This document shows positions 1 through 10,032 of a stretch of DNA of 10,032 nucleotides, piece after piece. A model generated the notes under the pieces. That model did no database searches. It saw nothing but the letters and a program-made list of their open reading frames with translations, and was not told where the DNA came from. The stretch comes from Escherichia coli (GTDB lineage: Bacteria; Pseudomonadota; Gammaproteobacteria; Enterobacterales; Enterobacteriaceae). Position 1 is the stretch's first letter, and every line of letters starts with the position of its first letter. Where the stretch lies: the NCBI RefSeq assembly GCF_036507355.1, contig NZ_AP027880.1; one strand, given 5' to 3'. A program made the translations under genes and the position numbers.

Positions 1-312
1 GACCAACAGGGATACAGCTCTGCCACTGCCGTGAGCGCGGACGGCAGCACGGTCGTGGGGGGGGCTGATTACGATCTCACGGCAGGCGGGACGGGCAGGC
101 ATGCATTTCGCTGGACCAGTGCGGGCGGCATGCAGGATTTGGGCGACTTTACGTCCGACCAACAGGGATCCAGCTCTGCCACTGCCGTGAGCGCGGATGG
201 CAGCGTGGTGGCGGGAATCGCAAGCAATGACGCAGGAGAAATGCGTGCATTTATTTACAAAGCGCCTCAGTCGCCAACAGACCCTAATCTACCGATCCAA
301 GACTACGAGAAT
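1..312 (+). repeat. One complete 156-bp HAF repeat unit (1..156) plus one degenerate unit (157..~312), the continuation of the tandem array at 9097..10032
   Basis: 1..156 is near-identical to the units at 9253 and 9409; the second unit diverges after about 60 bp into the linker region. Confidence 0.85.
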
Positions 313-1245
313 GTCCTCAAGTCGTTTCCTAAGTTGGCCGCCGACAAAGAGTTGGCTGCTGCGCAGCAGCAGCTAGGTATGCAGCGCTTGTTGACTTCGC
401 AATGTTCAGCAGGGCAAGCGGAGCAAAGCTGCTTGGTGGTCTCTGGCTCGTTGGATACGGCAGGCTCTGACGGCCCAATTGGTCGCCGTCAGCAAACAGC
501 GGGGACTGTCACACTAGGGCGAGGTCTTGATGAGCGCTGGACGGTGGGGGCAAGCTTGTCGCTGGCGCACTCGAGCTTGCACCACAACGCAGTAAATCCT
601 AAGAATGCTTATGGCGTAAGTGGCTGGGTGAACTACAGCGAGCATGGCTTGTCCGGTCTTGGCTGGCAGATGGATGCAGCCATTGGTTATGCGAAGAACA
701 AGAGCACCATCACCCGTGGTCAGGGCCTTGAGCATGTTCACCTGGTGCAGGGCACAAGCAATTTAGACACAGTGGCAGCTCGTATTGCCTTGGGGTTTGG
801 CATCCAGCAGCGTCATGGATGGACTTTGACGCCAGCAGTGTCTGTGACACAGCAAAACAGCAAGTTTGCAGCTTACAGTGAGTCGCCTTCAGCCTTTACT
901 GCGTCGTACGATAAATCGGAGCTTAAAACGACTGTGTTGGGAGTGGATCTGAGTGCCAAGAAGTCTTTGAGCGACAAGTCGCAGCTGCGTTTAGCGGTAG
1001 GCGTTGAGCAAGACCTTAAAACGGATCGTATGAAGCTGGCTGGCGTCTCTGATGTTCCAGGAGCGCAGCGATTTAACTTAGAGAGTGCTTTAGAGCGCAA
1101 GAAACTGCGTCCTTATGCCTCTGTGGGATACCGCTATCAAGTCAGTGCACAGGGGGCTGTGTTTGTGAACACAGGCGTGATGCGGGATATGTTCTCGAAC
1201 AAACCCAACGTGGGTGTGCAGGTCGGTTATAGCGCACGGTTTTAA
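1..1245 (+). CDS. HAF-repeat autotransporter, C-terminal part: last HAF repeats, linker and autotransporter beta-barrel translocator domain. The 5' end runs off the window start and is probably continuous with 9010..10032 on a circular molecule.
   Basis: Frame 1 is open from base 1 (track ORF 31..1245 is only the first in-frame GTG). The N-terminal part is the same 52-aa repeat seen at 9097..10032 (…GTGRHAFRWTSAGGMQDLGD…). The C-terminal ~280 aa has the alternating-hydrophobic pattern of an autotransporter beta domain and ends …VGVQVGYSARF-stop, the typical terminal aromatic signature. A terminator follows. Confidence 0.85.
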   Translation, partial: DQQGYSSATAVSADGSTVVGGADYDLTAGGTGRHAFRWTSAGGMQDLGDFTSDQQGSSSATAVSADGSVVAGIASNDAGEMRAFIYKAPQSPTDPNLPIQDYENVLKSFPKLAADKELAAAQQQLGMQRLLTSQCSAGQAEQSCLVVSGSLDTAGSDGPIGRRQQTAGTVTLGRGLDERWTVGASLSLAHSSLHHNAVNPKNAYGVSGWVNYSEHGLSGLGWQMDAAIGYAKNKSTITRGQGLEHVHLVQGTSNLDTVAARIALGFGIQQRHGWTLTPAVSVTQQNSKFAAYSESPSAFTASYDKSELKTTVLGVDLSAKKSLSDKSQLRLAVGVEQDLKTDRMKLAGVSDVPGAQRFNLESALERKKLRPYASVGYRYQVSAQGAVFVNTGVMRDMFSNKPNVGVQVGYSARF

Positions 1246-1306
1246 CGCGACATAGCGTTCAAACATTTCCTCAGCTCACGGTAAATCCTGCTTATCGATG
1301 GCAACA

Positions 1307-1332
1307 AAAAAGGCGCTCAAAGCGCCTTTTTT
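1307..1332. terminator. Rho-independent terminator, potentially bidirectional, downstream of the autotransporter gene
   Basis: A-run (1307..1312), GC stem ggcgc/gcgcc with 4-nt loop (1313..1326), then T6 (1327..1332). Confidence 0.7.
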
Positions 1333-1383
1333 GCGTCTGGTGCTACCATGCGAGCTACATGTATCTCAAAAGGAGTTGATGCC

Positions 1384-1527
1384 ATGTCTGTATCTCTTCG
1401 CCTACCCCCAGAACTGAACCAGCGTCTGAGCAACTTGGCCGAGCGTGAGCTGGAAGCGGTGCGTGCCGGTAAATCCAAGGCCGTGCCTTTGGAAGACGTT
1501 ATGAAGCAGTATGGCTTGGCAGATTGA
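1384..1527 (+). CDS. Ribbon-helix-helix type II antitoxin (RelB/ParD-like), 47 aa
   Basis: ATG at 1384 with AAGGAG about 9 nt upstream. N-terminus MSVSLRLPPELNQRLSNLAE is a classic RHH beta-strand plus helix. The stop overlaps the start of the downstream toxin ORF (ATGGCTTGGCAGATTGA), typical TA coupling. Confidence 0.7.
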   Translation: MSVSLRLPPELNQRLSNLAERELEAVRAGKSKAVPLEDVMKQYGLAD

Positions 1528-1711
1528 ACTGTCCGAAGGTGCTGTCAAAAACCTCAAGCAGCTCGACCACCAACACGCCCGACGCATCCTGAGCTTTTTG
1601 CACGGTCGCGTGGCGCAACTTGATGACCCGCGCAGCATTGGCGAGGCACTCAAAGGCTCCAAGCTGGGGGAGCTTTGGAAGTACTGCGTGGGGGACTACC
1701 GAATCATATGA
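1511..1711 (+). CDS. RelE/ParE-family toxin, apparently C-terminally truncated (66 aa; ends …WKYCVGDYRII-stop)
   Basis: MAWQIELSEGAVKNLKQLD…RRILSFL…DPRSIGEALKGSKLGELWKYCVGDYRII matches the N-terminal two-thirds of RelE/ParE toxins. The usual C-terminal strand with catalytic Arg/Tyr (…V.V.RVGHR…Y) is missing. The stop overlaps the ATG of the next ORF (cATATGAc). Confidence 0.6.
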   Translation: MAWQIELSEGAVKNLKQLDHQHARRILSFLHGRVAQLDDPRSIGEALKGSKLGELWKYCVGDYRII

Positions 1712-1947
1712 CACAAGATAAGTGGCTGGCCGAACGGCTGGCATACCTGCGCGGCTTGAAGGCTCCCAGCGATCAACAGCGCCTGCTGCTGATGCTGGCC
1801 GACAAGCCCGACCGCACCGCCGACGCCGTCCGCATCATCAACGCCGAGAAGGCCGCCGAGAGGAAGGCCCGTCCGACGATCTGCCGACCCGCATCACCCT
1901 GCCCAAGTAAGGCCGTAGCCGCTTCGCGGTGCCTTCGGCAGCCTTGA
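1708..1947 (+). CDS. Small hypothetical protein (MTQDKWLAERLAYLRGLKAPSDQQRLLLMLADKPDRTADAVRIINAEKAAERKA…); C-terminal extent uncertain (possible frameshift, alternative stop at 1910)
   Basis: ATG at 1708 overlaps the relE-like stop. A diverged paralogous start (MTQNKWLNERLAYIRGLKAPNDH…) occurs at 8792, with mostly synonymous third-position differences over the first ~28 codons. The track ORF 1675..1947 is over-extended upstream. Confidence 0.45.
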   Translation: MTQDKWLAERLAYLRGLKAPSDQQRLLLMLADKPDRTADAVRIINAEKAAERKARPTICRPASPCPSKAVAASRCLRQP

Positions 1948-2023
1948 CCCTTCCCCTACGCTCAAAACGCGCTGTAGGCCCTTCTACGGGCCTTGGCGAC
2001 CCCTTCCCTTCCTGATTGCCGAA

Positions 2024-2078
2024 GCCGGAGGGGGAGCCGCCGCCGCAGGCGGTGGGGGAACCCCGCAGGGGTGCCCCA
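2024..2078. repeat. 55-bp GC-rich direct repeat, copy 1 (identical to 6089..6143); short hairpin-forming subunits
   Basis: gccggagggggagccgccgccgcaggcggtgggggaaccccgcaggggtgcccca is identical at both loci. Homology extends about 5-10 bp upstream (gatt…) with a 5-bp indel. Confidence 0.9.
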
Positions 2079-2098
2079 TGTCCTTGTCGCAGCAGCGT

Positions 2099-2170
2099 TT
2101 TCCACAGGTTGTGGCGGCCAATTACAGGTTTAGATTTATAGGATTCTTTTTTTAAAGGCTTAACCTATCG
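2099..2170. promoter_or_regulatory. oriV AT-rich region with a DnaA-box-like sequence
   Basis: TTTTCCACA at 2099..2107 (8/9 match to TTATCCACA), followed by an AT-rich stretch (ttacaggtttagatttataggattctttttttaaagg) immediately before the iterons. Confidence 0.55.
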
Positions 2171-2175
2171 GTTTA

Positions 2176-2284
2176 GGGGGGGTCCGATTTAACGGGAAAA
2201 AGGGGGTCCGATTTAACGTGGATAAGTACCCTTGGGGGGGTCCGATTTATCGAGGTGGGGGGGTCCGATTTAACGTGGATAAGT
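2176..2284. repeat. oriV iterons: four direct repeats of GGGGG(GG)TCCGATTTAACG, two extended by CGTGGATAA (DnaA-box-like); a fifth degenerate copy at 2397..2414
   Basis: TCCGATTTAACG/TCCGATTTATCG cores start at 2183, 2207, 2241 and 2264 (spacing 24/34/23 bp). cgtggataa at 2217..2225 and 2274..2282. Located directly downstream of the initiator gene, as in pVS1-type replicons. Confidence 0.85.
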
Positions 2285-2446
2285 GGCGCTATCGACAGGG
2301 TTGTGCACCGTTTTGGTCCCGCTGGGGTTTTCGGACACTTCCAGAGACATAAAACCCCGGAGATTCAATGCGTTGCACACGAATCGCCGGGGTCTAGGGG
2401 GGGCCGATCTAACGACACGTTTGTCGGACACTTCAAGGGGTTAGCG

Positions 2447-3442
2447 TTACTCGGTCGGACCGCCCTTGTAAGAGATCGGCGGCGGGGAACCGAGCAGCAG
2501 GACGCCGCCCGTGACCGGCTTCACCTTGGCCTGCGGATAGACGGCCAGAACCTTCTTGAGGGCCGGCACAAACTTCTTCTTGAAGTCCTTGTCAGCATCC
2601 TTGCCGGTGTACTCCTGCGCGAACTGCTCGCGCAGAGACTTCCAGTGCAAAGTGACGCCGCGTCCCTCGATGCGATGCAGCCGGTGGGCCAGCCAAGCGT
2701 AGACATCGAGCGCCAGCGCCGAACCTTTCAGGGCCATCAGGGCGCGGTTGTCGAGCGGTACGGCGCTTTGCATCAGTGACGTGAAATAGCCCTCGGACAA
2801 CACCATCGTGCCCGGCCATAGCGCCCGCTGCTTGGTGTCGCGGTTCGCCATCCATGCGTCGAACTGCTCGACCGGCTGTCCATTGAAGGTGCGGCCCTTG
2901 AAGCCAAGTTGCAGACGGCAGGCGGCCAGCGCGTGCATCTGCTTGCGCAGGGTCGCATAGCGCGCCCCTTGGTCGTCCAAGCCCATCAGGCTAAGGAACT
3001 CGGCCGCGCTATCACCGATCTTGATTTCGCGCTCCTTGTTGCGCACGGCAAAGGTGGACACCCACGCCAGCGCCAGCCGGGGCATGACGCCATAGGGGAT
3101 CGGTTGCAGCACCGGCCCGTTGCCTTCGTCCAGATAACCGGCCTGCACGTTCACCCACGCGGCCCCGGACTGGCGCATGAACTCGCGCCCCTCGACCTTG
3201 GCGCGGGGCAAGCCGACCTGACAAAGCACGGCGTGAGTAAACGCCATGTCCTCGCCGCTCGGCGGGTTCGTGGCGATTTCGGCGGCCGCGTCGATCAGGT
3301 TTATCTTTTGGCGACTGATGAATGACAGGCTCTTATTGCTCTGCCCTTTAGATGCCGTAGCGTCGGCCGCCCGCTTAACCTCGCGCGGCACAATGTTGCC
3401 AAGCAGCGAACCGATGGGCTGGGGGCCGTTAGATTTGCTCAT
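2447..3442 (-). CDS. repA: Plasmid replication initiator protein (iteron-binding RepA; TrfA/pVS1-RepA-like family assignment tentative)
   Basis: 331-aa ORF ending 30 bp from the iteron cluster, co-directional with and immediately downstream of the parA-parG operon. GGAGAT RBS about 9 nt upstream of the ATG at 3442. Family call is from synteny and recalled motifs (…SALALDVYAWLAHRL…), not a search. Confidence 0.7.
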   Translation of the reverse strand: MSKSNGPQPIGSLLGNIVPREVKRAADATASKGQSNKSLSFISRQKINLIDAAAEIATNPPSGEDMAFTHAVLCQVGLPRAKVEGREFMRQSGAAWVNVQAGYLDEGNGPVLQPIPYGVMPRLALAWVSTFAVRNKEREIKIGDSAAEFLSLMGLDDQGARYATLRKQMHALAACRLQLGFKGRTFNGQPVEQFDAWMANRDTKQRALWPGTMVLSEGYFTSLMQSAVPLDNRALMALKGSALALDVYAWLAHRLHRIEGRGVTLHWKSLREQFAQEYTGKDADKDFKKKFVPALKKVLAVYPQAKVKPVTGGVLLLGSPPPISYKGGPTE

Positions 3443-3469
3443 AAGGCGATCTCCACCGGCATGGCCGGG

Positions 3470-3727
3470 CTAGTTATTGTGGCGCTGCTCGTATTCATCG
3501 AAGGCCAGCCGCAACAGCTCGTTTAGCTTGAGGTCGTGGGCCGCTGCGAACATGCGGAAACGTCGACGCAGCTCGGCCGACACGCGGAAATTGAGCGGCA
3601 CATTGTTCGCCGAGGCCTCGGCCTCGGCCTTCACCTTGGGGGTGCAGGTCGGCATGTCGGCAACCGGCGCGGCGCTGCCCTTCGTGGCAACAAGGCCGGT
3701 CAAATCAGCGGGCTTCTTGGTAGCCAT
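3470..3727 (-). CDS. parG: ParG-like ribbon-helix-helix partition protein (centromere-binding partner of ParA)
   Basis: 85 aa with a C-terminal RHH fold signature (LNFRVSAELRRRFRMFAAAHDLKLNELLRLAFDEY) and a flexible Ala/Lys-rich N-terminus. Its ATG (3725..3727) lies 1 nt from the parA stop. Confidence 0.75.
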   Translation of the reverse strand: MATKKPADLTGLVATKGSAAPVADMPTCTPKVKAEAEASANNVPLNFRVSAELRRRFRMFAAAHDLKLNELLRLAFDEYEQRHNN

Positions 3728-3728
3728 A

Positions 3729-4379
3729 TTAAACGGTTTCCTTCTTTTTGGTTATCTTCTTAGCGTTCATGCGTTCTTGCACGAAAGCTAAAAGCTGGGA
3801 GATTTCCTCGGCGCTGCGGCTCTTGGGGTCGCTCTCGCCTACGGTGCGGCCGTCCACCATCGAGGCGGCATAGTCCACGCGGTCATGCACGATGGCTGGG
3901 GCTACAGCCCCATGCGCGGACAAGGCGGCCACGGCCTGAACGGTAAGCCGCGCGGTCGGCTTGGCCTGCGTCACGGCGAAGGCGAAAGGCCGGCCGGTTT
4001 CCTGCGCAATGTCCACGGTGCTGCCTACGGCCCGCAGGTCGTGCGGGCTGGGCCGGGTCGGGATCAACACAAGGTCGGCCAGCTTCACCACGTCGCGGAT
4101 AGCCTCGGTGATGGCCGGCGGGGTGTCGATCACGGCCAGCTTGAAACCAGCCTCGGCCAGCGCCCGCAGCTTGGCGGGCAGCTCGGCCAGCGAGGCGGCG
4201 GCCAGTGCCGGGGTGTCGTCCTCGCGGGAGTTCCACCACGCCGAAAGTGACCCTTGCGGGTCAGTGTCGAGCAGGACCGCCGGGCCGGCTCCTGCCTGTT
4301 CGGCGGCAACCGCAAGGTGCGCCGCTAGGGTGGTTTTCCCGGCTCCCCCCTTCTGGCTTGCTAGAACAAGGATTTTCAC
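3729..4379 (-). CDS. parA: ParA-family partition ATPase (small type Ib Walker-type, 216 aa)
   Basis: Deviant Walker A MKILVLASQKGGAGKTT at the N-terminus. GTG start at 4379 with AGAGGG RBS 5 nt upstream. Followed by the RHH partner gene. Confidence 0.9.
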   Translation of the reverse strand: MKILVLASQKGGAGKTTLAAHLAVAAEQAGAGPAVLLDTDPQGSLSAWWNSREDDTPALAAASLAELPAKLRALAEAGFKLAVIDTPPAITEAIRDVVKLADLVLIPTRPSPHDLRAVGSTVDIAQETGRPFAFAVTQAKPTARLTVQAVAALSAHGAVAPAIVHDRVDYAASMVDGRTVGESDPKSRSAEEISQLLAFVQERMNAKKITKKKETV

Positions 4380-4454
4380 ATGCGCCCTCTTGATTCGTGT
4401 TGGGACGCTTTAATGATAGCCAAAAAGCACGCATCTTGCAGAGTCTATTGAACA

Positions 4455-4474
4455 AAAGCACGCTTGCGTGCTTT
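4455..4474. promoter_or_regulatory. 20-bp palindrome aaagcacgc-tt-gcgtgcttt upstream of parA, with an extra half-site at 4424..4432; candidate par operator or centromere-like site
   Basis: Perfect 9-bp arms; the half-site aaagcacgc is repeated 31 bp away. Lies in the parA leader/promoter region. Confidence 0.45.
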
Positions 4475-4475
4475 C

Positions 4476-4526
4476 TGGATTGTGCAATCCAAAAGCCGGG
4501 GCGGCCGGCGCGTGTAATCGCAAACG
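4476..4526. repeat. Inverted repeat A (51 bp), perfect inverted copy of 5576..5626; contains palindromic core ggattgTGcaatcc and motif CGTGTAATCG
   Basis: The reverse complement of 5576..5626 is identical to 4476..4526 (checked base by base). Confidence 0.9.
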
Positions 4527-4557
4527 GGTAGGGAAGGGGAGGCCGGTTTCTGATGCC

Positions 4558-5190
4558 CTATGCCGCCGGAATCTGCCGGCGGGAGGCCCATATTCGTTTG
4601 ACCTGGCTCTCGCTGCATCCGGCCAGCCGGGCGGTTTCCGCGATGCTCGATCCGCCCTCACGCAAGGCCACGACGCGAGCGTGTAGCGCCCGGTTTGGTT
4701 TCCTACCTCTGTAGCGGCCGGCGGCCTTGGCAAGCTCTATGCCCTGCCGCTGCCGCTCGCGGCGGTCCTCGTAGTCGTCACGCGCCATCTGCAGGGCGAG
4801 GCGCAAGAGCATGTCTTGCACCGATTGCAGGACGATGCGGGCCACGCCCTCGGCCGTCTCGGTCAACTCTGACAGGTCCACCACGCCGGGCACGGCGAGC
4901 CGCGCGCCCTTGTCGCGGATCGCCTGCACAAGCTGCTCGGCCTCGGGCAAGGGCAGGCGGCTAATGCGGTCCATCTTCTCGGCAATGACAACCTCGCCGG
5001 CCTGCAAGTCCGCGATCATGCGCAACAGCTCGGGCCGGTCGGCGCGCGCGCCGGATGCCTTCTCACGATAGACGGCGGCCACGTAGTAGCCGGCCGCCTT
5101 CGCGCTCTCGATGATGGATTCTTGCCGGCGCACGTCCTGCTCGTCGGTGCTGACGCGGATATAGACCCGTGCGACCTTGGACGCTGCCAT
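4558..5190 (-). CDS. Small serine recombinase (resolvase/invertase family), about 211 aa
   Basis: N-terminal catalytic motif MAASKVARVYIRVSTDEQ and C-terminal HTH (SIAETARLAGCSESQVKRIW). Start placed at ATG 5188..5190 with AGGAGG 7 nt upstream; the track ORF (to 5310) is over-extended into the upstream gene. Confidence 0.85.
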   Translation of the reverse strand: MAASKVARVYIRVSTDEQDVRRQESIIESAKAAGYYVAAVYREKASGARADRPELLRMIADLQAGEVVIAEKMDRISRLPLPEAEQLVQAIRDKGARLAVPGVVDLSELTETAEGVARIVLQSVQDMLLRLALQMARDDYEDRRERQRQGIELAKAAGRYRGRKPNRALHARVVALREGGSSIAETARLAGCSESQVKRIWASRRQIPAA

Positions 5191-5201
5191 TTTGGTGCCT
5201 C

Positions 5202-5456
5202 CTACCGGATGCTCGGCATTCCGGTGCCCCGGAACATGGCTTTCTGCTGGGCCGCCATCGCGTTCTTGCAATTGGGCGTGTCGGCCAGCTCGCCGGGGTT
5301 GTTCCGGCATTCCGCGATCTGCGCCTTACGCTCGTCGGGATGGTCGAGGAAATAGGCCACGTCATGCACGGGGCGGGCGTCGGCCGCTTCGTCGCTGCTG
5401 GCAGGATTGCAGGCCGTCAGCACGGCCACGGCGGCGAGCGTCATCACAAGGCGCAT
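5202..5456 (-). CDS. Small lipoprotein, EexN/TrbK-like (entry-exclusion family resemblance; tentative), 84 aa
   Basis: Lipoprotein signal peptide with lipobox (MRLVMTLAAVAVLTAC). Mature part has the two-Cys pattern …HPDERKAQIAECRNNPGELADTPNCKNA…. AAGGAG RBS 7 nt upstream of the ATG at 5456; ends 11 bp before the recombinase start (operon). Confidence 0.6.
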   Translation of the reverse strand: MRLVMTLAAVAVLTACNPASSDEAADARPVHDVAYFLDHPDERKAQIAECRNNPGELADTPNCKNAMAAQQKAMFRGTGMPSIR

Positions 5457-5487
5457 AGTTTCTCCTTTGGCGCAGTTGGGTATTCCT

Positions 5488-5530
5488 AAATGCGCCCAGC
5501 ATAGCAGCTAGGGCGCATTTGGTGAATCCG
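5488..5530 (-). promoter_or_regulatory. Candidate promoter with overlapping palindromic operator for the lipoprotein-recombinase operon
   Basis: On the minus strand, TTCACC-17 nt-TATGCT lies about 30 nt upstream of the lipoprotein ATG. It overlaps the perfect 10-bp inverted repeat aaatgcgccc…gggcgcattt (5488..5520). Confidence 0.4.
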
Positions 5531-5575
5531 CGATGCTATTGCGCTAGGCTCGCAAAGCCGATCCATCTGCGCCAG

Positions 5576-5626
5576 CGTTTGCGATTACACGCGCCGGCCG
5601 CCCCGGCTTTTGGATTGCACAATCCA
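5576..5626. repeat. Inverted repeat B (51 bp); here the core sits in a full 30-bp palindrome cggcttttGGATTGcaCAATCCaaaagccg (5603..5632), a candidate serine-recombinase crossover site
   Basis: Perfect inverted identity with 4476..4526. Two 14-bp arms around a central CA dinucleotide (TG in copy A), the geometry of resolvase/invertase site I. Confidence 0.6.
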
Positions 5627-5634
5627 AAAGCCGT

Positions 5635-5678
5635 GTTCGCGCTTCGCCGGGCCATCCTCGACGCGGCGAAGCGCGAAC
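5635..5678. other. Perfect 15-bp inverted repeat with 14-nt spacer (gttcgcgcttcgccg…cggcgaagcgcgaac); candidate accessory recombinase-binding subsite or structural hairpin next to the crossover site
   Basis: Seen directly in sequence; lies 3 bp beyond the 30-bp palindrome. Confidence 0.4.
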
Positions 5679-5707
5679 GCGAGGCCAGCGGCCAATAGGC
5701 GAAAGGT

Positions 5708-5734
5708 CGGCCGGCTCTGCCGGCCGGCTTTTTT
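5708..5734 (+). terminator. Terminator-like GC hairpin followed by T6 in the intergenic region
   Basis: ggccgg-ctctg-ccggcc then ggc tttttt. No plus-strand gene lies immediately upstream, so the role is unclear. Confidence 0.35.
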
Positions 5735-6088
5735 CATGGAATCGGATCCCGGTCGCCGGCCGGGGATTCCTTCAACGTGTAATCGGTCACGCTAGAAAGC
5801 CATAGGACGCGCTAGGAGCGCCGCACCGGCCGGGCCGCTACCTTCCCCCTCCCCTGCCCTAAAGAACGCCGCCACGGGCTGCCAGCGCAGCCGTAGGCGT
5901 ATCAGATTACACGTGCCCCCCGGCCTCTTTTGGTGCTTTCCACCTATCAGCCCGCAACCAGGTCAAAGGAGATCCACGACACTGGCCGCCAGCTCTCTTC
6001 CCTGCCGAGCCTGCCGGCCGGTAGGCCGGCCCATCGCCGGCGCAGCCGGCGCTACAAAACGCTTCGGCCGCTTGCGGCCGTCCGATTA

Positions 6089-6143
6089 GCCGGAGGGGGA
6101 GCCGCCGCCGCAGGCGGTGGGGGAACCCCGCAGGGGTGCCCCA
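6089..6143. repeat. 55-bp GC-rich direct repeat, copy 2 (identical to 2024..2078), immediately upstream of the Rep_3 initiator RBS
   Basis: Exact 55/55 identity with copy 1. Confidence 0.9.
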
Positions 6144-6188
6144 AGGGGGGCGACGTCGCGGAGGGCCGCAGGCCCGGAGGTTGTCAGG

Positions 6189-10032: not shown

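Follow-up and report, generated by a model that had tools for sequence, protein, structure and literature searches.

The locus at positions 1384-1947 of the window, the whole stretch of 10,032 nucleotides of DNA that was analysed, is very probably a vestigial type II toxin-antitoxin (TA) cassette of the RelB/RelE type, located where segments of a mosaic plasmid meet and in a state of ordinary decay. Three open reading frames (ORFs) follow one another there on the plus strand, namely an antitoxin remnant of 47 aa (1384-1527), a toxin stub of 66 aa (1511-1711) and a remnant of traD of 79 aa (1708-1947), and none of them is expected to keep its original function. The truncated toxin was already known, being listed as a pseudogene in RefSeq, and in this respect the finding is real but ordinary and does not represent a new system. 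What is new is that the antitoxin is also broken, that the neighbouring ORFs are remnants of antitoxin and traD genes, and that donors can be named for both sides of the junction at which the toxin ends.

Nearly all of plasmid p2017.17.01CC_2 from Escherichia coli of human faeces (NZ_AP027824.1; circular, 10,103 bp) corresponds to the window, with 99.9% identity over positions 1250-2450. Besides the locus at 1384-1947, this plasmid carries an autotransporter gene whose passenger part is tandemly repeated, a RepA_C-type replicon with iterons, a ribbon-helix-helix (RHH) protein, ParA, a resolvase, a second replication gene of the Rep3 type and a MobA/MobL relaxase; its maintenance is provided by two replicons together with ParA and the resolvase. 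A further record, AP027811.1, is 97% identical and its ORFs are broken up over the whole sequence; it was regarded as the same type of plasmid in an error-rich version.

Two parts of the plasmid resemble plasmid III (pIII) of Paracoccus aminovorans. One of them, at window 6083-8851, is collinear with positions 499-3516 of plasmid III, including the origin region, Rep3, mobA, oriT and the 5' end of traD, with an identity of 94% over rep and 86% over the mobA-oriT region (window 7808-8851, mobA-oriT-traD 5'). The other, at window 1708-2107, is collinear with the stretch of plasmid III that runs from 3458 through the record origin to 592, and here the traD pieces are 95-98% identical and positions 2024-2107 are 80% identical. 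Together, the two parts correspond to one pIII-like plasmid, but they overlap at both ends and differ in their identity to plasmid III; they probably derive from two related plasmids. The segment that begins at 1708 has its right-hand end in a 56-bp element (2023-2078, plus strand), which corresponds to pIII 505-592 and has an exact second copy at 6088-6143 (100% in a self-blast).

The TA block itself, covering 1268-1707 on the plus strand, is a separate piece of this mosaic, 440 bp long, and both its ends are recombination joints. As seen by blastn, it is homologous to the RelB/RelE-type cassettes of Comamonas plasmids (NZ_CP101748.1, WP_182312697.1/WP_256497111.1; NZ_CP104281.1), which are 92-97% identical to the window in DNA over 1268-1707. 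In the case of NZ_CP101748.1, the identity is 91.6% over window 1268-1444 and 96.7% over 1435-1707, with similar values for NZ_CP104281.1 over the block. The Comamonas cassettes and the window have in common the upstream hairpin, the Shine-Dalgarno sequence and an antitoxin/toxin overlap of 17 nt; the window differs in lacking 28 residues of the antitoxin and the last 24 residues of the toxin, in the substitution R59C, and in its downstream context, with traD in the place of the hyp-parA-rep order of Comamonas. To the left of 1268, the similarity to the Comamonas cassette plasmids stops. An autotransporter context common to the window and Comamonas sp. C11, which has an autotransporter fragment before its TA genes, was considered and rejected, as the two proteins are unrelated; therefore, the shared block begins only at about 1268.

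Upstream of the cassette, at 1305-1333, there is a hairpin with a perfect 13-bp stem (inverted repeat I4, 100% complementary, loop of 3 nt) flanked by an A-run and a T-run, in the manner of a bidirectional terminator, and it is conserved in the Comamonas plasmids. This hairpin is visible solely through the repeat finder and not through the terminator scan. The scan of 1200-2500 for promoters and terminators gave nothing above thresholds, with no sigma-70-like promoter by consensus, and the Rfam scan of the whole window gave no matches.

Regarding the right-hand joint, a megablast of 1250-2450 against 72,556 plasmids split cleanly between 1707 and 1708 (plus strand), at a blunt recombination joint where the toxin gene meets the traD start codon and the homology switches on both sides. 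The matches up to 1707 are the TA cassettes of Comamonas plasmids, annotated as 'TraY domain-containing protein' and 'RelE/ParE family toxin', and those from 1708 onwards are MOBQ plasmids, annotated as 'conjugal transfer protein TraD'. The Comamonas homology stops with CGAATCAT and the traD homology opens with ATGACACAAG. As seen by three-way alignment and direct reading, the window runs across the seam as GACTACCGAATCAT followed at once by ATGACACAAG, Comamonas continues past it as ATCATTGCCGAC, and Paracoccus plasmid III has GCACCC ahead of ATGACGCAAG. The seam possesses neither microhomology nor filler and lies exactly on the traD start codon, so that the ATG (1708-1710) is overlapped by the toxin stop codon TGA (1709-1711) in cATATGAc, this stop codon being a product of the junction. 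The exact junction, GACTACCGNATCATATGACNCAAGA, was sought in JGI metagenome contigs as a way to an intermediate with a full-length antitoxin, with 0 matches, and in the E. coli complete genomes the source plasmid was the sole match to the junction (1/5426), yielding no informative variants.

The toxin ORF (1511-1711) overlaps that of the antitoxin (1384-1527) by 17 nt and encodes the first 66 residues of a RelE-type toxin of 90 aa, with R59C. Its product belongs to the RelE/ParE superfamily through the Pfam family ParE_toxin (PF05016), matching only profile positions 1-68 of 89 (E 4.8e-7; 30.7 bits, cut-off 23), compared to positions 1-89 in the 90-aa homologue of Comamonas sp. C11; the complete domain of about 89 positions, with the last two β-strands, is not present. 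Against TIGR02385 (RelE_StbE), the 66-aa product scores 13 bits only, for a cut-off of 27.9. When the homologue was compared by tblastn with the six frames of the window, the stub was 98.5% identical to residues 1-66 of the Comamonas toxin, and the toxin C-terminus was absent from all six frames, the best match beyond the stub having an E value of 0.35. The RefSeq/PGAP annotation of 1511-1708 agrees with this, as it gives a pseudogene, 'type II toxin-antitoxin system RelE family toxin; incomplete; missing C-terminus'. Thus, a preliminary description of this DNA is borne out in the overlapping antitoxin and toxin genes, in the missing toxin C-terminus and its absence downstream in any frame, in the stop codon overlapping the next ATG, and in the proposal that a recombination junction at about 1708 had cut the toxin. 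Full-length toxins of Comamonas include WP_197577754.1 and WP_256497111.1.

The same description had also considered a natural three-gene arrangement with a short toxin, and the lengths of the homologues speak against it. Among the 120 best toxin homologues listed, 116 have 84-99 aa, and the four short ones are a 65-aa protein of the sister plasmid AP027811.1, two frameshifted proteins of 72 aa and one of 56 aa on a 743-bp contig; short toxins are therefore not a natural class, and no functional toxin of the same short length was found in this set. One JGI contig with a frameshifted 72-aa toxin next to an intact 75-aa antitoxin (L017) was considered as an independent case of decay and left unused, since its parA and rep are also split and sequencing error is as likely as decay.

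The nearest solved relative of the full-length homologue is 2KHE (a 'toxin-like protein' of 89 aa), which it matches end to end with an E value of 1.3e-27, and it also matches the RelE entries 9G12, 1WMI (aRelE of P. horikoshii) and 3G5O, indicating that it is a RelE-type member of the superfamily. Alignment A2 sets the retained motif WKYRVGDYR, by its part KYRVGDYR, against K54, R56 and R61 of E. coli RelE, and the window protein ends before the segment aligned with RelE 64-95, which holds R81 and Y87 (PMC4652777). These two residues, proposed as an acid-base pair with kinetic support for R81 (PMC4652777), correspond to R84 and Y88 of the homologues, both past residue 66; the stub has neither the C-terminal arginine nor the tyrosine, and such a peptide is encoded nowhere else in the window. 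An AlphaFold model of the full-length homologue (mean pLDDT 71, only moderate confidence) has three strands in this region, at 55-60, 63-70 and 73-80, with a short helix following at 84-87. Truncation behind residue 66 would therefore split one strand and remove the last strand and the helix. In addition, position 59 of the stub is a cysteine, where arginine is invariant in all 29 of the 29 full-length homologues of alignment A4. The toxicity of the stub would thereby have been lost.

The antitoxin had been described as intact, but it has 47 aa in the window and 75 aa in Comamonas, owing to a single in-frame deletion of 84 nt that removed 28 residues. In Comamonas, the 10-nt direct repeats TTGGCCGAGC and TTGGCAGAGC are 84 nt apart, and the window possesses a single copy, TTGGCCGAGC, which marks the scar at 1435-1444 (plus strand). 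The missing residues 20-47 take in the last part of helix 1, the turn and the whole helix 2 of the ribbon-helix-helix region, and the remnant retains the N-terminal β-strand, the start of helix 1 and the C-terminal 28-30 residues. The RHH region of the homologue (residues 3-46) aligns to CopG-family and TraY structures; in the 47-aa product, this DNA-binding and dimerisation domain of strand, helix 1 and helix 2 is no longer complete. The profiles agree with the alignment to the 75-aa homologue. With the RelB-like model NF048017 of NCBIfam, the remnant reaches 43.8 bits in two stretches, below the cut-off of 50, compared to 119 bits over profile positions 1-70 for the homologue, and with Pfam TraY the E values are 0.13 (residues 3-21 only) and 4.8e-10 (residues 3-49), respectively. 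The C-terminal segment is preserved, as residues 18-47 of the remnant match positions 41-70 of the 70 in NF048017. The antitoxin ATG has a Shine-Dalgarno sequence, AAGGAG, ahead of it, and the reading frame is intact. In antitoxins of the RelB type, the C-terminal segment binds the toxin and the RHH region is the DNA-binding dimerisation part. The remnant has presumably lost operator binding, and toxin binding may possibly be left, to judge from the residues retained.

Likewise, the ORF behind the toxin, first taken for an unrelated and new gene, is the 5' part of traD, twice deleted and without the TraD domain. Over window 1708-1834 and 1818-1871, the identity to the beginning of traD from MOBQ plasmids (P. 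aminovorans plasmid III, pMNBL076-1 and relatives) is 95-98%, and this nucleotide homology from the start codon onwards establishes the descent of the ORF at 1708 from traD. Its product of 79 aa consists of 55 TraD-derived residues, with an internal deletion of 24 aa, followed by an unrelated out-of-frame tail of 24 aa. The TraD domain PF06412 is found at residues 74-138 of the pIII TraD (144 aa; E 1.1e-10), in its C-terminal half, and neither the 79-aa ORF nor the 36-aa ORF described below has a Pfam match. Two scars could be located on the plus strand: a 72-nt in-frame deletion inside traD with the direct repeat CGCCGACG at 1818-1825, as seen by comparison with pIII-type traD, and a 288-nt deletion with the direct repeat GAAGGCCCG at 1863-1871, as seen by comparison with metagenome contig L013. 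The latter eliminated the TraD domain together with the greater part of the following ORF, a small one that comes after traD in pIII-type plasmids and whose 3' end is left at 1860-1908 (plus strand; 98% identical to pIII 4105-4153), its counterpart in plasmid III lying 412 nt further on. All three deletions of the locus (84, 72 and 288 nt) are bounded by direct repeats of 8-10 nt, and both of those within reading frames (84 and 72 nt) are in frame.

A second traD stub, 36 aa long and TraD-like in its first 22 residues, is located at 8793-8903 (plus strand) in the native position beside mobA and oriT, which confirms the paralogous small ORF reported there earlier. It starts with the same N-terminus as the ORF at 1708, MTQNKWLNERLAYIRGLKAPND, and is divergent from mobA, as is usual for MOBQ traD, but it is destroyed after codon 22, so that both copies in the window are stubs without PF06412. 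The DNA of the two copies is only about 70% identical; hence, they are not recent duplicates.

As for the distribution of the locus, the exact proteins are encoded on contigs of both E. coli isolates and gut metagenomes: that of 47 aa on 72 contigs, that of 66 aa on 51 and that of 79 aa on 23. To the last can be added 33 contigs for a protein of 90 aa which falls into the same cluster at 90% identity and is probably the same ORF called from the TTG at 1675. The eight contexts that were read all belong to the same plasmid type, with 99.8-100% identity over 1250-2450 where the contigs align, and this uniformity is read as recent clonal spread rather than conservation. The form seen in L013 is rare, occurring on 2 contigs only. 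L013 is 100% identical to the window over 1250-1871, then has 288 extra nt before the match resumes at window 1860; with the same junction, it thus carries directly behind the toxin stub a near-complete TraD of 120 aa with the Pfam domain and the native C-terminus. Since these 288 nt are kept there, the 288-nt deletion came after the junction, after the deletion in the antitoxin and after the 72-nt one in traD, and for the junction this order is shown by the contig. The truncation of the toxin probably preceded the antitoxin deletion, because the loss of an antitoxin beside a live toxin should be lethal.

The following course of events is proposed. An illegitimate, blunt recombination would have joined a TA cassette of the Comamonas-plasmid type, within toxin codon 67, to the start codon of traD from a MOBQ/Rep3 plasmid similar to Paracoccus pIII. 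The last 24 toxin residues would have been lost in this way, and with them half a β-strand, the last strand and the equivalents of RelE R81 and Y87, leaving the toxin inactive. With no toxin to neutralise, selection on the antitoxin would have been relaxed, and a slippage deletion of 84 nt between the 10-nt direct repeats could then have removed its DNA-binding and dimerisation core. Similar short-repeat deletions would have struck traD twice, of 72 nt and then of 288 nt. Degrading TA pairs are a frequent finding of population surveys, as are orphan antitoxins, and in one such survey of Klebsiella an antitoxin-like ORF beside a toxin that is no longer valid was read as a degrading TA pair (PMC7192599). 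The window antitoxin differs from the orphan antitoxins of that survey, for which 50-150 aa were required, as its 47 aa fall outside the definition and its DNA-binding core is also lost.

Some features can be set against decay. The stubs are identical on many contigs, which is readable as conservation, and the in-frame intragenic deletions together with the ATGA stop/start overlap resemble an expressed, translationally coupled operon. Moreover, the C-terminal segment of the antitoxin is whole (profile 41-70 of 70), and the differences from the Comamonas genes are mostly synonymous (in the toxin stub, 5 synonymous and 1 non-synonymous), so that decay since the truncation has been slight.

A rival view holds that the junction was selected, placing traD behind the TA promoter with ATGA coupling. 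As an account of the past, it supposes that in an ancestor, of which L013 is a survivor, the toxin-less cassette served as an expression module for the only usable traD, constitutive because the autorepressor of the cassette had lost its DNA-binding core, and that the window shows what became of such a 'TA promoter capture' after further decay; this history is unlikely. It is favoured by the position of the junction exactly at the traD ATG, which made the stop/start overlap, by the 120-aa TraD of L013 with its Pfam domain intact directly behind the toxin stub, by the destruction of the native traD at 8793 after codon 22, which leaves the 1708 copy as the sole usable one, and by the AAGGAG ahead of the antitoxin. 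As a current function, in which the loss of the antitoxin core de-represses the operon and the stubs act as a leader for the downstream gene, the same view is quite improbable, because the window traD has no domain after the 288-nt deletion and plasmids with this deletion prevail (23 contigs and another 33 for the cluster mate of 90 aa, compared to 2 with the L013 form), so that nothing functional is left to drive. The lack of a sigma-70-like promoter in the consensus scan also speaks against it.

Less probable still is an anti-addiction or decoy role, where the 47-aa stub would neutralise related RelE-type toxins of co-resident or incoming plasmids and allow escape from post-segregational killing, as had been suggested for the retained antitoxin. 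Its preserved toxin-binding end (residues 18-47), its intact reading frame and its Shine-Dalgarno sequence would suit such a role, which has been proposed for orphan antitoxins, themselves common (PMC7192599). However, the stub is without the RHH dimerisation core and would probably be unstable, the close full-length relatives of the toxin with a named source (P0004 and P0127) are from Comamonas and not from the E. coli hosts of the plasmid, and nothing apart from clonal identity points to selection. Neutralisation by the C-terminal 30 residues seems unlikely to matter. Finally, that the junction is an assembly chimera or a laboratory construct, with the NdeI site CATATG exactly at the traD ATG, is hardly credible and an engineered NdeI junction was rejected, given that the identical junction is found in independent isolate assemblies, in metagenome scaffolds of several studies and in two complete plasmid records, that is, in many independent natural samples, and that the rest of the plasmid has no vector parts.

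With decay of the cassette as the preferred explanation, the finding matters little for TA biology, where it opens no new question, and its use is as a correction of annotation: the 'hypothetical proteins' WP_257866074.1 and WP_257866072.1 are the antitoxin remnant and the traD remnant, respectively. In addition, the locus is a clean and well-dated example of TA decay after a toxin has been cut, affecting the toxin, then the core of the antitoxin and then the neighbouring gene, through deletions at repeats of 8-10 nt, and it illustrates how a small plasmid with two replicons, in circulation among gut E. coli, is assembled as a mosaic.

Altered copies of the toxin family are also found elsewhere: in the metagenome contig L017 (JGI 3300045669, 9.4 kb) and in the database homologues P0007, P0008 and P0002, frameshifts lead to 72-aa products or the sequence carries a 6-aa tandem duplication, the latter seen as ADIADIADI in a family member of 96 aa. 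On L017, the 75-aa antitoxin is intact and its partner toxin is frameshifted; as parA and rep are likewise split on this contig, sequencing error may lie behind the interrupted toxin.

Regarding traD, the copy at its native site (8793-8903), adjoining mobA and oriT, is broken off past codon 22, and its residues (NERLAYIRGLKAPND) are of the Comamonas type. The other of the two copies, joined to the truncated toxin (1708-1947), is likewise a stub, so that the plasmid lacks a complete traD. By PLSDB/MOB-suite typing, the plasmid is non-mobilizable, despite the presence of a gene for a MobA/MobL protein of 506 aa.

The autotransporter ORF is located at 31-1245, with the PF03797 beta-domain covering residues 147-372 of its product. 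A 156-bp unit, present in approximately eight tandem copies that are 89-94% identical, runs from 9087 to 10032 and on into 1-215, thus spanning the ends of the window and entering this ORF; the array is the repetitive passenger region of the autotransporter. On contigs of the same plasmid type, the protein has been called at 371-492 aa, a range indicating that the repeat copy number or the reading frame varies.

Two unrelated replication initiators are encoded on this single 10-kb plasmid, which is consistent with a cointegrate origin: repA, of the RepA_C type, on the minus strand (2447-3442), and a Rep3-type gene (about 6190-6980) that is 94% identical to the Rep3 of Paracoccus plasmid III. 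Upstream of repA, four direct repeats of GGGGGTCCGATTTAACG, spaced by 23-34 nt (2178-2284), are probably the iterons of the RepA_C-type origin.

A perfect direct repeat of 56 bp (2023-2078 and 6088-6143) brackets a 4-kb block comprising the RepA_C replicon, an RHH protein, ParA, a resolvase and an EexN-like lipoprotein gene. Within this block, the genes for the resolvase and the EexN-family lipoprotein are enclosed by 57-bp inverted repeats that are 98% identical (4470-4526 and 5576-5631), and the segment between them could be invertible or formerly mobile. The metagenome contig L008 represents a form without the 4-kb block, since its traD stub is followed by a single copy of the 56-bp repeat that leads directly into the Rep3 gene. 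About 55 bp of this element are found close to replication genes in plasmids of Agrobacterium, Xanthomonas, Burkholderia and Nitrotoga, and the element may be a recombination hot spot for the fusion and resolution of replicons.

Follow-up and report, generated by a model that had tools for sequence, protein, structure and literature searches.

An origin-edge hairpin element of iteron-type plasmids and an apparent fossil replicon fusion joined at it in a 10-kb Escherichia coli plasmid

RESULTS

A direct repeat on a complete plasmid marks the edge of an iteron-type origin. The stretch of DNA analyzed here (the window, 10,032 bp from E. coli) carries two copies of a direct repeat that, judging from its sequence context in other plasmids, represents a conserved element, about 50 nt long and strand-polar, that marks the outer edge of iteron-type plasmid origins. 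This hairpin element had not been described before; the vector pBBR1 is among the many unrelated plasmids that carry it. Sequence comparisons further showed that the window plasmid is in all likelihood a fossil replicon fusion, in which two lineages were joined at the repeat. The explanation as a whole, namely, an origin-edge element, a fossil fusion with an orphan Rep_3 gene, and a signal resembling a single-strand initiation (ssi) site that doubles as a recombination patch, was assigned a probability of about 0.7.

A repeat search of the window returned an exact 56-nt direct repeat at 2023-2078 and 6088-6143, extending one base further left than the 55-bp repeat (2024-2078 and 6089-6143) of the preliminary description, which had correctly placed an identical copy beside each of two initiator genes. 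Exactly two copies were found in the window, both on the + strand, and their starts lie 4065 bp apart, giving the previously noted arcs of 4065 and 5967 bp on the 10,032-bp circle. For the 22-nt core of the repeat, 0.00 matches were expected by chance (200 shuffles), and a chance origin of the repeat is excluded. The window is a full circular permutation of a complete plasmid; the autotransporter open reading frame (ORF; ATG at 9010) stays in frame past the window end into position 1, and the circular 10,103-bp E. coli plasmid p2017.17.01CC_2 (the sister plasmid) is 99.6% identical to the window. Moreover, since the same two-copy layout was present in a second, error-rich assembly (AP027811.1), the window is not a misassembly.

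Copy 1 (2023-2078, + strand) heads a working RepA-type oriV. Beginning 20 bp to its right is a DnaA-box-like sequence, TTTTCCACA (2099-2107, + strand), which matches 8 of the 9 positions of the TTATCCACA that relatives have at this place. An AT-rich tract (2121-2175), by its sequence the presumed DNA unwinding element, comes next, followed by RepA iterons GGGGGTCCGATTTAACG (2176-2413, + strand), four of them clustered at 2176-2275 and a fifth at 2396-2413. The repA gene (2447-3442, - strand; Pfam RepA_C) encodes a 331-amino-acid iteron-type initiator with 89% amino acid identity to RepA of pAt2. Beyond it lies a partition pair (3470-4379, - strand), comprising a ParA ATPase (3729-4379) and an 85-amino-acid ribbon-helix-helix ParG-like protein (3470-3727), an identification that also rests on the RefSeq annotation of the sister plasmid. 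The presumed res region (4473-5629) holds genes for a serine recombinase (4558-5190) and an EexN lipoprotein (5202-5456), both on the - strand and recognized by domain matches; these are bracketed by 54-nt inverted repeats with the palindrome TTTTGGATTGCACAATCCAAAA (4473-4526 and 5576-5629). The relative L094 has the same 54-nt repeats, and homology to it stops at the outer edge of the right one. The arc ends with a segment designated La (5645-6087, + strand), which contains an intrinsic-terminator-like hairpin (5705-5735) and, upstream of copy 2, a GC hairpin, GGCCGCTTGCGGCC (6066-6079). La stands immediately left of the single element in RepA-lineage relatives; it is 99.4% identical to positions 1898-2340 of L094, where it comes after a T4CP gene and runs via one element into oriV.

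Copy 2 (6088-6143, + strand) is identical to copy 1 and occupies the position at which the Rep_3 origin starts in free relatives. RepA-lineage sequence flanks it on the left, and on the right the sequence runs toward the gene for a 265-amino-acid Rep_3-family initiator (6189-6986, + strand; Pfam Rep3_N and Rep3_C). The Rep_3-lineage backbone includes mobA (7079-8599, - strand), which encodes a MobA/MobL (MOBQ) relaxase, and a traD-like ORF remnant (1708-1947, + strand), the last recognizable backbone gene before copy 1. This remnant is 95 to 98% identical, in three pieces, to its counterparts in L001, L023, and L074, and a truncated duplicate of the 5' end of the ORF lies at 8803-8902. An RSF1010-type oriT (8672-8711, + strand; inverted repeat TTTCTCGGCTTGCCGAGAAA and then TAAGCGCGCC) shares its strand with the element; oriT of the IncQ1 plasmid L103 has the reverse-complement arrangement relative to mobA. 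Pfam and annotation matches thus agreed with the earlier assignments of the iteron-type RepA, the Rep_3 initiator, ParA, the recombinase, and mobA.

Distribution, order, and structure of the element. The element was found in more than 100 plasmids and contigs (66 PLSDB records and about 40 genome loci outside Clostridia). Each family examined had the same arrangement, with the element followed by a DnaA box and/or an AT-rich unwinding tract, the iterons, and the initiator gene, independent of whether the initiator was RepA_C, RPA, Rep_3, TrfA, or pBBR1 Rep; these are five Pfam-distinct groups, representing at least five unrelated families. Of 28 copies, 26 had an initiator gene on their right side within 2 kb, and none had one on the left. 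Of 44 copies, 29 had a DnaA box (at most 1 mismatch) on their right side within 150 bp, and again none had one on the left. The AT-richest 40-mer was 4 to 120 bp to the right in most copies. Orientation tracked the origin and not the initiator gene, the two being co-oriented in the Rep_3 and pBBR1 types and opposed in the RepA and RPA types, and genes to the left were on either strand. A few copies (L072, L088, L098, and L099) had no nearby initiator. Proteobacterial plasmids and genomes carried one copy per replicon at a fixed position, and complete E. coli genomes had the element at 0 chromosomal and 36 plasmid places. The element is therefore not a common dispersed repeat of the host genome, and the more than 100 occurrences, the fixed order, and the right-side initiators lend strong support to the alternative raised earlier, that it is a shared origin-associated site. 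Separately, 35 nt of the element (GCCGGAGGGG..GTGGGGAACCCCGCAGGGGTGCCCC) formed a dispersed repeat in one Clostridia metagenome-assembled genome (MAG), with 48 copies in the 339 kb fetched; this short relative is unexplained by an origin-specific model.

The element consists of AGCCGGAGGGGGAG, hairpin 1 (CCGCCGCC-GCA-GGCGGTGG), and then GGG-AA-CCCC-GCA-GGGG-TG-CCC. Both hairpins have G-N-A loops (C-GNA-G triloops). All 22 distinct forms of hairpin 1 gave perfect stems; in the ungapped alignment, 100% of cells paired, three pairs were changed on both sides, and the covariation score was reached by 0 of 500 shuffles. The structural case for the hairpin is made by this covariation and not by folding energy, which was no better than that of shuffled sequences (z scores of -0.7 to -1.4) and differed little between strands (1 to 3 kcal/mol). 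The earlier term "hairpin-prone" was correct, although the folding energy is unexceptional for such GC-rich DNA. The element had no Rfam match, and inspection of the aligned copies revealed no conserved DnaG start trinucleotide (CTG) in or beside it. RepA-lineage and Rep_3-lineage types could be distinguished, the latter reading TGCGGG..., a 7-bp stem, and ...CCCCG; both window copies are purely of the RepA-lineage type over all 56 nt.

Fusion of two plasmid lineages at the element. Three MOBQ/Rep_3 plasmids of 4.2 to 5.2 kb (L001, L023, and L074) were collinear with the window outside the repeat pair, with one element between (identities of 95 to 98% for traD and 94 to 98.9% for rep). The RepA-type unit with a single element is known in L094, L095, and pAt2; in L094 and L095, window positions 5645-6087 (99.4%) are joined via one element to window positions 2079-5641 (93.7%). 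Homology of pAt2 and L082 to the window begins exactly at the element and runs into oriV-repA, and identity to L094, 99% up to the element, drops there to 73% and recovers to 97 to 100% beyond repA. In IncP-6 plasmids, the same mob module is linked to an element-bearing RepA replicon (PMC5641379). On these alignments, a small mobilizable MOBQ/Rep_3 plasmid appears to have gained, at its own origin-edge element, a whole circularly permuted RepA-type unit made up of the element, oriV, repA, parGA, the res/recombinase region, and the left-flank segment.

The Rep_3 gene of the window is intact, with 98.9% nucleotide identity to that of L023 and L074, and differs from that of L074, the closest free relative, by 7 synonymous and 4 nonsynonymous changes. 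Where L074 has 260 bp containing a DnaA box, an AT-rich tract, three iterons, and a promoter/operator, the window has a 28-nt GC-rich linker, AGGGGGGCGACGTCGCGGAGGGCCGCAG (6144-6171, + strand), whose source was traced only loosely. The alignment breakpoint (6171|6172) falls at a microhomology, (G)CCCGGAGG. Rep_3 iterons of either subtype were found nowhere in the window, and no sigma-70-like promoter was found upstream of the gene in 5400-6300. In the sister plasmid, the Rep_3 gene has an in-frame 81-bp deletion at the start of the WH1 domain, yet the plasmid is maintained. By its sequence, the Rep_3 gene is an orphan, separated from cognate iterons, AT-rich tract, DnaA box, and promoter.

The simplest origin of the two copies would be a single crossover, within or at the element, between two element-bearing circles, and the redundant Rep_3 origin may later have been deleted at the 8- to 9-bp microhomology. 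Against a simple crossover, recombination between a Rep_3-lineage and a RepA-lineage element should leave chimeric copies, and neither copy is chimeric. Because both are of the RepA type over 56 nt, either the Rep_3 parent already had a RepA-type element or the copies were homogenized after fusion. The cointegrate reading of the preliminary description was right in that two lineages are joined at the repeat and both parents have free relatives, but the Rep_3 half has no origin, and resolution into two viable replicons, each with its own initiator, was not borne out. Recombination between the copies would instead give a self-replicating 4,065-bp RepA circle and an origin-less 5,967-bp circle with the initiator gene, mobA, oriT, and cargo. 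For origin function, one rep gene is essentially an inactive remnant, although its ORF is intact. Neither an independent 4.1-kb nor a 6.0-kb circle was found in PLSDB, and the RepA unit was found only within larger backbones. Since the Rep_3 origin has been lost, we infer that the plasmid is a replicon replacement caught midway and not a two-replicon plasmid.

DISCUSSION

By analogy with known priming sites, the element may act as a single-strand initiation signal and, in addition, as a junction for recombination. C-GNA-G mini-hairpins, which bind SSB only weakly, are found at the single-strand start sites of G4, RSF1010 (ssiA), and N4 (PMC13037366). In the proposed mechanism, the AT-rich tract would open, the helicase would move outward, and the G-rich strand would fold into two SSB-resistant C-GNA-G mini-hairpins, which would act as an initiation signal, through priming or primosome loading, for the strand that exits the origin. 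The same strand is predicted to be the one transferred by MOBQ plasmids, so that after conjugation the element might also prime synthesis of the complementary strand. Given its near identity across otherwise unrelated plasmids, the element might also provide a portable homology patch for the exchange of origin/initiator modules. Natural variants of hairpin 1 had an exact 15-mer, CCCGAAGGGTGGGGG, in common with the ssiA hairpin and an exact 17-mer, GCCGCGCAGCGGTGGGG, in common with the ssiB hairpin of a real IncQ1 origin, with 0 of 200 shuffles giving a match as long in either case. The 5' CCTTTC tail recognized by the IncQ primase RepB' is absent from the element, and the element-carrying plasmids examined encoded no recognizable primase.

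A live cointegrate, in which RepA/oriV and Rep_3 are both functional and recombination at the repeat frees two autonomous plasmids, would account for two intact initiator ORFs of different families, direct repeats at both junctions, and parental lineages known as separate molecules. This reading is already largely refuted and was considered very improbable, given that the Rep_3 DnaA box, AT-rich tract, iterons, and promoter are deleted and occur nowhere else in the window, that no promoter-like site precedes the gene, that the sister plasmid has lost the start of the WH1 domain, and that PLSDB holds neither circle. Equally hard to credit is a site for site-specific recombination (multimer resolution or integration), with the duplication as a recombinase product. 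Plasmid homology breakpoints do coincide with the element, and the arc encodes a serine recombinase; however, the element also occurs in 2.7- to 4.2-kb plasmids without a recombinase gene (e.g., pBBR1 and L001), has no dyad-symmetric core-plus-spacer organization, and shares the arc with separate res-like palindromes at 4473-4526 and 5576-5629, and the right junction lies 28 bp beyond it, at the microhomology.

Other readings place the function of the element in duplex DNA or in RNA. As a duplex or cruciform topological or boundary element, it might be a GC clamp limiting unwinding to the AT-rich tract or a gyrase-binding site that maintains negative supercoiling at the origin, comparable to the pSC101 par locus or REP elements. 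Its fixed position outside the DnaA box and AT-rich tract, like that of the classical GC-rich regions of the RK2 and pMOL98 origins, would fit such a role, as would the REP-like dispersal of the short form in the Clostridia MAG. Nevertheless, we regard this as unlikely: a GC clamp would have no need of a 23-nt invariant core, G-N-A loops, or compensatory stem changes, a conserved G.T wobble favors single-strand folding, and there is no sequence similarity to RK2 beyond chance. Action at the RNA level, as a terminator or insulator that protects the origin against incoming transcription or as a structured leader or small RNA, would be compatible with that wobble in hairpin 1 (as G.U), with a T-run after a variable upstream hairpin in some copies (e.g., pBBR1 and IncP-6), and with left-hand genes that often read toward the element. 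It seems decidedly improbable, as the element is followed by no U-tract, the terminator scan was blank at both copies, Rfam gave no match, and orientation follows the origin and not the initiator gene, with left-hand genes on either strand.

The putative initiation signal most resembles ssiA and ssiB of IncQ plasmids (RSF1010/R1162), in which a GC-rich C-GNA-G triloop hairpin likewise sits next to the AT-rich tract in an iteron origin; in ssiA, as in the element, CCCC-GCA-GGG comes next after the hairpin (PMC13037366). Unlike ssiA and ssiB, which form an opposed pair, the element is single and on one strand, has shorter stems, and carries purine-rich GGAGGGGGAG in place of the CCTTTC 5' tail. 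Its hosts have no RepB'-type primase, and it serves at least five initiator families, whereas the IncQ sites serve RepC only. Like the GC-rich regions of RK2 oriV and pMOL98/PromA oriV, the element is separated from the iterons by the AT-rich tract; the RK2 segment also has GC hairpins with GCA loops, and in pMRAD02 the element is upstream of ssb, the site of PromA origins. Those regions have been described only compositionally, whereas the element is a defined, conserved sequence with a covarying structure found across families; alignment scores against RK2, no higher than chance, were equal in both orientations. Signals for host primase or primosome near plasmid origins include the G4-type G-sites of R1 and the phiX-type PriA sites of ColE1. 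These are one-strand hairpin clusters flanking a theta origin, and the leading strand is primed once the helicase exposes them. The element would be analogous as a hairpin cluster on one strand beside an origin, but the conserved CTG start triplet and three-hairpin layout of G4-type sites were not seen in it. Dispersal of its 35-nt portion in one Clostridia MAG recalls REP/BIME sequences, from which the element differs in its single, fixed place per proteobacterial replicon and its absence from E. coli chromosomes. Finally, pAER57 is a multireplicon plasmid with an added IncP-9 replicon (PMC6614342) and, like the window plasmid, has two initiator genes of different families on one circle formed by interplasmid recombination. 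Unlike in pAER57, the window junctions lie at a shared origin-edge element and one replicon origin has already been lost, pointing to a replacement intermediate.

An exact repeat adjoins two initiator genes of different families on one circle.

The direct repeat claimed in the preliminary description, which had given its length as 55 bp, proved to be exact and one base longer, with 56 nt at positions 2023-2078 (copy 1) and again at 6088-6143 (copy 2). Both copies of this element lie on the plus strand at a spacing of 4,065 bp, with no third copy in the window, and because even the 22-nt core had an expectation of 0.00 matches in shuffles, the pair is not due to chance. The molecule is circular, as the autotransporter open reading frame that starts at 9010 continues in frame past the end of the window into position 1, and its sequence has 99.6% identity to p2017.17.01CC_2, a circular plasmid of E. 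coli. The two-copy layout is also present in another related assembly, AP027811.1, despite the many homopolymer errors there. The flanking genes also agreed with the earlier description when compared with Pfam, i.e., RepA, Rep_3, ParA, a serine recombinase, an EexN lipoprotein, and a MOBQ relaxase. Two initiator genes from different families sit on this single molecule. One, RepA (Pfam RepA_C), adjoins copy 1 via an oriV with four clustered iterons and a fifth, an AT-rich tract, and the DnaA-box-like sequence TTTTCCACA; the other, Rep_3 (Rep3_N plus Rep3_C), lies 45 bp downstream of copy 2.

A RepA replicon unit appears to occupy the origin site of a Rep_3 plasmid.

Three free small MOBQ/Rep_3 relatives were found: L001 is a Paracoccus plasmid of 4,158 bp, L023 a Hydrogenophaga contig of 4.8 kb whose ends overlap, and L074 a 5.2-kb contig from a MAG. 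They share the gene order mobA, oriT, traD, a single element, DnaA box, AT-rich tract, a set of three iterons, promoter/operator, and rep. Beyond each end of the repeat pair they align with the window, and rep is 94 to 98.9% identical. On the RepA side, the left flank of copy 2 served as the query for a metagenome scan, which yielded two contigs (L094 and L095). In both, window 5645-6087 (99.4% identity) is joined via a single element to the right flank of copy 1, with homology past the element extending over oriV, repA, parGA, and the recombinase region (93.7% identity). The backbone order of L094 and of the Agrobacterium plasmid pAt2 is T4CP, element, oriV, repA, par, recombinase, TA, and the homology of pAt2 and of a further RepA-lineage relative, L082, to the window begins at the element. 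The shared sequence is directly repeated at both junctions, and the parental forms exist separately (L001, L023, and L074; L094 and L095). From these alignments, the 4,065-bp arc is a circularly permuted RepA-type replicon unit lying at the site of the Rep_3 plasmids' own element and origin. This geometry is the one expected from recombination of two circles at the element, so the cointegrate previously proposed is upheld to the extent that two circles were joined there and both parental lineages can be found, but not as to its Rep_3 replicon, which is without an origin. Independent 4.1-kb and 6.0-kb plasmids, suggested earlier as the corresponding free circles, were both absent from PLSDB, and the single-element RepA junction was seen in the metagenome scan solely within larger contigs.

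Over all 56 nt, both copies in the window are of the RepA-lineage type (starting AGCCGG, with an 8-bp stem, as in L094, in hairpin 1, the first of two successive mini-hairpins in the element, and ending CCCCA), as opposed to the Rep_3-lineage form (TGCGGG, a 7-bp stem, and a CCCCG end). A simple crossover of a Rep_3-type element with a RepA-type one was rejected as the whole story, both because the copies are purely RepA-type and because the right-hand junction is displaced from the element by 28 bp. Since a crossover of unlike elements would leave chimeras, we infer that the Rep_3 parent either would already have carried a RepA-type element or that the copies were homogenized later. The 114 bp preceding copy 1 are matched by the left flank in L079, another small plasmid contig.

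Left of the element, the window and L094 are 99% identical. The value drops to 73 to 93% across oriV-repA (window 2079-3330 versus L094 2397-3650) and is 97 to 100% beyond, in the par and recombinase regions, and the iterons differ as well (four clustered copies of TTTAACG in the window versus two of TTTCACG in L094). This pattern suggests that oriV-repA is a swapped replication-specificity cassette with the element at one of its boundaries. In IncP-6 plasmids, the same mob module is joined via the element to a RepA replicon. Taken together with the breakpoints in pAt2, L082, and L094, this shows the element behaving as a recurrent module boundary.

Loss of the Rep_3 origin.

Recombination between the two copies had been predicted to yield two circles, each with its own initiator. 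As a statement about two replicons this was not supported, since the Rep_3 origin is missing. The alignment to L023 and L074 starts at window 6172; in L074, the 260 bp from the element to this breakpoint contain TTATCCACA, an AT-rich tract, three CCTGACATTTTTCGGG iterons, and a promoter/operator, and the window has 28 bp in their place. Searches for L001-type, L074-type, and degenerate iteron patterns found no Rep_3 iterons anywhere in the window, and there were neither repeats flanking the Rep_3 gene nor a promoter-like site upstream of it. Thus, RepA has a cognate origin in cis (iterons plus unwinding tract) and Rep_3 is without one. Given the missing origin, recombination of one copy with the other would give a replicating 4.07-kb RepA circle and an origin-less 5.97-kb circle on which rep, mobA, oriT, the autotransporter, and the TA genes would lie. 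The breakpoint falls at (G)CCCGGAGG, a sequence that is the Rep_3 ribosome-binding region in L074 and also part of the post-element GC-hairpin array of some other plasmids, and its occurrence in both contexts points to a microhomology deletion as the event that removed the Rep_3 origin.

In the sister plasmid L005 (NZ_AP027824.1), the Rep_3 gene has an in-frame 81-bp deletion (equivalent to window ~6249-6329, between the short direct repeats GACG..TGGCCGA) by which residues 22 to 48, including the start of the WH1 domain, are gone, and L005 is a complete circle in an E. coli isolate despite this deletion. RefSeq labels the shortened gene as an ordinary 'replication initiation protein'. The Rep_3 open reading frame of the window is intact, with 7 synonymous and 4 nonsynonymous differences from that of L074, which are too few for dN/dS. 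Overall, we assign a probability of roughly 0.85 to this architecture and history, in which the plasmid arose by fusion and the Rep_3 origin was lost.

Other features of the plasmid.

The serine recombinase and EexN lipoprotein genes are flanked by 54-nt inverted repeats (4473-4526 and 5576-5629; 98% complementary), each holding the palindrome TT(C/T)TGGATTG(T/C)(G/A)CAATCCAAAA. The pair is also present in L094, and homology between the window and L094 stops precisely where the right repeat has its outer edge (5641), which suggests that a res-mediated deletion removed the TA/tra/T4CP DNA that in L094 lies between the equivalents of 5641 and 5645. No inversion polymorphism between these repeats was seen among the window and its two whole-plasmid relatives (L005 and L006). 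The traD-like 5' end is duplicated, with a truncated copy at 8803-8902 by oriT and a fuller copy at 1708-1947; the latter has internal deletions relative to L001 and L074 and matches them in three pieces. Since the duplicates bracket the autotransporter and toxin-antitoxin genes (~8900 via the window end to ~1700), this block looks like a separate insertion into a small plasmid backbone. The autotransporter gene spans the window ends, and its passenger (9087-10032 plus 1-215) contains at least 6.5 tandem 156-nt (52-aa) repeats of 90 to 98% identity, the number of which is probably not the same in the window (10,032 bp) as in the relatives of 10,103 and 10,486 bp. Both known hosts, those of L005 and L006, are E. 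coli from human faeces in Viet Nam, and for every module the nearest relatives are found in Beta- and Alphaproteobacteria and in metagenomes from the environment (Hydrogenophaga, Paracoccus, Agrobacterium, Brucella, and Comamonas). The host assignment or the natural reservoir is worth a look.

The element is widespread and polarized at replication origins.

A sensitive BLAST search placed the element in 66 PLSDB records, so it is common to many plasmids and not private to this one. An exact scan of species-representative genomes with a 21-nt core gave about 40 loci, mostly on short plasmid-like contigs of Proteobacteria, and each proteobacterial locus had one copy. Carriers include pBBR1 itself, IncP-6 plasmids bearing GES-5 or KPC (PMC5641379), plasmids of Xanthomonas, Burkholderia, Agrobacterium, and Pseudomonas, and many environmental plasmids. 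The possibility, raised in the preliminary description, of a dispersed repeat in the host genome was not borne out, as the element was located at 36 places on plasmids and nowhere on a chromosome among 5,426 complete genomes of E. coli. The core was absent from 2.9 million viral contigs, and neither copy matched an Rfam covariance model in a whole-window scan at E-values up to 1. A literature search by exact core sequence and by pBBR1, IncP-6, and oriV topics returned no description of the element; its coverage was incomplete, so a prior description is possible.

A dispersed chromosomal repeat of the REP type was rejected on the basis of the E. coli chromosomes, and only a shortened form in one Clostridia MAG qualifies as such. 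In this MAG (Lapin-025__bin54; L031-L069), the short form AAGCCGGAGGGG-YGT-GGGGAACCCCGCAGGGGTGCCCCACA, which is without hairpin 1, is a dispersed repeat with 48 copies over many contigs in 339 kb of fetched sequence. A GGGCGAC-GAA-GTCGCCC hairpin precedes 27 of the 48, with other GC-hairpin repeats around them, and 23 lie outside open reading frames of at least 150 aa, spurious frames being abundant at such GC content. The short form is also present in one Actinomycetes MAG (L016, 3230-3275), between a stop codon and a start codon. The dispersed Clostridia form is not accounted for by an origin-edge model.

Read on its G-rich strand from left to right, the element is strongly polarized. With one mismatch allowed, a DnaA box is found within 150 bp to the right of 29 of 44 distinct copies and to the left of none, and the AT-richest 40-mer usually begins 4 to 120 bp to the right. 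When distinct copies with at least 1.5 kb on each side were considered, an initiator homologue was found within 2 kb to the right in 26 of 28 and to the left in none. By Pfam, these neighboring initiators fall into RepA_C, RPA, Rep3_N/C, TrfA, and pBBR1 Rep, the last of which matches the HTH domain only; one 352-aa protein among them had no Pfam match. The rep genes of the Rep_3 and pBBR1 types point away from the element and the RepA and RPA genes point toward it. Orientation therefore tracks the origin and not the initiator gene, which argues against an mRNA-linked role. These asymmetries strongly back the alternative also offered earlier, that of a shared origin-associated site, and we regard it as quite likely that the element is a selected component of the origin edge.

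Exceptions to the presence of an initiator within 2 kb to the right were a Methylobacterium indicum contig (L072), where tetR/tetA and a beta-lactamase gene, probably an insertion, follow the element; a 655-kb contig (L088) with TetR-type regulators and an acyl-CoA synthetase gene after it; an Acidovorax plasmid (L098) with T4SS genes after it; and pXap41 (L099), where the element lies within a 2.9-kb stretch without a listed gene. An 18-nt motif at window 1964-1981 (about CTCAAAACGCGCTGTAGG) is seen again, in either orientation, on the left side of the element at a distance of ~260 to 500 bp, in several plasmids that otherwise differ (L002, L007, L010, L013, L025, L078, and L102).

Conserved anatomy and a covarying hairpin.

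In the aligned copies, written on the G-rich strand, the region begins with a GC hairpin of variable sequence, after which some plasmids have a T-run, and with a short spacer in which CGAT is often present. The nearly invariant GC(C/G)GGAGGGGGAGCC comes next, then hairpin 1, with a stem of 4 to 8 bp, and finally the nearly invariant TGGGGGAACCCCGNAGGGGTGCCC, which can fold as GGG-AA-CCCC-GNA-GGGG-TG-CCC and thus supplies hairpin 2. Hairpin 1 occurs in at least 22 distinct versions on at least 10 different stems (e.g., CCGCCGC/GCGGTGG, CCGCGCC/GGCGTGG, CCGGC/GCCGG, CCACCGC/GCGGTGG, and CCGACGC/GCGTTGG), and every version is a perfect hairpin. Folding energy was unremarkable on both strands (z-scores of only -0.7 to -1.4), and covariation was therefore used as structural evidence instead. 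In an ungapped comparison of 12 equal-length variants, 100% of cells pair, three pairs are altered on both sides, and the conserved G.T is replaced by A-T in three sequences. The covariation score was reached by 0 of 500 shuffles and collapsed in slid controls, a result that supports the structure and is not a probability, as the sequences are related and the equal-length subset was picked by the author.

In both hairpins, nearly all loops are G-N-A with a closing C:G pair (GAA, GCA, GTA, and GGA in hairpin 1; GCA, GGA, GAA, and GTA in hairpin 2), and in pMRAD02 hairpin 2 is swapped for a different one, GGGGC-AAA-GCCCC. Owing to the G.T wobble, the G-rich strand folds slightly better than its complement. 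Further units of similar style, consisting of GGAGGG, a GC hairpin with a GNA loop, and GGAGGG, follow the element in some RPA/RepA plasmids (L097, 2550-2640; L086; L008, 4050-4110), and the 28-nt linker of the window (6144-6180 region) resembles one of them. The element may belong to a short array, as its best-conserved unit.

Candidate mechanisms.

Mini-hairpins of the C-GNA-G type are exceptionally stable in DNA, bind SSB poorly, and are found at single-strand start sites such as the phage G4 complementary-strand origin, RSF1010 ssiA, and N4 single-strand promoters (PMC13037366). Like ssiA and ssiB, the single-strand initiation (ssi) hairpins of IncQ plasmids, the element is a GC-rich hairpin with a GNA triloop that lies next to the AT-rich tract in an iteron origin, and ssiA likewise continues into CCCC-GCA-GGG, as in hairpin 2. 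Among natural hairpin 1 variants there are exact matches of 15 nt to the ssiA hairpin and of 17 nt to the ssiB hairpin, lengths reached by 0 of 200 shuffles on the same strand. The ssiA 40-mer itself occurs with 100% identity in no fewer than 148 plasmids of the IncQ1 type, next to iterons and GC-rich and AT-rich tracts. RepB' primase recognizes a conserved single-stranded 5' tail (CCTTTC) and the stem base (PMC13037366), whereas the element is without this tail and has the 5' flank GGAGGGGGAG(CC) in all copies. Also unlike IncQ ssi, it has one orientation per origin rather than two signals on opposite strands, and no RepB'-type primase is encoded in the window, whose proteins matched no primase family and whose MobA matched relaxase models only. 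The absent tail, the single signal, and the lack of a primase argue against membership of the IncQ ssi family.

The 3' end of the G-rich strand points into the AT-rich tract, so this strand would be left single by a helicase moving outward. In MOBQ plasmids, the RSF1010-type oriT is on the same strand as the element, and since the nick strand of R1162/RSF1010 is established, the G-rich strand is also the predicted transferred strand. The GNA hairpins, the 15- and 17-mers shared with ssi, and this strand geometry together make a single-strand initiation signal read by host machinery the best-supported mechanism; that the element would act specifically as a priming or primosome signal is, by analogy, a tentative proposal. 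Signals of the G4 (DnaG) type have a conserved 5'-CTG-3' start site next to the hairpins. This type was rejected, as the G-rich strand has no conserved CTG and the other strand has CTG solely in GCA-loop variants.

A clamp or gyrase site acting at the duplex level, for which pSC101 par and REP elements offer comparable cases, would fit both the position at the origin edge and the dispersed short form in Clostridia, but it leaves the invariant core, the GNA loops, and the covariation unexplained, and we consider it improbable. An RNA terminator or insulator is unlikely, as a terminator scan found none at 6088-6143 and no T-run follows the element in the aligned copies, the only T-run being that of the separate upstream hairpin in some plasmids; the lack of an Rfam match and the tie between orientation and origin also speak against it. 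A site-specific recombination site (res or dif-like) is unlikely because the element is found in recombinase-free plasmids of 2.7 to 4.2 kb and is asymmetric, without dyad arms around a spacer, and res-like palindromes lie elsewhere in the arc. The single-strand initiation reading can be extended to a universal host-read module, a strand-specific mini-hairpin signal for primase/primosome or SSB exclusion on which at least five initiator families (pBBR1, IncP-6, TrfA-type, and Rep_3 plasmids included) would depend for the first strand. Such a module would also be a crossover point at which broad-host-range plasmids exchange whole origin/initiator cassettes, and the Clostridia short form would reflect a factor conserved across phyla; this extension we regard as doubtful.

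Implications and relation to known systems.

If the element is functional, the annotated 'oriV' of many plasmids, including pBBR1 vectors and IncP-6 carbapenemase plasmids, would be short of a conserved component that could affect copy number, host range, and establishment after conjugation. The element would then also be a concrete mutable sequence for the role of the GC-rich segment beside the unwinding tract and for the first-strand priming site. Its breadth over initiator families and its presence on pBBR1 and IncP-6 resistance plasmids make it worth an experiment. The fusion, with both parents and a decaying intermediate, suggests that a mobilizable plasmid can change its replicon in one step at a shared 50-bp element, and with it its incompatibility group and host range. 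Replicon typing would place this plasmid under Rep_3 even though it replicates as RepA.

As an event, the fusion is of an ordinary kind, and it is unusually well documented here. The GC-rich region of RK2 oriV has the same position as the element and GCA-looped hairpins like it, but no significant sequence similarity to it; alignment scores were equal in either orientation, so homology was rejected and the RK2 segment is a positional analogue only. The element is a variation on known things, namely single-strand initiation signals and the GC-rich edges of origins.

Follow-up and report, generated by a model that had tools for sequence, protein, structure and literature searches.

Plasmid replicons with an initiator of the RepA_C family form a group that is already known and common, with matches in 1090 plasmid records. 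Plasmids of the pNOR-2000/pAX22 type are related members with a broad host range (PMC6409357, PMC11411806). In IncN2 plasmids, 'repA and its iterons' have been annotated in silico (PMC5371602), and in related Xylella plasmids the role of RepA has been described as unknown and oriV was inferred in silico (PMC3522642). Our literature search for the close subgroup considered here returned in-silico annotations only and no experimental dissection of the origin, and the main text of the OriV-Finder paper does not mention RepA_C.

The DNA analysed here (the window, a stretch of 10,032 nucleotides from Escherichia coli contig NZ_AP027880.1) is the reverse complement of nearly all of the E. coli plasmid p2017.17.01CC_2 (NZ_AP027824.1, 10,103 bp), to which it is 99.9 % identical over positions 2050-3500. 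Inside 2000-2518 the sole difference is one extra G in NZ_AP027824.1, located in the G-run of the fourth iteron. This run (2257-2263) is 7 G long in the window and 8 G long in NZ_AP027824.1; its length varies among iteron copies and relatives (5-10), and the differences may reflect real slippage or homopolymer sequencing error. With a probability of roughly 0.85, we consider positions 2098-2414 to be the oriV of an iteron-controlled theta replicon, whose initiator is the RepA_C-family protein encoded at 3442-2447 on the minus strand. The relevant features are as follows.

2098-2106, plus strand: distal DnaA box, TTTTCCACA (TGTGGAAAA on the rep strand), 8/9 to TTATCCACA, fitting TTWTNCACA
2107-2175, no strand: AT-rich block of 69 bp, putative DNA-unwinding element, 36 % G+C versus 63 % for the whole window
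2176-2194, minus strand: iteron 1, the most distant from rep, then invariant CCCCCCTAAACC
2202-2218, minus strand: iteron 2, fused to TTATCCACG at 2217-2225
2217-2225 and 2274-2282: CGTGGATAA (TTATCCACG on the minus strand), 8/9 to TTATCCACA
2234-2252, minus strand: iteron 3, CGATAAATCGGACCCCCCC on the rep strand
2257-2275, minus strand: iteron 4, fused to the DnaA-box-like TTATCCACG at 2274-2282
2289-2297, minus strand: decayed DnaA-like box, TGTCGATAG (alignment A2, columns 189-200)
2331-2341, no strand: TCGGACACTTC motif, copy a
2348-2393, minus strand: hairpin followed by UUUUAU, with arms at 2354-2366 and 2381-2393
2397-2414, minus strand: fifth iteron, isolated and degenerate, GGGGGGGCCGATCTAACG (CGTTAGATCGGCCCCCCC on the rep strand)
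2424-2434, no strand: TCGGACACTTC motif, copy b, rep-proximal
2447-3442, minus strand: rep, RepA_C-family initiator of 331 aa (Pfam PF04796, 8.6e-20), stop codon at 2447-2449
3449-3454, minus strand: rep Shine-Dalgarno sequence, GGAGAT
3470-3727, minus strand: small ribbon-helix-helix (RHH) gene, ParG-like, 85-aa ORF (Pfam RHH_10, 7.4e-07)
3729-4379, minus strand: parA, which encodes a partition ATPase and leads the operon, 216-aa ORF (Pfam CbiA/AAA_31/VirC1)

The first-pass annotation had placed parA, a ParG-like RHH gene and rep on one strand with iterons past the rep stop codon, an order that the ORFs and Pfam matches confirm, and the DnaA box, AT-rich block, four iterons and hairpin that it described are all present within 2098-2414. 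The four clustered iterons, GGGGGGGTCCGATTTAACG, are near-perfect repeats of 17-19 nt with start-to-start distances of 24, 34 and 23; three are identical across the 17-nt core and the remaining one differs by a single base. The window contains five matches to the 17-mer core with at most three mismatches, compared with 0.04 expected, and a count of five was reached in none of 200 shuffles. The fifth copy, which carries two changes relative to the cluster, sits between the rep stop codon and the hairpin. An earlier count of four iterons thus holds for the cluster but omits this degenerate copy, although the interval then given ended at 2414. No iteron-like operator was found near the start of rep or parA. 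Iteron-type theta replicons typically carry three or more directly repeated units, each about 17-22 bp long and following one another at about two or three turns of the helix; the window shows this arrangement, together with an AT-rich region adjoining the iterons and DnaA boxes that lie in the origin and are kept in relatives.

Across the whole 10 kb, only three sequences match TTATCCACA with at most one mismatch (0.74 expected), and all of them lie within 185 bp (2098-2282). Two are the TTATCCACG boxes, so that the proposed extension of two iterons by a sequence 8/9 identical to the DnaA box is borne out. The G+C content of the AT-rich block falls to 25 % in the sliding windows covering 2120-2169. 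The IHF consensus site WATCARNNNNTTR does not occur in the window. The box equivalent to the decayed one at 2289-2297 reads TGTGGATAG in pJB35, pAER-3367 and pMRCP1333.

Regions downstream of rep were compared among public plasmids (pAt2, pJB35, pAER-3367, a Cupriavidus plasmid, the IncN2 plasmid p7121-IMP, pMRCP1333 and Xylella pXF879-41) and contigs encoding a Rep 85-96 % identical to that of the window; AP027811.1 (L003) was left out as evidence because of its many homopolymer indels and fragmented rep annotation. Nine origins, with Rep proteins roughly 75-96 % identical, align over their full length on the rep strand (alignment A2), in the order stop codon, isolated iteron, hairpin, (A)CCCTGT(G/C)GATAGC, ACTTATCCACG fused to the first clustered iteron, three further iterons, CCCCCCTAAACC, the AT-rich block with CCTATA-AT, and (T)GTGGAAAA. 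The clustered iterons are spaced at 22-24, 32-34 and 23-24 across these origins. The junction of iteron 4 and TTATCCACG, ACTT-TCCACGT, is invariant in all nine and is present in the IncN2 and Xylella plasmids too; CCCCCCTAAACC, CCTATA-AT inside the AT-rich block and GTGGA-AA in the distal box are likewise invariant in the nine, and every family-invariant block is intact in the window. The TTATCCACG box of iteron 2 is kept in six of nine relatives. Fusion of TTATCCACG to the rep-proximal clustered iteron, together with a distal (T)GTGGAAAA past the AT-rich block, is seen in the window as well as in the relatives L008 and L010.

The iterons downstream of the rep stop codon follow the consensus CG(T/A)(T/G)A(A/G)ATC..C5-9, to which the window conforms and within which lineages vary, as exemplified by CGTGAAATCGGAC6-7 in the closest relatives versus CGTGAAATCGC7-8 in pJB35. 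In most lineages each plasmid has one iteron core; exceptions are pAt2, pAER-3367 and the window, where single copies deviate at one or two bases. The isolated iteron is found at the position of the fifth copy in eight of nine aligned relatives and reproduces the cluster core exactly in L012, L013, L014, pJB35 (L004) and L009. The more distant IncN2 p7121-IMP (Rep 71 % identical at the amino acid level) and Xylella pXF879-41 show the same consensus and a fused TTATCCACG, with five and seven iteron copies, respectively, and lack the parA-RHH operon.

The assignment of the initiator is supported by a Pfam RepA_C score of 72.2 bits (cut-off 26), PF04796 being the sole Pfam match of Rep; a search of NCBIfam with Rep gave no matching model. 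Among 8000 candidates scored, 2459 were homologues at E <= 1e-5, PF04796 was present in all 120 matches listed, and the family comprises 4172 cluster representatives at E <= 0.001. Neither the Rep sequence by itself nor the profile of the family gave a meaningful match in sequence searches of the PDB. An AlphaFold2 model built from 112 diverse family members (pLDDT 90.8, pTM 0.86) was matched by Foldseek to RctB domains 2-3 and to RepE54 (probability 1.0, TM <=0.61 on the target), the RepE54 structures being complexes with iteron DNA or with single strands of the DUE. Rep is thus predicted to have the tandem winged-helix (WH1-WH2) architecture of classical iteron initiators, from which the usual mechanism of such initiators can be inferred.

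The parA product matches the NCBIfam ParA_partition model (8.2e-48) with 162.6 bits, which lies under that model's curated cut-off of 180 bits, and the gene occupying the position of the RHH gene in the Cupriavidus relative is annotated as ParG. A scan for sigma-70-like promoters over 1900-4700 found none. A fragment spanning 2090-3450 cuts the rep Shine-Dalgarno sequence and has no promoter, and a failure of such a clone to replicate would therefore be uninformative.

The hairpin folds in context with -35 kcal/mol (z = -2.2) and predominates in the predicted RNA fold. Its stem is kept in close relatives, with almost no support from covariation as the sequences are too similar, and its U tract consists of 4 U. 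In L008, L015 and pJB35 this position is taken by hairpins of other sequence, two of the more distant hairpins having clear U-tracts. The element is, with moderate confidence, the probable intrinsic terminator of rep; known RNA families were sought in the origin and the rep 3' region, and none was found. The repeated TCGGACACTTC motif is also real, but its copies lie at 2331-2341 and 2424-2434 rather than at 2328-2338 and 2425-2435, as first reported (off by 3 and 1). The rep-proximal copy is kept as GTGTCCG(A/G) in L002, L012, L013 and L014, and the GTGTCCG(A/G) pair, which brackets the isolated iteron and the hairpin, is confined to the subgroup of the window. The possibility that TCGGACACTTC is an inverted half-iteron, serving as an operator for a Rep dimer, was considered, as it matches the window iteron at seven of eight positions; it is not supported, since pAt2 keeps the motif but has an iteron without GGAC.

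By analogy with RepE, pi, TrfA and pPS10 RepA, Rep monomers, each with two winged-helix domains, would occupy the four clustered iterons, whose spacings of 23-24 and 34 bp would correspond to about two and three helical turns. Host DnaA would presumably bind the distal TGTGGAAAA box and the TTATCCACG boxes abutting iterons 2 and 4. Rep and DnaA might then jointly melt the AT-rich block, the 69 bp of which separate the iterons from the distal box, with loading of the host helicase to follow. The transcript of parA, the RHH gene and rep most likely ends at the hairpin and U-tract (2393-2348, minus strand), ahead of the iteron cluster. In the RK2 plasmid, additional iterons lower the copy number. 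By analogy, the isolated fifth iteron, which lies in the rep 3' untranslated region, is most likely an extra Rep-binding site for copy-number control, which could operate through titration of Rep or through pairing with the cluster.

The most serious alternative is that the RepA_C origin is a relic, inactive or dispensable in its E. coli host, in a plasmid that arose by fusion of two replicons and now uses another initiator. The features that bear on it lie partly in the other arc of the plasmid.

2023-2078, no strand: GC-rich element of 56 nt next to the origin, repeated exactly and in direct orientation at 6088-6143, upstream of the Rep_3 gene
6117-6986, plus strand: gene for a Rep_3-family initiator (Rep3_N 4.3e-36, Rep3_C 2.6e-17)
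7079-8599, minus strand: MobA/MobL relaxase gene, adjoining the Rep_3 gene

The presence of this second initiator gene alongside the relaxase, in an arc set off from the RepA_C arc by exact 56-nt direct repeats, favours such a fusion, and it may be Rep_3 from which the plasmid actually replicates in E. coli. Between them, the 56-nt copies delimit two arcs of the plasmid, about 4.1 kb and 6.0 kb long. The element also adjoins the RepA_C origins of L009, L012 and L013, matches to small Rep_3 plasmids of Paracoccus and Nitrotoga begin at it, and it looks like the recombination point of the two-replicon fusion. In keeping with a relic, the degeneration of the fifth iteron and of one DnaA-like box is restricted to the lineage of the window, and of 5426 complete E. 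coli genomes only 1 has the origin. On the other hand, rep is intact, with a 331-aa product 96 % identical to that of the relative P0001, and neither the clustered iterons, of which three share the same 17-nt core and one deviates by a single base, nor the family-invariant blocks show decay. Moreover, 89 %-related plasmids seem to rely on the RepA_C replicon alone in enterobacteria; in P0003, a 13.3-kb contig from a public sequencing run (source name Salmonella RepA; Rep 89 %), RepA_C is the sole rep among the called genes. The surroundings of the Rep_3 gene showed no iteron-like repeats, and a search for a Rep_3 iteron array over 5450-6320, 6960-7120 and 8590-9080 gave none that is convincing. 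The only repeats observed near Rep_3 are copies of ACAGCGGGCA at 7000-7112. We regard the relic alternative as unlikely.

Other elements of the plasmid were also observed. Inverted repeats of 54 nt (4473-4526 and 5576-5629, 98 % complementary), each arm with the palindrome TTGGATTGTGCAATCCAA, flank a 1.05-kb segment with the gene for a serine recombinase and a small gene whose annotation is EexN-family lipoprotein; they could be paired res sites or the borders of an invertible segment. An autotransporter gene runs across the window ends (9087-10032 on to 1-1245) and encodes at least five to six tandem repeats of 156 nt (52 aa), 90-98 % identical, followed by the beta-domain (Pfam 3.4e-15). The autotransporter region is bracketed by two diverged copies of the beginning of a small ORF, at 1709-1790 (MTQDKWLAERLAYLRGLKAP...) and 8794-8875 (MTQNKWLNERLAYIRGLKAP...). 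At 1384-1711 lies a remnant toxin-antitoxin pair, in which a 47-aa antitoxin-like ORF (weak Unstab_antitox match) overlaps a 66-aa ParE-toxin ORF that ends at position 68 of the 89 of the profile and is probably truncated.

For the RepA_C cassette, a more far-reaching interpretation may be formulated, which we regard as speculative and rather doubtful. The rep-oriV cassette would represent an undescribed control layout, with a lone iteron in the rep 3' UTR before the terminator and DnaA boxes fused to specific iterons; Rep bound at the lone iteron would pair it with the cluster, at a distance of about 120-180 bp, and thereby determine the copy number or tie the transcription of rep to the firing of the origin. 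The lone iteron would have decayed in the window, possibly as selection was relaxed by the Rep_3 replicon fused at the shared GC-rich 56-nt element.

A second alternative is that the GGGGGTCCGATTTAACG repeats are the partition centromere or operator of the ParG-like RHH protein rather than initiator-binding iterons. ParA/RHH systems do employ arrays of short direct repeats, and the array lies in the same transcription-unit region as parA and the RHH gene. The comparison of pJB35 (L004, RepA_C) with pVIM_Pse-KSS435 (L007, RPA) nevertheless makes this reading very improbable. The two plasmids are 89 % identical over parA and the small ORF and 96 % identical from just past the origin onward, whereas the intervening stretch of about 1.4 kb, which comprises rep, the iterons, the AT-rich block and the distal DnaA box, shows no detectable similarity. 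As this cassette has been swapped while the shared backbone was kept, the repeats belong to Rep and not to the partition system; the pair is a clean natural replicon swap, in which the repeats move with the initiator as one exchangeable cassette. The same repeats are also present downstream of the RepA_C genes of IncN2 and Xylella plasmids, in which this par operon is missing, and they adjoin an AT-rich block and DnaA boxes. A better candidate for the ParA/RHH operator or centromere, separate from the iterons, is found at 4424-4474, directly upstream of parA, where AAAAGCACGC occurs twice (4424-4433 and 4454-4463) and GCGTGCTTT follows in inverted orientation at 4466-4474.

The first-pass annotation had also likened the locus to pVS1-type minimal replicons. 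As a representative of pVS1 we used pVIM_Pse-KSS435, which we take to be such on the basis of the oriV sequence of pVS1 binary vectors; this query matches the plasmid at 94.7 %, and its Rep has Arg at position 106, consistent with the published pVS1 R106H mutant. The layout of the window is the same as in pVIM_Pse-KSS435, where parA, a small ORF, rep, TGTGGATAG, four CGTACATTGGGAACC iterons, an AT-rich block, TGTGCATAA and GC-rich DNA follow one another, and the rep-oriV region of that plasmid fills the same slot of the backbone shared with RepA_C plasmids. However, its rep product (357 aa) belongs to the Pfam family RPA (PF10134, 1.8e-67) and not to PF04796, the window Rep has no sequence similarity to it (BLASTP E = 0.21; hhalign probability 0.3 %), and blastn of the window against this plasmid shows no similarity. 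Its iterons, at a regular 21-bp spacing, are unrelated to the CGTTAAATCGGACCCCCCC iterons of the window, and, unlike the window, it has no isolated fifth iteron and no iteron-fused box. In the literature on pVS1 iterons, we found no usable description of the origin. That the window holds a true pVS1 family member, with a homologous initiator and cross-reacting iterons, is the least probable of the readings considered and can be dismissed given the separate initiator families and unrelated iterons, despite the common layout and the backbone that both plasmid types share on either side of the cassette. The statement that the replicon 'works like pVS1' is thereby supported; its membership in the pVS1-type replicons is not.

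The resulting origin map, with its comparative support, applies to a widespread group that includes small enterobacterial plasmids, the pNOR-2000/pAX22-type carbapenemase plasmids and IncN2. Lineage-specific iterons may be used for the prediction of incompatibility and for plasmid typing; at present, the nearest E. coli record, taken as a whole plasmid, is typed by MOB-suite only as ColRNAI_rep_cluster_1998. The natural exchange of a rep-oriV module of about 1.4 kb between the pVS1 and RepA_C types shows that the module is exchangeable, which is useful in vector design. The current models of iteron plasmid replication are unchallenged by the origin described here.

Among known systems, the mini-F RepE and Vibrio cholerae chromosome 2 RctB replicons share with the window the tandem winged-helix fold of the initiator, predicted in the case of the window, and the combination of iterons with DnaA boxes and an AT-rich unwinding element. 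Nevertheless, the sequence identity of the window Rep to RepE and RctB is only 10-15 %, and the origin of the window lies downstream of rep and not upstream as in those replicons. IncN2 plasmids (p7121-IMP and the p271A group) are closer, with a RepA 71 % identical at the amino acid level and iterons of the form CGTTAAATC(G/A)CCCCCC downstream of repA. Like the window, they have TTATCCACG fused to the first iteron copy and an AT-rich block followed by TGTGGAAAA. Unlike the window, their five iterons are contiguous (spacing 22-24) with none isolated, the terminator directly follows the stop codon and no parA-RHH operon lies upstream.

The pNOR-2000/pAX22-type plasmids (MOB-suite rep_cluster_995; pJB35, pAER-3367) also encode RepA_C and are about 81-83 % identical to the window at the DNA level over rep. 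They have the same 1+4 iterons with spacings of 24, 33-34 and 22-23, the fused TTATCCACG, the AT-rich block and the distal GTGGAAAA. Their iterons, CGTGAAATCGCCCCCCC or CGTTAGATCAGACCCCCCC, differ from those of the window, another hairpin follows the isolated iteron, an intact TGTGGATAG precedes the cluster and the GTGTCCG pair is absent. A pMOS94 lineage was considered for the 81 % relatives and rejected, as the paper on that plasmid gives iterons TTCGTCACTCCAGGGACCG and an IncW-like Rep.

The closest systems are small RepA_C plasmids that carry traA/traCDG in Enterobacteriaceae, Pseudomonas and Agrobacterium (L012-L014; A. tumefaciens pAt2, NZ_CP048496.1), with Rep proteins 85-96 % identical to that of the window. 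The window lacks their traG/D/C module and has Rep_3, MobA and the autotransporter instead. The iteron core of L012-L014 is one base off that of the window in all copies (CGTGAAATCGGAC... vs CGTTAAATCGGAC...), and the fifth iteron, an exact cluster core in the small tra-bearing plasmids, is degenerate in the window. In other respects the correspondence is close, as these plasmids share with the window the resolvase-parA-RHH-rep-oriV order, the 1+4 iterons, the hairpin, the GTGTCCG pair, the AT-rich block, the TGTGGAAAA box and the GC-rich element.

Follow-up and report, generated by a model that had tools for sequence, protein, structure and literature searches.

Iteron-type sequences of the RepA_C initiator family outside the origin of a mosaic cointegrate plasmid

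The window analysed here, a stretch of 10,032 nucleotides from an Escherichia coli contig (NZ_AP027880.1), is a cointegrate plasmid that consists of a Rep_3/MobA backbone and a module of ~4 kb, joined to each other at a 56-bp repeat. This module comprises eexN, a resolvase gene, parA, parG, repA (Pfam RepA_C) and oriV, and all four copies of the short motif CGTGTAATC found in the window belong to it. Judging from their sequences, these copies, called M1 to M4 hereafter, are iteron-type sites of the RepA_C initiator family located outside the origin, with the consensus CGTGTAATCG-N3-A-Y-G. As they have the iteron sequence of a RepA replicon and yet lie away from its origin, they are most likely extra RepA sites rather than sites for the recombinase or the Rep_3 protein. 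Control elements of this kind outside the origin are known in plasmids, but they have not been described in the RepA_C family.

Occurrence of the motif

The motif CGTGTAATC occurs exactly four times in the window, at 4511-4519 and 5776-5784 on the plus strand and at 5583-5591 and 5905-5913 on the minus strand. The preliminary description had noted four dispersed copies of a 9- to 10-bp motif around the recombinase module, and all four were found again, although the second, placed at 5581-5590, was off by one or two bases. The longer version with a trailing G holds for the first three copies only, as the fourth reads CGTGTAATCT. Enrichment over a shuffled background had been named beforehand as a check, and it was borne out: four CGTGTAATC copies are observed where 0.04 are expected on average, and none of the 200 dinucleotide-preserving shuffles contained at least four. 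M1 and M2 lie within one inverted repeat, and the copies therefore represent three independent occurrences, which is still far beyond chance. Allowing one mismatch in the 9-mer yielded a single extra copy in the window, at 7068-7076. The extended 16-mer CGTGTAATC-N4-ACG fits four of four copies without mismatch, with 0.42 occurrences expected at two mismatches or fewer.

As reported earlier, two copies sit inside the inverted repeat, M1 and M2 being located in its 54-57-bp arms, and the other two are intergenic, past the right arm and before the Rep_3 gene (Table 1). The sites are single and dispersed, M3 and M4 forming an inverted pair ~120 bp apart, and they are clear of the predicted promoters, roughly 50-150 bp upstream of them. 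The flank of M4 resembles a third, decayed palindrome unit.

Several other identities for the motif were considered and set aside. It does not match the DnaA box TTATCCACA. Its TGTAAT could be read as a -10 hexamer, but no acceptable -35 element accompanies it, and the promoter scan gave no promoter-like sites there. A search of Rfam returned only sub-threshold chance matches, and folding of the M3-M4 interval was no better than that of shuffled sequences (z = -0.97).

Organization of the module

The coordinates of the relevant features are collected in Table 1. The repA gene starts 27 nt past parG, and the gene spacing suggests that parA, parG and repA form one operon. Upstream of it, the three AAAGCACGC boxes are probably the ParG operator, separate from the motif. 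The arms of the inverted repeat (4470/4473-4526 and 5576-5629/5633) are 54-57 bp long and 98% identical, and the palindrome of the right arm has perfect 14-bp arms across 5604-5633. Read on the minus strand, the hairpin of the left arm is followed by TTTTGG and thus looks like a terminator just after the recombinase gene. The probable res region (5476-5570) holds an inverted repeat of its own, AAATGCGCCC...GGGCGCATTT. When the recombinase was compared with NCBIfam with regard to the invertase subfamily, the matches were weak and far below the cut-offs (e.g. Mpi, 22 bits versus 272).

Table 1. Features of the window, with positions counted from its first nucleotide
Feature	Position	Strand	Sequence	Remarks
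56-bp direct repeat, copy 1	2023-2078	+		Cointegrate junction, adjoins the RepA oriV
oriV iterons, four copies	2176-2286	-	(C)ACGTTAAATCGGACCCCCCC	Two overlap the DnaA-box-like TTATCCACG
repA	2447-3442	-		331 aa, Pfam RepA_C (8.6e-20); proposed binder of M sites
parG	3470-3727	-		Ribbon-helix-helix
parA	3729-4379	-		
Three boxes	4424-4474	-	AAAGCACGC	At 4424, 4455 and 4466; over the predicted parA promoter
Left arm, composite unit	4470-4526			Palindrome 4473-4494, GC-rich hairpin 4495-4509, then M1
M1	4511-4526	+	CGTGTAATCGCAAACG	Left arm, between recombinase stop codon and parA promoter; 16.0 bits on the foreign-oriV matrix
Serine recombinase	4558-5190	-		Within the segment bounded by the inverted repeat
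EexN lipoprotein gene	5202-5456	-		Within the segment bounded by the inverted repeat
Probable res site and recombinase-operon promoter	5476-5570			Conserved upstream of the Bordetella Bpp5 recombinase
Right arm	5576-5633			M2, GC-rich hairpin 5593-5607, then palindrome core 5608-5629
M2	5576-5591	-	CGTGTAATCGCAAACG	Right arm, upstream of the eexN-recombinase operon
M3	5776-5791	+	CGTGTAATCGGTCACG	14/15 against the Roseomonas (L097) oriV iteron
M4	5898-5913	-	CGTGTAATCTGATACG	CACGTGTAATCTG, 13/13 against the L034 oriV iteron
56-bp direct repeat, copy 2	6088-6143	+		45 nt upstream of the Rep_3 start codon at 6189

Relationship to origin iterons

A scan of genome contigs for tandem copies of CGTGTAATC returned mostly noise, with three informative loci among the matches listed. 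These unrelated loci (L097, L034 and L115) encode RepA_C homologues, and in all three the motif forms the core of the oriV iterons and overlaps a DnaA box. The iteron of the Roseomonas locus L097, CGTG[C/T]AATCGGTGAC, is present in six copies; L034 has three copies of CACGTGTAATCTGTCCCGCC and one CGTGCAATC variant, and L115 has three copies of TTATCCACGTGTAATCGCTAACG. In L097 and L034, the array follows closely after repA; in L115, the two are ~1.1 kb apart. An AT-rich stretch adjoins the array in L097 and L115. The similarity of the M sites to such iterons extends beyond the core (Table 1): M1 matches the L115 iteron at 19 of 24 positions, one motif copy of a sister plasmid (L024) shares 21 contiguous bases with it, and a sister-plasmid copy agrees with an unrelated RepA_C oriV iteron at 16 of 16.

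The window has its own oriV, whose iterons read CACGTTAAATCGGA-C7 (in full, CACGTTAAATCGGACCCCCCC), with a fifth, degenerate iteron at 2399-2416 and an AT-rich stretch at ~2110-2170. The M sites are in the same register as these iterons, and alignment with the oriV iterons of eight replicons showed that this register is that of RepA_C origin iterons. They are nonetheless not identical to the origin iterons of their own replicon: in the window two core bases differ, and the C-tract, conserved in this RepA clade, is missing from them. The oriV iterons of L024, L022 and pWES-1, CACGTGAAATCGGA-C6-7, are one base from the motif core, and individual oriV arrays tolerate single-base changes at these positions of the core. 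In their 3' halves, the M sites are closer to the iterons of the distant RepA_C lineages L115 and L097 than to the resident oriV.

With a weight matrix of foreign oriV iterons, nine sites of the window reached at least 15.6 bits, namely the four oriV iterons, M1 to M4 and one site at 907, as against 0.03 sites in shuffles. The M sites (15.6-18.1 bits) equal the own iterons of the plasmid, a score that is partly circular because three of the six replicons used to build the matrix were found via the motif itself. A non-circular matrix of the C-tract clade gave only 10.4-10.8 bits for M3 and M4, which is not significant alone, and placed M1 and M2 below the top sites listed; it was not retained as support.

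The M sites do not make up an origin array, which would have tandem iterons at ~21-24 bp, an AT-rich unwinding region and DnaA boxes. Neither an AT-rich stretch nor a DnaA box is found beside the M copies of the window, where DnaA-like boxes are confined to 2098-2282. In the sister plasmid L024 the tandem arrangement goes no further than pairs. A DnaA-box-like TATCCA often stands in front of second copies of the motif, which is also the case in oriV arrays.

Conservation in related plasmids

Blocks of assemblies or metagenomes that contain the plasmid number well over a hundred. Its sister plasmid L024 has six exact copies of the motif: a tandem pair with a spacing of 24 bp, a pair with a spacing of 36 bp, and the M3/M4 pair. 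In L024 this pair lies ~340 bp past oriV, and the segment corresponding to window positions 5645-6143 is contiguous with the oriV side. The motif core is invariant across paralogous copies with diverged flanks, and likewise in the sister plasmids. This fits the earlier proposal that the copies are binding sites for one protein.

In the diverged relative L176, whose RepA is 83% identical, the M site (with T at core position 5) is kept beside the palindrome and CGTGAAATCGGA-Cn is found at oriV; thus, the two site classes stay apart. Conservation in related plasmids had been named as a check in the preliminary description: the motif is present in the sister plasmids and in L176, and absent from relatives with near-identical recombinase, Rep_3 or, in the stretches read, ParG. 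The RepA_C plasmids pAt2 and pWES-1 and an Azonexus plasmid have no M-type sites outside oriV. AP027811 is closely related and contains many indel errors, and was therefore uninformative in this respect. A BLAST search for distant matches of the intergenic region among plasmids returned the same plasmid only, and a literature search for the sequences gave nothing relevant; the IncP-6 papers found make no mention of sites of this kind.

L162 is a complete circle with the recombinase, ParA and ParG of the window type, an RPA-type initiator and no RepA_C protein. It carries RepA_C-type iterons, partly degenerate, beside its palindromes, and one M4-like site.

Role of the sites

The preliminary description had offered a plasmid regulator as one candidate binder. 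Since the motif is an iteron-type sequence of the RepA_C family, the best-fitting regulator is RepA, a fit drawn from the sequence class, and repA is present on the same replicon as the M sites. The predicted structure of RepA (pLDDT 76.6) has a tandem winged-helix fold and matches domains 2-3 of RctB best; it also matches the Rep-DUE complex and the RepE54-iteron complex. By this model, RepA belongs with the tandem winged-helix initiators RepE, TrfA and RctB.

We propose that the RepA protein of the module binds the M sites as a second class of sites, apart from the oriV iterons with their CACGTTAAATCGGA core and C-tract. By analogy with the RctB 39-mers and with auxiliary iterons in P1, F and RK2, the M sites might titrate RepA or pair with origin-bound RepA (handcuffing) and would thereby limit copy number. 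As M sites lie upstream of both the parA-parG-repA and the eexN-resolvase operons, the two could also be tied to the initiator level. Given that repA follows parG by 27 nt, control of the initiator would probably act at the parA promoter region, where M1 sits. That the M sites are auxiliary RepA-binding sites in copy-number or operon control seems to us about an even bet. Counting against it are the core mismatch and missing C-tract, the 3' halves that resemble distant lineages, the lack of promoter overlap, the relatives without M-type sites outside oriV, L162, and several metagenome contigs with arrays of palindrome and M in loci that encode no RepA_C. Nor do the sites form close inverted pairs, as is typical of Rep-dimer operators.

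Since a relative devoid of RepA_C keeps similar sites, they could also be relics or sites for another factor. As relics, they would be leftover iterons that stem from another RepA_C replicon, earlier or foreign, travelled with the palindrome unit when modules were shuffled, and are functionless now. These plasmids are highly mosaic (the 56-bp element is the place of cointegration, and a deletion junction is found at ~5641-5645), which is consistent with such an origin, as are the 3' halves that fit L115 and L097 better than the resident oriV, the degenerate iterons of L162, and the number of motif copies per arm, which varies among the window, L022 and L024. However, the 9-10-bp core is perfect in all four to six paralogous copies despite their diverged flanks, and it has been kept in L176 at ~83% protein identity. 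In L162, moreover, where RepA_C has been lost, two of three units have lost or degraded sites, and such decay would be expected under relaxed selection if the sites have a function elsewhere. We regard relics as rather unlikely, though the idea deserves consideration; it would explain the repeats without the recombinase and document how the cointegrate was assembled.

Alternatively, the whole unit of palindrome, spacer and M site might be bound by another factor, such as a host protein, possibly with DnaA, or a plasmid protein, and serve another role; it could act as an insulator or terminator, mark a module boundary or a hot spot of recombination, or belong to a partition site. In many contigs, M and the conserved palindrome TTTTGGATTG(TG/CA)CAATCCAAAA are a fixed 16-21 nt apart, and most copies are placed in this way. 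The palindrome, which is the DR1(IR)/DR2(IR) motif of IncU RA3, also occurs alone in ~90 plasmids, RA3 included, without any obvious shared DNA-binding protein. Its units stand at module junctions, the rearrangement junction of the window abutting the right palindrome, and the hairpin and T-run of the arm are terminator-like. In contrast, no candidate protein is common to all M-bearing elements, and homology with iterons accounts for the M sequence, down to the overlap with the DnaA box. A different factor is a somewhat weaker candidate explanation, and we consider it improbable. ParG in particular, as centromere or operator protein, is disfavoured because its probable boxes differ and its relatives lack M sites. 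The AAAGCACGC boxes are present in the Xanthomonas locus L013, with a near-identical ribbon-helix-helix region of ParG, and no motif was found in the stretches read of this 6-kb locus (plasmid of 52 kb); L162, with an 80% identical ParG, has no M site at parA.

A further reading is that the M sites do not serve the resident RepA but are decoy iterons fitted to other RepA_C lineages, which would titrate the initiator of competing plasmids or recruit that of a co-resident one. The identity of M with origin iterons of the L115, L097 and L034 types and the similar sites of L162 prompted it, and the portable palindrome-linked unit would then be a built-in incompatibility weapon. We find this quite implausible.

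The preliminary description had also raised the recombinase as a binder, with the M sites as its accessory subsites. In this reading, the inverted repeat would make the recombinase-eexN segment invertible or resolvable. The repeat does enclose the recombinase gene, and the palindrome centre TG/CA is non-palindromic and in opposite orientation in the two arms, as for a crossover site. This proposal is not supported by comparison with relatives: the Bordetella Bpp5 recombinase, 89% identical with the same helix-turn-helix, is encoded on a plasmid without motif and without palindrome, and the 94% identical recombinase of L162 has no M site beside it. Furthermore, the conserved res-like region at 5476-5570 is separate, the palindrome is found next to unrelated recombinases and at sites far from any recombinase, and the M sites are single 16-mers, with neither the paired inverted half-sites (25-34 bp) nor the recombinase co-occurrence of res accessory subsites. 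Gene order and the orientation of the recombinase-eexN segment are alike in nine public loci besides the contig of the window itself, the diverged L022 and L024 among them. These nine gave no inverted isoform, in assemblies that may hide minor isoforms, and nothing suggests that the segment inverts. We consider a recombinase role very doubtful.

Least credible of all, iterons or operators of the Rep_3 initiator would fit the location of M3 and M4, 276-413 nt upstream of its start codon, but this proximity results from cointegrate formation; the motif is absent from a Paracoccus plasmid with a 92% identical Rep_3 and from the Rep_3 relatives L004-L008, such relatives have three copies of GTGCCTTTTTTCCGGT upstream of rep that the window lacks, and in L024 the M3/M4 segment is beside the RepA oriV on a contig without Rep_3.

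Comparison with known systems

Binding of RepA to the M sites would mean that a widespread small plasmid links its initiator level to its partition and multimer-resolution operons by means of a second, divergent iteron class. Little has been described of the control circuitry in the RepA_C (PF04796) family, to which IncP-6-like replicons and many from Xanthomonas, Ralstonia and Acetobacter belong. A portable unit of palindrome and iteron marks module boundaries in these mosaic plasmids.

Among known elements near serine recombinase genes, Tn3/gamma-delta res and hix/gix also feature repeats close to the gene, and the inverted repeat of the window encloses the gene as in Hin. Unlike them, the M sites have no half-site architecture and do not track recombinase orthologues, and the plasmid has a distinct res-like region.

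Some plasmids have operators for Rep dimers that share part of the iteron, as for RepE of mini-F, pPS10 RepA, R6K pi and pSC101 IR-2. The M sites similarly resemble part of an origin iteron and lie upstream of a rep-containing operon. However, those operators are close inverted half-sites on the rep promoter, whereas the M sites are single, in tandem at 24-36 bp, or inverted ~120 bp apart.

The RctB initiator of Vibrio cholerae chromosome 2 recognizes two site classes, the iterons (11/12-mers) and the regulatory 39-mers. In the arrangement proposed here, one tandem winged-helix initiator would likewise have two kinds of site, one at the origin and the other divergent and regulatory. In contrast with RctB, the M sites have no sequence relation to the 39-mers, and there is no evident methylation logic or crtS-like element.

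Auxiliary iterons outside the minimal origin are found in P1 (incA), F (incC) and RK2, whose oriV has extra iteron clusters. Like them, the M sites would be iteron-type sequences for the initiator of their own replicon, away from the origin array, grouped in small numbers and oriented either way, and by this comparison the expected effect is negative control of copy number by titration or handcuffing. In P1, F and RK2, the auxiliary sites are virtually the same as the origin iterons, whereas the M sites differ in the core (TGT versus TTA or TGA) and lack the C-tract. The M sites are moreover scattered over three locations, of which two are upstream of the operons for partition and resolvase, and every site is linked to a conserved palindrome. 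If RepA binds them, the RepA_C family would join RctB in its two-site-class logic, and P1, F and RK2 in having auxiliary iterons.

The motif copies are non-random and belong to the RepA_C module

The repeats are genuine and exceed what chance would produce. The nonamer CGTGTAATC occurs four times in the window, against a mean of 0.04 copies in dinucleotide shuffles, and none of 200 shuffles contained four copies. All four also fit the longer pattern CGTGTAATC-N4-ACG with zero mismatches (sites M1 to M4). Three copies lie where the preliminary description had placed them and the second is shifted by 1–2 bases; the trailing G of the proposed 10-mer is present in three and missing from the remaining one. 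Two copies are indeed located inside the inverted repeat, and because its arms are nearly identical, these two are not independent. This leaves three independent occurrences, still well above chance.

Positions of the motif copies and neighbouring features in the window
Feature	Position	Strand	Remarks
Motif copy 1 (M1)	4511-4519	+	exact CGTGTAATC
Motif copy 2 (M2)	5583-5591	-	exact CGTGTAATC
Motif copy 3 (M3)	5776-5784	+	exact CGTGTAATC
Motif copy 4 (M4)	5905-5913	-	exact CGTGTAATC
Direct repeat, 56 bp	2023-2078 and 6088-6143		perfect, AGCCGGAGGGGGAGCCGCCGCCGCAGGCGGTGGGGGAACCCCGCAGGGGTGCCCCA; bounds RepA_C module
RepA oriV	2176-2286		four iterons (C)ACGTTAAATCGGACCCCCCC; two overlap DnaA-like boxes
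Fifth oriV iteron copy	2399-2416		
repA	2447-3442	-	RepA_C type; downstream of parA, parG
parG	3470-3727		ribbon-helix-helix
parA	3729-4379		
Three AAAGCACGC boxes	4424-4474		over sigma-70-like parA promoter; two boxes form palindrome
Inverted repeat, 54-57 bp	4470/4473-4526 and 5576-5629/5633		98% identical
Palindrome, 22 bp	4473-4494 and 5608-5629 (extended 5604-5633)		TTTTGGATTG(TG/CA)CAATCCAAAA
Serine recombinase	4558-5190	-	enclosed by inverted repeat
eexN (EexN lipoprotein)	5202-5456	-	enclosed by inverted repeat
Likely res site and promoter	5476-5570		conserved upstream of Bordetella Bpp5 recombinase
Rep_3-type initiator gene	6189-6986	+	

Read as its reverse complement, the window is a ~10-kb plasmid (63% G+C) that corresponds to E. 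coli p2017.17.01CC_2 and has two initiator genes, one of Rep_3 and one of RepA_C type. Its own public contig is AATLNC010000078.1, and its recombinase has identical counterparts in 128 indexed blocks of public assembly and metagenome data. Paracoccus plasmid III has a Rep_3 protein 92% identical to that of the window and a similar MobA, and its backbone is broken in the window by a ~4-kb module located between the 56-bp repeats. The sister plasmid L024 carries this RepA_C module at ~94% identity in another backbone. In L024, the segment equivalent to window positions 5645–6143, which holds copies 3 and 4, joins the 56-bp element on its oriV side. Thus, all four copies belong to the RepA_C module, and their proximity to the Rep_3 gene results from cointegration.

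The 56-bp element looks like the fusion point of the two replicons. It is also found next to the origin in numerous unrelated plasmids, among them L162 (discussed below) and plasmids of Paracoccus, Nitrotoga, Azonexus, Burkholderia, Xanthomonas and Agrobacterium. Relatives of the Rep_3 gene have three GTGCCTTTTTTCCGGT iterons 100–150 bp upstream; the window contains none, only 45 nt (6144–6188) separate the 56-bp element from the Rep_3 start codon, and the gene appears orphaned. Variants L001 and L002 harbour an in-frame 81-nt deletion in it (window about 6252–6332). The copy number of a 156-bp tandem repeat in the autotransporter gene (9087–10032 and 1–215; at least six copies, ~94% identical) varies among the window and these two variants. 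A rearrangement junction at about 5641–5645 adjoins the right-arm palindrome, with a hairpin of 18-bp stem (5632–5681) 3' of it. Next come what seems to be the tail of a small, truncated gene (...VFALRRAILDAAKREREASGQ*) and, at 5705–5735 (+), a second strong hairpin that resembles a terminator and ends in a T-run.

The motif resembles RepA_C origin iterons

Sequence comparisons indicate that the motif class very probably corresponds to RepA_C-type iterons located outside the origin. The origin iterons of the sister plasmids L024 and L022 and of pWES-1, CACGTGAAATCGGA-C6-7, are one base off the motif core, and an AT-rich stretch adjoins the RepA origin iterons. When genome contigs were scanned for tandem motif copies, the matches listed were mostly noise, but at least three of the loci encode RepA_C homologues (40, 34 and 26% identical). 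In these three, the motif forms the centre of an iteron array typical of origins: six copies of CGTG[C/T]AATCGGTGAC followed by an AT-rich region in Roseomonas (L097), three copies of CACGTGTAATCTGTCCCGCC plus one, with a DnaA box, in a betaproteobacterial MAG (L034), and three copies of TTATCCACGTGTAATCGCTAACG followed by an AT-rich region in a Desulfuromonadaceae MAG (L115). The L097 iteron agrees with M3 at 14 of 15 positions and the L034 iteron with M4 at 13 of 13, and one L024 copy has 21 contiguous bases in common with the L115 iteron.

When the window is scored with a weight matrix derived from six foreign origins, its top nine sites are the four origin iterons, M1 to M4 and a site at 907 (0.03 in shuffles), a score that is partly circular because half of the training set came via the motif itself. 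The position of the motif in L097, L034 and L115 is free of this circularity. In closer RepA_C origins, sampled without bias, the frame is constant and the core triplet variable (e.g. CACGCAGAATCGGA-Cn in pXAC64 and CGTACATCCGA-Cn in an E. coli plasmid), and triplet positions vary by single bases inside individual arrays. Two origin-type, iteron-like 13-mers point toward each other within the autotransporter gene, TACGATAAATCGG at 907–919 (+; 17–18.5 bits, unlikely by chance) and TAAGTTAAATCGC at 1068–1080 (-; 14–15 bits, marginal).

The motif is part of a conserved composite unit

L024 contains six exact motif copies, namely a tandem pair 24 bp apart upstream of eexN, a pair 36 bp apart between the recombinase gene and parA, and the M3/M4 inverted pair ~340 bp past oriV. 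Relative to L024, one copy per arm of the inverted repeat has been lost in the window. Each arm is a composite unit consisting of the palindrome, a GC-rich spacer of 16–21 nt and M, and the M4 flank looks like a third, decayed unit. We scanned metagenomes for the palindrome followed by CGTKNAATC, with eight core variants permitted. Many contigs contain such units, ~15 of them genuine and 13 of these with exact CGTGTAATC; a second M, outside the search pattern, often comes next, preceded by a DnaA-box-like TATCCA. The diverged relative L176 (recombinase 86%, ParA 83%, ParG 76% and RepA 83% identical) has M adjoining the palindrome and CGTGAAATCGGA-Cn at the origin; therefore, the two classes of sites are kept in parallel.

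The exact palindrome is present in ~90 PLSDB plasmids, including IncU RA3, where it is the DR1(IR)/DR2(IR) motif, of unknown role according to the authors (PMC4175270). It is found in the mpR–mobC region of RA3 and beside res/parDE in Agrobacterium and Xanthomonas plasmids. No inversion of the recombinase–eexN segment was seen, its orientation being the same in all nine public loci besides the window's own contig.

Candidate binding proteins

The preliminary description proposed a single binding protein, perhaps the recombinase or a plasmid regulator. The latter fits best in the form of RepA, the only candidate whose family is consistently linked to the motif. A PDB sequence search with RepA gave zero matches; its structural model (pLDDT 76.6, pTM 0.77) matches RctB domains 2–3, a Rep–DUE complex and iteron-bound RepE54 (E-values 5e-6 to 4e-3). 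RepA of the window and L024 are 97% identical, with nearly all differences in one patch, residues 137–163 (window about 2954–3034, minus strand), a candidate specificity determinant. Their origin iterons differ by one base (CGTT vs CGTG), while M is identical, which speaks mildly for M being recognised in another way than the origin iterons. No extra-origin sites were found in the RepA_C plasmids pAt2, pWES-1 and that of Azonexus. We consider the chances about even that the M sites are at present auxiliary sites bound by RepA.

Plasmid L162 (Ga0182749_1003785), a complete 10-kb circle with a 123-nt terminal overlap, bears on two other explanations. It has the recombinase, ParA and ParG as in the window and an RPA-type initiator with its own CCCTAATAGACGG iterons, and RepA_C is absent from the circle; L162 thus shows an exchange of replicon inside a maintenance module that is otherwise conserved. 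Upstream of parA, four C-tract iterons, partly degenerate, lie beside a palindrome, and another palindrome is accompanied by an M4-like site and two more iterons. This persistence of iteron-type sites is compatible with the M sites being relics left after a replicon swap, which we regard as unlikely, or with another factor acting on the composite unit, which seems slightly less likely still. In two of the three L162 units the sites have decayed or disappeared, which leans toward RepA dependence. In several contigs, palindrome-plus-M arrays lie beside toxin–antitoxin and relaxase genes, with RepA_C absent within the stretch examined.

The recombinase, Rep_3 and chance are, even jointly, very improbable explanations. 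The Bpp5 plasmid, whose recombinase is 89% identical and shares the recognition helix, has neither motif nor palindrome, and M is absent beside the gene of the 94% identical L162 recombinase. The upstream stretch common to Bpp5 and the window is distinct from the motif; it contains AAATGCGCCC-N13-GGGCGCATTT as well as CGCGATGCTATTGCG and probably serves as res site and promoter. The eexN gene of the window lies between this stretch and the recombinase gene. Rep_3 is excluded, as the sites belong to the RepA_C module and its relatives use GTGCCTTTTTTCCGGT. ParG is also disfavoured: the parA promoter (predicted -35 CTGCAA, -10 TATCAT, minus strand) has AAAGCACGC boxes instead. The same boxes precede parA in a Xanthomonas plasmid with a ParG of near-identical ribbon-helix-helix region, and they are therefore a probable ParG operator or centromere; the motif was not seen in the parts read of that 6-kb locus.

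A possible auxiliary role for the M sites

If bound by RepA, the M sites would represent a second, divergent class of RepA site. Being upstream of the parA–parG–repA and eexN–recombinase operons, they could couple both to the level of RepA; repA starts 27 nt past parG and is therefore probably co-transcribed with parA and parG. None of the M sites overlaps a predicted promoter. P1 incA, F incC, the extra RK2 clusters and the RctB 39-mers provide a model for auxiliary iteron action. By analogy with these systems, we infer that M would act by titrating the initiator or by pairing with initiator bound at the origin, and copy number would thereby be held down. Classical Rep-dimer operators are close inverted pairs, whereas the M sites are arranged otherwise.

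Follow-up and report, generated by a model that had tools for sequence, protein, structure and literature searches.

A predicted EexN-family entry-exclusion lipoprotein gene paired with a ParA-type resolvase gene on an Escherichia coli plasmid

The DNA analyzed here, referred to as the window, is a stretch of 10,032 nucleotides from Escherichia coli (contig NZ_AP027880.1). It is the reverse complement of a plasmid present in RefSeq, and PGAP there already names both genes considered below, a short lipoprotein gene (eex) and the serine resolvase gene that follows it. The PGAP name for the eex product in NZ_AP027824.1 is 'EexN family lipoprotein'. An earlier note, made from the sequence alone, had grouped eex and the resolvase gene as one unit, and the sequence agrees with this: the two genes are tightly spaced, and eex comes first. 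The coordinates of all features are collected in Table 1.

Table 1. Features of the eex-resolvase locus and of its plasmid surroundings (positions in the window)
Feature	Position	Strand	Basis
Left arm of the 54-nt inverted repeat bounding the eex-res cassette	4473..4526	.	repeat search, 98% complementary
Weak terminator-like hairpin GCCGGCCGCCCCGGC, then TTTTGG	4495..4509	-	pattern scan
Serine resolvase, 210 aa, IncP-1 ParA plasmid multimer-resolution type	4558..5190	-	Pfam domains and identity
eex-resolvase intercistronic gap, 11 nt	5191..5201	-	sequence
eex, 84-aa EexN-family lipoprotein precursor	5202..5456 (stop codon included)	-	ORF and profile match
Predicted lipid-attachment Cys16 codon of eex	5409-5411	-	
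Predicted signal peptide of eex	5412-5456	-	
Conserved upstream regulatory block of the resolvase family: promoter, dyad, GGAATACCCAA motif	5457..5549	-	
eex Shine-Dalgarno sequence AAGGAG, 5 nt before ATG	5462..5467	-	read from sequence
33-bp dyad, perfect 10-bp inverted repeat with 13-nt spacer	5488..5520	.	sequence
Candidate sigma-70 promoter: -35 TTCACC (5526-5521), 17 nt, -10 TATGCT (5503-5498)	5498..5526	-	
Right arm of the 54-nt inverted repeat	5576..5629	.	repeat search
MobA/MobL relaxase, the plasmid's only transfer gene	7079..8599	-	PF03389, 105 bits
MOBQ-like oriT	8671..8709	+	inverted repeat GTTTCTCGG/CCGAGAAAC, then AACTAAGCGCGCCTTCT

The eex product starts with MRLVMTLAAVAVLTAC, which comprises a basic n-region, a hydrophobic core and the lipobox L-T-A-C16; the signal peptide together with the lipobox reads MRLVMTLAAVAVL-TAC16, as checked by pattern, and the lipobox cysteine is nearly invariant in an alignment of 35 family members. 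The predicted mature protein comprises 69 amino acids (≈7.5 kDa) and is hydrophilic (GRAVY -0.78). Its core follows the family pattern C-x-N-N-P-G-E-x6-N-C-x-N-A with two cysteines, and residues C50, P54, G55, E56, N62, C63, N65, A66 and A69 are invariant in the 35-sequence alignment. The NCBIfam model NF033894 ('EexN family lipoprotein') matched Eex over model positions 4-64 of 65, its 70.2 bits (E 1e-19) exceeding the curated cutoff of 33 bits, whereas the Pfam model of TrbK (PF20084) gave 14.5 bits (E 0.039), under its gathering threshold of 23.9. The earlier note had seen in this 84-aa protein a lipoprotein with the two-cysteine pattern of 'EexN/TrbK-type' exclusion proteins. The lipobox, C50 and C63, and the NF033894 score confirm the pattern and the EexN half of that label, while the TrbK half has to be dropped. 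Pfam searches of Eex at the default threshold gave no match, and at E<=10 just the sub-threshold TrbK hint; PADLOC models matched neither Eex nor the resolvase, and Rfam found no family across the whole window. The AF2 model of Eex has a confident three-helix core, with pLDDT >90 over roughly residues 31-50 and 61-70. Comparison of this model with the PDB using Foldseek revealed no meaningful fold match (best E-value 2.1), and a profile search of PDB sequences with Eex found nothing. With so short a query, a word-indexed homologue search returned three proteins, while exhaustive HMMER returned 463 cluster representatives.

Judged from its sequence, eex is an intact gene for an entry-exclusion lipoprotein of the EexN family (IncN/IncW-type), within the IncW/R388 clade. 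Its closest studied relative is R388 Eex (IncW), 63-64% identical over the mature core and likewise carrying a C-terminal GMPxIR; at 63% identity, the R388 specificity may nevertheless not have been kept. Both R388 Eex and pKM101 Eex (IncN) belong to the same family (NF033894), but in the clade of the window protein the acidic tether after the lipid-bearing cysteine is 10 aa longer. A citing paper gives the published picture of pKM101 Eex as one hydrophilic protein that bears a lipid attachment motif (Pohlman 1994), a description that the window Eex matches; pKM101 Eex is also cited as mediating exclusion alone (Pohlman 1994, cited in PMC12282955). The gene is a recognisable member of a known family found in an unusual place and not a new kind of system.

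The two genes are closely joined. The eex stop codon TAG occupies 5204-5202 and the resolvase ATG 5190-5188, and the resolvase Shine-Dalgarno sequence AGGAGG (5203-5198) overlaps the former and lies 7 nt before the latter; the 11-bp gap and the ribosome-binding site within the end of the upstream gene, as previously noted, are therefore correct. Strong Shine-Dalgarno sequences precede both cistrons, and the eex leader is kept in L017, L076, L080-L082 and L007. Neither a terminator nor a promoter was predicted at the 5191-5201 junction, and inside the operon a pattern scan found just short weak hairpins. The terminator-like hairpin downstream of the resolvase gene is located 49 nt past its stop codon, is followed by only four T residues and falls within the left inverted-repeat arm. 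The resolvase itself contains an N-terminal catalytic domain (PF00239, 74.4 bits) and a C-terminal HTH_7 domain (PF02796, 35.6 bits), and is 88.6%, 87% and 76% identical to the resolvases of BPP5P1 and L010 and to pB3 ParA, respectively; at E<=1e-40 its relatives are found in 2,727 plasmid records. An alternative 250-aa ORF from an upstream ATG also appears in the ORF listing; the start at 5190 (210 aa) was preferred because of the PGAP annotation and the alignment to a relative.

Analysis of the region upstream of eex indicated that it belongs to the resolvase. The block is about 73-77% identical at the DNA level to those of the plasmid family L009-L016 and of BPP5P1, and in BPP5P1 it precedes a resolvase gene without eex. 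The arms of the dyad are AAATGCGCCC at 5488-5497 and GGGCGCATTT at 5511-5520, and the -10 hexamer of the candidate promoter lies at its centre. This promoter matches 8 of 12 consensus positions and is the weakest of the elements described; a strict promoter scan of 4300-6150 reported none. Thus, where the earlier note claimed a promoter overlapped by a perfect 10-bp inverted repeat, the repeat holds, while the promoter is a weak one. By our own reading of the alignment, the same -35/17/-10 register is present in two diverged relatives, L010 (TTCCGC-17-TAAACT) and BPP5P1 (TTCATA-17-TAAGCT). A dyad of the form ATGCGCC...GGCGC/GGCTC is kept ahead of related resolvase genes, whether eex is there or not, and another pair, ATGCGCC/GCGCAT, also lies upstream of the resolvase gene. 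When the upstream block was used for a motif scan, eight real metagenome loci were retrieved, four with and four without eex, and in BPP5P1, L077, L078, L079 and L084 the promoter/dyad directly precedes the resolvase gene, with no eex. Half of the loci with this promoter do without eex, so the gene is dispensable to the resolvase unit. In these alignments eex is an insertion between the resolvase gene and its own conserved promoter/dyad, a point missed by the earlier note. Since eex has been inserted into the promoter-gene unit of the resolvase, the 33-bp dyad is probably a resolvase operator or a res subsite.

The pair recurs outside the window. Four metagenome contigs carry eex-res with eex 99-100% conserved, and a near-identical Eex is encoded in five independent metagenome contigs (L076, L080, L081, L082 and L017) and two plasmid records. 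Furthermore, eex is followed by the resolvase gene in L009-L016, a plasmid family with its own T4SS, unlike that of R388, at 64% (Eex) and 87% (resolvase) protein identity and with a gap of 5 nt in L010; there the cassette lies just ahead of the virB operon (virB2-virB9) and points in the same direction. The dN/dS of eex against the 64%-identical L010 orthologue is 0.1-0.3; eex is under purifying selection. By these comparisons the eex-resolvase pair is a conserved cassette. Both points are new here, as is the position of eex between the resolvase gene and its own promoter/dyad, and our literature search found no specific description of the pairing. L007 and L008 carry an eex variant with a replaced C-terminus and without the resolvase. 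In the virB5-virB6 slot of the L009-L016 plasmids no match to the EexN model was found, and in L010 this slot is taken by another small lipoprotein (73 aa, lipobox LASGC), which could be the cognate exclusion factor. In L009-L016 the cassette could itself be the plasmids' own exclusion gene.

Entry exclusion is usually regarded as a means by which conjugative plasmids recognise their own kind, with its genes located in their transfer regions. In PLSDB, 103 of the 122 plasmids carrying EexN are typed conjugative. Among 50 EexN loci in species genomes, however, a full virB4-virB11 operon was present in 14, partial virB5/eex/virB6 cassettes in 32 and orphans in four; the partial cassettes comprised 25 with both VirB5 and VirB6, six with VirB6 only and one, at a contig end, with VirB5 only. 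The earlier statement that exclusion proteins 'normally' belong to self-transmissible plasmids therefore holds only in part for this family. The virB5-eex-virB6 setting was confirmed for R388, P0004, P0031 and 46 of the 50 genome loci, P0004 and P0031 being the nearest relatives of the window Eex and located in full virB T4SS operons; the window eex lies outside this setting, which is a typical context rather than a sequence criterion. Across 43-49 loci, Eex identity to R388 Eex tracks that of the adjacent VirB5 (r=0.94) and VirB6 (r=0.88), values inflated by a few close relatives; an argument on specificity drawn from this covariation is indirect. L010 departs from this family-wide covariation, since its Eex is 54% identical to R388 Eex, whereas its VirB5 is 24% identical and its VirB6 has no detectable similarity (VirB4, 26%). 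In reviews, the donor partners named for exclusion families other than EexN are VirB6 homologues, and a preprint names VirB5 as the target of the unrelated protein Tpf (bioRxiv 10.64898/2026.05.09.723464).

Profile searches and annotation revealed no T4SS or coupling-protein gene in the window, in line with the earlier observation that only mobA/oriT is present, without mating-pair genes. The inverted repeat of the oriT is presumably RSF1010-like. By our own count, the site differs from the MOBQ consensus NWACCNNTAAGTGCGCCCTYNN (PMC3832669) by three mismatches over 17 specified positions, while the NCBIfam MobQ model scored the relaxase at 84.6 bits, below its cutoff of 200. The dyad half-site AAATGCGCCCT was also considered as a look-alike of the MOBQ nick core and was rejected, its six matches being not above chance (5.1 expected). 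A metagenome contig that has no Rep_3/MobA part nevertheless carries the eex-bearing part of the replicon, which weakens any link of eex to the plasmid's own mobilisation. The eex-res module was found in one of 5,426 complete E. coli genomes, and relatives of the plasmid backbone occur in Xanthomonas, Stenotrophomonas and Bordetella.

Several studied systems resemble the locus in part. In R388, eex lies between virB5 (trwJ) and virB6 (trwI) in a full T4SS operon, whereas in the window it has no T4SS and heads a resolvase operon. RP4 TrbK (IncP-1) is, like Eex, a small lipoprotein exclusion factor, encoded between the virB5 and virB6 homologues trbJ and trbL, but the two proteins have no significant sequence relationship by PF20084. 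In recipients, TrbK lowers RSF1010 mobilisation (PMC9825185), which indicates that exclusion acts on the T4SS and not on its cargo. GIsul2, a Burkholderia IncP island, PIMEs and the small plasmids BPP5P1 and pCY-VIM have, like the window, an exclusion-type lipoprotein gene without a complete T4SS, but they keep it between virB5 and virB6, while the window eex stands alone and is linked to a resolvase. That members of the EexN family often travel with non-conjugative elements is on record in the literature. The trbJ-trbK-trbL triads on mobilizable islands have already been described (PMC5704250; bioRxiv 10.64898/2026.01.12.698999), and triads on non-conjugative elements have been proposed in the literature to remodel the T4SS of the helper. 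An exclusion-like gene on a plasmid that is mobilizable but not conjugative has a precedent in ColE1 MbeD, an accessory gene of the mob operon whose effect is mild and for which no donor target is known (PMC11493245). The window eex differs from MbeD in coming from an exclusion family associated with T4SSs and in being far from mobA. As to the operon, non-recombinase genes also precede the resolvase gene in RP4 parCBA. The dyad over the window promoter fits a self-repressed resolvase of the ResP kind (R388 PresP-resP), and in the window the cistron upstream of the resolvase is an exclusion lipoprotein gene instead. R388 ResP represses its own promoter, and such negative loops overshoot after transfer (PMC3937220).

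These findings led us to hypothesize that eex is a working stand-alone exclusion gene, aimed at IncW-like T4SSs and expressed with the resolvase, a reading in which we place slightly better than even confidence. Detached from the usual virB5-eex-virB6 setting of its family, eex now resides between a ParA/ResP-type resolvase gene and that gene's promoter and dyad, and from this position it would be expressed as the leading cistron of an eex-res mRNA. This mRNA would probably be repressed by resolvase bound to the 33-bp dyad over the -10 hexamer, and the resulting negative loop would lead to a burst of eex-res expression just after entry of the plasmid into a naive cell. The processed Eex would be a hydrophilic helical hairpin of 69 aa, with a disulfide between Cys50 and Cys63 as its probable staple. 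Tethered to a membrane and facing the periplasm, it would make its host a poor recipient for conjugative or mobilised DNA delivered by a cognate IncW-like MPF_T T4SS. Because no IncW-like VirB5 or VirB6 is present in the plasmid or in the T4SS family that shares the cassette, a stand-alone determinant is the most likely form, and the cassette would shield the resident plasmid from superinfection and competitors rather than provide self-exclusion for the T4SS of its carrier. Going further, and only tentatively, since we doubt that all of it will hold, eex-res might be a portable 'competitor-exclusion' cassette, i.e. a T4SS-free IncW-clade Eex placed in a self-repressed maintenance operon and barring IncW-like systems. 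Its users would be unrelated plasmids, from a replicon of about 4 kb with RepA, ParA and res and no transfer genes up to conjugative plasmids whose T4SS is of an unrelated kind, and expression would be highest soon after plasmid establishment.

Other explanations have to be weighed against this one. The cassette Eex might be the cognate self-exclusion protein of the L009-L016 T4SS plasmids, acquired passively with the resolvase cassette by the small plasmid, so that its target would be that family, which may include its own helper, instead of IncW-like plasmids. The location of eex-res immediately upstream of virB2-virB9 on the same strand, and a virB5-virB6 slot there without an EexN-model match, are what one would expect in this case; however, the L010 Eex has stayed close to that of R388 while the L010 VirB5 and VirB6 have not, and the LASGC lipoprotein in the slot could itself be the cognate factor, which makes this explanation unlikely in our judgement. 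The gene could also be a passenger, the remnant of a decayed or recombined virB5-eex-virB6 cassette beside the resolvase that is still an ORF and brings the plasmid no benefit. Partial cassettes are indeed common, a variant with a replaced C-terminus exists without the resolvase (L007/L008), four of eight loci with this promoter have no eex, and the rarity of the module in complete E. coli genomes (1/5,426) points the same way. On the other hand, purifying selection over a deep split, pairing and spacing kept in two lineages, intact translation signals, and a protein near-identical in five independent metagenome contigs and two plasmid records are difficult to reconcile with a mere remnant, and we consider it rather improbable.

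A different envelope role, either protection from antibacterial T4SS effectors in the manner of Tpf/XAC2611 or donor-side modulation of the T4SS of the helper, seems to us very improbable. A preprint describes how a periplasmic protein blocks an antibacterial T4SS through its binding to VirB5 (bioRxiv 10.64898/2026.05.09.723464), the plasmid backbone has relatives in Xanthomonas, Stenotrophomonas and Bordetella, and some exclusion proteins are needed in donors too according to the literature; yet Tpf is a DUF4189 protein of an unrelated family, Eex matched no PADLOC model, and of its own relatives P0004 and P0031 are in full virB T4SS operons and R388 is conjugative.

Exclusion by non-conjugative elements directed against the transfer machines of other plasmids is 'not well known' (PMC11493245). 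If the orphan eex works as favoured here, a small non-conjugative plasmid would control which T4SS-borne DNA enters its host, and this would affect, in mixed communities, the spread of resistance plasmids (IncW, IncN and relatives) and of the small plasmids that they mobilise. Being naturally apart from VirB5 and VirB6, the cassette Eex also offers a simple handle on which donor component is recognised by EexN proteins. Should eex not work, the gene is simply an already-annotated family member in an unusual neighbourhood.

The cassette is bounded by a 54-nt inverted repeat. Its left arm, upstream of parA and present in L076, L080 and L001, holds the palindrome TGGATTGTGCAATCCA (4476-4491), and the right arm holds TGGATTGCACAATCCA (5611-5626); homology to other contigs stops at the outer edge of the latter (5629-5641). 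The arms were not found in other PLSDB plasmids. A Hin/Gin-type invertible segment was rejected since the orientation of the cassette relative to parA is constant in the window, L001, L002, L076, L080 and L078, i.e. in six related sequences, which are few observations. Transposon ends were likewise rejected, as no flanking target duplication was visible by eye and the ends are not Tn3-like. The palindrome was also dismissed as res site I, given that its half-sites are unlike the promoter dyad and that it is absent from L010 and from the BPP5P1 region that holds the resolvase promoter; in BPP5P1, despite the same resolvase type, the sole copy of the palindrome is located about 4.6 kb away, upstream of the virB5 cassette. 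The palindrome reads TGGATTGnnCAATCCA, and an 85-aa RHH protein is encoded at 3470-3727.

The 84-residue lipoprotein, in which the earlier note had seen the two-Cys pattern of EexN/TrbK-type entry-exclusion proteins, does carry a lipobox and two further cysteines. The profile search against EexN models called for in that note gave 70.2 bits (E 1e-19) for NCBIfam NF033894 (EexN family lipoprotein; curated cutoff, 33 bits), whereas the TrbK model PF20084 reached 14.5 bits (cutoff, 23.9) and no Pfam model was passed by the product; the EexN half of the name was thus upheld, and by sequence the protein is not a TrbK. Judged by its sequence, the product is an exclusion-type protein with every feature of an EexN lipoprotein except the typical gene context, and its likeness to exclusion proteins in action is what we infer. 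It belongs to a known family and had already been annotated: as reverse complement, the window matches, at 99.9-100% identity in all aligned blocks, RefSeq plasmid NZ_AP027824.1 (p2017.17.01CC_2, 10,103 bp; E. coli from human faeces, Viet Nam), in which PGAP labels eex 'EexN family lipoprotein' and the resolvase 'recombinase family protein'. At E<=1e-3, the family numbers 463 cluster representatives (clustering at 50% identity). In an alignment of 35 sequences, C50, P54, G55, E56, N62, C63, N65, A66 and A69 were invariant and the lipid-bearing Cys nearly so. The mature protein (69 aa, ~7.5 kDa, hydrophilic) fits the properties of pKM101 Eex, as far as a citing paper relays them from Pohlman 1994. 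The AlphaFold2 model has a confident core and three predicted helices (residues 33-38, 40-52 and 61-77). As the connecting loop has Cys50 on one side and Cys63 on the other, a hairpin stapled by a disulfide between them is likely. Sequence and fold searches of the PDB found no solved structure resembling Eex. EexN-like stretches are repeated within some single proteins: eight in one of 1,506 aa (P0061), and two to three in each of two of ~250 aa (P0005, P0028). Such multi-domain forms of an exclusion lipoprotein had not been expected.

Features of the window and of related sequences
Feature	Sequence	Position	Strand	Details
eex	window	5202-5456	-	84 aa; lipobox LTAC16, two further Cys
Resolvase	window	4558-5190	-	
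eex-resolvase junction	window	eex stop TAG 5204-5202; resolvase ATG 5190	-	11-nt gap
Perfect inverted repeat	window	5488-5497 / 5511-5520		AAATGCGCCC / GGGCGCATTT; 13-nt spacer
54-nt inverted repeat arms	window	4473-4526 and 5576-5629		98% complementary; bound the eex-resolvase cassette
MOBQ-like oriT	window	8671-8709		just upstream of mobA; inverted repeat GTTTCTCGG/CCGAGAAAC, then AACTAAGCGCGCCTTCT
RepA (RepA_C type), 85-aa RHH protein, ParA	window			
Iteron-like direct repeats	window	2176-2286		four, GGGGGTCCGATTTAACG...; spacing 23-34 bp; downstream of repA (RepA_C)
Rep_3	window			second initiator
MobA/MobL relaxase	window			
RelB/ParE toxin-antitoxin pair	window			
Autotransporter	window			156-bp tandem repeats inside
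156-bp unit	window	9087-10010 and 2-215		52 aa; five to six tandem copies
Exact direct repeat	window	2023-2078 and 6088-6143		56 bp
Exact palindrome	BPP5P1 (L003)	4703		
Exact palindrome	pCY-VIM (L005)	9012		
Exact palindrome	B. multivorans p1 (L004)	2171		
Exact palindrome	L020	3947		Mesorhizobium locus
Exact palindrome	L079	2817		
Exact palindrome	L084	367		

The short gap between eex and the resolvase, with the ribosome-binding site inside the end of the upstream gene, was as the note had described it: AGGAGG overlaps the TAG of eex, 7 nt upstream of the resolvase ATG. The pair is a conserved cassette. It recurs in a family of plasmids bearing a type IV secretion system (T4SS) (contigs L009-L016, among them several from metagenomes and one K. 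pneumoniae assembly). There, Eex (P0003) shares 64% identity with the window protein and the resolvase 87% with its window counterpart, and eex ends 5 nt before the resolvase gene; next to the pair are ArdC, SSB and ParC-like genes, and a virB2-virB9 operon follows immediately downstream. A scan for the conserved promoter motif GGCKCWTTWRGGAATACCCAA in metagenome contigs returned eight real loci, four with eex and resolvase (L076, L080, L081, L082; Eex 99-100% identical) and four (L077, L078, L079, L084) in which the same promoter and dyad lead straight into the resolvase without eex, as they also do in the small plasmid BPP5P1. Because these relatives share the promoter and dyad, eex is an insertion between a widespread resolvase and its own regulatory region, or else was lost from the relatives. 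The resolvase family is very large (2,727 PLSDB records at E<=1e-40), and the window member is 76% identical to IncP-1 ParA of pB3. Against the L010 orthologue (L010 represents the T4SS-bearing family), dN/dS of eex is 0.1-0.3, which indicates that selection maintains the gene; non-synonymous change is about threefold higher in Eex than in the resolvase (dN 0.27 vs 0.09). No description of an eex-resolvase operon was found in the literature searched, and the new points are this conserved, resolvase-linked cassette and its mismatch to the resident T4SS. Two other contigs (L007 and L008, 81-425) encode a variant Eex of 114 aa, 80% identical, with the same leader but with its last residues replaced; where the resolvase would follow, they have a convergent gene for a 1,204-aa autotransporter, the breakpoint being the 3' end of eex (window 5209).

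The perfect 10-bp inverted repeat was found as reported. The promoter said to be overlapped by it is a weaker case: TTCACC-17-TATGCT is present, but it matches consensus at 8 of 12 positions, is the weakest of the elements described here and was missed by a strict scan, which reported no promoter in 4300-6150. In the alignment as we read it, two diverged relatives retain the -35/17/-10 register, the -10 lying in the middle of the dyad. Every occurrence of this resolvase type comes with the conserved dyad ATGCGCC...GGCGC centred on the -10. In L010 a second ATGCGCC/GCGCAT pair lies just upstream, an arrangement that, as sequence, resembles a multi-subsite res. ResP, the resolvase of the IncW plasmid R388, represses its own promoter, and after transfer, negative loops of this kind produce a burst of transcription that the authors connect with quick deployment of exclusion (PMC3937220). 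By analogy, eex would be co-expressed with the resolvase and repressed by it. One 18-kb contig (Ga0180221_1001226) holds two copies of the cassette (L080 and L081) that differ in the promoter dyad, one window-like and the other resembling the BPP5P1 type. The dyad half-site AAATGCGCCCT (5488-5520) is one base away from the MOBQ nick-region core AAGTGCGCCCT, yet six such sites occur in the window at up to 2 mismatches against 5.1 expected, and the likeness is probably a coincidence.

The statement that exclusion proteins normally belong to self-transmissible plasmids held for plasmids, 103 of the 122 PLSDB carriers of the family being typed conjugative, but not for genomes. Among 50 loci from species-representative genomes (L019-L068), classified by tblastn with VirB proteins, 14 had a full virB4-virB11 operon; 25 had VirB5-Eex-VirB6 only, with other T4SS genes absent within 5 kb; six had VirB6 only, several of these (L021, L063) adjoining a tyrosine-integrase-like gene by our reading of the flanking ORFs; one, at a contig end, had VirB5 only; and four (L053-L056) were true orphans. 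The family is therefore far from confined to self-transmissible elements, and a lone eex is a rarer case than the triad. Many triads are chromosomal in Halomonas and Modicisalibacter. Partial cassettes are also carried by three small plasmids, BPP5P1, a 10.9-kb B. multivorans plasmid and pCY-VIM, and such triads have been described in mobilizable islands, where they were proposed to remodel the helper's T4SS (PMC5704250; bioRxiv 10.64898/2026.01.12.698999). Exclusion by non-conjugative elements has been called 'not well known' in a recent paper (PMC11493245), with precedents in MbeD of ColE1, the triad-bearing islands and IME-borne Sfx proteins. As the note had stated, the window has no conjugation machinery: neither ORFs nor profile searches revealed a T4SS or coupling-protein gene. 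The note's observation was confirmed in every element and its interpretation partly supported.

What Eex would exclude can be approached through its relatives. The best-studied is Eex of R388, which matches the window protein at 63-64% identity in residues 29-84 and has the C-terminal GMPxIR in common with it. The R388 gene is flanked by virB5 and virB6 homologues within a complete T4SS operon, and the closest of the other clusters (P0004, P0031) share this setting. In a comparison of 43-49 loci, the higher the identity of an Eex to that of R388, the higher was that of the neighbouring VirB5 (r=0.94) and VirB6 (r=0.88) to their R388 counterparts, correlations inflated by relatedness among loci (Eex/VirB5/VirB6: Oligella 84/78/88%, BPP5P1 67/78/69%). 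The cassette proteins break this pattern. The window has neither VirB5 nor VirB6, and in L010 Eex is 54% identical to that of R388, while VirB4 and VirB5 are 26% and 24% identical and VirB6 is undetectably similar. In L010 and the other T4SS plasmids with this cassette, the usual slot between virB5 and virB6 is taken by two ORFs that do not match the EexN model, one of 124 aa and one of 73 aa (L010 9916-10137) with lipobox LASGC; this small lipoprotein may serve the T4SS in question as its own exclusion factor. On the simplest reading, the Eex of the cassette belongs to the IncW clade and is not the cognate of its carrier's T4SS. TrbK of RP4 lowers RSF1010 mobilisation (PMC9825185). Since the target of exclusion is the secretion machine rather than its cargo, a working eex would block IncW-like plasmids and whatever they mobilise, including MOBQ-type plasmids such as that of the window, although R388 specificity may be lost at 63% identity.

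The plasmid itself looks like a cointegrate of two replicons. The 56-bp direct repeat splits it into a part of ~4.1 kb (RepA_C/RHH/ParA/res/eex) and one of ~6 kb (Rep_3/MobA/autotransporter/RelB-ParE), and metagenome contig L076 carries the first part alone, contiguous and joined through the same repeat. With a G+C of 63%, a cassette found in one of 5,426 complete E. coli genomes and backbone relatives in Bordetella, Xanthomonas, Pseudomonas, Achromobacter and Stenotrophomonas, E. coli is probably not its usual host. The iteron-like repeats are probably the origin of the RepA_C replicon. PLSDB types the reference plasmid as 'non-mobilizable' with a 'ColRNAI' replicon label, despite the MOBQ-like oriT, which we take to be RSF1010-like; against that label, Rfam found no RNA family in the window. 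The autotransporter gene, with HAF repeats and the tandem 156-bp units inside, spans the window ends, and the reference differs from the window in length by 71 bp.

The 54-nt arms around the cassette were absent from other PLSDB plasmids, and six related sequences showed no inversion of the arm-bounded segment; homology with other contigs stops at the outer end of the right arm. Inside each arm lies the palindrome TGGATTGnnCAATCCA (14 specified bases), which also occurs in a perfect 35-bp inverted repeat (2021-2055 and 3254-3288) around the resolvase of the eex-less L078. Exact copies precede resolvase promoters and, in four replicons that otherwise differ, also virB5-eex-virB6 or eex-virB6 cassettes, ~150-660 bp ahead of these. 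The palindrome is absent from R388, L010-type plasmids (L009/L010/L012), L069 and L073, and at <=2 mismatches the 50 genome loci gave the exact copy in L020 and one 2-mismatch match in L037, a level seen in shuffled sequence. A ParA and RHH partition pair is common to the palindrome-bearing plasmids, and the palindrome may be an operator or centromere of such a partition protein, or a recombination hot spot.
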